DNA from: Octopus vulgaris
Lineage: Eukaryota
Direction: 5' to 3'
Assembly: GCA_951406725.2 (NCBI GenBank)
Contig: OX597831.1
Span: 23,374,001 to 23,438,000, forward strand
Length of the DNA stretch: 64,000 nucleotides
Positions 1 through 64,000 of this stretch are shown piece by piece (position 1 is the first letter of the stretch; every line of letters begins with the position of its first letter). The notes under the pieces are model-generated. The model had not been told where the DNA came from and ran no database searches. It worked only from the letters and a program-made list of their open reading frames with translations. The position numbers and the translations under genes were made by a program.

Positions 1-223
1 GATATTCTATGGGCAGATGCCTTTCTTGCTACAATCCTCATCTGTCTTCATCGAGATGATATTTCTCCATGGTCCAACATGATCTTGCAGAATATTAGAA
101 ATAAACAACACTGATTGTATGACAGTGGAAATTATTTACAACTATCATGCAATGTTAAAACAAGGTAACATAAGTACACACACACACTCATGTATACATA
201 TGTGTTTGTGTGTGTGCACGTGC

Positions 224-390
224 ACAATGGGCTTCTTTCAGTTTCTATCTACCAAATCCACTCACAAGGCTTTTAGCCAACTTGGGGCTATAATAGAAGA
301 CACTTACTCAAGGTGCTACACTGTGGGACCGAACCTAGAACCATGTAGTTGGGAAGCAAACGTCTTACCACAACCATGCCTTCACCTATA
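224..390 (-). mobile_element. SINE family A, 5' half (tRNA-like head)
   Basis: Reverse complement matches the head of the full copies at 8500 and 33558 (gtggatttggtaga..gaaactgaaagaagccc). Confidence 0.8.
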
Positions 391-1067
391 TTATGTTGTT
401 GTCAATTCCATAATATAGCTGCTATTGTTGCTGAAGACTGGCTGCGAATCTTGCACTGGACATGTATCCGAATATTTAAGGTCTTTGTGAATGCAATGTG
501 AACTGGTTCCAGATTGGGTCTTGTTTACTAGTGACACAGGTGACAGCAAAGAAACACCAATTGTTTGAGACACAGGTGTAACTGAAAGAACTGCTTAAGG
601 ATTTTGCAAGGCAGAAGCTGATATGAATATAAGCGTTAATTATAGGATTTGAGTTATTAGTATTACTCAACAACAAAAATTGCTTAATTACAGTAGAAAT
701 TCTTTGAAATTCTTTTCCTTATTACCTGTGTGTCATAAACACCTAGAAAGCAATAATAGATTTTAGCTGTGCAATACTAACAATGCGATATAAATTATTA
801 TTATCCAATGTTTTCTTCGTTAATATTCCAAGCACGTGCTAGTCAGGAAATGTTTGCTAAAAACAGTTACGATGCCGATAGCTTCGACTTTATTCCAACG
901 ATTATATTTGCTTAAAGACAAATTCATGTCTGCTTCTATCAGTTTTCTAGAATGAATATTAACCAACCATTATTGGTTAAGGACGTAGAGGAAAAAAGAG
1001 CAGCACAAAATGAAACAAAGCAAACATGGAACAAATATATAATATATATATACATACATATATACAC

Positions 1068-1119
<52 letters not shown>

Positions 1120-1181
1120 ATATTTCGGAATGGTCATATTGCCAGTTTAGCCAATAAATCTTGCACAACAAATATTTAAAC

Positions 1182-1230
<49 letters not shown>

Positions 1231-1699
1231 TGAAAGCAAAATAAAAATAGACTAAATATTTTATGTAGTTTTGTTTTCTTGGAGATATTTCTTGTCATTG
1301 ATAACGCAATGAATAACTGTAAAATACAGCACACTGTGTGAAATAAATCTTTTCACACAAACAGTGCATACAAATTTCTTAATATTTTTCCCTTGAAAGT
1401 GTCTTTTAAATTGTTTTTGCTTTTGGAATTTAGAGGTGAGAGAATAAAATAACATAAATAAAAAAAAATAGGTCTTGCTACAGGTAGCAAAAACATAGTG
1501 TGCTAAGCATTTATAATAAGGTAAACTTGAAGAATACTTCAGAGAATAAATAGTATGTACGAGATTTAAATGTGAAACTAATGCAAGCAGATTGTTATGT
1601 TAATAGATTCTAGATAGACAAGACAGACCTGGATGGCATTTTGTGTCGTGAGACAGAAGGTAGCCTACTTAGAGTAATTAAAAGAATATGTCCTGAACA

Positions 1700-1822
1700 A
1701 CATCAGCATAAACATCATCATCATCATCATCATTACCTTCGTTATTGTCATTGTCATCATCCTTATCATCACCATCACCAACACCACCATCATCATCATC
1801 ATCTTCGTCATCATCATCATTG

Positions 1823-1862
<40 letters not shown>

Positions 1863-2003
1863 TCGTCATCATCATCTTCGTCATCATCATCTTCGTCATC
1901 ATCATCATCGTCATCATCATCACCATCTTCATTATTGTCATCGTCATCATCCTTATCATCACCATCACCCCCATCATCATCATCTTTGTCATCATCATCA
2001 TTG

Positions 2004-2044
<41 letters not shown>

Positions 2045-2275
2045 GTCGTCATCAACATCACCATCTTCGTTATTGTCATCGTCATCGTCCTTATCATCAC
2101 CATCACCAACACCCCCATCATCATCATCTTCGTCATCATCATCATTGTTATCATCATCATCATCATCATCACCATCTTCATTATTGTCATCGTCATCATC
2201 CTTATCATCACCATCACCGACACCCCCACCATCATCATCTTCGTCATTATCTTCATCATTATCATCTTCATCGTT
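1700..2275. repeat. Degenerate (CAT)n microsatellite with a higher-order repeat
   Basis: CAT triplets; the block c(c)ttc(a/g)ttattgtcat(c/t)gtcatc(a/g)tccttatcatcaccatcacc recurs at about 1737, 1927, 2065 and 2175. Confidence 0.95.
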
Positions 2276-2664
2276 TTGATATTCAATTTTCCATGCTGGC
2301 TTGGATCAGACAGATTTAATCCTTCACCTGTTTCACACAGCCACATCTGTGCCTGTCTATCATTCTACATCAAACAATTCAAAATCTTATCACATAATAC
2401 AACAGTGCACTTATAAAACTCACATTATCTTTCATTTAAAAATAGTAAACCTGAAACTATATTATCTAATGTGTCCTTCCAATTTTTATGGTGCCCAGCG
2501 AGTAAATTGATGGAGGGGGATATTGGTTGCTATTTCTAGGAAGACAAGCTAATCCCCTCAAGACTCCAGTGTGGGATTGTATAACAATATCTCTCTCTCT
2601 ATATATATATATATTAAAAATAAAAATATGCTATATACATACACACACCCATTTGTGTGTGTGC

Positions 2665-2814
<150 letters not shown>

Positions 2815-2815
<1 letters not shown>

Positions 2816-3246
2816 AAGTGCTGATCACTTGAAGTGGAAGGAAGATCTGGAAGAGGAAAACCCAGTAAGACATGGGCTGAAATATTGAAGGCTGATCTCA
2901 AAACACTGAACCTTACAAAGGAGATGACAGAGGACCGAAATATGTGGTGCCTTGTTGTACTGAAAGAAGACTTGCCCACCACAACAGTATTGAGATCCTA
3001 AAACCAAAGTGCCATATAAAAAACGTGGGTGTCACACAAAAAGCACTGGCGCTTGTGGTGGTGCCATATAAAAAGCACCCAGTATACTCTGTAAAGTGGT
3101 TGGCATTAGAAAGGCCCATCCAAATGCAGAAACCAAGTCAGAATGAATTATGGATCTTGGTGTGGCCTCTGGCCCTGCCAGTTCCTGTCAATCTGTCAAA
3201 CCCATGCCAGGATGGAAAAAGAATGTTAAATGATGATGATGATGAT
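2815..3246 (+). mobile_element. 5'-truncated RTE-clade LINE: ORF C-terminus, 3' UTR and (GAT)n tail
   Basis: Translates to [39 protein letters not shown], the typical RTE C-terminal GRPxxTW...DRxxW motif. It is followed by gtgccatataaaaa repeats and aacccatgccag...gttaaatgatgatgat. Confidence 0.8.
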
Positions 3247-3796
3247 ACCAGTTATGTAGTTGACAATCTGTAACTGGGTGTGCTGAGTATTAGAAACTAG
3301 CTGTCCCCAAGCCATCAAAAATGATGGCTAATTGTAGTATTTTATATAAAGATATGGATGGTAAATCAAATTAATACACTTGTCAATGTTATCTAGTTGC
3401 TGTCTTTCATAATGTGACATCGATCATCTTTTGTTATTGAAAGAACGCTGGTTCACACATACAAGCATTCACAAAGAGTTGAAACACTCCCATCGCCAGT
3501 TTGCCATCACCCCTTCCTTCCTTATTCATCTATTGCCCCTTCCTTTCTATGTTGGGACAGAGAAAAACACAAGAGTATTATTATAGTAGATAACATACAT
3601 GACTCTCTCTTTGCCACTTCCTCTCTCTTATTGCTGTTACTTTTTCTCACTCCCTCTCAGTCATGGCTATTACTCTCACTACTTCTCCTTCACTGAGTTA
3701 CTATTTTCTCTCCTCTCCCTTCACTTATACTACTGTTTCTCCCATTCCCTCCTACAGAGTGATTTTGGACAAATGCATATATATATACATATATAT

Positions 3797-4099
3797 ATCA
3801 CCACGATTACTGTGACCAACCAGGCTACCAAATGTTGCTACACATCGCTGGTCACAATGCGCTTTGCATTGTTTTAGCCTTCAAATGACACCACCCCGGT
3901 GGCTAATTGAGCAGGCCAACAGACGAAAGAGTGAGAGAAAGTTGTGTCGAAAAGAGTACAGCAGGGATCGGCACCACCCCCTGCCGGAGCCTCATGGAGC
4001 TTTAGGTGTTTTTGCTCAATAAACACTCACAACACCTGGTCTGGGAATCGAAACTGCTATCCTACAACCACGCATCTGCTGCCCTAACCACTGGGCCAT
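3797..4099 (-). mobile_element. tRNA-derived SINE family B
   Basis: Minus strand begins tggcccagtggttagggcagc..gtttcgattcccagacc (A and B boxes) and matches the copy at 7037. Confidence 0.85.
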
Positions 4100-4140
4100 A
4101 TATATACATATATATACATATATATACATATATATATATA

Positions 4141-4182
<42 letters not shown>

Positions 4183-4184
<2 letters not shown>

Positions 4185-4378
4185 ATCCAAACAAGAAAGC
4201 ACAAAAAAACACAACAACGCGAGGACTTGGAACAAATATAGTATTATTGGACGCTCAGGAAAGAAGGAAAGAAGGAGGGTTTAATGTTTCGAGCGGAGCT
4301 CTTCGTCAGAAACATAGGAGAAGGAAAGATCCAGAGAAGGGAAGACAGAGGAAAAAAAATCAACAACGGTACACACGA
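4183..4378 (-). mobile_element. Short repeat family P (Penelope pLTR-like) carrying a hammerhead-like motif
   Basis: Homologous to 11345-11550, 61120-61275 and, more weakly, 12730-12900. It is flanked by TA runs. Confidence 0.65.
4278..4316 (-). ncRNA. Minimal type-I hammerhead ribozyme-like motif
   Basis: Minus strand reads guuu CUGACGA a gagc ucc gcuc GAAA cauu aaac: intact core, 4-bp stem II, helix I guuu/aaac, imperfect helix III palindrome. Confidence 0.55.
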
Positions 4379-4974
4379 TATATATATATATATATATATA
4401 TATAAACACTACACTTATTATTACATTAGGAGAATCTAAGGGTTGCATTATACTATACAAACAATACATGTTAAACTATATTAGCTAAAGGACAGACGCA
4501 CCCCTACTACATGTATCCATTAAATCAGTAACCAATTTGAAATTTAGAATTCTCTCCCTTGTCTTTTTACACAAAAATTGTCGTTAACACTAATGATATT
4601 ACTTCCCATTAGAAGTACAAGTTCAATTGATTAAAAATTATTTTTGGTTCACTAGCATTAAGCATGTTGTTACAGCAGTTAAACACAGTTTTTTAACAAA
4701 GCGAATATTATGTTAGAATGGAACACAATGCAAGTTCTTTTCTTTACTCTTTCTGCTTCTTCCTCTCCTCTTTTATCTTCCCCTTACTCTCGCCATCTCC
4801 TCTCCGCTGCTTCTCTTTCCACAAAATTATGTTTAAACCAGCAACATATCTGGATTACATATTACCGGATTTATGCTGGTTAAACTTGAATACATTTAGT
4901 GGTTTGCAAATGGATTTTTGTACATAACAATGTACAATGTACAATGTTGCTCTCATTTTGCACAGTAGTGCATG

Positions 4975-5093
4975 AATGTGTGTGTGTGTGTGTGTGTGCG
5001 TGTGTGTGTGTAAATGTGTTTGTGTAATGTAAATATATGTGAACGTACGCATGCATATAACTGTTTCTTACTCATTATATCTATGCATATACA

Positions 5094-5132
<39 letters not shown>

Positions 5133-5436
5133 GTGCTTATGTATGTTTGTGTGTGTAGATATATATATATGTGTGTGTGTGTGTATATATATATGTGTGT
5201 GTGTGTGTATATATATGTATATATATGTGTGTATATATGTGTGTATATATGTATATATATATATGTATATATATGTATATATACATGTGTATATATATAT
5301 ATGTGTATATATGTATCTATATATATGTGTATATATATGTGTATATATATGTGTATATATATATGTGTATATATATATATGTATATATATACATATATAT
5401 ATGCATATATATATATATATCATATTGTTGATGCTG

Positions 5437-5476
<40 letters not shown>

Positions 5477-5490
5477 CATTATTATTTTTT
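4975..5490. repeat. Compound TG/TA/TAT microsatellite
   Basis: Seen directly. Confidence 0.95.
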
Positions 5491-6465
5491 TTAATGTATA
5501 GCAGGGCAGTGGGTGGAGGGGGAGGAGAGAAGCAAACATAGGAAGCTGACAGCATGAAGTTAGTTGATGAAATAAGTAGAACAAATAGACATACAGATAC
5601 ATCTATTTCATTCACCCTAAAGGAATGTTCTACACAGATAATGCTTTTGTTTTTTTTTTTTTTTTTTTTTTGTTTTTTTTTTTTGTAGTATATATTTTTA
5701 TTTCCTTTTCACAATGTTATTATATTATTTTTTTTCTTCTTCTCCTGCTATCTCCATTCAGATTTGTATATATATTTTTATATTCAGTGTGTGCATATAT
5801 ATATGCGTGTGCGTGTGCGTGTGTTATTCAATTTTTCTTTCCTTTTTTTTTTTTTTTTTTTTTTTCATCATCGATAAATTGATATTAGTATAATAAGTGT
5901 TATTTCAATGAGAAAGACAAGCAATGAGAGAGAAAGCGAGAGAGAGAGAGAGAAAGAGAGAGAGAGGGGGAGAGGGAGAGAGAGAGAGAGAGAGAGAGTG
6001 AGGTGGGGAGATCTAAAACAAATGTATATTGATTTTAGGTCTTGAAAATGGGATTGAGTTTTGATTAGAAACTCAGACATAGCTAAATGCTAATACAAAC
6101 ACAGTTGTTTGTTTCTGTTGGCTGGGTAGCGAGATGTGGAATCTGTAGAACACACAAGATTTCACAGACAGAAGATTTTTGCAGAATCTGGTTACATTCC
6201 TTTATGTTCTGAGCTTAATTCCTGCCTCTGTCAACTTAGCCGTCCTTCCTTCCTTCCTTCCTTTTGGAGTCAATAAAATAAGTACCAAATCGAGTATAGT
6301 AATTAATTAATTTCATCAGCTATAACTTGCTCTGCAAAATGTGATAGCCCTGTTCCTTACTTAAAAGCCATTACATTATTATGTTGTACTACCTCCTGAC
6401 CATTGCCTTTCGTTCCAGGAAATCTCTGATAAGAGTACAGTATAGTATCGTGTAGTATATTATAG

Positions 6466-6685
6466 CAGTGCTTTTCAAACTTTTTGCTGGAGCGGAACCC
6501 CAAGGAAACATTCCACTGGCTCGAGGAACCCCTGTGCAATAATTTAATAGTCTTATGCACACATATCTGCACAGGAAAATTTAAAAATTACTGCCGATTT
6601 TAACAGTTTTGTAACTTCTTGCGGAACCCCTGGACTATACTGGCGGAACCCTAAGGTTCTGCGGAACACTGGTTGAAAACCACTG
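6466..6685 (+). mobile_element. hAT (Charlie-like) MITE
   Basis: TIRs cagtgcttttcaa / ttgaaaaccactg and a perfect 8-bp TSD TATTATAG (6458-6465, 6686-6693). Confidence 0.9.
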
Positions 6686-7036
6686 TATTATAGTATAGTA
6701 TGCTGTTTCCCTTGTTGTGGCATAGAAAATTGCCACTGGTCAACAGGTCTCAGCAGTTGTGTATCCATCACTGATGAAACCAAGGAAGGTTGAAATCATG
6801 TGATCTAGTGGTCTTTGTGCTGGAGTTTGTGGGTATTTTATCTTCCTGCTAATGATATAAACATGTGTGCATTTTACACCAAAAGCCTATATGAGAGTTT
6901 CTCTCATGGTATCTACCACAGTAAAGTTTGTTCTTACTTAAGTGGGGATAAGTATTACCCCAAGTTAGGGTAGTGATCTCATTATGCTGTGACTGGTAAT
7001 GCATAGGCATGAGCTAAGGCTAATATACATCTAGAG

Positions 7037-7424
7037 TGGAGGCGCAATGGCCCAGTGGTTAGGGCAGCGGACTCGCAATCATAGGATCGCGGTTTCGATT
7101 CCCAGACCGGGCGTTGTGAGTGTTTATTGAGCGAAAACACATAAAAGCTCCACGAGGCTCCGGCAGGTGATGGTGGTGATCCCTGCTGTACTCTTTCACC
7201 ACAACTTTCTCTCACTCTTACTTCCTGTTTCTGTTGTACCTGTATTTCAAGGGGCCGGCCTTGTCACTCTCTGTGTCACGCTGAATATCCCTGAGAACTA
7301 TGTTAAGGGTGCACGTGTCTGTGGAGTGCTCAGCCACTTACACGTTAATTTCACGAGCAGGCTGTTCCGTTGATTCGGATCAACCAGAACCCTCATCGTC
7401 GTAACCGATGGAGTGCTTCCATCC
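7037..7424 (+). mobile_element. Full-length tRNA-derived SINE family B
   Basis: A box tggcccagtgg, B box ggtttcgattcc, and a 12-bp TSD ATACATCTAGAG (7025-7036, 7425-7436). Confidence 0.92.
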
Positions 7425-8082
7425 ATACATCTAGAGATAAGCTATAGAAAGAAATTACACATATGGCAACCACTTCTGTACACTGTTGTCCCAATTTGTG
7501 GAACTTCTTTCAATAGCTTATCTCTTTCACCAAGCTACAGCTTGGGGTTAACTCAAGCCAATCACTGGCCTGCACTTGGTGTCAACCCTTATGGCCTGTG
7601 TAGTTTCTTCTACCAAGCCAAAATAGACTATACAACCTGGTATGACTCCTGGCCTTACTAGCTCCTGTCAAGCCATTCAACTCATGCCAGCATGGAAAAC
7701 GGATGTTAAATGACGATGATGATGATGGTAATGAATGAACCACAATTACTTCAACTCTTCACTCCATCATTATTTCAGCATTACACACCATGTTTAATTG
7801 ATTACCATATTCCATTAAAAGGTTATGATTAATATTCAAAAGTCCCTGGCTTGGCAACCCAACTGAAAAGCTTACCCTCTTAATGTGAACCCCCAGTTTC
7901 TTGTCTGTTGTTTTCTCTTGTTATTTCCTCTTTAAAACATTCTCCTCTTTTAATGAAAATTAACTTTTTCAAGACTGTGTCATTGTACCAATACAACAAA
8001 AAATTACCTGTATTTTTGTTTTCTAAAGTATTGAACTTATGATAATTAGTCTTCACCTCAAACACAGTTGTTGTTTGTTCTT

Positions 8083-8374
8083 TCTCTAGCCATGCCTGGC
8101 TCATAAGGGCTACATTCCTGGTTTCATTGGCATATAGGTTCCCCACCTAGTCGGAATGCCAGTCCATCACAGGTGAGCTGCAAGATACAGGAGGAAAGAG
8201 CCAGAGAAAGTTGTGGCGAAAGAGTCAGCAGAAGTTCACCATTACCTTCTGCTGAAGCCATGTGGAGCTTAGGCGTTTTGTTCATAAAGACAAACATCGC
8301 CCGGTCTGAGATTTGAATTCACGATCTCTCGACTCAAGCCCGCTGCTCTAACCACTAAGCTATGTGTCTCCACT
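8083..8374 (-). mobile_element. SINE family B, diverged copy
   Basis: gagaaagttgtggcgaaagagtcagcag...ctctaaccactaagctatgtgtctccac matches B-family copies. Confidence 0.75.
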
Positions 8375-8499
8375 CATTGCAAACACAGTAGTTTGATAAA
8401 ATTGGTAACAGAGGTATACTTGGAATTTTGTCGGCCAAGAAGCACTTATATGTGTCGTTTGAGAAGTGGTGTATTCAAGCTGATTTAGTTATGCACAGT

Positions 8500-8904
8500 A
8501 GGCATAGGAGTGGCTGTGTGGTAAGTAGCTTGCTTACGAACCACATAGTTCCAGGTTCAGTCCCACTGCGTGGCACCTTGGGCAAGTGTCTTCTGCTATA
8601 GCCTCAGGCTGTCCAAAGCCTTGTGAGTGGATTTGGTAGACGGAAACTGAAAGAAGCCTGTCGTATATATGTATATATATGTATGTGTATATGTTTGTGT
8701 GTCTGTGTTTGTCCCCCCAACATCGCTTGACAACTGATGCTGGTGTGTTTACGTCACTGCCACTTAGCGATTCGGCAAAAGAGACTGATAGAATAAGTAC
8801 TGGGCTTACAAAGATTAAGTCCCGGGGTCGATTTGTTCGACTAAAGGCGGTGCTCCAGCATGGCCACAGTCAAATGACTGAAACAAGTAAAAGAGTAAAA
8901 GAGT
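8500..8904 (+). mobile_element. Full-length SINE family A (tRNA head, CORE-like gcaccttgggcaagtgtc, internal TA/TG tract, (AAAGAGT)n tail)
   Basis: About 20 homologous copies in the window; A box tggctgtgtgg, B-box-like ggttcagtccc. Confidence 0.92.
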
Positions 8905-9632
8905 TGGAACATACCATTACTAAACTACTGCCATGTACAAGAGACAAGGATCAGCATTCTCTTCTCTTCTCTCCAAGATTTTGGATTTTTGCCAAATTAA
9001 GAAATTATTAATATTAATGTTTTTGCTTCATTTCAATGTATGATTTTCATTTTCTTTCTCCCACTCTCTTTTAAAACAAATATTTGTCTCTGCAAAATAT
9101 ATTTATCTAAAGAAATAAAATCATTTAAAATCAAATACAAAACATAAAAACTTGAAAAATACCAAAGACTTTTCACTTCAGATGTAATATGAGTTTGCTT
9201 TTTTAATTATTTGTTTTCATTTTTATTTATTCATTATTATTATTATTATTTTTGAAATGTTTTGCTTTATGAATGATATTATGTCAACACTAATATTTCA
9301 TTGTAAGCAGTTAGAGTATTGTTCTCATATTTGGCTTAGAGTTTCTGCAATACACTGTAGAATTAATATGGCCAAGTGGATATGGTATATATTTTTTTTA
9401 TTACAGCTCTAGGATATTGCATTCATATCTACTGCAGATATTTCTCTTGCATTTATGGATAACACAGGCAGGTCTATGACCTTGAGTTTATCCGTCAGTA
9501 ACAGATAGGGTCAGATTATTTGAGCATATTTGCTGAAATAGATAATTTGGTCATCATGTCAAGAAACTAGATCTGAACACTTTATCTCGAAAAAAGAAAA
9601 TACACTTCCAGACAAATCAGAGGAAGTTCTAC

Positions 9633-9825
9633 CTCTCTTTTACTCTATTTACTTGTTTCAGTCATTTAACTGCGGTCATGCTGGAACACTGTATTTAGTC
9701 GAGCAAATCGACCCCAGGACTTATTCTTTGTAAGCCTGCTGAACCGCTAAGTTATGGGGACATAAACATACCAGCATCAGTTGTCAAGTGATGTTGGGGG
9801 GACAAACACAGACACACAAATATAT

Positions 9826-9898
<73 letters not shown>

Positions 9899-10058
9899 CA
9901 CATATATACGATGGGCTTCTTTCAGTTTCCATCTACCAAATCCACTCACAAGGCTTTGGTTGGCCCAAGGCTGTAGTAGAAGACATTTGCCCAAGGTGCC
10001 ATGCAGTGGGACTGAACCCGGAACCAAGCTACTTACCACACAGCCACTCCTACGCCTA
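9633..10058 (-). mobile_element. SINE family A with internal deletions
   Basis: Reverse complement of the 8500 copy. Confidence 0.9.
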
Positions 10059-10077
10059 GAGTAATTAAAATAACTTG

Positions 10078-10230
10078 AAAAAGTCAGCAGAAGTTCGCCA
10101 TTACCGTCTGCCGGAGCTGTGTGGAGCTTAGGTGTTTCGCTCATAAACACACATCGCTCAGTCTGAGATTCAAACCCGCGATCCCTTGACCACAAGTTCG
10201 CTGCTCTAACCACTAGGCCATGTGCCTCCA
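10078..10230 (-). mobile_element. SINE family B, head portion
   Basis: Minus strand tggaggcacatggcctagtggttagagcagcg...gggtttgaatctcagac. Confidence 0.8.
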
Positions 10231-10428
10231 TTTGGTTATACTACTTGTTAAAAACAGCAGCAAAATCTACCTCAAAACATCCTATCATTTTATTAAAGAC
10301 ATATTGGATAATATAGTCATAAATACAAAACATCTTTGTATTTAAAGTCTGTTCAATCAGGGATGACCAAGTAGTGACCAATTACAACGGATAATGTTTT
10401 GAGGCGTCCTGCATATAAGAGAGTAAAG

Positions 10429-10647
10429 CAGTGCTTTTCAACCTTTTTGCTGGAGTGGAACCCCAAGAAAACATTTCACTGGCTCGAGGAACCCCTCTAC
10501 AATAATTTAATTGTCTTATGCACACATATCTGCACAGGAGAATTAAAAATTACTGTTGATTTTAGCATTTTTGTAACTTCTTGCGAAACCCTTGGACTGT
10601 ACTGGTGGAACCCTAAGGTCCCGCAGAACCCTGGTTGAAAACCACTG
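10429..10647 (+). mobile_element. hAT MITE, same family as 6466
   Basis: Same TIRs; 8-bp TSD GAGTAAAG/CAGTAAAG (7 of 8 match). Confidence 0.9.
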
Positions 10648-10781
10648 CAGTAAAGCAACCTCAGTTTAGTTGCTTGATGTAGTGAAAGCATTAGTACTCC
10701 TTGCACTGATAAGCATGCATGCATGCATGTATGTATATACGTATGTATGTATGAATGAATGAATGATTTTTCTTTGCGTTT

Positions 10782-11100
10782 TATTTAAATTCTTCTTGAG
10801 AGAGTTCAAGACAGTCACTAATAAAACAATAAAATATTTTGAATTAAGAGAATTCTCAGGGTTTGTAAATGTGTGGTTGAGTTGGTGCCTCTAATAGATT
10901 GGATTTGGACAATCCCTCTTTTTCTGCAAAACCTATTATTTCTAGATTTTTGTGTATATTTGTGGGTACATCGCCTAATGCACCAATGATGATGGCTACT
11001 AATGAGAATTCATAATTAGAGTACAAGAGCTCTAAGTTCCACATTAATTCGCCAGAAATGTTCTCTTTTCCTAGTCTTTTGATTGTACTGTTACATTCAC
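10782..11100 (-). mobile_element. 3' fragment of an RLE-type non-LTR retrotransposon (R4/Dong-like), degraded
   Basis: Minus translation EKENISGELMWNLELLYSNYEFSLVAIIIGALGDVPTNIHKNLEIIGF (with a frameshift) has the C-terminal PIIIGALG motif of RLE elements. Homologous to 40290-40860. Confidence 0.75.
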
Positions 11101-11220
11101 TATGTATATATGTGTGTATATATATATATATATACTACCGACAAAACACCACCACATGGATTCTATTGAGACCAGTAAGAAACAATTATGTACTTTTCTA
11201 TTACACTTTTCTTTCTATAA

Positions 11221-11267
11221 TATTTTTGATGAGGTTCGTTTTTTCAAGAACCGAAACATGTAAAATT
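11221..11267 (+). ncRNA. Minimal type-I hammerhead ribozyme-like motif (C3U)
   Basis: auuu UUGAUGA gguuc guuuuuucaa gaacc GAA ACAUGU A aaau: perfect 5-bp stem II, palindromic helix III ACAUGU, GUA cleavage triplet. Confidence 0.55.
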
Positions 11268-11344
11268 CATAAGAAAATTAAAATTTATCTAATATAGTGG
11301 CGTTTTCAAACTTCTTTTTTACAAATATATATATATATATATAT

Positions 11345-11550
11345 TGTTACTCCAAACATGAACAAAGAGAAAACACAATGCAAGGATGTGGAACAAGTAT
11401 AGAGTTATTGGACGCTCAGGAAAGGAAAGAAAGAAGGAGGTTTTAACATTTCAAGCAGAGCTCTTCATCAGAAACATAGAAAAAGAAAAGGTCCAAGGAA
11501 GGGAAGACAGAGAAAGAAAATCGCCAACGATACACACGTGGTCACATATT
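11345..11550 (-). mobile_element. Family P copy with hammerhead-like motif at ~11438-11478
   Basis: Minus strand guuu CUGAUGA a gagc ucu gcuu GAAA uguu aaaac; homologous to 4183-4378. Confidence 0.65.
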
Positions 11551-12442
11551 GAATTGCATATATATACATATGTATATACATGCATGTATATGTACATGTA
11601 TTTGTATGTATATTAATGCATGTATATGTATATATATATATATACATACACACATACATATATATATGTATGTACATGTATATGTATGTATATTAATGCA
11701 TGTATGTATATGTATGTATGTATATATCTATGTATATATATGTATGTATGTATGTCATTCAGTTTTATTTCAAGATTTCTTGCCAATAAAGAGCCAGTTT
11801 CTAATCCCGATGCAAGACTTCTTTATTGGAATTTCAACATCAGGTTATTTTTGTATATATATGTATATGTGCAGATTTGTATGCTTTGTTTTATGTATGT
11901 GTGTATGCATGCATGTATGTATGTGTGTGTGCTTCCGTGTGTTTGTGTGTTTGTGCATGTGTGTAAAATGCAATAAGCTTTAAAAAGTAAACAAAACAAA
12001 AAAGAATTACGCATCGAGGTGCATAATCCTAAGATCACCACATCATGCTTCTACAGTTGTCAAACTTGGACGTTCTATTTCCGACACTGAGGTCTATTCA
12101 AGCTATCTGAGTAGCCCGCCTTCTACATTCTATTCAGTCAGCAATATACATCAGTTGGCAACACATCTTCAGTAAACAAAAAAATGTTCTTTCAAGATAA
12201 AAGAACTAAAAATATTGAAGCTAAAATTCTCTAGGTCCAGTCTTATTGATCTTAGCAAATTATCTGATTGGAAGAGAAGAGAAACCTTAGACAGCTGTTT
12301 TCACAAACTCCTACTTAAATTTGAAATACGATATATTGAAGACATAAAGTTAATTGCAAGGCCATCCCTAGGTGGACATGTTGAGACAGCTACAACAAAT
12401 ATGATAGTCTTGTGGTTGGCAAAACCTGGAATATGTTTTATC

Positions 12443-12700
12443 TTTTATCTTCTGTATTACATTTGTTTCAGTCACTAGACAGGATCCATGCTGGAGCACC
12501 ACCTTTAAGGATTTTAGTCAAATTAATCGACACCAATACTTTTTTGTTGCTGTTTATTTATTTTTCAGTGTAGTACTTATTCTATTGGTTCTCTTTTGCC
12601 AAACTGCAAAGTTATGGAAATGTAAACACACCAACACTGGTTGTCAAGTGGTGTGTGTGTGTACATTTGTGTGGTGGGGATAAACACACACACAGACACA
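12443..12700 (-). mobile_element. SINE family A, 3' half, diverged
   Basis: tgtttcagtca..ccatgctggagcacc..gtaaacacaccaacactggttgtcaag. Confidence 0.75.
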
Positions 12701-12922
12701 CACACATGTATATAGATACATATATAATGACACACATGGTTTTCTGGGACTATTCTTTTCCTTCTCTCTTGACCTTTCCGCTTTCCCCTTTTCGATGAAG
12801 AGCCCATGCTCGAAATATCACAGCCTCTCTTTTTGTCATCTTGAACTGAGAATCAGTCCAATACATTCACTTATTTTTGTTTTTATTTTTGCATTTTTGA
12901 GGGATTTGTTTATATTTATATA

Positions 12923-13322
12923 TCATCATCATCATCATCATCATCATTTAACATCTGTTTTCCATGCTGGCATGGGTTGGATGGTCTGACTGAAAACTAG
13001 TAAGCTGGGGTACTGCACTAGGTTCCATTCTGATTTGATGTAGTTTCTACAGCTTGATGCCCTTCCTTGCGCCAACCACTCCAAGTGTGTAGTGGGTGCT
13101 TTTTATGTACCACTGGCATGGGTGCCAGTTATGTAACACCAGCATCAACCATGACTATGATCTCACTTGGCTCAATAGGTCTTGTCAAGCAAGGTATATC
13201 GCCTAAGGTCTCAGTCACCTGTTGCTGCCTCTGTGATGCCGAACTTTTGAATGGTGTTTTTTATATGCCATCGGCACAAATACCAGTTTTGCAACATTGG
13301 CACCGGCCATGACTATGAATTC
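12923..13322 (-). mobile_element. RTE LINE 3' end
   Basis: (CAT)n tail plus ttaacatctgtttccatgctggcatggg; the minus strand near 13175-13245 encodes a degenerate GITEAATGD*DLRRYTLLDKT. Confidence 0.75.
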
Positions 13323-13331
13323 ATTTATATA

Positions 13332-13742
13332 TACTCTTTTATTCTTTTACTTGTTTCAGTCATTTGACTGTGGCCATGCTGGAGCACCACCTTAAGTGGA
13401 GCAAATTGTCCCCAGACTTATTCTTTTTTAAGCCTATTACTTATTCTCTTGGTCATTTTTGCTGAACCACTAAGTTACAGGGACGTAAACACACCACCAT
13501 TGGTTGTCAATCGATGTTGGGGGGACAAACATAGACACACAAACATACCCACACCCATATATATACATACATATATATGACGGGCTTCTTTCAGTTTCCG
13601 TCTACCAAATCCACTCACAAGGCTTTGGTCGGCCAGAGGCTATAGTAGAAGACACTTGCTCAGTGTGCCATGCAGTGGAAACAAACCTGGAACCATGTAG
13701 TTGGTAAGCAAGCTACTTACCACACAGCCACTCCTGCACCTG
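13332..13742 (-). mobile_element. Full-length SINE family A
   Basis: Homology to the 8500 copy over its whole length. Confidence 0.9.
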
Positions 13743-13823
13743 TATATATATATATATAAATTTTTATTCGTAATGAGATAAAAAACGAAGGCTGTGTAGA
13801 TTTTAGAACATTTATAGATAGAA

Positions 13824-13873
13824 GGTCTCACAGCTGTTTTCAGGATATATATTATATCCCTTCATCGGAGACG
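13824..13873 (-). ncRNA. Degenerate hammerhead-like motif, from a different family than P
   Basis: Minus strand gucu CCGAUGA a gggauaua aua uauauccu GAAA ACAGCUGU G agac: helix I gucu/agac, 8-bp stem II, palindromic helix III. Core U4C and a GUG triplet suggest it is inactive. Confidence 0.45.
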
Positions 13874-13974
13874 GGACCTTAAGTATGATCTATATATAGC
13901 ACTTATTCAGCATTACCTGACACCTTTGGGTCTCAATGACACCATTACCTCTCATAAACTATATAGCTATCTAT

Positions 13975-14005
<31 letters not shown>

Positions 14006-14060
14006 GCTATCTATCTATCTCTCTCTCTCTCTATATATATATAAATATATATATATATGT

Positions 14061-14216
14061 ATACAATGGGCTTCTTTCAGTTTCCATCTGCCAAATCCAC
14101 TCACAAGGATTTGGTCGACCTGAAGCTATAGTAGAAGACACTTAAGGTGCCACACAGTGGGACTGAACCCGGAACCATAAGGTTAGGAAGCAAACTTCTC
14201 ACCACACAGCCACGCT
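14061..14216 (-). mobile_element. SINE family A head
   Basis: Homology to other family A copies. Confidence 0.8.
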
Positions 14217-14626
14217 TTTGTCTATGATTGATATTAATCAAAACATAGGCAACAGGGCAAACAGATCAATATAAAGATCAAAATACATATATATTAATTT
14301 TTTTTTATCCGGCAATCACCTGGGAAAAGCAGTGTAGCCAATTACGGTCAGAAGATATGAAATAAACAGCAAACAAACATTATTAGAAAATATTGAATTG
14401 ACAAAAATATTCATAAAAGGAAGTGTGTTTAGCTGGGTGGGTGGGAAGAGATCGGTTTGATATTTTTTTTTTGATTTTTTTTTTTGGGGGGGATTTTTTT
14501 TTGTTGTTGCCATTGAATATTCTATTTCTAAACTTACACCTAACATTGTATAGAATTGAACAGTAAACCTGACACGACACACTTAGAGAGGCCAACTGAG
14601 TAGATAAGTGTACATTATATTAATGT

Positions 14627-16500
<1,874 letters not shown>

Positions 16501-17111
16501 CTACCACAACATTTACCCACCCATCCTCCGTTACCATTAAAGTGAGATACCATTTTATCATTCCATCCACAAATGCACTCATTTTTCATTAACAATTTGC
16601 AAAAACAAGAACACAAAATCATAAACTTACCAAATTAGGTTTGTAGCTGTATAAAAATGATTTGTAAGTGAAGCATGACAGAAAATTATATCGCAATAAT
16701 AATTTAATAATGAAAATATATTCTGAAAACTTTTATAATGATCGCTCTTATCATCCTCAACAGAAAACATCAACATTATTAATTTAATATTATTGCGATA
16801 AAAGAAACCCTTATTATTGTTATTTTTGCTATTTTCACCACCTCTTCCATCGTCATCATCATCAGCATCGTTTGTTTTTGTTATGGAATTTTTTTTTGGT
16901 TTTTCTGCTTTTTTTTTTTTGCCGCTTTCAAATATGTACTCTTTGCAAATATAATTCGCGAGAAGTATCTATAATTTTTCATGCACATAGTTTATGGATT
17001 GGTTGTAGAAAACAGTGTCATTTATTATGTGTGTAGCAGATGTCAAAGGCTACAGTTGGAATGTTAGAAAGGGAGGGAGACAAGAAGGTAGCAAGTTATG
17101 TAGGGGGTTTA

Positions 17112-17308
17112 TTAGTAGATCGGTAGGTAGGTAGGTAGGTAAGTAGGTTGGTAGGTAGGTAGGTAGGTAGGAAGAGAGGGAGTTAAGTAGGGATATTGGT
17201 AGGTAGATAGGTAAGTGGGAAGGTAGGTAAGTAGGTTGGTAGGTAGGTAGGAAGAGATGGAGTTAAGTAGGGATATTGGTAGGTAGATAGGTAAGTAGGA
17301 AGGTAGAT
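17112..17308. repeat. (GGTA)n tetranucleotide repeat with an internal ~80-bp duplication
   Basis: ggagttaagtagggatattggtaggtagataggtaagt occurs twice. Confidence 0.9.
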
Positions 17309-17871
17309 TCTTTGGCAAATTTGCATTCGTTCGTGTTCGTGGTCGCAATTCAATTTCCGGCTGGAAACAACATCAATTAGTTTCCTTGCTAATTCACTTT
17401 GACTAATTTTGGTAAAAGTATCGATCTAATAATGACTTATCATTCTTGATACATCATATACATATGTATACACACATATACACACATTCTTTGTAATTCT
17501 AAGAATTCTAAAAACTGCAGCTGGTTGCATCGATATGAAGCTGTCCAATCGGCCAAAATTTTTGACAGTTTGCATCATCACTGACATAGTATCATTTCCA
17601 TCTGTACCAAAAATGCACACGTATGTGAATGCACACAAACACACACCACATATGCACACACATACCATACACACACACACACACACCACATGCACACACA
17701 CACATACACCATATGCAAACACACATATCACATGCACATACACATATCACATGCACACACACACCACATACACACACACACGCACCACATACACACACAT
17801 ACCACATACACACAGACACATATATTTAAATATATATACATATATGGTTAAAATCTGAATGGTAAAGGGTT

Positions 17872-18268
17872 AGAACAGAATACATAGCCCAGTTTGTGAA
17901 TTGAACTCGCTACTTTGTGTTTGTGAACCCAGTGCTTTCACCACCGCACTATGCACCTATCATTTTTCTCATACAACCACATCATGAAAATATCAAAGTT
18001 ATGAGATAATGCATGATTAATTTACAAGAATATGAATTAATAAGAATTATATGTGACAAAATAATCTAAATGGTAAAGGGTTAAAACTAAAATGTCAGCG
18101 TTTATAAAATCTGGGTACAAGCGGGTGCTGCAAAGTTCCTGGCTTTAAGGGTATCATGAAAGACCTGGTTGGAGGCCCAGACTTCTGAGTTCTTTCACAG
18201 AGCATTGAAAACCTGAAGGACCACTGCAAATAAGTGTGTGAATCTGAGAGGGGAATATATTGAATAAA

Positions 18269-18270
<2 letters not shown>
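17872..18270 (+). repeat. 399-bp direct duplicate of 19670-20068
   Basis: Near-identical; I see 2 substitutions. It spans the junctions of three different transposable elements. Confidence 0.95.
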
Positions 18271-18318
<48 letters not shown>

Positions 18319-19426
18319 TTACAAAAACACACACACACATACATACATATATATGTGTGTGTTTGTGTGTGTATGTCTGCATACACTCACACACACACAC
18401 ATCCATGAACACTCATGCACTCATAATTTGCAAACAGTCATGCATGCATATACTCCGCTGCAAATATGAAATTCCACATTCGCAAACATTCACAATCAAG
18501 TAGAAGCACTCTCACCAATTATGCACTTATTCTGATGCACTCTTGCACTCTTGCAGCACTCTCGCACTTCCTACCACCCTTCCTACATACGTTATTGCAT
18601 GCCTGCACATTCGCGTTCTCGCATGATAGAATGCTGAGGGAAAGAAAAGAGATGTGTGGTGGATGACGGTTGCTGTAAAGTGTCTGGAAGTTCCAAGAAG
18701 CAGACGCTAACACGGGGAGTGGGGAGGGGGGGGAAAGTGGTTGGGTAGAAAGTCATGCAAAATATTATATTTATCGTATTTTCATTGCCCCAATTAATGC
18801 TGTTTCTTGCTTTCTAAACCATCACAGCACTCTAAATAACTCGCAAAGACTGACCCGCTTGTTGAAAGATCAAGCCATTGCAATGCAAGAAAAACTTCAC
18901 CACCACCACCACCACCACCACCAACGACAACAACAACAACAATAATATTAATGATTTCTAGAAAGTGTATAATAATATCATTAAGTTGATATGGTTTCAG
19001 AATTTGTTTCTGATTCTTCCTAATGTTAGACTAGAGTACTTTTCTGTTTGCTAGTTTTGTCCTTTATAAATTTCTGTTTTACCATATAAACACGTGAGCC
19101 TCTGCATTTATACTATTCCTGCTAGAAATAGCAGCCAAATCTTCTTCATAAAGCAGATTGTTATCTTAAAAATGGAACAACAAACTCGATACTATAGTTC
19201 TGTTATGGGGATAATAGTAATAATGGTACACCCTCCCATGTGACGAGTGATATGTGCTAGTCATTATAAATACTGTTAGTCAGTGTTAGTAGAGAGTATA
19301 AAGCAGACAGTCATAAATAGTTGTGGTCTTACTTGTCAAACTGACTATGCTGCTATACCAGATATTCTACCTTGTTTTATATTAAAACTGGCCACATCCA
19401 GCCTTTCATACCTAGCCTATAAAGGA

Positions 19427-19757
19427 ACCCCACTTCAGTCATGAATGACCATGGGATTGCACCAAGAAAGTTCCCTTCCAAGGCACAAGTCCAGGCAAGG
19501 TTGTTTATGGAAGACCAGCAGTTAGCCATGCATACCAGCTTCTTTTCTTCACACCATTGATGTTATCCAAGTCGAAGGCAAAAGCCAATACAGCTTGGCA
19601 CCAGCGACACTGCAACTCATTTCTACAGCTAAGTGAACTGGAGCAACATGAAATAAAGTGTCTTGCTCAAGAACAGAATACATAGCCCAGTTTGTGAATT
19701 GAACTCGCTACTTTGTGTTTGTGAACCCAGTGCTTTCACCACCGCACTATGCACCTA
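19427..19757 (-). mobile_element. tRNA-derived SINE family C inserted in a piggyBac-like MITE
   Basis: gtcatgaatgaccatgggattgcacc...gtgaactggagcaacatgaaataaagtgtcttgctcaag; the MITE continues on both sides and ends aaagggTTAA at ~19882. Confidence 0.85.
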
Positions 19758-19914
19758 TCATTTTTCTCATACAACCACATCATGAAAATATCAAAGTTAT
19801 GAGATAATGCATGATTAATTTACAAGAATATGAATTAATAAGAATTATATGTGACAAAATAATCTGAATGGTAAAGGGTTAAAACTAAAATGTCAGCGTT
19901 TATAAAATCTGGGT

Positions 19915-20135
19915 ACAAGCGGGTGCTGAAAAGTTCCTGGCTTTAAGGGTATCATGAAAGACCTGGTTGGAGGCCCAGACTTCTGAGTTCTTTCACAGAG
20001 CATTGAAAACCTGAAGGACCACTGCAAATAAGTGTGTGAATCTGAGAGGGGAATATATTGAATAAAATCATAATTAACTGGTCCATCTGTACTTTCTTTT
20101 ATCCAAACTCAGAAGCTTTCGAGCCCTCCTTTGTA
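19915..20135 (+). mobile_element. Tc1/mariner-derived MITE
   Basis: TIR-like tacaagcgggtgctgaaaagttcctggcttt and internal ENLKDHC..KCVNLRGEYIE* (mariner transposase C-terminus); homologous to 35883 and 52520. Confidence 0.8.
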
Positions 20136-21235
20136 TCTGAAACAGTGAAATAAATGATTCAGTATTTTTCTCAGTACAGCTGTAAACCTAAATGTTTATA
20201 TATCCTTGTTATTTGCATCTGATGTTAAAAAGATTCTCACTCTTGTTCCAAAAGATTGTGGCTTAATTACAATTGAAGATCAAAATATATTTTATAGTGC
20301 TTCTTGAGAACAATAGCATAGTTTGTAACATATCTAACGGATCAATCAGTATTTCAATGCATTTCTAATTGCAAGAATGTGTATAGCCTATGGACCAGGG
20401 TTCCTTTCTCAGTATTCCTGGGTTCCAAATTTCTGGTGAAAAAAAAAAATTGCAATCAAGAATTCTCAGGATTTTATTTTCTTTCCTAAGACTTCTAGTT
20501 ATTTAAAATCTAGATCATCTTAGATCATCTAAAAGAGCTTGGTTGGTTCAGTAAATGGTTTTTTTTATGCCATTTGATGACAATTCACAATAGCATTTGT
20601 TCTGAAACTAGAGCAAGTGAAATAAGGAAATAGACAGACCTCTTAAAAAAAAAAGTCCACCAACAGAAAATAATCTTCATGGAAAAAGACAGACCAAAAT
20701 GATGTGAATACAGTACCCACATTAATTGCTATTGATGGATATTTTTTCTAGAAATGCAACAGTTGAAAGTGATTTTGTTAGGGAAGCTATTACAGACAAA
20801 GGTTTGGCATTAACAAAGAACGGTTCTTATTTAACACAGATGATTCAACATTAATATGATTTTTAAAAAAATATTATAATATGATTAGTAAAATAACAAA
20901 GAAGAACTCTGAAAATTTCTTTGGGTGAATATAGAAACATATTCTGAAAATATATTTTTAGATGAATATATATTATCTTTGCATAATCACAGATATTTGA
21001 ATGTGTATGTGTGTATGTGTATATATATATACACACACACTTACACATACAAAATTTACAATTTAAAGGAATCCAGGGGAATAATTACAAGGTAGCTAAA
21101 TGTTGCTTAAGTGCCCCTGGATTTAAATCCGTGATAGTAAGTTGTATTTAGTAGAAAATAGGAAAAAATGAACAAGGAGACAAACTCTCAAGATGTTGTT
21201 AAATATCCTGAGAATTTGTCTCCTTGTTCATTTTT

Positions 21236-21291
<56 letters not shown>

Positions 21292-21622
21292 TATAATAAT
21301 AATAATAATAATCATAAAGGATAAAATCACAAATGATTTTTACCAAGTGGTCAGTGTAGAAATTAAACCTCAGAGGTAAATTTTATAGTTATATACATAA
21401 CGATGAAGGCAAAAGTTAATGTTTTTTATTACTTTAAGCCTGAAACACGATACTGTATGTATTTAACCAAAGTTTTAATTCATTTTCTTTCTTCTACTAG
21501 CCTATTATGTAGTGTGTTTTTCTCAGAAAATTTATGGTTGTAAAAGTGTCTTTTGACATATATTTTTCAGTGTGTGGTGAGGTGCAAGCCAAACCCTTGT
21601 TATAATTATGTATATAATTATA

Positions 21623-21654
<32 letters not shown>

Positions 21655-21759
21655 ATACTCCTCTTGTAAATTCAGAAATTTAGGAATGGTTAGAATTGAT
21701 GGAGGTTTATCTGTTGAAATCTTTATAGAACTTCCAGAAATAAAAGCTTCCTGGATCAT

Positions 21760-22095
21760 AATCATAATTTAACATTTGTTTTCTGTGCTGGCATGGGTTA
21801 GAGAGTTTGAGTAGAACTAATAAGCTGGAGAGCTGTCCCAGGCTCCACACTGCTTTATCTTGGTTTCTATGGTTGGATGCCCTTCCTAACGCCAACCACT
21901 CCAGGAATGTAGTGGTATCTTATACATGTCACCAGCATGGGTGCATTCTGTGTGTCCCTGGAACAGGTGCTTTTACATGTCACCAACACTGGCCTTAATT
22001 ATGGTTTCACTTTGCTTGACATGTCTTCTCCAACACAGCAAATCGCCAAAGGTCTCCATCACTTGTCATTGCCTCCATGATACTCAGCATCCCTA
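21760..22095 (-). mobile_element. RTE LINE 3' end nested in the hAT fossil
   Basis: Minus strand MLSIMEAMTSDGDLWRFAVLEKT followed by the 3' UTR ggatgcccttcctaacgccaaccact motif. Confidence 0.75.
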
Positions 22096-22098
22096 GAT

Positions 22099-22501
22099 AC
22101 TCTTACTCTTTTACTCTTTTACTTGTTTCAGTCATTTGACTGCGGCCATGCTGGAGCACCGCATTTAGTCGAGCAAATCGACCCCGGGACTTATTGTTTG
22201 TAAGCCCAGTACTTATTCTATCAGTCTCTTTTGCCGAACTGCTAAGTTACGGGGACGTAAACACACCAGCATCGGTTGTCAAGCAATGCTAGGGGGACAA
22301 TCACAGGCACACACACACATATATATATACATATATACGACAGGCTTCTTTCAGTTTCCGTCTACCAAATCCACTCACAAGGCATTGGTCGGCCCGGGGC
22401 TATAGCAGAAGACACTTGCCCAAGATGCCACGCAGTGGGACTGAACCCGGAACCATATGGTTGATTAGCAAGCTACTTACCACACAGCCACTCCTGCCCC
22501 T
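22099..22501 (-). mobile_element. Full-length SINE family A
   Basis: Homology; tail (tactcttt)n on the plus strand. Confidence 0.92.
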
Positions 22502-22579
22502 ACACTATAATGTAATCTTGATTTTGAAAAAAATTCAGATGCAGTTGTAACTGATGGAGTAAGTGGCCGTTGTTAAATT

Positions 22580-23326
22580 CTTTGTAAGCATTGTGCTAAG
22601 CACATGGACTTCATGTGATGAAGCTAATTCAATGACTGATAACGGATCTGAAGGTCCAATATGTGGATGATGATCAAAATGTAGATTCTGTAATTGTAAT
22701 TCAAATATGGCTAATAATTATATTGATTAGCAGTAAAACTGAACTTGATGAAATAGCTGCTATTACCAAAGACACTGACGCTAAAGAAAATTCAAACATT
22801 AGCAATGTCATAAAAAAAAGTGAGACTTTGTAAGCATTGTGTTAAGCACATGGACTTCATGTGATGAAGCTAATTCAATGACTGATAACAGATCCGAAGG
22901 TCCACTATGTGGATGGATGAGGATCAAAACGTAGGTTCTGTAATTGTAATTCAAATATGGCTAATAATTATATTGATTAGCTCTGTAAAACTGAACTTAA
23001 TGAAATAGCTGCTATTACCAAAGACACTGACGCTAAAGAAAATTCAAACATTAGCAATGTCATAAAAAAAAGTGAGACTTTGTAAGCATTGTGTTAAGCA
23101 CATGGACTTCATGTGATGAAGCTAATTCAATGACTGATAACGGATTCGAAGGTCCACTATGTGGATGAGGATCAAAACGTAGATTCTGTAATTGTAATTC
23201 AAATATGGCCAATAATTATATTGATTAGCAGTAAAACTGAACTTAATGAAATAGCTGCTATTACCAAAGACACTGACGCTAAAGAAAATTCAAACATTAG
23301 CAATGTCATAAAATAAAAAGTGAGAC
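22580..23326 (+). repeat. Three tandem copies of a ~250-bp unit
   Basis: Units start ctttgtaagcattgtg at ~22580, ~22826 and ~23077 and end ...agtgaga(c). Confidence 0.95.
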
Positions 23327-23800
23327 CAGTTGTTGCTTTATTTATTGGGTCTCCGACAAAAATTGAAATGCTTCAGTAATATGTTAAGCAGGAGCACGGT
23401 CATGAATTGTAATTAATCGATGATACTAAAATAAATGGAAATAGACAATTGTTGTTATTTAAAGCCGTATTACAAAAGTTATATATGATCAATATAAAAC
23501 ATCGTCTTAACTTTTCAGACAATGAATTCAATGCCATTCATGCTGTCGCATCAGTAATGAAACCAATTAAAACTGGAGCCAGGAAATTAGGTCAGAGGGA
23601 TGTTACCCTGGTCTCCACTGAAGACATGTTTTGTGTTCTTTTTTTTTTTTTTTTTCTTTCTGGAAAATTGAATTGGTAAAGAACATCAACGTCTGTCTTG
23701 TAGGAAGACTAGATCAAGATAAGGATAAAAAAAATAAAGGAATAAAAATATGATTGGATTCATGACAGATTTATATAATCTTTTATCTTTTAAAAATCTG

Positions 23801-23840
<40 letters not shown>

Positions 23841-23894
23841 TTTAGATGCTCTTCAATCATTTCTTACTTTGCCATCAGGAATATTTGTAAAATA

Positions 23895-24325
23895 GGTGAA
23901 GGCATGGCTGGGTGGTAAAAAGTTTGCTTTCCAATCACATGGGTCCAAGTTCAGTCCCACTGCATGGTACCATGGGCATGTGTCTTCTACTATAGCCTTA
24001 GGCTGACAAAAGACTTGTGAGTGGATTTGTTAGTCGGAAACTGAAAGAAGCCTGTTGCATATATGTGTATGTGTGTGTGTGTTTCTGTGTGTACATGCCT
24101 TTGTATCTGTGTTTTTACCCCTCCATTGCTTGACAACTAGTGTTGGTGCTTAAACCCTGTAAATTAGCAGTTCAGCAAAGGAGACCAAGAGAATAATTTC
24201 CCTAGCCTAGAATAAAAATAAGTGCTGGGGTCAATCCATTTGTCTAAAAGCCCCTTCAAGGCCGTGCCTCAGCATGGCCACAATCTAATGACTGAAAAAA
24301 GTAAAAGATTAAAGATAAAAGAAAA
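23895..24325 (+). mobile_element. SINE family A, older subfamily
   Basis: Homology to family A with a diverged head (ggtgaaggcatggctgggtggtaa). Confidence 0.85.
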
Positions 24326-24599
24326 AGGACATTCGACTTTTTGCCGGAAGGGTTTCCTATTTCCCTGTTCTGAATCCAAACCCTTCATAATTAAAATGGC
24401 AACCCCATCAAAACAAACGGCCCTGTTACAAAAGTTAACTTTTGGCAGAAGCAAACCTTTGAAAAACAATCAAGAAAGCTTCCAATTATCTTATGAACCA
24501 AAAGACATTGTCAAAGAGATGGAAATGTTTGAAATTACTGGACATAGAAGTGTTAACTTGCAGAAATTGTTCCTTGTCCTCAATATTAGGTCTTCAATT

Positions 24600-24780
24600 C
24601 AGGTGGTGAGCTGGCAGAATCATTAGCACGCTGGGCAAAATGCTTTGCTGTGTTTCTTTTGTCTTCGCATTCTGAGTTCAAATTCTGGCAGGATCGACTT
24701 TGCCATTCATCTTTTCAGGGGTTGATAAAATAAGTACCAGTTCAATATTAGGGTCCATGTAATTGACTTAACCACTCCCG
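24600..24780 (+). mobile_element. SINE-like family H
   Basis: gagctggcagaatcattagcacgctgggc..ttctgagttcaaattc..gactttgcc.ttcatc..gataaaataagtaccag; more than 10 copies in the window. Confidence 0.8.
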
Positions 24781-24925
24781 AGAAATCTTTGCTTATTTTA
24801 AGCCTGGTGCTTATTTTATAGATATCTTTCACTGAACTACTAAGTTATGGGATGTAAACACACCAAAACTGTTGTCAAGCAGTGGAGGGGATAAACACAA
24901 ACAAACACACACACACACACATATC

Positions 24926-24963
<38 letters not shown>

Positions 24964-25692
24964 GTGTGTGTGTGTGTGTTTCTTTATTGAAATGATGAAA
25001 GGGGAAGTCAACCTTGGCAGAATTTGAACTCAGACTGCTAAGTTGGATAAAACACTGCTAAACATTTTGTCCAATGTGGTAATGATTCCGCCAGCTCACC
25101 GACTATCTGTTTATCTAATGCAGATCAACATTCTTTTAAAGATAGTATATTGTGATTTTGGTAAGATTTGGCTGCTATTTCTACCAACTCGGTCGACCAA
25201 ATAGAAGCTTGCATATCAACTCACTTCTAGCAAGATTGGCACAGTTGATGCTTAATATGTCTGCGTGTGTAACTTTATATTTTAGATAAAGTCAAACCAT
25301 CAAATATAGACGGTAATTCTTCTTGAGAGAGAACAAAAGTCTTAGTGCCAAAGTTTGCATAAAAACCGAAATCCTTGCCAATTTAATTTCTTTTATTAAT
25401 CTTCTCTTTGCATGTTTTATTTTGTTTAGTAGTTTAAACTATATACTAGTATCCAATGTTTAATACAAAGTTGCAGCTAACCGTTGAGATAGATATGTAT
25501 GTTTTGTATACTTGTACAAGGCTATTTATTCCACACAATCAGACACACACTGTCATATCTCTGAATTGTTACCTGCTTGACCAATGAGGTTTGAGCAAAT
25601 GGGGCTATCCCACAACAGGCTATTGTTAGTCTTATTGTGTTGGGATAGGAACATTACATACAATATGCATACACATGCATATATATACATAC

Positions 25693-25755
<63 letters not shown>

Positions 25756-25767
25756 CAGGAGTGTCTG

Positions 25768-25931
25768 CAGGCACAGAAGTGGCTGTGTGGTAAGCAGCCT
25801 GCTTACCAACCACATAATTCTGGGTTCAGTCCCACTGCGTGGCACCTTCTGCTATAGTCTTCTGCTATAGTCTCTGGCCGACCAAATCCTTGTGAGTGGA
25901 TTTGGTAGACAGAAACAGAAAGACGCCCATC

Positions 25932-25935
<4 letters not shown>
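25768..25935 (+). mobile_element. SINE family A head
   Basis: Homology; inverted relative to 26210-26372. Confidence 0.85.
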
Positions 25936-25999
<64 letters not shown>

Positions 26000-26144
26000 T
26001 AATATCAAAGGGTAATCTGAAATATTAGAAATTTCCATTACCAGAGGCTTCTCTAGCGTGCAGATAGTCCTATGATGGATACCTCTTTTGTGTAAATGTA
26101 CACTGTATTTATATATATACATACATACATACATATACATACAT

Positions 26145-26189
<45 letters not shown>

Positions 26190-26209
26190 TAGATAGATAG
26201 ATAGATAGA

Positions 26210-26372
26210 TACAACAGGTTTCTTTTCAGTTTCTGTCTACCAAATTCACTCACAAGGCTTTTGTCAGCCCTAGGATATTTGTAGAAGACACAAGCCTAAG
26301 GTGCCATGCAGTGGGACCAAACCTAGAACCATGTGGTTGGGAAGCCAGCTTCTTACCACACAGCCACACCTG
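26210..26372 (-). mobile_element. SINE family A head
   Basis: Homology to other family A copies. Confidence 0.85.
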
Positions 26373-26559
26373 TACCAACACAAACACAAACACACACATG
26401 CACACACACACACACACACACACGCACACACACACACACAAAAACGCAATATTTTTGGTTGGGCTACGGTAATACTTCAAATTTATTTAAAGGATACAAT
26501 CTGAGCTACAATAAGAATTGTAACAGAAAAAGGTCATCCTTAAAGAAAGAAAAGAAAAG

Positions 26560-26593
<34 letters not shown>

Positions 26594-27249
26594 CATGCAT
26601 TCACATACGACAGGAAATACCGAAGCTAATGAAATCATTGAATATATTGCATCTAAAGTACAAACCACATGGCCAACCACTTTACCATTCACACATAGAC
26701 AACTAATCAAGAATTTATATCTTATCAGCTTTCTATAAGGCAGGTGTATAATCCTTGTTCTTAAGATGTTCTTTAGAAGACGCCAACTGAGCGATGAGAG
26801 AAAAGATTGCTTTGATAAGATAGGAAATATCAATAGCATGTATTACTTTTCTGTTTTCAATTTTATACTTTGCATTTTATTCTAAATCTCACACACCCAA
26901 TCATACACACACTTATATAAATCTACAGATCAGCTATGTTGATGATCATCATCATAATGATGATGATGATGAACGCACATTAACCATGCAATGAAAGTTA
27001 TTGCTGCAAGAATCTTATAAAATTCTAATGATTCAAATTATCACTTCAAAAGCGGATCATATTTCCTCAAAACATGAAAAGCAGATGGAAAAGAAAACCG
27101 TTACCTTTGATCTAAAATTCTAATGAGACACACCTACACGCTCATGTTTGCATATACTTTTAATTATATATGCTTCTTGTTAGGCCATTGCATAAATAAT
27201 TACTTGTGGTAATATTGCAACAGGACAGGACAGGACAGGACAGGACAAT

Positions 27250-27450
27250 GTGGCGATCTGGCAGAATTGTTAGAAAGCCAGTCAAAATGCTTAGCAGTAT
27301 TTTATCTGTCTTTACGTTCAGAGTTCAATTTCTGCTGAGGTCACCATTGTATTTAGTTCCTTCGGGATTGATAAAATAAGTACTGGTTTTATGTAACTGA
27401 CCTAGCCCATTCTCTGAAATTGCTGGCCTTGTGCCAAAATTTGAAATCAA
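27250..27450 (+). mobile_element. Family H copy
   Basis: Homology to 24600. Confidence 0.75.
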
Positions 27451-27499
27451 TTTTGCAACAAGACATATATTTGAGAAGATCTGTTGAGTCAAATAAAAC

Positions 27500-27853
27500 C
27501 AGTATCATAGCTGGGACCGGTACCCCTGGCTTGTTCCTGTGTCAGTGGCACATAAAAAGCACCATCCGAACATGGTCAATGCCAGATCCACCTGACTGGC
27601 TCTCGTACTGGTGGCACATAAAAAACACCAGCTGATCCTGACCAATGACAGTACTGCCTGACTGGTTCCTGTGCTGGTGGCACATAAAAAGCACCCACTA
27701 TGCTCTCGGAGTGGTTGGCGTTAGGAAGGGCATCCAGCTGTAGAAACATTGCCAGATAAGATTGGAGCCTGGTGCAGCTGCTGGCTCTCCAGACCTCAGT
27801 CAAACCGTCCAACCCACGCCAGCATGGAAATCGGACATTAAACGGTGATGATG
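27500..27853 (+). mobile_element. RTE 3' UTR fragment with three gtggcacataaaaa(g)cacc repeats
   Basis: Ends aacccacgccagcatggaaatcggacattaaacggtgatgatg. Confidence 0.8.
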
Positions 27854-27958
27854 AAAGGACTGGACAAGCCAGTGAGCTGGTATAATTGTTAACACACTAA
27901 ATGCACTATGTACCACTCGTTCATAAAATAAGAAATATATATTCAAATGCTGACCACA

Positions 27959-28366
27959 TAGGCGCAGGAGTGGCTGTGTGGTAAGTAGCTTGCTAACCAA
28001 CCATATGGTTCCAGGTTCAGTCCCACTGCATGGCATCTTGGGCAAGTGTCTTCTGCTATAGCCCCGGGCCGACCAATGCCTTGTGAGTGGATTTGGTAGA
28101 CGGAAACTGAAAGAAGCCTGTCGTATATATGTATATATATATATATGCGTGTGTGTGTGTATATGTTTGTGTGTCTGTGTTTGTCCCCCCAGCATTGCTT
28201 ACGTCCCTGTCACCTAGCGGTTCGGCAAAAGAGACCGATAGAATAAGTACTGGGCTTACAAAGAATAAGTCCCGGGGTCGATTTGCTCGATTAAAGGCGG
28301 TGCTCCAGCATGGCCGCAGTCAAATGACTGAAACAAGTAAAAGAGTATATCAGAAGTAAAAGAGTA
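27959..28366 (+). mobile_element. SINE family A
   Basis: Homology to other family A copies. Confidence 0.92.
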
Positions 28367-28561
28367 CATATGTAGACGTAATACTCAATAAGACAAAATA
28401 CATTTTATTATTGATCACAATAAGGTGGTGAACTGGCAGAATGCTTAGTAGCACTTCATCAGTCTTTACATTCTAAGTTCAAATTCTGCCAGGGCTGACT
28501 TTGCCTTTTGTCCTTTCAGGATTGATAAAATACATACCAGTTGTTCAGTGGGGTCAATATA

Positions 28562-28955
28562 TGTTTCTTTATTATCCACAAGGGGCTAAACACAGAGGGG
28601 ACAAACAAGGACAAACGAATTAAGTCGATTGCATCGACCCCAGTGCATAACTGGTACTTAATTTATCGACCCCGAAAGGATGAAAGGCAAAGTCGACCAC
28701 AGCAGAATTCGAACTCAGAACGTAATGGCAGACGAAATACCTGTTTCTTTATTACCCACAAGGGGCTAAACACAGAGGGGACAAACAAGGACAAACGAAT
28801 TAAGTCGATTACATCGACCCCAGTGCATAACTGGTACTTAATTTATCGACCCCGAAAGGATGAAAGGCAAAGTTGACCTCGGTGGAATTTGAACTCAGAA
28901 CGTTAGGGCTAAACATTTCGCCCGGCGTGCTAACGGTTCTGCCAGCTCGCCGCCT
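28562..28955 (-). mobile_element. Young family H copy with a 180-bp internal tandem duplication, inserted antisense into an older H copy
   Basis: 14-bp TSD GTGGGGTCAATATA (28548-28561, 28956-28969); units at 28562 and 28742. Confidence 0.9.
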
Positions 28956-29320
28956 GTGGGGTCAATATAATCAACTTGCTCCTGTCTTAAAATTGCTAAC
29001 TTTGTACCACAATGTGAAATCAATATTGATCATCAATTATGTAGCAAACTCACAGAACGCTTAGTGGCATTTCATCTACCTTAACAGTCTGAATTCAAAT
29101 TCTGCCAAGGTTGTTTTTACCTTTCATCCTTTCAGGGTCAATAAAATAAGTACTGTGATTGATGTAATCGGCTTAACCCTCCCTAGAACTTGCAGGCCTT
29201 GTATCAAAATTTGAAACTAATATTGATCAATAACACACGTCATATATAGTAATAGGAAATATATTATATTTAAATGCAGACGGCATATGTAGACATAATA
29301 GTTAGCAGTACAAAATATAT

Positions 29321-29540
29321 TTAACCCTGTAACATTTAAGCTGGCTATAACTGACCCAAACATGATGTCTGTACAAACTGGCCAGATCCAGCCTCTCACA
29401 TCTACTCTACAATGTCATTCTAATAATGCACAATCACATCACCGAAATATCAAAGCTACAAGATAATGCATGATTTATTCAAAACAATGGGAATAAACAA
29501 GCATTGCATTCGACAGAGTCATCTGAAAGTTAAAAGATTA
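29321..29540 (+). mobile_element. piggyBac-like MITE (TTAACCC...; other copies end GGGTTAA)
   Basis: Starts ttaaccctgtaacatttaa; the body matches 19360-19882 and 56253-56775. Confidence 0.65.
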
Positions 29541-29543
29541 GAT

Positions 29544-29702
29544 CATTATTTACATTATTTACACTATTTACATTCGACGGATATTTGTCCTCATCTTGTT
29601 TGTTGTTAACACAATGTTTTGGCTGATATACTCGCCAGCTTTCCTTAGATGTCTTTGGGAAATTTCTAACCTGGGTTCTCATTCCTAAGCTATTTTTCAA
29701 TG

Positions 29703-29755
<53 letters not shown>

Positions 29756-29848
29756 GTTGTTGTTGTTGTTGTTATTATTGTTATTGTTCAGGTCACCCCA
29801 AGATTCTGAGTTTGATTGCAAGCAGTGACTTGAACAATAATAATAATC

Positions 29849-29902
<54 letters not shown>

Positions 29903-30070
29903 GTAACATCAAAAAATACCTTAGGAATGAGAACCCAGGTTAGAAATTTCCCAAAGACTGCTGGAGGGTATATCGGCCAAAACATTGTGTTAACAACAAA
30001 CAAGATGAGGACAAATATCCGTCGAATGTAAATAATGTACATAATTCCTCATCTCTTATATATAGAACTG
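29544..30070. mobile_element. Foldback retroelement with a tRNA-like centre, (TAA)n arms, degenerate hammerhead motifs and a 13-bp TSD
   Basis: 29546-29797 is the reverse complement of ~29825-30045; TSD TAAAAGATTAGAT (29531-29543, 30071-30083). Confidence 0.85.
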
Positions 30071-30318
30071 TAAAAGATTAGATATTGACCACATATGAAG
30101 ATATAGTGGTTATATGGCTAAAATGCATTGGAAAATGTTACTTTTACAAAATATATCTGAATAGCAGTCACATATGTTGATATGATAGTTAGTACTACAC
30201 CAAAAACTAAAATACTAATTCATTATATTGGTATAATAGCTGTGCAAAATACATTGAAATACTAAAAGCATTCACAGTGAAAACTGCTTTTGCTTTCACT
30301 TGTTAATTTAAACATTAA

Positions 30319-30352
<34 letters not shown>

Positions 30353-30830
30353 GTTTAACGTCCGCTTTCCATGCTAGCATGGGTTGGACGGTTCAACTGG
30401 GGTCTGGGAAGCCCGAAGGCTGCACCAGGCCCAGTCAGATGTGGCAGTGTTTCTACAGCTGGATGCCCTTCCTAACGCCAACCACTCCGAGAGGTGTAGT
30501 GGGTGATTTTATGTGCCACCGACACAGGTGCCAGACGAGGCTGGCAGACGGCCACGCTCGGATGGTGTTTTTTATGTGCCACCGACACAGGTGCCAGACG
30601 AGGCTGGCAGACGGCCACGCTCGGATGGTGTTTTTAATGTGCCACCGACACAGGTGCCAGACGAGGCTGGCAGACGGCCACGCTCGGATGGTGTTTTTTA
30701 TGTGCCACCGACACAGGTGCCAGACGAGGCTGGCAGACGGCCACGCTCGGATGGTGTTTTTAATGTGCCACCGACACAGGTGCCAGACGAGGCTGGCAGA
30801 CGGCCACGCTCGGATGGTGTTTTTTATGTG
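30319..30830 (-). mobile_element. RTE 3' UTR with five tandem 63-bp units (30511-30830)
   Basis: (CAT)n tail; unit atgtgccaccgacacaggtgccagacgaggctggcagacggccacgctcggatggtgtttttt. Confidence 0.9.
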
Positions 30831-31639
30831 AGTTAAAATTTCTCCTGATTTCTAATGGACTGAGAAAGTAGAGTGTACACAGAGTGTAGCGCTACTTTAT
30901 AGTTATTTCAGCATCAAGCAATCTGATTAAAAATACTTTCAAGAATTAATCATATTTCAATCTCAGAATTCATTGAATTCAGGTCCCAATTTTCGGTAAG
31001 AATTGTTAGAGAGAGACATGTTATTTCAAATTGAAAGTGATAATGCCGAAGTTGAATGGAAGACATGTCCACCGAGTATGTAAGGCTGCTGGTTATTGAA
31101 TGTTATTCTCAGTGAACTATAGTGTCAGAATTTATTTCAATTCCTATTTACTTCGGCAAACTTCAACCTATGCCAGCATCGAAGAATAGACATTGAACTA
31201 AGACTAATGATGAGAATGATGACAACGGCAACAGTGAAAGACTTTGCAAAATTTCATTGAATCTTTTGTCATTTAGCCAGAGTTTAAATACCTTTCGTCA
31301 AATGTAGGAAGTACGTACGGCGATAATTAGAAGGTGATTAGGATTAATTATGAAATAATGAAGGACCAGAAAATCTTTTAATAAGTGTTATGGTTGATGG
31401 CAGGAAATAGGCAGGAAATTTAAATACCTTTTATCAAAGCTAGCACAAATGTCTCTGAGAGGAAATGTGTGCTGTGCTTTTAAATGGAATGACAGAAACA
31501 CTAAAGTGGTCAACTAATTGCTCTGTTATATTTAATTATCTCCTTTTACTTTCTGAGTTCGAATCCTGTCAAGATCAACATTACATCATATCTTTCTTAA
31601 CTCTTTTGTGAGCATATTTCTAATGAAATGCATTGTTCA

Positions 31640-32420
31640 TGCTTCGTTTTTTCTTTTTCTGCCTTTAACCCTTCAACGTATAGTCCACTTATAGCTGAAT
31701 TCCATGTCGCATAATTTTTGGCTTCTGTACTTATACTCTGCCATGAATGTCCCCCTTTTTCTAGTTCCTTTTGTGTTGATCTCCACCACGAATTCTTAGG
31801 CCTACTTCTCTGTCTATATCCATCCAGTTTCCACTGTAAAGCACTTTTTGCTACATTTGGTGTGTCTTTTCTAATTGTGCTACTAATCCACTTCCACTTT
31901 TTCTTAAATATTTGCTCCCTAATCAAAACTTGATTTGTCCTTTGCCATAGCTCCATATTGCTTATGTTTATGTGTTTGGGCCATCTAATTTTAAGTATAC
32001 TTCACAAGCATCTGTTGATGAATGATTGTATTTGCTTATTTGACTTAACTGTTGTTCGCCATGTCTCAGCTCCATACAATAACACCGCTTTTACATCAGT
32101 GTTAAAAATTCATATTTTGTTCTTTATTGAAATTACACTTGTGCTCCATACTTTCTTTAACAGGTGAAAAGCGGTCCTTGCCTTACTTATTCTCGTCTTA
32201 ATATCTTCGTCGGTGCCACCTGTAAACGTTATCTTACTACCTAAATACGTAAACTCAGCTACATTCTCTAGTTCACCGGTTTCGACTTTAATACGTTTGC
32301 TGTCTTCTTCATTAATGCGTATATTTTTTTGATTTGTTGCGGTTGACTTTCAATCCTAGTTTGGCAGCTATTGCTTCTAAATTTGATGTTTTCTTTTGCA
32401 TTTGCATTGTCCATGCATCT
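31640..32420 (-). mobile_element. 5'-truncated RTE-clade LINE of a different family, pseudogenised RT C-terminal region
   Basis: Minus strand ...EFTYLGSKITFTGGTDEDIKTRISKARTAF...VLLYGAETW...FINRCL*SILKIRWPKHISNMELWQRTNQ...KWKWISSTIRK...RPKNSWWR, with stop codons. Confidence 0.9.
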
Positions 32421-33097
32421 GTATTAATTTTGAAAATAATAAAGAATTTAGCTGCATTTAAGAAAATAGCCTCTGCCTATTAAGCTGGTGTTTGAAATAT
32501 AACATAAGGCTCTTACATAAAATTTTAATGGAAAGTTTTAATTTGAAAATTAACATCATAAATTAAAAAGTTTTGAGTCATAAAATTAGAGGAAATCTCA
32601 TACAGGCCTTTATCAAATAAACTAAGTTAATAAAATTAATAAAAATCATGTAACATGCTTTGTTCAATTAACAATTGACTTTGAGGGGGGTCATTAAAAA
32701 GTTATATGAAAAGCAACAGTGGACAAAAGAAATTGAATGAGTTGTCCAAATAAAGATAGAGCCACCTAGGACCAATCAAGGTACCCCTCATATCTTTAAG
32801 TACCCTGATTACTTAGGTCAAGTGCCATCTCCCATCTGTTTGCTTGCCTACAGGAACATACTAAAAGTAAAGCTTTTTGAGCTATAGTGGGCACTCTAAT
32901 GTGTCTTTCTCCAAATATGACAGAGGCCAGTACAACCCTTTCCATCTTAACATTGCTCTATAAGTGGAACTTGAAGTTGATGAGGACTTGGTCAAAGAGG
33001 AAAAGTGTTTGACTTCAATCTTTTAAATCTTGACCACCATATAATTTCTTTATCCATATCGTAAATGATTTCACATATATACACACCACCAGGTAAA

Positions 33098-33400
33098 GGA
33101 TCATGAATGATCATGGGATTGCACCTAGAGAGTTAGTTTCCCTGGTGCAAGTCCAGGCAAGGTTGTTTATGGAAGACCAGCAGTCGCCCATGCATACCAG
33201 CCTCCCCTTTCCATGCCACAAATGTTATCCAAGGGAAAGGCAAAGGGGCCAATACAGCTTGGCACCAGTGATGCCACAACTCATTTCTACAGCCAAGTGA
33301 ACTGGAGCAATGTGAAATAAAGTGTCTTGATCAAGAACACAGCACACTGCCCGGCCCCCTGAAATTGAACTCACTACCTCTAACTACTGAGCTGTACACC
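33098..33400 (-). mobile_element. SINE family C
   Basis: Homology to 62341-62686. Confidence 0.85.
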
Positions 33401-33557
33401 ACAGATGTGAAAATGGGGCCAGGATGATTGTTAATCAATCCCTGTATTTGAACTGTATTTTCTTTTACCAGCATTTAATTATCTGAATTCAGATCCCATC
33501 AAAGTTAACTTCACCTTTCGTTCTTATGAGGGAGGTGGTTACTACAATAAATATCAA

Positions 33558-33974
33558 TAGGCGTAGGAGTGGCTGTGTGGTAAGTAGCTTGCTTACCAAC
33601 CACATGGTTCCGGGTTCAGTCCCACTGCGTGGCACCTTGGGCAAGTGTCTTCTACTATAGCCTCGGGCCGACCAAAGCCTTGTGAGTGGATTTGGTAGAC
33701 GGAAACTGAAAGAAGCCTGTCATATATATGTATATATATATGTGTGTATGTATGTTTGTGTGTGTGTATACATTCGTGTCTGTATTTGTCCCCCCAACAT
33801 TGCTTGACAACCGATGCTGGTGTGTTTACATCCCTGTCACTTAGTGGTTTGGCAAAAGAGACCGATAGAATAAGTACTAGGCTTACAAAGAATAAATCCT
33901 GGGGTCGATTTGCTCAACTAAAGGTGGTGCTCCAGCATGGCCACAGTCAAATGACTGAAACACGTAAAAGAGTA
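33558..33974 (+). mobile_element. Full-length SINE family A
   Basis: Close match to the other full-length copies. Confidence 0.93.
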
Positions 33975-35467
33975 ATAAACTTGGGTTAATTAATCCATTG
34001 CTTACTTACTCAAGATATACGATCTTACATATATGATGGAAATTATAAAATCTTTATTGTTATTGGAACTATCAGTTAGTCATTGCGCTTGTGGCTTCTT
34101 CATATTCTTGCAGGAAAAAAGAAAAAAACCTGTTATTTCTTTGATTTTGTATTGCCGTGATTGACTTGGACCGCATTTTTTTACAAAAAAAACAAAAAAA
34201 AAAGAAATGTCTTTTCATTCACTCACTGAACCTTCTATACCATGTAATTAAGTCACACAAGAAAAGAAGTTGTTTGTATTTCATGACAGAACAGTAAAAC
34301 CTTGCAAGGGAAATGAGAGGAGCTGGCTACTTCAACCAACAAAAACCACAGATAGATCTGTCTTTAAAATCAATTTCTCCCGCATTATAGAACTTCATTG
34401 ATTTGCAGGTTTAACGGTAATGACTCAGAAAATTTCATTCAGTTTAATGCTATTTTGTCGGTTTAAACGTCTTACATCAAATGGAAGGAGCAGATAATTA
34501 GAAATCAATTAGATTTAATTAAGAAGGGAAGGAAAACTTTGTGAGATCTTAAAATTGGAATGTGATTTGGGAAATAAGAAGTTTTCCTATTTTCCTTCAG
34601 TGCTAGAGTATAATATTAATTTGTTTTCCTGCCTGTTAGTATTGGTGAGATGGTGTATCTACTAAAACAGCTGTCTTTAATATTGGATGAACTATTTCGG
34701 TACCACTTATCACTAACTCCTCATCTGTGATGCTTATGTAGGGAACATCTTTGTAAAGTCAAGCTAACAAGTGTAAGAGAAGCTGATTGCTTGGCTTTTC
34801 TCAGGGACAAAACAGAATTATCTGGCAGGAGAAATTTAACTAAGGACAACAAGATAGCAGTCATTGTGCTTTGCATTTATAGTGAAACCCAGGATTCGAA
34901 CACCAATCGCTAAGTTATCAGGTTAGTCCCACAAATGTACCACATGTGTGTTCTAGTTGCCAACCATCTGAATTGCAGGAAATCACACCACTAAGTCAGA
35001 ACAAAAGTGTGTGTCCTTGAGATCCACCTGCTTTTCTCTAATTATAAGCAGTTTGGTGTGAAGAATCTTAGCAGAGGCTGAGAGCAATCTGAGAACACAC
35101 ATCACACCTCTAATGACAAGCAAGCCAGGCTAGGCCAGAGCTTTAGCAAGACATCTTGTCTTTTTCTCTCAAAACTAATAGCTGAGTAAGCACAGCTAAA
35201 GATAAATTATTTCACTCTTGCCCAAAGCAAACTGGAGAAGAAATGTGAGTAGATTCGGATGAACACACATCTCGACTTCCATCCAAAACTAATTCGTTCT
35301 TGTCTCTAGAATAATCCATTAATGACTGTAGAACTTAGATACTATGAAAATCTCAACAGTGAGTATCTGAAAATCCATGGATATATATGTACATCCTTTC
35401 CTTAAATAAATATATAGAATGTTCACAAGTTTTGTTTCCGTTTACACACATGGCCCAGTCTGATCCA

Positions 35468-35680
35468 TAATAATGTTTTCGAATTTTGGCACAAAGCCAG
35501 CAAGTTCAGAGTAGGAGTAAGTCGATTGCATTGACCCCAGTACATAACTGGTGCTAATTTTATCAACCCCAAAGGGATGAAGGGCAAAGTTGACTTTGGT
35601 GGAATTTGAACTCAGGACATAATGATGGATGAAATGCTGCTTATATTTCACCCAGCATGTTAATGATTCTGCCACCTCAT
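35468..35680 (-). mobile_element. Family H copy
   Basis: Reverse-complement homology to 24600. Confidence 0.75.
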
Positions 35681-35883
35681 TACCTTAGCCTGATCTATGA
35701 TAACCTTACAACAAAGCCATGATGAAAATTGAGAACAACGCCCTTCATGAAACAGGTAACTATTTAAAACTGGCCCTATGCTTTTTGTTTATATCCAACC
35801 GACCACAATGTTGTGAGTTTTTACCAAACTCACCAAATTTGTACAAGAAGAATGGTAGTTTTATAAGTGGTGTTGATCTTACT

Positions 35884-36103
35884 ATGAAGGGGTGCTGTAA
35901 AGTTCTCGACTCTAAGGCTATCATGAAGGGCCTGCTTGGAGGCCCGACCTTCTGAGCTCTTTTACAGGCCTTAGAAAAACTGAAGGACTGCTGCACTAAG
36001 TGTGTGAATCTTTGAGGGGAATATGTTGAATAAAATCATAATTAACAGATCCTCTTGTATTTTCTTTTACCCAAAGCCAGGAACTTTCCATCACCTCCTC
36101 ATA
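35884..36103 (+). mobile_element. Mariner-derived MITE
   Basis: TIRs tatgaaggggtgctgtaaagttctcg / ggaactttccatcacctcctcata with TA ends; encodes LEKLKDCCTKCVNL-GEYVE*. Confidence 0.85.
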
Positions 36104-36128
36104 ATATTGGAGAGCCAGTAGATGCCAA

Positions 36129-36450
36129 GAGTAGAGGAACAATGGCCCAGTGGTTAGGGCAGCGGACTCACGGTCGAAGAATCACGGTTTCAATTCCCAG
36201 GCCAGGTGTTGTGTGTGTTTATTGAGCAAAAACACCTAAAAGCTCCACGAGGCTCCGGCAGGGGCTGGTGGTGACCCCTGTTGTAATCTTTCGCTACAAC
36301 TTTCTCTCACTCTCTCTTCCTTCTTCTTGAGTAATGCTGTGATGGACTGGCGTCCCGTCCAGCTGGGGGGGGGGAACACTTATGCCACAGAAACCAGGAA
36401 ACCAGGCCCATGAGCCTGGCTAGGTTTGAAAAGGGTGACGAAAGAACGAA
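36129..36450 (+). mobile_element. SINE family B with a variant tail
   Basis: tRNA head; 12-bp TSD AGTAGATGCCAA (36117-36128, 36451-36462). Confidence 0.9.
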
Positions 36451-37132
36451 AGTAGATGCCAAACCAGAGTCTCTTCTCCATTATCTAAAATTAAAAAAGA
36501 AGATAAATAACTAAGTGTAACGAACATTAAAACTAACGAGAATGATGAATTAGCAAAATTCCATTCCATCCTTTTGTTATCTGGTTTTTCCTAACACAGG
36601 AAATTAGTAATGAAAAAGCAATTGAGATTTATTAGTAGAAGTAAGGTGACATGCACTGTAACATCACATTGCTGTATTTACCATTTGTTGGTGATTCCCA
36701 ACACCTGATGGATGGCATCTTTGTATCATTTACCTGGAAATCCCGTTTGTCTGGTTGTGTAGTTGCTGCTGGTGTGGGAGTTACAAGGTCAGAGTGCAAA
36801 TCCTACCTCAACCGCTTTTAGTCACTTATTATGACATGCTGGTCCCTACACAGCACTAGAGCAATGTGAAAGGACAGGCTTTGCTCAAGAACATGACACA
36901 CCACCCATTCTGGGGACTGAACCCAAGATCTCTCGATCACTAGTGCAACACATTAATCACTGGACCAAGCACTTTCACTTCAATTAATTCGTAAAAACGA
37001 TTACTATCTGTACCTTTGGAATTCATTGATGGGATCTAACTGACAATAAGGGAGGGTATGTCATAGAAATAATTAAGAAAATATCTTTCAGAAATGACAA
37101 CTAATATTTAGAAGGTTAACATGATGTACTGA

Positions 37133-37798
37133 TAGGTGCAGGAGTGGCTGTTTGGTAAGTAGCTTGCTTACCAACCACATGGTTCCGAGTTCAGTCCCAC
37201 TGCGTGGCACCTTGGGCAAGTGTCTTCTACTATAGCCTCGGGCCAACCAAAGCCTTGTGAGTGGATTTTGTAGGCGAAAACTGAAAAAAGCCCATCATAT
37301 ATATCATCATCATCATCATCATCATCATTGTTTAACATTCGCTTTTCATGTTAGCATGGCTTGGACGATTTGACTGAGGACTGGCGAACCAGATAGCTGC
37401 ACCAGGCTCCAATCTTGATCTGGCAGGGTTTCTACAGCTGGATGCCCTTCCTAACACCAACCACTCCGAGAGTGTAGTGGGTGCTTTTACGTGCCACCAG
37501 CACGAGGGCCAGTACCGCTTGACTGACCCTTGTGCTGATATACATATATATATATATGCATGTGTGTGTATATGTTTGTATGTCTGTATTTGTCCCCCCA
37601 ACATCGACTGACAACTGATGCTGGTGTGTTTATGTCCCCGTCACTTAGCGGTTTGGCAAGAGAGACCGATAGAATAAGTACTAGGCTTACAAAGAATAAG
37701 TCCTGGGGTAGATTTGCTCGACTAAAGGCGGAGCTCCAGCATGGCCACAATCAAATGACTTGACTGAAACAAATAAAAGAATAGAAGGATAAAAGAAT
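37133..37798 (+). mobile_element. SINE family A with a nested antisense RTE 3' end (37304-37535)
   Basis: The A head and tail flank a (CAT)n-tailed RTE fragment inserted in the internal TA tract. Confidence 0.88.
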
Positions 37799-38556
37799 AC
37801 CCCTGGCTAATAGACCAGAGTCATGACTTGGAAGCACTCTGCCAAATTGTTTACTTTTGTACCAAAGACTCCAGTCGTTTTTTTTTTTTTTTTGTTTTTT
37901 GTTTTTGTTGTTGTTGTTGTTTTTGTTGTTTGGGCAGAGTTTAAAGAAGTAAAGAAGAGAAAACTTTTTATTGAATGCAGGAAGTATATATTTAGATAGC
38001 AATTATGATAAATTAAGAAATAATGAAGAAGCTAAAAGAACTCCAGGATGCGTTCTAGTTTATGAAGGAAAATCAGTTTATTGGAAAATTCAGCAAAATA
38101 CAGACAAGAAGTAGACAGTGAACAACAATAACAACAACAACAACATCAAGGAGAACAACAATAATATAAAGCAAAAAAAAAAAAAAATTACAAAAAAAAA
38201 ATGAAAAAGAGATAATCAACTTAGCTTTAATAAAAAGAAGTCCTGTGTATACTTAACTTCCGATTTATTTAACTCTATGGAGATTGATAGTAGATTTATA
38301 AGTTGAAAGGGATTTTGAATTTTTTTGATATCTTCTGTATATAAGCTTATCTGACCTACGTTTAACTTGGTTTGGACTTTATCTGATACATTTATGCAAC
38401 TGTAGCACACACAAACACACACACACACATAGACACACACATTCTTCCATTCTTTCACACGCACATCTACATACACGTTTTAGAATCATTTTAATTAATT
38501 TCTATTTTATCTTTCCTTTAATCGGCTATTTGAATTCAGAAATGGTTTAAACACGA

Positions 38557-38619
<63 letters not shown>

Positions 38620-39119
38620 AAAAAATTAAATAAAATAATAATTTCAAAAAAAAAAAAACACCCAGAAAAATCTGTTATATGACTGATTAGGAAAGATTGA
38701 TCATAGAATATATATTTTTCTCCATTATTTTGTTAGAAACTTTTCTTTCCTTTCCTTTCTCACTCAAAACCTTACATTGTGTTTAAAAAATTTCTTTTTT
38801 TTTTTTCGCCTTCTTTTTTATTTCTTTCTCATCTTTTTCTCCTTCTCTTCTTCACATCATTCCATCTTTTTGCTTACTTTCCTTTATCTTCTCTCTCTCT
38901 TTCTTTCTCTGTATTTTTACTTCCTTATCTCCTTCACATCTTTTCATTCTCCTTCTTACTCTCACTCCATTATTCTTCCCTCTTATTCAACCGCATTTTC
39001 ATTCATTTTCATTCATTTTCTTTCTTCACCCTCTCTCTGGCTTTCTGTTTCTTTATCTTCCACACATATTTTCATTCTCCTTTTTACTCTCACTTCATTT
39101 TTCTTCTCCTTTACTCCAC

Positions 39120-39330
39120 CTTTACTCTTTTACTTGTTTCAGTCATTTGACTGTGACCATGCTGGAGCACCGCCTTTAGTTGAGCAAATCGACCCCAGGA
39201 CTTATTCTTTGTAAGCCTAGAACTTATTCTATCATTCTCTTTTTGCCAAACCACTAAGTTACGGGGACGTAAACACACAAGTATCAGTTGTCAAATGATG
39301 CTGGGGGGGGGGACAAACACAGGCACACAA

Positions 39331-39362
<32 letters not shown>

Positions 39363-39568
39363 TTATATATACATATACATATATACATGCATAAACACAT
39401 ATACAATAGGCTTCTTTCAGTTTCCGTCTACCAAATCCACTCACAAGGCTTTGGTCAGCCCGAGGCTATAGTAGAAGACACTTGCCCAAGGTGCCACGCA
39501 GTGGGACTGAACCCGGAACCATGTGGTTGGTAAGCAAGCTACTTACCACACAGCCACTTCTGCGCCTT
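39120..39568 (-). mobile_element. Full-length SINE family A
   Basis: Homology to other family A copies. Confidence 0.92.
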
Positions 39569-40289
39569 ATTTTCATTCATTTTCTTTCTTCCCATCTCTC
39601 CCCTTTCCCCCTCTCTCTCCCTCCTTTATCTATCTCTACTCCTTCACATTATTCATTCACTTCTTTCCATCTCATGATCTCTTTCCCTTTGTCTCTCTTT
39701 TCATTCCTCTCCACATCACAACTTTCACTTTACTTACCATTCTCCAAGACTTGTATTTCTCCAAGTCACTTTTTTTCTTATTCTTCTCTGTTTCTCCTTT
39801 TCTTCGTTGTTTTCATTTTATTTTTCTCTTCAGTTTTTTCTTTTTTCTTTTTTGTAGTTTCTATTTTTATTTTCTATTTCCTCTCCATCTTCTCTCAGCT
39901 GTTTACTTTTCCTCTCTGTAAAGTATTTAAACTTTGATAACTTTCGTTGGTCTGAAAGCCATTATCTATCAATCTTTTATGACTTAATTGATTATTATTA
40001 CACATACACGTGCACACACACACACACACATCTTTAATCTGTTATCTTTCACTCTTTTCAGCCATTAGACTGTGGCTATGTTGGGGCACTGCCTCGAAGA
40101 ATTTTAACCTAACAAATTGACTCCAGTTGTTATTTTTAAGCCTGGTATTTATTGTATCAGCCTCTTTTTTTGACAAATTACTAAGTTACAGGGATGTAAA
40201 CACACCAACACTGGTTGTCAAACAGTGGTGAGGGACAAGCAAATAAACACACACACACACATATGTTTGTATGGATCTTCTATTTTTAA

Positions 40290-40860
40290 TTATTATAAAT
40301 CTTCCACTTTGGAGGGAGTCAGTTTCCAACAAAGATACAAGGCTCCATCCTTGGGATGTAGTTAACACAGACAAATTCACATTTGGAACTTGAGAAAAGT
40401 CTTGCACATTTATACTGTTCCACTAACAGATTGCATTTGTAATGTACGAATCAGCCAGTCAATTTCTCTTTCTAAAAACTCCAGTTTATCCAGATTCTCC
40501 TTTAAGCATTTACTAGAAAAACTTAGTGCTCCCATTATCATTGGTATCAATATGAATTCATAGTCCAGATATAGAAGCTGGAAGTTTTAAAACAGTTATC
40601 CATAGATATCCTCTTTTTCTTTAATTTCCAAAGAGATATTTATATCTGTAAGGCAGCTGACCTCTAGAACAGTACATACCATTGCCCCTCTATCCCAAAA
40701 AACAATATCCGGCCTATGTATGTTTGTACTAACAGTAAGATGGAAAGTATTGTTTCATTTTGATACCATGAACACTTAGAAATTATATTTTCGATCATAT
40801 AAACCACTTTGAATATTATTTTAGTAAGTTTGAAGTGATTTTCTTTTATACCATTTACCA
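40290..40860 (-). mobile_element. RLE-type non-LTR retrotransposon 3' end (R4/Dong-like), pseudogenised
   Basis: Minus strand HRPDIVFWDRGAMVCTVLEVSCLTDINISLEIKEKEDIYG*..QLLYLDYEFILIPMIMGALS...LIRTLQMQSVSGTV*MCKTFLKF (RPD..E restriction-like endonuclease motif), then a 3' UTR ending in TAATAA. Confidence 0.85.
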
Positions 40861-42109
40861 TTTCTGTGGTACCTCACTTTCCTTGATGTTCTAAGAATGT
40901 GCTTATTTTACTCAAGGCTTTATCCAGCGCTGATCTACACTTGTATGTGCATGCCTAGTCCTGGCTTTTTGAAGAAGACTCTGTGTGTGTGCAAGCTTAT
41001 TCTCTCGATGCTACAACTGTTCATCCAGGAGGAATCCACAAATTTAGGACCATTAGCTTGGCAAAGGATCGTCACAGGTGTCACAACACAAAGACATCTC
41101 ACTCAACCTTTTAATTGTTCTGCCAGTCCACCATTTTGGCTGAATTTTTATTTTTATATCAACCATGAATGAACTAAAAGCAAAGTTGATCCCATAGAGA
41201 TTTGAACTCAGATTGCAGAGAATTGGATTAAATACTGAGAAGTGTATGTTCTGTCAATCTATTGTCTTGGTTGAACACCTTTATTGACCACAAAAGGGTG
41301 AAAGGCAAAGTTAATCTTAATGAGATTTGAACTCAGTATACAAGAGACTCAGAACAAATATTGGGAAGCAGTCATTCCTCTGTTATTACTGCAAGTACAC
41401 CACCCTAAAAAGGGTGGTAACTACAAGACCATAAATGTAGAGTGATGGGAAGAGAATTACCAACTCTTGTCTTACTCATTCCATTGTTCCCAAACAGTTG
41501 CTATTAACAAGAAAACCATTAAAATTTCGAATTTTTATTTGCGTGTTTTATTAATTACATTTATTAATCTTATAAAAGTATGACACCAATGTTGTGCGTT
41601 TGAATCCAGCTGCTGTTATTTTAACTCTTCCATCATTGCACCACTGTCAACAGTGTTTTTGTGAATTCCCTTGAATCAGCAATATGCTCTTCATTTATCT
41701 TTAAAAGAAAGTAAGTTGCATAGAAGCGGCAATAGTAATAAGCAATACCATATGATTATGTGACATACCTGGGTGGTCAGGTGAAAAGAACTTTATTTTT
41801 TTTTTCCTAGAAATATTTTCCTCAATTTTGACCCGATTGTAATTGAGGTTGCTAATAAAATATCTAGATATTTTGTGGTTTCTAGTAATCAGAATTCTTT
41901 TCTCTGTTGGATTTCAAGTCAATTCATCCCAAATTAATGTCTAATGTGATAATTTTCAATTTCCGGAAAGTGATTGCTAAAGCGGGGCAAAATAAGTAAT
42001 TAATCACAGTATTTTTTTCTCTTTAGTGGTATTGTGCCTAAATATATCACAAGCAGAGCTTCTCCTGCTGATCGCGAATGAAGAAGCTATGGAGAATATT
42101 TTAAGCCAA

Positions 42110-42432
42110 GAAGGCAGTGAGCTGGCAGAAACGTTAGCACACTGGGTGAAATACTTAGGCACTGGGGTCGATATAATCGACTTAATCCGTTTGTTTGTCC
42201 TTGTTTGTCCTCTCTGTGTTTAGCCCCTTGTGGATAGTAAAGAAATAGGTATTTTGTCTGCGGTTACGTTCTTAGTTCAAATTCCACCGAGGTCAACTTT
42301 ACTTTTCATCCTTTCTGGGTCCATAAATTAAGTACCAGTTACGCAATGGGGTCGATGTAATCGACTTAATCCCTTTGTCCTTGTTTGTACCCTCTATGTT
42401 TAGCCCCTTGTGGGTAGTAAAGAAATAAGTAT
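42110..42432 (+). mobile_element. Family H copy with the tandem 3' unit
   Basis: gggtcgat.taatcgacttaatcc...tttagccccttgtgg.tagtaaagaaata occurs twice. Confidence 0.85.
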
Positions 42433-42769
42433 ATTTAATGCCAAGATTTTAGATTTAGTTGAGTTTCAATAATTTCATAAAATGTTCCATTTTTCCATGA
42501 CCCCCTATCATTTGACCAAAATATTAAAAATTTTTGTTGCCTTTCTGATCAACCTGATGCCTAAGAATAAATATTGATGTGTAAGAGTCTGTTCTCAAAT
42601 GTAATTCTTGATAATTGAAGAGGCGGGTTTACTTTACTCAGTCTTACTCATTTTGCCCCGGTTAAATTTGTCTTTAGTATGCTCAAAGAGAATGGATATA
42701 ACTTTCTGAAATAGTGTTCTGAATATATTACAGTGTTTGTAATGCATTTAAAGCAGTTCATTTGCTTAC

Positions 42770-43010
42770 CTGAGGTAGTTTTTGCAAGGCAGTGGACTTA
42801 CATAAAAAATATTTATTCTCTTGGTCAGAAATGCAGTAAATATTACTCATTGTGCCCCACCCGCATATTTGAAATGATTTCTTCTACTCTTTCCATTGGC
42901 CAAGCGTTTGATCATATCCTCAAACTTTATTATTATAGCAATTTTTAAATGATTTGTTTTGTGGCATAAGCCATTTACCATTTCTTAGGTGCTCCTTTTC
43001 GTTGACATTC
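42770..43010 (-). mobile_element. Possible pogo/Tigger transposase N-terminal remnant
   Basis: Minus strand IAIIIKFEDMIKRLANGKSR...SNIYCI resembles a CENP-B-type HTH; heavily degraded. Confidence 0.3.
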
Positions 43011-43231
43011 TAAGCACATGCTTATTTTGCATCATGGTTAATCCAGCCCTGGTGATACTATTAGCTAAAGTATTTAAGAAAAGGTTAACTTAAGAGCAAA
43101 ACCATCAGACAGAGCATGATCTTCATGTGATAAATGACCTTGCTGAGGAAGTGTAGTTATTTGAGAAGAAATTGCATGAATAAAGACTGTTATGTTGGAT
43201 GAATGTTTCAAAATAACTGAAGAATTTAAAG

Positions 43232-43425
43232 TGAGTGGCTGTGTGGTAAGTAGCTTGCATACCAACCACATGGTTCCAGGTTCAGTCCCACTGCGTGGCA
43301 CCTTGGGCAAGTGTTTTCTACTATAGCTTTGGGCTGGCCAAAGCCTTGTGAGTGGATTTGGTAGGCGGAAACTGAAAGAAGCCCATCGTATATATGTATA
43401 TGTATAGATATATGTATATGTATAG

Positions 43426-43502
<77 letters not shown>

Positions 43503-43593
43503 GGTTTGTGTGCCTGTGTTTGTCCCCCCAACATCACTTGACAACTGATACTGGTGTGTTTATGTCCCCATAACTTAGTGGTTTGGCAAAAGA
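43232..43593 (+). mobile_element. SINE family A, 3'-truncated
   Basis: Homology; abuts an inverted copy. Confidence 0.9.
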
Positions 43594-43881
43594 GGCCCCA
43601 GGACTTATTCTTTGTAAGCCTAGTACTTATTCTATCAGTCTCTTTTTGCCAAACCGCTAAGTTACAGGGACATAAACACACCAGCATCAGTTGTCAAGTG
43701 ATGTTGGGAGGACAAACACAGACACACAAACATATACACACACATACATATATATACATATATACGATAGGCTTCTTTCAGTTTCCGTCTACCAAATCCA
43801 CACACAAGGCTTTGGTTGGCCCGAGGCTATAGCAGAAGACACTTGCCCAAGGTGCCACACACACAGCCACTCCTGTGCCTA
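43594..43881 (-). mobile_element. SINE family A, 3'-truncated, tail-to-tail with the previous copy
   Basis: Homology to other family A copies. Confidence 0.9.
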
Positions 43882-44198
43882 TTCTGGTTAAATTTTTGAC
43901 AAAGTAGTATGGATAGCAAGACACCAACCTCGAATGCAGATGGCATGTGAAAACAGGATAAAAATAAAATGAAGCTAGCATTCTCTGATGGATGTATAAT
44001 GTTAGTGATCATCATGTCAGACAAACCAATCCAAATTGCACATACTAACACCAATCTTTAGGAACAGTAGCTTCCAATAAGAAATGATTCAAACTGAAAT
44101 TATGTTATAACACATGGAATCATGGAAAGTTAATGTTAAATTATAATAATGATGATCTCCCCTTTGCTCTCTTTCACACACACACAATACCTCTCACA

Positions 44199-44584
44199 CC
44201 ATCATCATCATCATTATCATCATCACCGTTTAGCGTCCGCTTTCCATGCTAGCATTGGTTGGACGGTTCAACTGGGGTCTGGGAAGCCAGAAGGCTGCAC
44301 CAGGCCCAGTCTGATCTGGCAATGTTTCTATGGCTGGATGCCCTTCCTAACGCCAACCACTCCATGAGTGTAGTGGGTGCTTTTTACGTGCCACCGGCAC
44401 AGGTGTCAGACGAGGCTGGCAAACAGCCACGATTGGATGGTACTTTTTATGTGCCACCGGCACAGTGGCCAGACGGGGCTGGCAAACGGCCACGGTCAGA
44501 TGGTGCTTTTTATGTGCCACTGGCACGGGGGCCAAGCGAGGCTGGCAATGGCCACAATCAGATGGTGCTTTTTATGTGCCACCA
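44199..44584 (-). mobile_element. RTE 3' UTR with three diverged ~63-bp units
   Basis: Same family as 30319. Confidence 0.85.
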
Positions 44585-44829
44585 TATACATACATATATA
44601 TATTATATATATATATATATATATGTATTCAAACACACACACACATATATAATATGCTGTTGTATCTTATAACTGAAACAGCTGTAAGCTAATGAAGTTT
44701 ATAAGATAATTATTTGTTCCTTTCTCATCTCTATTTCTTATTACTGTTCTGTACTTGACTGACATTTTGTTCTGATTCATACATATTCTGAGTCCTAAAA
44801 CAAGGTTATTAGTATTACAATCCCTAAGT

Positions 44830-45276
44830 GATATATATATATATATATACATATATACATACATACATACATATATGTGTGTGCGTGTGTGTGTGCACAT
44901 ATGCATACATATACTGTATGAATACATTTTGTATATATATAAGTGTGTGTATGTATGTATGTGTGTGTGTATGTATATATATATACACATGTATATAGAT
45001 AGATAGATAGATAGACATATAGGTATACATGTACATATATGTGTACATATACTGTATGAATACATTTTGTATGTATATAAGTGTGTGCATGTATGTGTAT
45101 ATATATATATATATATACATACATACATACATTTTTACGTTCTCTCTCCATTTTTTCCCTCTCATCCCTTTCTGTTGAAGAGCGTAGGTTCAATACATCA
45201 ACAACTTTTCCCTTATTCCCAACCATCATACTTATTGTTCCCTCACCTGTTTTTGGCTTTTGTCTTCTGTAAATTT

Positions 45277-45372
<96 letters not shown>

Positions 45373-45374
45373 TA

Positions 45375-45407
<33 letters not shown>

Positions 45408-46054
45408 GCACATATATATATTATATATAGATATGCCTTTAAACACATGTATATATGCTCACATATATTCATGAAAATATATACAAGTTTTCAGGCACAC
45501 CTGCATTATATACACACTCACTGACTCCACTTATGTATAGATACAGATACATGCATGCATGCAACATGCGTGCAAGCAATTTATGTCCATACAATATGCC
45601 GTATCTCTATACTCAGAACATATATATATTCATCTATGCTGCTGTTATGCAATGCATAAACACTCATATACACATTATATATGAATACAAGCCTTGTATA
45701 CATATTCCGTGAACACCTTTGCAACTATTTCATACAGGAAACATACAAAAGAAGCCACATTGCTTAGCTATAAATTATTTCCAGTGACTGGATGTTGATG
45801 TGTGTGTGTGAGTGCTTGCTGACATGTATGCATAAATCTGTGATTGAGAATGGGAACATTCGGTATAAATCCTCTCTTGGAAGCATCCATCAAAATATTG
45901 AGCTGGCTTATGTTATCTTTGAAAGGGGCAATGTTCTATATGATTTGTTAGGGCTTCTGTTTTCTTGTTTTTTTTTTACTTTTGTGTATTTGTGTGTGTG
46001 TGTGTGGGGGGGTTCAGACTAGAAATAGCATCCATTGATGTTATATTTATATAC

Positions 46055-46094
<40 letters not shown>

Positions 46095-46213
46095 AAGTGT
46101 GTTTATGTGTATATATTTATACATATATATTTGTGTGTATGTATATATGTATGTATTTTTATATGTATATATATGTATATAAAATTGCATATGCATGTGG
46201 GTGTATATATATA

Positions 46214-46249
<36 letters not shown>

Positions 46250-46826
46250 TGTGTGTGTGTGTGTGCATGTATGCATGAATATTTTATATATATATATATA
46301 TTCTTATATATATATATGTGCGTGTGTGTTTATATATATATGTGAGTGTGTGTTTATATATATTTATGTGTGTGTACATATATAAGAGTATATATGTATA
46401 TGTGTATCAATCACTCTATTTATCTGTCTATCTATCAACATATATATATATATATATACACATACATATATATATTTATATATGCATATATATATGTATA
46501 TGTATTTATATGTACATTATATTTATATGTGTGTGTGTGTATATATGTATTTATATGTGCATGTGCATATATATGTCTGTGTGCTTGTATGTGTGTATGT
46601 GTGAATGTGTGTGTGTGTACATTCAGCTTACCCCTGTCACATAACTGATCTTCTTCAAACAGGGGTGAGTGTGGATGCTGGGGAAAGCTAGTACCCCTAT
46701 TTATATTCCTTTATAGCATGACCATTATTGATTTATCAGGAAGTAGAAGGTTTTGATTTGGGCTATTTCTTTTCGCTCTCATTCTTCAAATCCTTCATTA
46801 TTATTATTATTATCAATATTATTATC

Positions 46827-46925
<99 letters not shown>

Positions 46926-47629
46926 GGCAATGTTTTACATTTTATTGTTTTGTATCTCATTTTGTTTATTCTTAAAATTTTTTCCCCCCGCCTTCCAACC
47001 CCTGTCCATCTTTCTCTCTCTTTCCCTCTGTGATCTCACCTTTACCTTAAAAAACAATAACATTTCATTAGCATTGTCGTCATCATCGTCATCATCATCG
47101 TCGTCGTCATCATCATCATCATCATTCTCATCCCCATCATCAACATTATCATCATCCTGCTCCTCCTTGTCATCGACATCATTATCCTCCTCCTCCTCAT
47201 CATCATCCTCAACATCCTCATCTTAGTTATTATCATCAACATCATCATCATTCTCCACATCCTCATCATAGTTATCATCATCATCCTCAACATCCTCATC
47301 ATAGTTATCATCATCATCATAATCCTCATCATCATCATTCTCAACATCCTCATCATAGTTATCATCATCATCATCCTCAACAACCGCATCATAGTTATCT
47401 TCATCATCATCATCATCATCATTCTCAACATCATCATAGTTATCATCATCATCATCATCATCAACATCCTCATCATAGTTATATCATCCTCATCATCATC
47501 ATCATTCTCATCATCATCATCGTCATCATTGTCATCATTGTCAACAACATCATCATCATCATCATCATCATTATTATTATCATTTTCATTATTATTATTA
47601 TTATTATTATTTATTATTTATTATTATTA

Positions 47630-47694
<65 letters not shown>

Positions 47695-48076
47695 TATTAT
47701 TATTATTATTTTCAAGGGGCACAATTTGGCTGGTTGATGTATTGTTCTCAGTTGGTGTGTGTCAAGTTTGAATCAAAGAAGCCAAGTCATGTCACATGTA
47801 CATTATGCCATCACCATTTCATTCCATCTTTCTATACAGGCATGCACTGGACTTTTATATTTATAAAGGTGTATATATGTGCATGTATATATAATGTATA
47901 TATGTACATATATATGTAAAGACATATATATATTTATATATATATATATATATATATACGTATGTAAAGACATATATATATTTATATATATATATATATA
48001 TATATACGTATGTAAAGACATATATATAAATATAGATATATACATATATATATATATAAACACATATTTATGTAAA

Positions 48077-48118
<42 letters not shown>

Positions 48119-48488
48119 TATATATGTGTATATATATGAGCGCATATTTGTGTTTACATGTATACATATAATGTGTGTGTGTGTTTGTGTGTATGTGAGG
48201 TGTGTGCGTACAAACACATTATGCCTTTGTTCATAATAAAAAACAAAAAAATATCTAAAGGCTGTGTAAACATATAGCAGTAGTAATAATATTAATAGCA
48301 ACAATGGTAATAAAAATATTAATGATAGAATGTTTCAAAGACAAGTTTTGATTGAATATGTGATAAAATGTAAATACAATAAAGTGTAATAAAAGAAAAT
48401 ATCTGCATATTAGATATGACCCTTTTATTCCATCCTCTTAGATCTTTTATCCCTAGCTTTCATTAAAATAACAATAATAATTACAATA

Positions 48489-48558
<70 letters not shown>

Positions 48559-48685
48559 TAATAATAATAATAATAATGATGATAATATAATAATAACAGT
48601 AAAAATGAAAATTCAATGTATTATTTGTTTTCATTATCATTATTATTATTTTGATGTTGTTACTATTATTATTATATTATCATTA

Positions 48686-48755
<70 letters not shown>

Positions 48756-48790
48756 CATTATTATTATTATTATTATTTGTAAGAGAAAGC
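44830..48790. repeat. Microsatellite-dominated region (TA, TG, TAT/TAA, CAT) with short unique islands
   Basis: Seen directly. Confidence 0.9.
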
Positions 48791-49004
48791 AAGAAAGCAG
48801 GAGAGAATTTTGTGGAAAGCAGATGAAAATACTTTAACAAAGGATGATGAAGCCGGTTTGAAGCAGGTAGATAGATTTTAAACTGTTCCTAGTTCTCCAC
48901 AGAAAATGGGGCTTTAGTAGTATGAAAGAATGAAAGAATAGATGGCAGAGGATGGGTAAGAATAGCTGATGAAGAAAGTAACAATACATGCAGATGCTCA
49001 CTAA

Positions 49005-49231
49005 TCACTTAACATAGACAGGATTTAAATGTGAGCAGCCATAAGTTTCATGCTCTCACAGTACAATAGTCAAACAAGGTTGAATGGTGTACTGTGTAAT
49101 ATGATGCTGAAAGATTACACAATGGTATTATATCAGGCCATACAACCTTATCCAATAATTGTAATTTCGTAATATCAGAGAATGAAACCGATAGTATACA
49201 TTTCACATCTAAATCCTGTGTATATTAAATG
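49005..49231. mobile_element. Putative MITE with ~30-bp imperfect TIRs
   Basis: tcacttaacatagacaggatttaaatgtga versus tcacatctaaatcctgtgtatattaaatga. Confidence 0.45.
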
Positions 49232-49359
49232 ATATCACTGGATAGAGTATGATTCTCTTTGTTGATTCCACCTATACTGGAATAGTATTCAATATATATA
49301 TGTGTGTGTGTGTGTGCATAAGGTAGCAAGCTGGTAGAAAATGCAGAGAGCTGGCAGGG

Positions 49360-49590
49360 AAGGTGGCGATCTGGCAGAAACGTTAGCACGCTGGGCAAAA
49401 TTCTCAGCAGTTTTTAGTCTGCTGTTACGTTCTGAGTTTAAATTCCGCTGAGGTCGACTTTGCCTTTCATCTTTTCAGGGTCGCTTAAATAAGTACTAGT
49501 TACACAGCGGGGCCGATGTAATCAACTTAATCCCCTTGTCTGTCCTTATTTGTCCCCTCTATGTTTAGCCTCCTGTAGGCAATAAAAATT
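49360..49590 (+). mobile_element. Family H copy
   Basis: Homology to 24600 and 42110. Confidence 0.8.
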
Positions 49591-49641
49591 ATAAAATACA
49601 TATATATATTGTTCATTTGTGTGTGTGAATATGTTCGCATA

Positions 49642-49672
<31 letters not shown>

Positions 49673-50189
49673 GTATACATATATGTGTATATATGTATAT
49701 GTACATATGTGAACACGTATATGTGTACATATGTGTACATGTATATATGTATACATGTGTACATACATGTTATATATATATATATATATGCATATATTAT
49801 ATATATGTATATATATATTTTATATATATGATAGATATATATACACATACACATGCATGTATATTGTCCTATGCTAAGTAGTTTAAAGTCACAGAATTTT
49901 TTACTTAATTTAAATATAACAAGCTACTTCCAAATCGCTGTTAGGTTATTTGCATAACTGGAGTCAAGACAGACTTGTACCAACATTGAATCATATTAAC
50001 TATAATAATGTAAATACTTTAACCGAGGAAAGTTTACATAATGAATGCGTTTCCAGTTTTTCGCTATATAAACCCAAAATGTTTGTATTAAATGATTTCA
50101 AAAATATCAGTATTTGATTTGACTTCATTTTTAGAACAGCATGGCTGCAGTAAATGACTGAAACAAGTAACACACACACACACACATAT

Positions 50190-50235
<46 letters not shown>

Positions 50236-51353
50236 ATATATATCATCATCATCATTTAGCATCCTCCTTGCATGCTGGCTTGGGCTGGATGATTTCACAG
50301 GAGCTGGCTTTAATCATGCTTCTTTGTTTGTTTTGAAATGGTTTTTACAGCTGGATGCCCTTCCTAACACCAACCATTCTGTAGAGTGGGCTGAGTGCTT
50401 TTTACATGGTGCCAACACAGGCAAGGTCAGTTTGGAAAAGGTTTTTTACAGCTGGATGCCCTTCCAAATGCCAACCACTTTACAGTATGGACTAGGTGTT
50501 TTAAGCAGCACATGCACTGGCAGGATCACCAAGTAACTTTGCAAGACAAGGATTCTTTGAGAGGGGACAGGACATTGGAAGAGGTGATCTTTTGTCAGAT
50601 GATGAAAGGTTAGAGTGTAAAGGAGAGAGAGAAACATAAGCTGGCTGGGTGAAATGCTTAGCGATATTTCATCTGTCTTTATGTTCTGAGTTCAAATTCT
50701 GCTGAGGTTGACTTTGCTTTTCGTCTTTTCGGGGTTGATAAATTAAGTACCAGTTGTGTACTGGAGATAGACCATATATATATATATATATATATAGTAG
50801 TAGTAGTAGTAGTAACAGAAAAGAGGAATTTCGATTATCCCCATATGGTGAGTTGTAATGTATATAAGAAATTAAAAAAGGAAAATATGCACACTTACAT
50901 AGTTTTAATATAATTTTTAATATATCGACCGGTTTTGCTATCGTTATTCATGATATTATGTTTTACTTATTTGAATATATATTTTTTTCTTAAGAAGAAA
51001 TTTTGTTTGTTTGTGCTCATGTGTGCGAGTCAGTGTGTGTGTGTATGTGCCAATGCATGCATGCATACAGATGCACTCACATACATACATATATACATAT
51101 GCATACGCACACATATATACATACATGCACATGCATACACACATACATACGTACATTTTACCGGTGAGTGTGTTAAATTATGAGGCACAAAAAGAAAATT
51201 ACTCCCCCAGACACTACAGTATATATATATATATGTATATATTTGTAAATATGGGTGGAAGTAGATCCATTAGGTGCACAGTAAATTACCATACAAGTTT
51301 GAGCCTCAGAAAAGTATTCACTTTAAACTGTAGCTGATTTGTGATCTGATAAG

Positions 51354-51656
51354 ACTGGTACTTATTCTGTCGGTTTGTTTTGCCAAACCACTAAGTTACA
51401 GAGATGTAAACACACCAACACCAGTTGTTGAGTAGTGGTGGGGAGACAAACACGAATGCAAACACATACACACATATATGAGAGGTTTTTTTTTCAGTTT
51501 CCTTCTACCAAATCCACTGAAAAGGCTGTGGTTGGCCTGAGGCTATTACAATAACTCATACAAGACACGACTTCAAGGTGCCATGCAGTGGGACTGAACC
51601 TGGGACCATGTGGTTGAAAAGCAAACTTCTTACCACACAGCATCCACATCTGTGTC
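51354..51656 (-). mobile_element. SINE family A, diverged
   Basis: Homology to other family A copies. Confidence 0.8.
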
Positions 51657-52422
51657 TATTTATAATATACATAAAAATATATAAATATATAAATTCATAT
51701 TAAGGTTCATGTATTTTACATAACAAATCAATGTAGTTATTAAGAACAAGACAATAGAACAATGTTTATATTCATACATGATGATGAATTCAAGAAAAGG
51801 TCAGATTCCAATAAACGTCAATCAAATGCTGAATATATATTCTTCTAAGTTTTTGTGTTTTGATTCAAAATCTTAAAACAGCTACATTTAATATGATTTT
51901 TAGGGAGATGTCATTTATCAAGAATTTTCTTTTGAAAAGATAAGATATATGAAGTATTATCATATACAGTAACATTGCTATAACAAGAAAACGAGTGAAT
52001 GCGGTATGATAGCATAAAATTTCTGAGCCATATTTATTAATCTTTTTTTAGTATATTTCTTTAAAAATAAAAACAAATTCCCAAAACAGATTCGTTGATA
52101 TGTGAAGTACAAAAAAAAAAATGAAGAAATTTATATGGCTCTAATTGGAAGAAGACGGAGAATTGAGACACATAGAGAACTGCCTAGGGCTTTCTAAGGA
52201 ATATATCAATCACTGTTGATTGAAGATTGAAATAAGTTCTTTGGACTTTCAATGATATATATATATGGAGAGAGAGATGGGGGGAGCACTCTCTGTGCTA
52301 TAACATAAAAATATATGCAAGTACACATATACATATGCACACGCAAATCAATGCATTATATATATATGTATATATATATGTATATATATATGTATATATA
52401 TATGTATATATATATGTATATA

Positions 52423-52517
<95 letters not shown>

Positions 52518-52520
52518 GTA

Positions 52521-52730
52521 TACGAGGTGAACGCTGAAAAGTTCTTGGTTTTAAGGATGCTGAGAAAGGTCTGGCTGGAGGTACAAACTTCCAGCTTCTT
52601 TTACAAGGCTTAGAAAAACTTAAGGACAGTCACAATAAGTGTTGTGTATCTGAGAGGGAAATATGCTGAATAAAATCATAACTAACTGATGCTCCTGAAT
52701 TTTCTTTTCCTCAAAGTCAGGAACTTACCG
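52521..52730 (+). mobile_element. Mariner-derived MITE
   Basis: tacgaggtgaacgctgaaaagttc...gaataaaatcata..ggaact, inserted after a TA run. Confidence 0.8.
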
Positions 52731-54325
52731 GTATCCTTGTGTGTATGTGTATGTGTATGTGTGTGTGTGTGTGTGTGTATACACACAGCTTGCTGAATTC
52801 TTCCAAACCATCTAACCTATGTTTATATATATATATATATGGAAAACGGACGCTAAACGATGATGATGATGATGATATATACACACACATACATATATAT
52901 ATATATATATGCATACATTTATTCACGCTAATGTCAAACAATGAGAATGAAAACTTAACATCATATGGGTGAATAAATATTTTCTATTTGTGGGTTAAGA
53001 AGGCAACTAATGAAGAGATCTTCACTGTTGTTCAAATGTACCCCATAGAAGTGTTGGTACTTGTTTCCATTTTGGATGAGAATACATGAGTTACACAAGA
53101 TTGAACAGGATTTTAAAATAAGTACATGTATCACAGGAAACATTTAATGGGAATATATTACATTGCCCCTAGATTTTTAAAAGAAATATATATTTACATA
53201 TATATGTATATTTATAAAAAAGTATGTGCACACACATACACACACACACACACACACATGCATATATTTATAAATATGGTCATGCATGAATGTTCTCACA
53301 AAGGATAATTAGAGGAATACAGTTTCTTTCAAAAATCCAAGGCTAAGCATAAGAGACAACAATTATGATATTCTCATAAGTTACCTCCCACGATCTATGT
53401 ATTTAGTTTGAAATCCCATTCAGTCTTAGGTAATCTCATGTATTCTCATCTAAAATGGAGATGACTATGAACCCTTCCACATAGGAAAACTTGGACAATA
53501 GTGAAGATTTCTTGAAATCATTGGTTGCCTTAACTCACAAATAAAGTAAGCATGCATCTGTGGCTTTGGTTCAAGATACTTTATGCCTTGAAAATCACAA
53601 TCAAATACCTTACAAATGTTTTACCTTCTATGAAATAAGAGGTTTAAGAAATTGGCAGGTAAATTCTATGTAATCCCTTGATTTGCTTATTGTAGCTAAC
53701 AAATCTCCTTCAGCAATCATCCAACTATGTTTAATAGAGAGAGGGCCACACAGTCTACATCTTTAGCCTGTGAATTACAGACTCGTTAATGAAAGCCCTT
53801 TGTTTGTGATCAGATGATGACTACTGATTGGATGAACTGTCTGGTTTGTTTAATAATCCGCAATCGAGGCCTACTCAAGCAGATATGACTGAAGCCACCC
53901 TATTGTAACAAGTGGCAACAACAAAAATGACAGCAACAAAGAAGGCAAGAAACTGTTGATGGTAGGAAAATATAATAATCATCATAATGCAGTCGCTGGT
54001 TTATCTTTTCTGTTTACGCAAACTATTATCTGAGCAAAGTTTATTAAGAAAATGTAAATATAATCACTCTGTCTATATACATGAATATACGTATATTTGT
54101 GTACATATATATATATAGATATATATGTATATATGTATGTATATATATATGTATGCATATATATATATGTATGTATATATATATGTATATGTATGCATAT
54201 ATATATATGTATGTATGTATAAATGTATATATATGTATATATTTATGTTTATTTATATATGTATATATATATATATATATATATGTAGTGTATATATACA
54301 TACATACATATATATATACATATAC

Positions 54326-54380
<55 letters not shown>

Positions 54381-54573
54381 CATAATATTTAGGTCTCATT
54401 CATTCTTTTGTTGTCATACTATTACTATTAATATATATATATATAAATAGATATATAAGTATATATATATGTGTATATATATATACACACATGTTTATTT
54501 GCATATCTATATATGTGTGTATATGTACACACACATATGTGTGTATATATATACGTATATGTATATATATACG

Positions 54574-54620
<47 letters not shown>

Positions 54621-55078
54621 TTACGTATATGAACAATTACAAAGCCAACAAAACACATTATGTGATTGTTAGAAGAAGTAATATAATTTCCATGCTCCCC
54701 TGCACACATGACATTTGCCAATATCATATTATAACTTGATGGTGATTTAAGTAATTGTTGTTGGCAAACTGTAAAAATAAATGTATCCTAATAATTCCTG
54801 AATGCATCTATGCAAGTACAATGTAGCAGATTGTGGTAAGCTCCTATGGAGCTTAACTAGAGATCTGGTTTCAATTCTTGGCAGGAGGTAGCTATTTCAA
54901 ATCTATTCACCTGATTTCCATTTTGAGTCAATGCAGTTTAGTCCAATTTAGCTGGATGGGTTTTCCTAAGATTCTCTTAGCCTCTTTTTTGATAATATGT
55001 AGGATAAGATAGGTTCTGGAAATGTTCTGGCTATGCTGTTTGAATTAAAGTTCATTGTTAGAATGAAGGCCATAACAT

Positions 55079-55305
55079 ACTCTTTTACTCTTTTACTTGT
55101 TTCAGTCATTTGACTGTGGTCATGCTGGAGCAACATCTTTAGTCGAGCAAATCGATCCCAGGACTTATTCTTTGGAAGCCTAGTACTTATTCTATCAGTC
55201 TCTTTTGCCGAACCGCTAAGTTACAGGAATGTAAACACACCAGCATCAGTTGTCAAGCAATGTTGGGGGAACAAATACAGACACACAAACATATACACAC
55301 ACACT

Positions 55306-55340
<35 letters not shown>

Positions 55341-55480
55341 GATGGGCTTTTTTCAGTTTCCGTCTACCAAATCCACTCACAAGGCTTTGGTTGACCCAAG
55401 GCTATAGTAGAAGATACTTGCCCAAGGTGCCACACAGTGGGACTGAACCTGGAACCATGTGGTTGGTAAGCAAGCTACTA
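55079..55480 (-). mobile_element. SINE family A
   Basis: Homology to other family A copies. Confidence 0.9.
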
Positions 55481-56404
55481 GCTGAATGATTCAATGATCA
55501 ATGCTCAGATGGATCATAAAAGCACACACTCCATTGGCTAGGCTGTGTGTTAAGAAGAACCAGCCACAGTTCTGCATTGTTTGTGTGTGTGCGTGCATGC
55601 GTGTGTGTGCAATTTATGTTAATCTCATTAGACCCTTTATGGACATACCTCTGTCAAAAACTTATCATCATCATTTTCATCATCACTTAATGCTTTCATA
55701 ATATGTACAGTGATTGCTTTATTCCTTAACCAATTTATTTTTACTGTTGTTAAAGGCAAGATTGGCATGTGTTGGACCGTTTGTCAGGAACTGAGAAGCC
55801 AGAGGACTGCACAAGGCTGCAATGTCTGCTTTGGCATGGTTCCTACAGCCAGACGCACTCCTTAATGCCAACCACTTTACAGAGTGTAGTGGGTGCCGTT
55901 TTCGTGGCACTGATACTACTAAAGTTACCCAGTATTTGGAAGACAAGGATTCTCTAGTGAGAGGGATGTAGTATTAAAGGGAGTGGAAATATATTATAGA
56001 GATAGAAGGGGTGTCTTACTGAAGTGCAAATACATATCTCCCCCAGCTTGAAAGAGAAGAAGAGGGAGACAATTAATGGGGCTTAGACTCAAGATACAAG
56101 CTGATTATGAGTGAGAGAGAGTTGGGGGGAATAGGGTTAGAGATCAATAAAATAAATACCAAATGGCAACACAGGATTGGCTTATATGATTGGTTAAAAT
56201 TATTGATGCAAGACAAGACAACTGACAGAATCTAGTTAGAGTTAGAAAAATTCTTAATCATTTAGCATTTAAACCAACCATATCCAGCCAAAATATTCTA
56301 CCGGTTTCATGTTGAAACTGATCAGATCTGACTTCTCAAAATTAACCTACAATATTATTCTAAAAATAAATACCCATGTCATTGAAAGTTCAAAGTTAAA
56401 AGAT

Positions 56405-56727
56405 GGGGGAGGCCCCCTTCGGTCATGAATGACCATGGGGATTGCACCTAGAAAGTTACCCTCCAAGATACAAGTCAGGGCAAGGTAGTTTATGGAAGGC
56501 CAGCAGTCGCCCATGCATACCGGCCTCCCCTCTCCACGCCACTGATGTTATCCAAGGGAAAGGCAAAGGCAGACAAAGCTTGGCACCTGTGATATCGCAA
56601 CTCATTTCTACAGATGAGTTAACTGGAGCAACGTGAAATAAAGTGTCTTGTTCAAGAACACAACACGCAACTCACAACCTCACGATCGTAGGCTCGATGC
56701 TGTAACCACTGAGCCATGTTCTTTCAC
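56405..56727 (-). mobile_element. SINE family C inserted in a piggyBac-like MITE
   Basis: TSD AAGTTAAAAGAT on both sides (~56393, ~56728). Confidence 0.85.
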
Positions 56728-57788
56728 AAGTTAAAAGATAATGTGCGACTAATTCAAGACAGCGTGAATAAATAAGCATAACTCCAGGGCTAAGTGAATG
56801 CACCAATGCTGATGAGAATTAAAAAGCACACAGCACACTCTATAAAGTGGTTTGCATAAGGAAGGGCATGCAGCTGTAAAATCCATGCCAAAACAGACAA
56901 TTAGAGGCCCTGGCTGGCCAGCTCCTGTCAAACTGTCCAACCTATGCCAGAATAGAAAATGGACATTAAAGGATAATGATAACTTCATTGAGTATTCTGA
57001 CTACTAAAGGGTTTAAAGATTTGGCATTAAACAGGCAAAATGAGAAGTGTAGAACAACGTGCAGTTTGTAGAAAATACAAAATGCCTCGAGCAGATATGA
57101 AATCATTAGTAATTGGTCGAATTCCTCAACTATTCTGCTGCCTCAGTCTATAGGCAAATTAACGATAAAGCTATTTATTTCATCAATTTCTCTATAAAAA
57201 TATTGGGCCTTTTTGTAGCAGATCAAAAGAAATATATTTAATTGGTTGAAATAGATTTTAAATAGCCCCATTATTGCATTGTTTTTATGAACGTTGGAAT
57301 AATTCCTAATAACTGCCTACAGAATTGGCAAAAAAATATTACTATGGTTATTTGGAACTATGTATACCATGATTAAAAATGGTAAATGAAACTGATTATA
57401 AATTGCAAATCTGCTGGCAATAAATTTGATTTTTCAGCAATATCATGTCCTTATTCTAAACTGAATAAAAGTTTATTGACAGACTGGCATTAATACAGAA
57501 TTTGTCAAATGACTTGGTCTTCATTATTTCTAAAACAACTATTGTAATCCTTTAATTAGAATTCGATAGTAAAATTTGGCTGACTATCAATTGTAACGGT
57601 CTTTATAAATTTTTTAGTTTTGCCAAATGAAATCAGTAAGGAAGTGACTATGGAGATTCTGGTTGTTTGTAAATTTCTGCGAGGTTAAAATTGCTTAAAA
57701 AAAAATGTGATTATCAGTTTTGGAAAAAAAACAGAAATAGAAAAAAATTCATATAAAAGCAGAAAATTGCTTATCTGTTAAACAATTA

Positions 57789-58295
57789 ATTCTGTTGTGT
57801 CTGGAGAGAGTCATTTTCTTTTTGTGCCTTATTATGTAACACACTCACTGGTAAAATTTCCTCTTTTTTTCTTATTTTTATTTTCCTAAAATTTTCGTTG
57901 TGTCTCACAACCTTTTTAATAGTTTCGACTCTCAGAACTATTGAAAAGGTTGCAAGACGCAACGAAAATTTTAGGACAATAAAAATAAGAAATAAGTGGA
58001 AATTTTACCGGTGAGTGTGTTACATTATAAGACACAAAAAGAAAATGACTCTCCCCAGACACAACAGAATATGCTTCAACACACAAACTCATATAAAGAA
58101 TCTTGCAAACCAAATCCAAAAACGAAATTAATTAATTGATAATTAAGATAGAATTGATCAAATTGTACAGCGTCCTGTTTAAATAGAGTACGGGTGAAAT
58201 TTGGTGAGACACAATAAAGGACAACAAAAAGGAATGACAACTTGGGTAAAACACGACCCCCACCAACACTAAGTACATTGATGTCTCTGTACATT
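57789..58295. mobile_element. Foldback element: ~280-bp palindrome (57789-58070) plus an asymmetric extension
   Basis: attctgttgtgtctgg..aaccttttt aatagtt / aactatt gaaaaggtt..ccagacacaacagaat; a partial arm copy lies at ~51155-51220. Confidence 0.8.
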
Positions 58296-59419
58296 CTATA
58301 TTTGCTCTCTTATTGTGTATTATCTCTTAATGTTGAGAGTAAATTTAAATTTACCAATGTATATCACTGAACGTTGGTTATCATTAAACTAGAAGAAAGA
58401 ATAGAGAAGCAACACGAATTTATTGTGGCTGTGATTCAAAGACACGTAGAGTTATTACCAGGAATAAAATACATAAAATTCATCTTATTTCAAATAGGCA
58501 GAGGAAAAAAAAAAAAGAGGAAGAAAAATGTTTGGATGCGATAAGATGGATATGAAGTTTTTATTTTACACATATAAGGTTGAACAGAGCAATTGAAAAG
58601 TATTCTAAAGACTTAGTCAATATAATACTATTTTTATTGCTTTCATCTGGTGCATCACTAAAATCAACATCAATTTACAAACTTGCATGATTGTGAAGCT
58701 TAAGTAGATAAGATGTTTGATACAAGAACATAAAAGGAAATTCTTTCAAAGTTTGGAGGTTGGATACTTCTGTTTTGTTTTTGTTTTTTTTTTTTTTTTT
58801 GTTTTTTTTTTACATTCACACAAATACGCCAAAATAAAACTGAAATGTTATAAATTCCTCTATGGATGACTGCACCTGTTATTGCATCACAAAACTGGTT
58901 TGTTACGCCATTCATTCACATCGAGTTCACACACTATTTTAAACAATGGCCATCCAGTTTTTTTTTTTTTAACGGTACTATGAAAAGTGTTATAATGTTG
59001 AGCCTTGCTTTTACAGCTTTGCAGAATTCCCTCGACAGAAAAAATTTTTTTAGGAAATGGTCAGGGAATGTTTTGTTTCAAAACTACTTGTAGTGTTCTA
59101 TTTTCTCAATGTATTCTTTGAACAGCACACTCTCAAGTGATGCTGATATAAATCCAGAGGAGAGAGAGAGAGAGAGATAAAACCCTTTTTATTCAAAAGC
59201 CACAGCAATAGAAATCATGTAATATCTTATCTTTAATTTTTTACTTGTTTCAGTCATTTGACTGCGACCATGCTGGGTCACTGCCTTAAAGAATTTTTCT
59301 AGTTGAATGAATTGACCCCAGTACATTCTTTTAAAGCCTGGTACTTATTTTATAGGTCCCTTTTGGGGACATAAACACAGCATTGTTAGTTGACAAGCGG
59401 TGGTGGGAGAACAAGTGCA

Positions 59420-60016
59420 GGATGGATAGATGGATAGAAAGAAAAACAGATGGTAATAGACAGACAGACAGACAGATAAATGGTTAGAAAGATAGATAAA
59501 CAGTTGGATGGATGAATAGATGGATGGATAGACAGACAGATAGATAAATAAATGGTTAGATGGATAAGATATGCAGTTGGATGTATGTATGTATGGATGG
59601 ATGGATGGATGGATGGATAAACAGACAAATAGATAGAGAGATATGTAAATAGATAGATTAGATAGGTAGATAGGTAGACAGAATGAATTAATGGATAGAT
59701 AAAGAAGTAGATAGACAGATGGTTGGATGGATGGATAGGTAGATGGATGGCTAGATAGATTGATAGACAAGCAATTGGATAGCTACCTAGAGAGATAGAT
59801 ATAGATAGATGGATAAATAAATGGATGGATAGATAGATGAGCAGATAGAAAGATGGATGAATGAATGGATGGATGGATAGATAGATAGATAGACAAATAG
59901 ATAGATTGATAGATAGACAGACAGGCAGATTAATAGATGGATAGATAGATAGACAGGCACACAGATTAATAGATAGACAGACACACAGATTAATAGATAG
60001 ATAGACAGACAGATTA

Positions 60017-60062
<46 letters not shown>

Positions 60063-60095
60063 TGATAGATAGATAGACAGACGGACAGATGGATG

Positions 60096-60168
<73 letters not shown>
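59420..60168. repeat. GATA/GGAT/GACA tetranucleotide microsatellite
   Basis: Seen directly. Confidence 0.97.
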
Positions 60169-60725
60169 CATGAGGTTGCTTATGTAAGAGTGCTTGGACA
60201 ATTCAATTTCTTAAAATCCAACTTCTAATCAGTGTAAGTATTCTAGAAACAGATGAGTTGGCAGGAAAAAATAATGAATTTGAGCAAATATCTACAAGGT
60301 GAGATGTAGAATTGTCCATGCTTCTTTATTTATAAATATAGATATAAACACACACTTATATATGTTTCGACTGTGTGTGCTCTGACTTTAGATCCTGTTG
60401 AAGTCAAATTTTCTGTTCATTCTTTCAGCTCAATAGAAATAGACCATTTCAAAGTGGAACTGTTCCAATTCTGAGTTGAAAACCTGTTATGAAATACATG
60501 GAGGGTAGAATTAACCTCTGGTTCTTGGAGGATCTCATTAGATTTCCCTCTAGTGCAAGCCTCCAGTTCAAGAATTCCTTCCTTCCTTGCTGATATTAGT
60601 CTCAAAGGGTTTATAATGGCCACAGGAAGTTTGAGTTTTAAAAAGTAATAAAAACCATATATTCATACATATATACATATAGACAGATATATATATTGAG
60701 AGAGAGAAAGAGAGAGAAAGAGAGA

Positions 60726-61088
60726 TGTGGCCAATGCCTGCGCCGCCTTGACTGGCTTCTGTGCCGGTGGCGCGTAAAAAGCACCATCTGAACGTGGCCG
60801 ATGCCAGCACCGCCTTGACTGGCTTCTATGCCAGTGGCATGTAAAAAGCACCAACCGATCGTGGCTGTTTGCCAGCCTCGTCTGGTACCTGTGCAGGTGG
60901 TACGCAAAAAGCACCCACTACTCTCACGGAGTGGTTGGCGTTAGGAAGGGCAACCAGCTGTAGAAACATTGCCAGATCAGACTGGAGCCTGGTGCAGCCT
61001 CCTGGCTTTCCAGACCCCGGTCGAACCGTCCAACCCGTGCTAGCACGGAAAACGGACATTAAACGATGATGATGATGATGATGATGAT
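60726..61088 (+). mobile_element. RTE 3' UTR with internal repeats and a (GAT)n tail
   Basis: Same family as 30319 and 44199. Confidence 0.85.
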
Positions 61089-61119
61089 TCATATATTTCT
61101 ACCTGCATAGAGTAAAATA

Positions 61120-61275
61120 ACTTTGTTCTCTCTCTCTCCTGAAGAAGTGTGTCTGCTTGAAATGTTAAACCATCTTTCTTTCCTTCCCTGAGTGTCTGCT
61201 AATACTTTACATGTACCAAGTCCACATACTGTTGTTTTTTTTTTGTGTATGTTTGTTCTTCTTTATGGGATTTAC
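61120..61275 (+). mobile_element. Family P copy with a hammerhead-like motif (61139-61170)
   Basis: CUGAAGA agugugucugcuu GAAA uguuaaac followed by ctttctttccttccctgag, as in the 4183 and 11345 copies. Confidence 0.6.
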
Positions 61276-62029
61276 TATATATATATAAATATGAGGATGT
61301 TGTTATTGGCATTGCATTTATTAACTGGCTACAGTTTCACTAACAGATAGAATAAATAAATCATTTAACATGCTGCGATTAATATAAACAATGATTATGT
61401 AATTTCATGTGGCATTAAATGGAGCCTAATTCTGTGATGTAATTGTGAAGGTGGATGAGAGGCGCTATGCTTGCATTTTGATGAATACCTTTATAAAGAG
61501 AATAAGTGGGAATAGCTTAGAATATCACACCATGAAATTAATCACTTTGACATGTCGATAGAAAGGTGCAAAGTAAATTGATTGAAATGACAGACTGTCT
61601 TGTATAATAGGAGATAAATTGATTGTGGTACCGGGCATAATAACTTAGGCATGACTAGGGATATCAAAAGTGGATAACTATCTGTGCAAAGAGAATGGCA
61701 TTTAGCTTAGGGTAGTAGCAACACAATAGTATCTAAAAAGGGCATTATTTAAGGGGAAAAAGGTAAGTCAGAAGTAAGATGTAAGGAAGTAAGGTGATAT
61801 TAAAAAAATAGAAGGAAGAATGAAGATTAAAATATACAAAGACCCCTTTTGGTCATGAAATGCCAGATAAGCACTTCATGTAATTGACGGCTGATGTAAT
61901 CAGTGTACTGCCACTCCAAAATTGCTGGCTTTGTGCCAGAATTTGAAACTAGTATATTATGTCAGAATAAAAGACTTGTTGGACACCTGTGATACACTGA
62001 TATGCTGGATCAAAGTTAAAGGGTAAAGC

Positions 62030-62705
62030 TCCACTTTTAGTCATGAATGACCATGGGATTGCACCTAAAAGGTTAGCCTCCAAGGCACAAACCCAGGCAA
62101 GGTTGTTTGTGGAAGACCAGCAGTCGCCCATGCATACCAGCTTCCTCTCTCCATGCCAAGGGAAATCAAAAGCTGATACAGCATGGCACCAGTGACGTCA
62201 CAACTCATTTCTACCGCCAAGTGGACTGCCGCAATGTGAAATAAAGTGTCTTACTCAAGAACACAATACACAGACCAGTCCCAGAATCAAACTCACTACC
62301 TCATGATTGTGAGCCTGATGCTTTAACCACTGAACCATGCTTTTTTTTTCTACCCCCTTCGGTCATGAATGACCATGGGATTGCACCTAGAAAGTTACCC
62401 TCCTAGACACAGGACCGGGCAAGGTTGTTTATGGAAGACCAGCAGCCACCCATGCATACCGGCCTCCCCTCTCCACGCCACCAGTGTTATCCAAGGGAAA
62501 TACAAAGGTCGATACAGCTTGGCACCAGTGACGTCGCAACTCATTTCTACAGCTGAGTGAACTGGAGCAACGTGAAATAAAGTGCCTTGCTCAAGAACAC
62601 AACACGCAGCCTGGTCCGGGATTCGAGCTCACAACCTCACGATCGTAAGCTCGATGCTCTTACCACTGAGCCATGCGCCTTCACTTCTGAACCATGCACC
62701 TTCAC
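62030..62705 (-). mobile_element. Family C SINE containing a younger family C copy (62341-62686)
   Basis: 11-bp TSD CTGAACCATGC (62330-62340, 62687-62697) and a poly-A tail (poly-T on the plus strand). Confidence 0.9.
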
Positions 62706-63200
62706 AATAAAAAAATATACCGGAAGAAAATCATGAAGAATAGAAAGATATAAAAATGCATAATTAAAGAGACTGATTAATTTTATATTAGAGAAGAACA
62801 GCAGGTCAATTCATTGCCCAAAAATCAGGACACAAATATATAAATACAATACAGTATAAAAAAATATGATAATATAAAAAAAAATATAATTATTGTTATT
62901 TATTAGAATGGTCATCTTTTGTCAATAAAACACATATTATTTATTTGATCTTCCCTTTATTATCTCTCTTTATTGCCCGCAGGTGGTGGATAAACAAGAG
63001 GGGACAAACAAAGGGTTTAAGTTGATTACATCGGCCCCAAAATCTGTCTTCGGGATATGCCAGCAGTGTATCACCAACTGCAGTTGATGTCCCATTTTTT
63101 TTTTTTTCTTTTTTCTCCTTTTATAGGAGTGGCTGTTATAACAAAAAAAATATGTATAGAAAAAAGTTACAAGTTTATTATAGATCTCACCTTATATACT

Positions 63201-63503
63201 GCATGGCTTAGTGGTTAAAGGGGCTGGGCTCATAATCTTGAGGCAGTGAGTTTGATTCCCAGACTAGGCTGCATGACACTTTATTTCATGTTGCTCCAGT
63301 TCACTCAGCCATAGAAATGAGTTGTGACAGCCAAGCTGTATCAGCCTTTGCCTTTCCCTTGGATAACACCAGTGGCATGGAGAGAGGAGACTTTTATGCA
63401 TGGGTGACTCCTGGTCTTCCATAAACAAAATTGCCCAGACTTGTGCCTCGGAGGGGAACTTACTAGGTGCAATCTCATGGTCATTCATGACTGAAGGGGG
63501 GTC
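63201..63503 (+). mobile_element. SINE family C
   Basis: gcatggcttagtggttaa..gtgagtttgattccc head; reverse complement of the 62352 copy. Confidence 0.85.
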
Positions 63504-63823
63504 CTTTATAAAGATTTACGTACTTGTGTGTGTTTGTGCGTGTGTGTATTTTATTTAAAAGCTTACACTCCAATCCTTTGAAGTCCTGGTTATCCTCAGA
63601 CAGCTGAGGATGGCCAGTGGTTAAATCAAATCTTTAGATAAACATGGAAATTTACTCTCATATTTTGTCTGGAGTACTGTTTATGGAAGTAACACATTTC
63701 ATTTGACCTAAATTTAGTGAAGTAAACATTTAATGTGTGTGTATGTGCATACATATATACATATATTTATATATATATATAAGTGTTTGTGTGTGTGTAT
63801 ATACATATATATGTATATATTTG

Positions 63824-63866
<43 letters not shown>

Positions 63867-64000
63867 ATATATATATAGATAGAAATAGATACATAGATAT
63901 GTATGTTTGTATGTGTGAGTGTGTAGTGGAGAATTCCTGTCTGAGGAAACGTACATCTACCTACATGCGATGAAGAATATTTCGACAACATATTGCTTTC

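What the first reader, a model, noticed from the sequence alone, without database searches (positions are those of the whole stretch)
4183..4378. Family P: short non-coding repeat carrying a minimal hammerhead ribozyme core
Seen: copies at 4278-4316(-), 11438-11478(-) and 61139-61170(+), and degenerate ones at 12792-12820(+) and 45172-45200(+). They share CUGANGA-A-GAGC-loop-GCUC-GAAA-(C/U)(A/G)UU-AAAC with a guuu/aaac helix I, and N7 varies (C, U, A) as expected for a hammerhead. Established: Penelope-like elements carry minimal type-I hammerheads with a palindromic helix III that cleave as dimers. Inference: a non-autonomous, PLE-derived, ribozyme-bearing family that often inserts in TA tracts. 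The likely consensus is GAAACGUU.
Basis: partly seen in the sequence, partly recalled or inferred. Interest (0 to 1): 0.7.

Follow-up and report, generated by a model that had tools for sequence, protein, structure and literature searches.

The report
Penelope ends with altered hammerhead cores
The short repeat is the cut-off tail of a known kind of jumping gene (Penelope-like) that carries a known self-cutting RNA motif, but its most numerous lineages spread in thousands of copies after changing core letters predicted to slow cutting, so cutting is likely not what makes them move.

Summary
The motif is real, but it is not a separate non-autonomous family. The 196-nt repeat at 4183-4378(-) is the terminal repeat (pLTR) of a Penelope-like retrotransposon with RT, a Neptune/Nematis-type zinc linker and GIY-YIG; complete copies carry the hammerhead at both ends about 5.9 kb apart. 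Minimal hammerheads in Penelope pLTRs are known since 2014. The five window copies belong to five related lineages, and none keeps the ACGU palindrome. The surprise is genome-wide: the subfamily of the 4183 copy has CCGACGA (U4C; 96 of 100 listed of 5,907 hits), so this copy's canonical CUGA is probably CpG decay; a sister subfamily keeps U4 (93 of 100 of 2,656); the largest lineage has CUGUNGA (A6U; 96 of 100 of 15,609) with helix I covariation and free N7. Both changes hit the U-turn and are predicted to slow cleavage. Most copies span the cut site. Best reading: fold kept, cleavage weak and not needed. Cleavage is untested. The scan noted similar core changes on other DNA before.

The parts
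4178..4378 (-). 5'-short copy of the terminal repeat (pLTR) of a Neptune/Nematis-type Penelope-like element, subfamily B (C4 subfamily), between two TA tracts
   Evidence: 94-95% identical to the 3' ends of ORF-bearing copies; flank diagnostic of subfamily B
4279..4313 (-). Minimal type I hammerhead motif: helix I 4 bp, CUGACGA, extra A, helix II 4 bp with 3-nt loop, GAAA, ACAU in place of ACGU, U17; U4 (4308) and A16.2 (4285) are probably post-insertion CpG changes from C4 and G16.2
   Evidence: sequence; (C at position 4 in 60-67% and G at 16.2 in 92-99% of contig depth in 4 runs)
11345..11546 (-). Decayed copy of subfamily A (U4 subfamily) of the same element; core at 11471-11449
   Evidence: 86-87% to subfamily A copies L032, L116, L133
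61137..61277 (+). Decayed end of an older related lineage (GUCU loop; C4 in 19 of 24 listed intact motifs), truncated just 5' of the core
   Evidence: (counted by eye)
12732..12884 (+). Decayed end of a related lineage (CAU/CUU/AAU loops); has C at position 4 and has lost C3
45136..45284 (+). Decayed end of the GUAG-loop lineage, whose usual core is CUGUNGA (A6U); core at 45172-45183
   Evidence: (71% to L154, L231)

Best explanation
The repeat is the 5'-short terminal repeat of a Penelope-like retrotransposon, likely pasted into TA tracts by the element's own endonuclease and reverse transcriptase from an RNA that was likely still uncut at its hammerhead, whose core has changed lineage-wide (U4C, A6U) in ways predicted to slow self-cleavage. 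Shown: the element's layout (partial tandem: pLTR with hammerhead, 5' region, RT-linker-GIY-YIG frame, long CA-rich stretch, pLTR with hammerhead); a fixed 3' end about 100 nt downstream of the predicted cut, where the tandem junction reads TTATATA; most copies reach 30-96 nt upstream of C3 and so span the cut site; the core states of the lineages. Inferred: the protein nicks (TA)n, reverse transcription starts inside the RNA at the junction, as shown in vitro for an anole PLE, and mostly stops within about 85 nt upstream of C3 (RNA 5' end or TA microhomology, not told apart). Inferred: selection keeps the hammerhead fold and G5, G8, G12 while the U-turn letters 4 and 6 are relaxed, because fast cleavage is not needed for copying; any cleavage would need a second copy (ACGU palindrome) and probably the protein. 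Identity as a PLE end about 0.95; the whole mechanism 0.55.
For: Link to coding element: RT-thumb sequence 2 kb upstream of a copy, 816 open codons with DKG, YIDD, CX4CxxC linker and cysteines inside GIY-YIG in L092 (Pfam RVT_1 E 0.0016 and GIY-YIG E 0.0077, both under their cut-offs; homologues carry the same two families). 16 of 20 ORF-selected loci have the motif downstream within the stretch fetched, 14 of 16 with C4; 6 of 20 have a repeat on both sides or upstream of the ORF (L092-95, L097, L099). U4C is a subfamily state, not decay: 96 of 100 listed C4 with one flank (5,907 hits), 93 of 100 U4 with the other (2,656 hits). Subfamily B is less diverged from its consensus (mean 5.4%, n = 26) than A (8.5%, n = 21), and the youngest clade (100/98), which holds L092, is all C4. 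A6U: 96 of 100 listed of 15,609 hits; in 20 copies found by the flank alone position 6 is U 18, C 2, A 0, N7 is A5 C4 G5 U6, and G5, G8, A9, A13, A15.1, U16.1 are invariant; motif identity 0.88-0.91 against 0.82 in the flank. Helix I G-C to C-G change in 6 of 21 aligned motifs. Copies that begin at the predicted cut are rare: 23 of 46 pattern hits, against more than 8,500 copies. Literature: all mutants of the CUGA turn but the C3:G8 swap had low activity (PMC9901934, passages); U4C lowers activity in vitro and A6C gives kobs under 0.1 per min (PMC3088659, passages and section 8); in the anole PLE, catalytic mutants did not affect insertion, uncut RNA was the main substrate and cleavage needed the protein (PMC11167929, parts 1-2 of 4).
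Against: No cleavage assay and no raw RNA reads. A religated circle would also give copies that span the cut site. Copies starting at the cut outnumber a control site 23 to 3, mostly with subfamily B flanks, which may be a trace of real cleavage (or TA microhomology; the two patterns also differ in strictness). U4C still supports viroid infectivity in vivo (PMC3088659), and C/U variation at this position is reported in viral hammerhead candidates (PMC13481778, passages). Direction U4 to C4 is not shown by trees: FastTree nests C4 inside U4, IQ-TREE with an outgroup roots among C4 copies. The 5' ceiling is weaker in incidental copies (6 of 19 at -76 to -83, 12 shorter, 1 longer) and in the GUAG lineage. 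Covariation rests on one pair and perhaps one or two events. L092's frame has no start codon before the RT, so no copy is shown to be intact.
Confidence: 0.55

Rival explanations
1. The variant hammerheads do cleave in vivo, as protein-assisted dimers between the two pLTRs; the unit RNA is ligated into a circle, and reverse transcription from the TA junction runs through the restored site, giving both short copies and partial tandems.
For: Fold, ACGU palindrome, H17 = A, C or U and catalytic guanines are kept across lineages; 23 against 3 copies begin at the cut; the circle model is proposed in PMC4209133; U4C is viable in a viroid.
Against: The two motifs are about 5.9 kb apart; the double-hammerhead fold is far above the predicted best dimer (-7.3 against -22.1 kcal/mol for L092, core contacts not modelled); U-turn mutants have low activity; no ends at the cut in anole RNA data.
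Confidence: 0.25
2. The ribozyme is a dead relic in the C4 and U6 lineages and is decaying neutrally at master level.
For: Two of the letters called invariant have changed; helix I is only 4 bp; the young subfamilies have had little time to change other letters.
Against: After A6U the lineage diversified at N7, H17 and in the flanks but not elsewhere in the motif; position 4 differs in at least two lineage pairs (A/B; GUU loop U4 in 14 of 14, GUCU loop C4 in 19 of 24 listed) while other core letters stay. The searches fixed most core letters, so only the flank-selected set (n = 20) tests this.
Confidence: 0.1
3. One reading: an independent non-autonomous family (SINE- or retrozyme-like) of about 205 nt with its own master copies, mobilised by a PLE.
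For: 29 of 30 position-ordered copies are short, 16 with 5' ends 73-84 nt upstream of C3; all 26 copies of a U4 set end within 109 nt.
Against: Short and ORF-bearing copies share the same subfamily marks and up to 95% identity; 5' ends vary from +64 to beyond -1500; no tandem arrays were seen in the loci fetched; solo truncated ends are the described norm for PLE hammerheads.
Confidence: 0.07
4. The conserved structure is a bulged hairpin (UUUC pairing with GAAA stacked on helix II), a protein-binding signal, in which positions 4-7 lie in the bulge; the hammerhead is only its origin.
For: This pairing appears in predicted folds and would free positions 4, 6 and 7; 91.5% of cells paired.
Against: No covariation (0 cells) against 6 cells for hammerhead helix I; it does not explain the kept ACGU palindrome, H17 or G5, G8, A9.
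Confidence: 0.03

Closest known systems
Minimal type I hammerheads (min-HHR) in pLTRs of metazoan Penelope-like elements (Cervera and de la Pena 2014, PMC4209133; read parts 1-2 of 4, supplement file 2 parts 1-2 of 3; file 1 not readable)
   Same: Extra nucleotide after A9, G10.1-C11.1, palindromic ACGU with no helix III, 4-bp helix I, place in both pLTRs, many solo truncated copies; includes a Neptune example.
   Different: Their consensus is CUGANGAH and the core variant described is U3-A8; a search of file 2 for CCGA found 2 places, neither in a core. Here U4C and A6U are the majority states of the two largest lineages. Their descriptor fixed the core, so it could not have found these.
Neptune and Nematis clades of EN+ PLEs (Craig et al. 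2021, PMC8557442 and its preprint; passages)
   Same: C-terminal GIY-YIG, CX2-5CxxC linker, cysteines inside GIY-YIG, DKG, partial tandems, inverted truncated copies, (TA)n bias.
   Different: Long CA-rich stretch (about 2.5 kb in L092) between the frame and the hammerhead; Neptune or Nematis not decided by a tree.
PAc Poseidon element of the green anole (Frangieh et al. 2024, PMC11167929; parts 1-2 of 4)
   Same: Reverse transcription starts inside the RNA, downstream of the hammerhead; AT-rich target; copies contain the uncut site.
   Different: There the motif overlaps the start codon and the start site is not homologous to the target; here the motif lies about 900 nt before the open frame, and the fixed end reads TTATATA like the target.
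Natural hammerhead core variants (Perreault et al. 2011, PMC3088659, passages and section 8; PMC13481778, passages)
   Same: U4C known from a viroid, C/U at position 4 among viral candidates, A6C from a phage.
   Different: Those are rare single variants; here they are fixed in retrotransposon lineages of thousands of copies, and A6U was not found in my searches. Lunse et al. 2017 on PLE hammerhead variants and Ambros and Flores 1998 were not held (seen only in reference lists); the first may already report such variants.
Animal non-LTR retrozymes (PMC7229834, passages; bioRxiv 10.64898/2026.07.22.740005, part 1 of 5)
   Same: Short non-coding hammerhead-bearing sequences related to PLE pLTRs.
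   Different: Retrozymes are tandem arrays with canonical type I motifs; these copies are dispersed and are the end of a coding element.

Membership tests
PLE minimal type I hammerhead | Core CUGANGA | tested here: not met
   Met in the window copy and in subfamily A (93 of 100); not met in subfamily B (C4, 96 of 100) nor the GUAG lineage (U6, 96 of 100). A is filed as a member, B and GUAG as core variants.
PLE minimal type I hammerhead | Extra nucleotide between 9 and 10.1; G10.1-C11.1; helix II | tested here: met
   (helix II 98.8% of cells paired; no compensatory change)
PLE minimal type I hammerhead | GAAA, palindromic 15.1-16.1, NUH site | tested here: met
   ACGU in 6,465 of 6,862 hits; H17 = U, A or C by lineage. 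Not met in any of the five window copies.
PLE minimal type I hammerhead | Short helix I | tested here: met
   4 bp, 85.7% paired, one pair G-C 7 / C-G 6 of 21
PLE minimal type I hammerhead | Lies in both pLTRs of a PLE | tested here: met
   L092, L093, L094, L097, L099
PLE minimal type I hammerhead | Self-cleavage as a dimer | not testable with these tools
   only contigs available
EN+ PLE, Neptune/Nematis type | RT followed by C-terminal GIY-YIG in one frame | tested here: met
EN+ PLE, Neptune/Nematis type | CX2-5CxxC linker, CCHH cysteines inside GIY-YIG, DKG | tested here: met
   motif scan of L092; features as in PMC8557442
EN+ PLE, Neptune/Nematis type | Partial tandem forming pLTRs; (TA)n insertion bias | tested here: met
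   same tandem junction in 5 of 6 long copies examined, TA at 28 of 30 3' ends
EN+ PLE, Neptune/Nematis type | Placement in Neptune by RT phylogeny | not tested
Non-LTR retrozyme | Tandem non-coding units, each with a hammerhead, independent of an ORF | tested here: not met
   dispersed copies identical to the end of a coding element; arrays were not searched for genome-wide

The most novel reading that the evidence does not exclude
In this radiation of Penelope-like elements the hammerhead has become a protein-dependent or non-cutting RNA device: selection keeps its fold, palindrome and catalytic guanines, while the U-turn letters U4 and A6, needed by every free hammerhead, were changed repeatedly in master copies, and the lineages with changed cores became the most numerous. 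The element's protein would replace the U-turn contacts, or the fold would serve as the signal that sets where reverse transcription starts.
Probability: 0.3. Interest if true: 0.7.

Novelty: new variant of a known kind. Interest (0 to 1): 0.42.

Why it matters
What the hammerhead does for Penelope-like elements is stated to be unclear (PMC8557442). This genome offers natural pairs of subfamilies that differ by one core letter and have thousands of copies each, so cleavage rate can be set directly against amplification. It also shows that descriptor searches with a fixed CUGANGA miss the majority of these motifs here (about 5,900 + 15,600 exact hits against about 2,700 for subfamily A), and that a canonical-looking single copy can be a CpG reversion. 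The element itself and its kind of ribozyme are ordinary.

Tried and rejected
Rfam scan: no hammerhead among the 150 of 378 matches shown. No PLE frame in the window itself (tblastn empty). First sample of 30 best DNA matches was biased towards the window copy's private changes and was not used for counts. Simple CpG decay as the only source of U4: rejected, U4 is 1,738 of 6,862 hits while all other variants at the two free places total 397. Trees on flanks did not fix the direction of change. Bulged-hairpin fold: no covariation. No RNA holder listed on record; contigs of four runs guessed to be RNA cover the pLTR and parts of the frame but cannot show ends, strand or level. Look-up of earlier notes by sequence found nothing. 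Lunse et al. 2017 and Ambros and Flores 1998 not held. PMC12602865 has no hammerhead or pLTR text. The idea of a sharp transcription-start wall at -82 is only partly kept. A matched TA-microhomology control for the cut-site junctions was not run.

Full report
Observation. The copy at 4183-4378(-) holds a complete minimal type I hammerhead outline at 4313-4279, except ACAU where the family has ACGU. The loose core pattern is barely above chance in the window, stricter patterns are far above it. The window lies in a 2.8-Gb genome of 227 contigs; earlier notes of the scan call it octopus-like, which I did not test. A 35-letter pattern of the motif has 6,862 exact hits, backwards control 0.

What it is. 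Copies share a fixed 3' end and differ at the 5' end. One copy runs 2 kb upstream into RT-thumb sequence. [quoted passage not shown] Pfam gives RVT_1 and GIY-YIG below their cut-offs, and 1,406 homologues carry the same families. Of 20 such loci extended to 9.9 kb, 16 have the motif downstream and six have a repeat upstream; in L092 the two motifs are 5,890 nt apart. Five long copies show the same junction from the end of one unit (TTATATA) into the start of the next. The window copy is 94-95% identical to the 3' ends of ORF-bearing copies. It is therefore the pLTR of an EN+ Penelope-like element of Neptune/Nematis type (features from PMC8557442, passages), and the short copies are its 5'-short ends. 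That such ends carry minimal hammerheads, mostly as solo copies, is described in PMC4209133.

The core is not canonical in most copies. Exact counts: C at position 4 in 4,727, U in 1,738, all other variants at the two free places 397. A flank 5' of the core splits two subfamilies: A, 2,656 hits, 93 U4 and 7 C4 among the 100 listed; B, 5,907 hits, 96 C4, 3 U4, 1 A4 among the 100 listed (both counted by eye, both from the start of contig 1). The 4183 copy has B flanks, so its U4 is probably a CpG change after insertion, like its ACAU. Contigs of four runs from four coded organisms show C4 in 60-67% of depth, against 0-8% change at four other CpG letters. B is less diverged than A (5.4% against 8.5%), and the youngest clade is all C4, which suggests U4 to C4; the trees disagree on the root, so the direction is inferred, not shown.

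Related lineages. A looser pattern (860 hits) showed a radiation with the same end. GUU-loop motifs have U4 in 14 of 14 listed, GUCU-loop motifs C4 in 19 of 24 (by eye). The GUAG-loop lineage is the largest seen: 15,609 hits, U at position 6 in 96 of the 100 listed, linked to a frame about 60% identical to that of L092. Because these patterns fix most core letters, I also collected copies by the downstream flank alone (79 rows; of 23 GUAG rows 3 were dropped: one at a locus edge, one already targeted, one truncated). In the 20 left, position 6 is U 18, C 2; N7 takes all four letters; G5, G8, A9, A13, A15.1 and U16.1 are invariant; pairwise identity is 0.88-0.91 in the motif and 0.82 in the flank. 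In 21 aligned motifs helix I shows one G-C/C-G pair change (6 cells), a rival hairpin none. The window copies at 61139, 12792 and 45172 are decayed members of these lineages.

How it most likely works. The 3' end lies 108-135 nt downstream of C3 (29 of 30 measurable) with a TA tract after it in 28 of 30; 29 of 30 copies begin 30-96 nt upstream of C3, 16 of them at 73-84 (a U4 set of 26 is similar; 19 incidental copies are more spread). So copies usually contain the uncut site. Copies that begin at the predicted cut number 23 of 46 pattern hits (14 of 30 checked in full, the rest judged from the matched text), against 3 at a control site: rare overall, a small excess that cleavage or TA microhomology could explain. 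In the anole element, reverse transcription starts internally, uncut RNA is the main substrate, ribozyme mutants do not stop insertion and cleavage needs the protein (PMC11167929). U4 and A6 belong to the CUGA turn, whose mutants had low activity apart from the C3:G8 swap (PMC9901934; PMC3088659). I infer that the protein nicks (TA)n, copies from the junction through an uncut hammerhead, usually stops early, and that the fold is kept although fast cleavage is not needed. An active, protein-assisted ribozyme with a circular template is the main rival and cannot be excluded from DNA.

Comparison and novelty. It works like, and descends from, the minimal hammerheads of PLEs; subfamily A meets all features testable here, B and the GUAG lineage fail the CUGANGA feature and are filed as variants. 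U4C is known from a viroid and appears among viral candidates. Five searches found no report of U4C or A6U in PLE motifs or of this family's motif, but the one paper devoted to PLE hammerhead variants (Lunse et al. 2017) and one supplementary file of PMC4209133 could not be read and may bear on this. Earlier notes of the scan record family-wide core changes in other Penelope elements, here and in another genome; I had reached the U4C and A6U results before reading them and did not check them.

Verdict. Real; a new variant of a known kind; interest 0.42.

Noticed in passing
window 57789-58070: Long inverted repeat, 106-nt arms 84% complementary, AT-rich; looks like a miniature inverted-repeat element.
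   Followed up: partly
window 43523-43712: Near-perfect hairpin of about 190 nt, matched far below the gathering score by a microRNA model; possibly two inverted copies of a short repeat.
   Followed up: no
window 61001-61090 and at least 8 other places: Another dispersed repeat ending in (GAT)n lies just before the 61139 copy and just after the 12792 copy.
   Followed up: no
L012:1230-1700: The 5' region of the element unit is joined directly to the terminal segment (internal deletion of the whole frame), followed by two more end copies within 800 nt; a candidate non-autonomous derivative.
   Followed up: no
L204:8689-9323; L216/L217: Complex inverted pairs of truncated ends, as described for PLE insertions.
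   Followed up: no
L092:1400-3900 (element on the - strand): About 2.5 kb of CA/TACA-rich low-complexity sequence inside the element between the stop codon and the hammerhead; such elements may seed microsatellite-like DNA.
   Followed up: no
L138, L142, L143, L154: A small branch of the GUAG lineage keeps the canonical A6; whether it is basal or a reversal was not resolved.
   Followed up: partly

Follow-up and report, generated by a model that had tools for sequence, protein, structure and literature searches.

What kind of element leaves two long inverted arms, each with its own simple-repeat tract, on either side of a fragment resembling a tRNA? This question is raised by positions 29531-30083 of the window, the 64,000-nt stretch of Octopus vulgaris DNA analysed here (contig OX597831.1, 23,374,001 to 23,438,000). 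A first-pass annotation made from the letters alone had read the locus as a tRNA-derived SINE using the machinery of a Penelope-like element (PLE). From sequence comparison we think it probable that the window holds a dead, two-armed pseudo-LTR copy of an autonomous Penelope/Poseidon-type element, whose tRNA-derived A/B-box head likely serves as an internal promoter for Pol III. Short RNAs are likely made from it and inserted into the genome by the RT-endonuclease of the element itself, as a SINE-like family.

The insertion spans 527 bp (29544-30070) and is flanked on the forward strand by a target-site duplication (TSD), TAAAAGATTAGAT, at 29531-29543 and 30071-30083. The 13 bp annotated earlier proved to be an exact repeat; a common 13-mer occurred in 85 of 20000 random flank pairs drawn from the window. 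The annotated inverted arms with (TAA)n tracts are likewise present (29554-29776 and 29833-30045, 90–91% complementary), as is the extension of about 25 bp on the right arm only, which is 25 nt long (30046-30070) and corresponds to family positions 152-176. On the minus strand, the left arm comprises body positions 2-151 of the family, with one 9-nt repeat unit in addition (29544-29703), a (TAA)n/(CAA)n tract (29705-29785) and the last 9 nt (68-76) of the tRNA-like head (29788-29796); its outer end is the putative tail-less priming site, and its body matches the 5′ UTR and first ∼43 codons of a Penelope ORF. On the plus strand, the right arm comprises head positions 38-76 (29795-29833), a (TAA)n tract (29836-29906) and the body (29905-30045), with the ORF start codon at 29927, and ends in the 25-nt extension, or tail, at the putative outer priming site in codon 51. 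The two arms are joined through a 2-nt overlap common to both (29795-29796).

The central piece, correctly described in the first-pass annotation as tRNA-like with a B box, is positions 38-76 of the family's 76-nt head; its B box (29808-29819) carries two changes, and the A box is absent from both arms. The degenerate hammerhead that had been noticed in the left arm is a damaged minimal type I motif (29608-29653, minus strand), with the core CUAAGGA in place of CUGA(U/A)GA and the G of GAAA lost, and the core reported as deleted from the right arm is indeed taken out by a 10-nt deletion that also shifts the frame. Since the A box and both ribozyme cores are lost, the window copy is predicted to be inactive. 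ARAGORN and Rfam (at its gathering threshold) called nothing in the window, so it is only by comparison with the family that the head and ribozyme of this copy can be recognised. Two tandem arrays in the window (five 63-bp units at 30507-30830 and two 180-bp units at 28562-28903) lie within other abundant repeats.

Searches of the 2.8-Gb genome (227 contigs) returned at least 1437 candidates for the right arm, at least 1863 for the head and at least 852 for the middle. Sixty evenly spaced 10-kb stretches (600 kb) contained five loci, which corresponds to ∼23,000 genome-wide (95% range 7,600-54,000), as against a single 71-nt piece of the ORF. In fuller copies, a 76-nt head with an A box (TGGCGTAGTGG) and a B box (GAGTTCGATTCC) is followed by a variable tract of (TAA)n and then by the 176-nt body. 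The first-pass annotation had looked to a family consensus for a full tRNA head with both boxes, an intact CUGANGA/GAAAC core, frequent inversions and a 3′ end in common with an autonomous PLE, and each of these is found in the family. Both boxes are intact in the majority sequence of the head, whose best match among 26 distinct genomic tRNAs of six isotypes is tRNA-Arg(TCT) (z ∼9); the head has, however, lost its tRNA fold, as ARAGORN was silent down to its 85% threshold and Rfam gave no match. The body carries a minimal type I hammerhead, with both catalytic boxes kept in 70 of 114 arms and the whole core, including the palindromic CGUU, in 31 of 114. Its two major variants differ only at the free position N7 (69 U, 41 A), and stems I and II fold in natural copies (z −2.3); the hammerhead, known as a motif only, is a candidate self-cleaving ribozyme. 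Decay in the family is CpG-biased (21% against 5%), the simple repeat (TAA)n is internal, and the ends of the element are two fixed internal sites.

Several other features of the family were recorded. A two-codon upstream ORF (ATG GCG TAG), which precedes the real start, overlaps the A box at head positions 7-15, and 10 loci have inserts of more than 150 nt inside the (TAA)n tract. The tract also serves as landing site for the 3′ ends of another LINE (L024, L049, L157), which we take from its motifs to be Dong/R4-like. A second, unrelated minimal-hammerhead family, pyrimidine-rich with a (TA)n end and no tRNA head seen, occurs on the minus strand of the window at ∼4190-4370 and 11350-11530 (cores at 4309 and 11471) and at L129, L135, L149 and L167.

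The parent was found through a chance RT fragment adjoining one copy, which led to a second, decayed PLE family. In 49 loci selected by the ORF, the head follows the stop codon across a 29-nt spacer in all 29 copies that reach it, with no headless copy (0/29), and at 25 of 29 loci picked by the 5′ part of the ORF the tail is joined directly, in frame, to codon 52. From the stop codon the unit continues with 29 nt, the head of 76 nt, (TAA)n and a further 22 nt up to the ATG, and the 127-nt spacer from stop to ATG contains the head and (TAA)n and nothing else. The ATG is body position 23, the hammerhead occupies codons 12-24, the body represents ORF codons 1-51, and the outer ends of the repeat lie 119-129 nt and 154 nt into the ORF. 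Because all stop-reaching ORF copies continue into the head and the body is coding sequence, what looked like a separate SINE with a foreign tail is the pseudo-LTR of an autonomous Penelope/Poseidon-type element, made up of head, (TAA)n, hammerhead and tail; the clade label is presumptive, resting on motifs and layout. The annotated tie of a SINE to PLE machinery is upheld, but not as a partnership, since the head is a fixed part of the parent's pseudo-LTR; similarly, the 3′ end is shared with a PLE as had been proposed, but so is the whole element.

The coding capacity of the parent agrees with this assignment at several points. Conservation of the body peptide shows in 42% identity with the N-terminus of the homolog P0003 over 141 aa, and the PDDG encoded by the ribozyme starts P0003 and P0120 as well. 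The majority frame is open over 817 codons plus the N-terminus, and its protein has 1564 homologs. Its RT matches RVT_1 at E 2.7e-6, below the cut-off, with matches in 9 of 10 aligned homologs, and its GIY-YIG-like domain at the C-terminus aligns by hhalign with those GIY-YIG domains of this genome that are Pfam-positive (E 2e-5 and a probability of 77%), its direct Pfam match being weak (1 of 10, E 0.23); the GIY-YIG family search of the genome gave 150 scored matches among 6136 candidates. The pseudo-LTR, direct or inverted, overlaps the ORF start, and the element belongs to the EN+ PLEs. ORF copies are ∼94% identical to their majority (best 95.6%), and none of the copies seen is intact or young. 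The parent groups apart from the Neptune-type families of this genome, at no more than 25% identity. Neptune-type PLEs were rejected as partners, as 30 short and 20 long regions, with other hammerheads and (TA)n ends, share nothing with the element. There are several such families (L091, L092, L097, L106 and others), inserted in (TA)n and carrying a U3-A8 hammerhead variant and an optional tail of their own, and one of them has many intact 781-codon ORFs and was recently active; a PDB sequence search with a Neptune-type ORF found no match. Separately, L283-L303 include many short tandem derivatives in which the body and 150-460 nt of ORF are followed by a new body or head, which suggests template jumps onto RNAs with ragged 3′ ends.

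To describe how the pseudo-LTR copies were inserted, we scored 93 loci, of which 29 each were selected by tail, head and body, five were random and one was the window (the self-hits L001, L031 and L171 were dropped). Foldbacks account for 58 of the 93, and 48 of these have one end at the tail (169-176) and the other at the inner site (133-153); four have no tail at either end, one has a tail at both and five have an unclassified end. Each of the 48 thus bears one tail, 25-35 nt long. The tail-selected set is biased by its own query. The body-selected set is free of that bias, with inversions at 20 of 29 loci and 18 of the 20 mixed (9 left, 9 right; P=8e-5 on 18/19). Inverted copies that span the ORF are mixed in 9 of 17 cases and not cleanly so in 8. 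TSDs of at least 10 nt flank 43 of the 58 foldbacks, as against 4 of 232 mismatched flank pairs, and 40 of the 43 measure 11-16 nt under a scoring that allows one mismatch and can add 1-2 nt; the first-pass annotation had called TSD lengths variable, and while they are not fixed, they cluster within this range rather than varying freely. The N7 variant is the same in both arms of 49 foldbacks (of 58), compared with 1892 of 3663 cross pairs (52%), and both arms are copied from the same template type. Most copies are single or inverted pairs, with short tandems only at some loci selected by the 5′ part of the ORF.

Mixed ends in 48 of 58 foldbacks and TSDs clustered at 11-16 bp fit a process in which both target strands prime cDNA, at two internal sites of the RNA. 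We infer that a single RNA is primed twice, with one site for each strand, and that the two cDNAs are then joined. The element's protein would nick both target strands ∼12-13 nt apart; one cDNA would be primed at each of the two internal RNA sites, as seen for the anole PLE in vitro; and the two cDNAs would be joined head-to-head via a few shared bases or via TGCCC-AC-GGGCA, a near-palindrome at the head start. According to the available text on the anole element (PMC11167929), its protein nicks and extends both strands, and RT starts at two internal sites that bound the tail. In the accessible description of their in vitro work, Frangieh et al. saw no difference between strands in the start site, so the rule of one site of each kind per insertion is without a bench counterpart; our literature search on twin priming of PLEs likewise returned no paper and no such count.

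We regard it as rather unlikely that the inverted arms instead arose by snap-back self-priming, in which the cDNA or an antisense RNA folds on the 5′ palindrome. Such a process has been proposed for rotifer PLEs from palindromes at junctions (PMC3846280, available text), and it would suit the 52 of 57 copies, selected by an AC or GT centre, that retain only 2-30 nt of inverted head. However, many foldbacks, the window copy included, join far from the palindrome with overlaps of 0-5 nt, the orientation of the spacer bears no relation to which of the arms is the long or the tailed one, and snap-back alone leaves the stop of the second arm at one fixed internal site unexplained. Pure snap-back of a single polarity failed the polarity test, and one master foldback transcript was rejected on the independence of spacer orientation from tail side.

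The 5′ ends of the arms were counted at 92 loci, where 72 arms cover the 3′ half of the head and 47 reach its start, and 33 of the 47 end at −12 to +5. The rate of 5′ ends there is 0.039 per nt, compared with 0.005 inside the head and at most 0.002 upstream of −30, which makes a pile-up of 8 to 20 times the rate elsewhere; the near-palindrome sits at this same place. Many of the ends at the head start are joined to flank, to body or to ORF nt 234-254 rather than to a mirror arm; some arms jump from head position 1 into ORF nt 234-254, which implies a template that ended there. Four of five full-length 5′ junctions also stop at the head start (L228, L288, L309, L310), and the fifth (L298) reads through. 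Longer RNAs do exist, as 14 of the 47 arms extend upstream of −12 and L298, a locus selected by the 5′ part of the ORF, is a read-through tandem. Given the pile-up of 5′ ends, short head-started RNAs probably act as a SINE of ∼2×10^4 copies. A full head is preceded, in 28 of 30 copies, by the GT of the mirror spacer and by no more than 2-24 nt of head in inverted orientation (two of the 30 are a duplicated pair, and the two full ones are already counted). These copies fit an origin from foldback copies as sources, that is, self-propagation, and not from the leader of the autonomous element, although some of the short inverted heads may be the result of later deletion. L434 and L435, which lie on one contig 240 kb from each other, have an identical junction sequence and are probably a segmental duplication. 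Of 24 public runs listed, 17 hold at least half of the query words and come from five organisms; loose ends at the tail end, the inner end and the head start occur in the assembled contigs of four runs, such contigs being unable to show RNA ends.

A distinct reading of the same ends is that short copies are the usual 5′-truncated products of full-length or tandem PLE RNA made by Pol II, that an old SINE became fixed in the spacer as the head, and that the structured 5′ edge of this head makes RT stall or switch template. In the available texts (PMC8557442, PMC3846280), it is standard for PLE copies to be 5′-truncated and to carry an inverted 3′ piece, the known pLTRs carry Pol II TATA promoters (PMC3846280), arm ends occur all along the ORF, and the near-palindrome lies exactly at the pile-up. 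Nevertheless we judge this reading unlikely: many of the ends at −12 to +5 join flank or unrelated positions, the jumps into ORF nt 234-254 imply a template end, the GT-leader copies speak against it, as does a spacer of 127 nt made of head and (TAA)n only, and a second, unrelated A/B head occurs at the same place in a relative, L311.

This relative was found among homologs of the parent taken from metagenome and MAG contigs. Twenty of their loci, about a dozen distinct families, have a readable spacer between stop and hammerhead, and L311 is the only one with an A and a B box in it. It is an intact 855-aa ORF in perfect tandem on a single metagenome contig, laid out as stop, 69 nt, A/B head, TAATAAT and an ATG inside the hammerhead. 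The A/B pattern arises in 1 of 20000 shuffles of its spacer. Its head differs from that of the parent, and there are two T4 runs in its 2795 nt. Since, in addition, a quick FastTree places a box-less element closer to the window-genome parent than L311 is, A/B heads appear to have been captured repeatedly in Penelope elements. ARAGORN and Rfam gave no relevant match for a head or ribozyme in L311 and L169, and no relative of the parent was found in viral contigs. The tail position of L311 (2219-2234) holds a hairpin like that of histone 3′ UTRs (Rfam E 0.14, below threshold), and Penelope-type ORFs with hammerheads also occur in contigs filed as bacterial or archaeal MAGs (L390-L414), probably through host contamination.

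The short copies do look like a SINE, being ∼250 nt long with A and B boxes and present at five loci in the 600-kb sample as against one 71-nt ORF piece, and one could suppose an independent tRNA SINE that took only its 3′ end from a PLE and depends on a headless partner for mobility in trans; but no headless copy exists among the ORF copies that reach the stop codon, the 3′ end is found in none of 20 Neptune-type regions, and we consider this very improbable. A MITE or other foldback DNA transposon with long terminal inverted repeats can be practically dismissed, since long inverted arms and a TSD are offset by asymmetric arms in 48 of 58 foldbacks, variable inner truncation, single-armed copies, TSDs of 11-16 bp and identity with the end of an RT-encoding element.

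If the head is a Pol III promoter of short RNAs, the same promoter may also make the full-length coding RNA, a step of which we are less sure and toward which we lean slightly negative. On its sense strand, the majority unit of 2554 nt lacks T4 runs altogether, and natural copies have 48 in 81,888 nt where 188 are expected; Neptune ORFs have 6-9 each. The absence has P=0.006 in a base shuffle, 0.023 in a synonymous shuffle and 0.06-0.10 in a dinucleotide shuffle. Related ORFs average 2.9 T4 runs per kb, yet such runs are absent from 6 of 31, among them a family whose box-less spacers are rich in T, and the parent protein is no poorer in Phe than its close homologs. These shuffle, related-ORF and Phe-content controls weaken T-run depletion as proof of Pol III, so that the scarcity of T runs is compatible with Pol III reading of the ORF without being diagnostic. 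More doubtful still is the full proposition that a Penelope coding element is transcribed end to end by Pol III from a captured tRNA promoter through an ORF purged of T runs, that the same promoter makes each intact end repeat a self-propagating SINE, and that Penelope elements acquired this design two or more times, with tRNA-like heads that differ. Should the short RNAs be made as we propose, any copy with intact boxes could become a new source, because priming would be internal and indifferent to the sequence downstream.

Compared with known systems, as far as the available text of each source goes, the parent resembles Poseidon_Ac of the anole (PMC11167929) and Adineta Pen2a (PMC3846280) in its single RT plus C-terminal GIY-YIG ORF, a pseudo-LTR over the ORF start, a hammerhead in the first codons, an inverted 5′-truncated copy, a palindrome at the 5′ edge of the repeat and a TSD. 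The optional tail lies between two internal RT starts in both cases, 111-118 nt into the ORF in the anole and 119-129 and 154 nt here. It differs from both in that the 25-35-nt tail occurs strictly once per insertion in the copies counted, and in its very many head-started short copies; moreover, rotifer pLTRs have a TATA/Inr-type promoter, whereas the spacer here is a tRNA-derived A/B-box head with (TAA)n (PMC3846280). Inverted repeats, tails and junction palindromes of PLEs are known and have been read as self-priming (PMC3846280). The hammerhead is like the minimal type I hammerheads of animal PLEs (PMC4209133), with a short stem I, an unpaired base before stem II, palindromic AACGUU replacing stem III and variation at N7 only, and shows no ribozyme difference from them; in Schistosoma, paired hammerhead motifs lie 100-700 bp apart on opposite strands (PMC4209133). 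A Pol III-type promoter and a hammerhead are also combined in the schistosome short repeats Sm-alpha and Sj-alpha, but these are tandem and SINE-like with no named autonomous parent (PMC6765202), whereas here the parent is identified and carries the promoter itself. TRIMp3 elements (Cassandra, Helenus, Ajax) likewise have a small-RNA-derived Pol III promoter in a terminal repeat, but are non-autonomous LTR elements, unlike the autonomous, non-LTR-type element that carries the head here, and their autonomous partners are argued to use Pol II and not to share the promoter (PMC10886601). Animal non-LTR retrozymes and the non-autonomous Chlamys are, like this family, non-coding hammerhead repeats derived from or moved by PLEs, but form tandem arrays without a tRNA head (10.64898/2026.07.22.740005, PMC8557442), and the available text of the retrozyme preprint (10.64898/2026.07.22.740005) makes no mention of tRNA or polymerase III. 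The arrays with a hammerhead in each unit that characterize such retrozymes are not what we find, nor are the symmetric fixed TIRs and short fixed TSDs of a MITE.

Octopus tRNA SINEs were reportedly described by Ohshima and Okada in 1994, and one named octopus tRNA SINE is 'Twitch'. The family may already be catalogued, either as a named octopus tRNA SINE or as an unclassified SINE. Recent insertions include 893 unclassified SINE families in the accessible part of PMC13282606, and no link of octopus tRNA SINEs to Penelope or a ribozyme appears in the available texts of PMC4758252, PMC3531059 and PMC13282606. In the openly accessible literature that we searched, no paper describes a PLE whose pLTR contains a tRNA or Pol III promoter; the family may nevertheless have an entry in Repbase or Dfam. 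By the definition in the available text of PMC3531059, a SINE is short (<700 bp), non-coding, dispersed and of high copy number, and the family shares these properties (∼250 nt plus the tract; 7,600-54,000 copies). It also has a head with internal promoter boxes of the tRNA/7SL/5S-derived kind, with no cloverleaf call, but its partner is a PLE, not a LINE, and it lacks the end in a simple-repeat tail. The family therefore works like a SINE while falling outside the definition.

By definition SINEs are riders of LINEs, while autonomous retroelements are units of Pol II (or of Pol I read-through). A PLE that is autonomous and has its own tRNA promoter built in would blur the line between the two and would offer a direct route for the birth of a SINE, from the end repeat of its own parent. 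If the full ORF were also made by Pol III, the question would be how an uncapped RNA is translated, and the puzzling hammerhead of PLEs would gain a testable context. The rule of one tail per insertion, together with the fixed stagger, provides a concrete and testable double-priming model for the unexplained inverted and tailed insertions of PLEs. Finally, part of the 'unclassified SINE' or 'MITE' fraction in such genomes is Penelope sequence.
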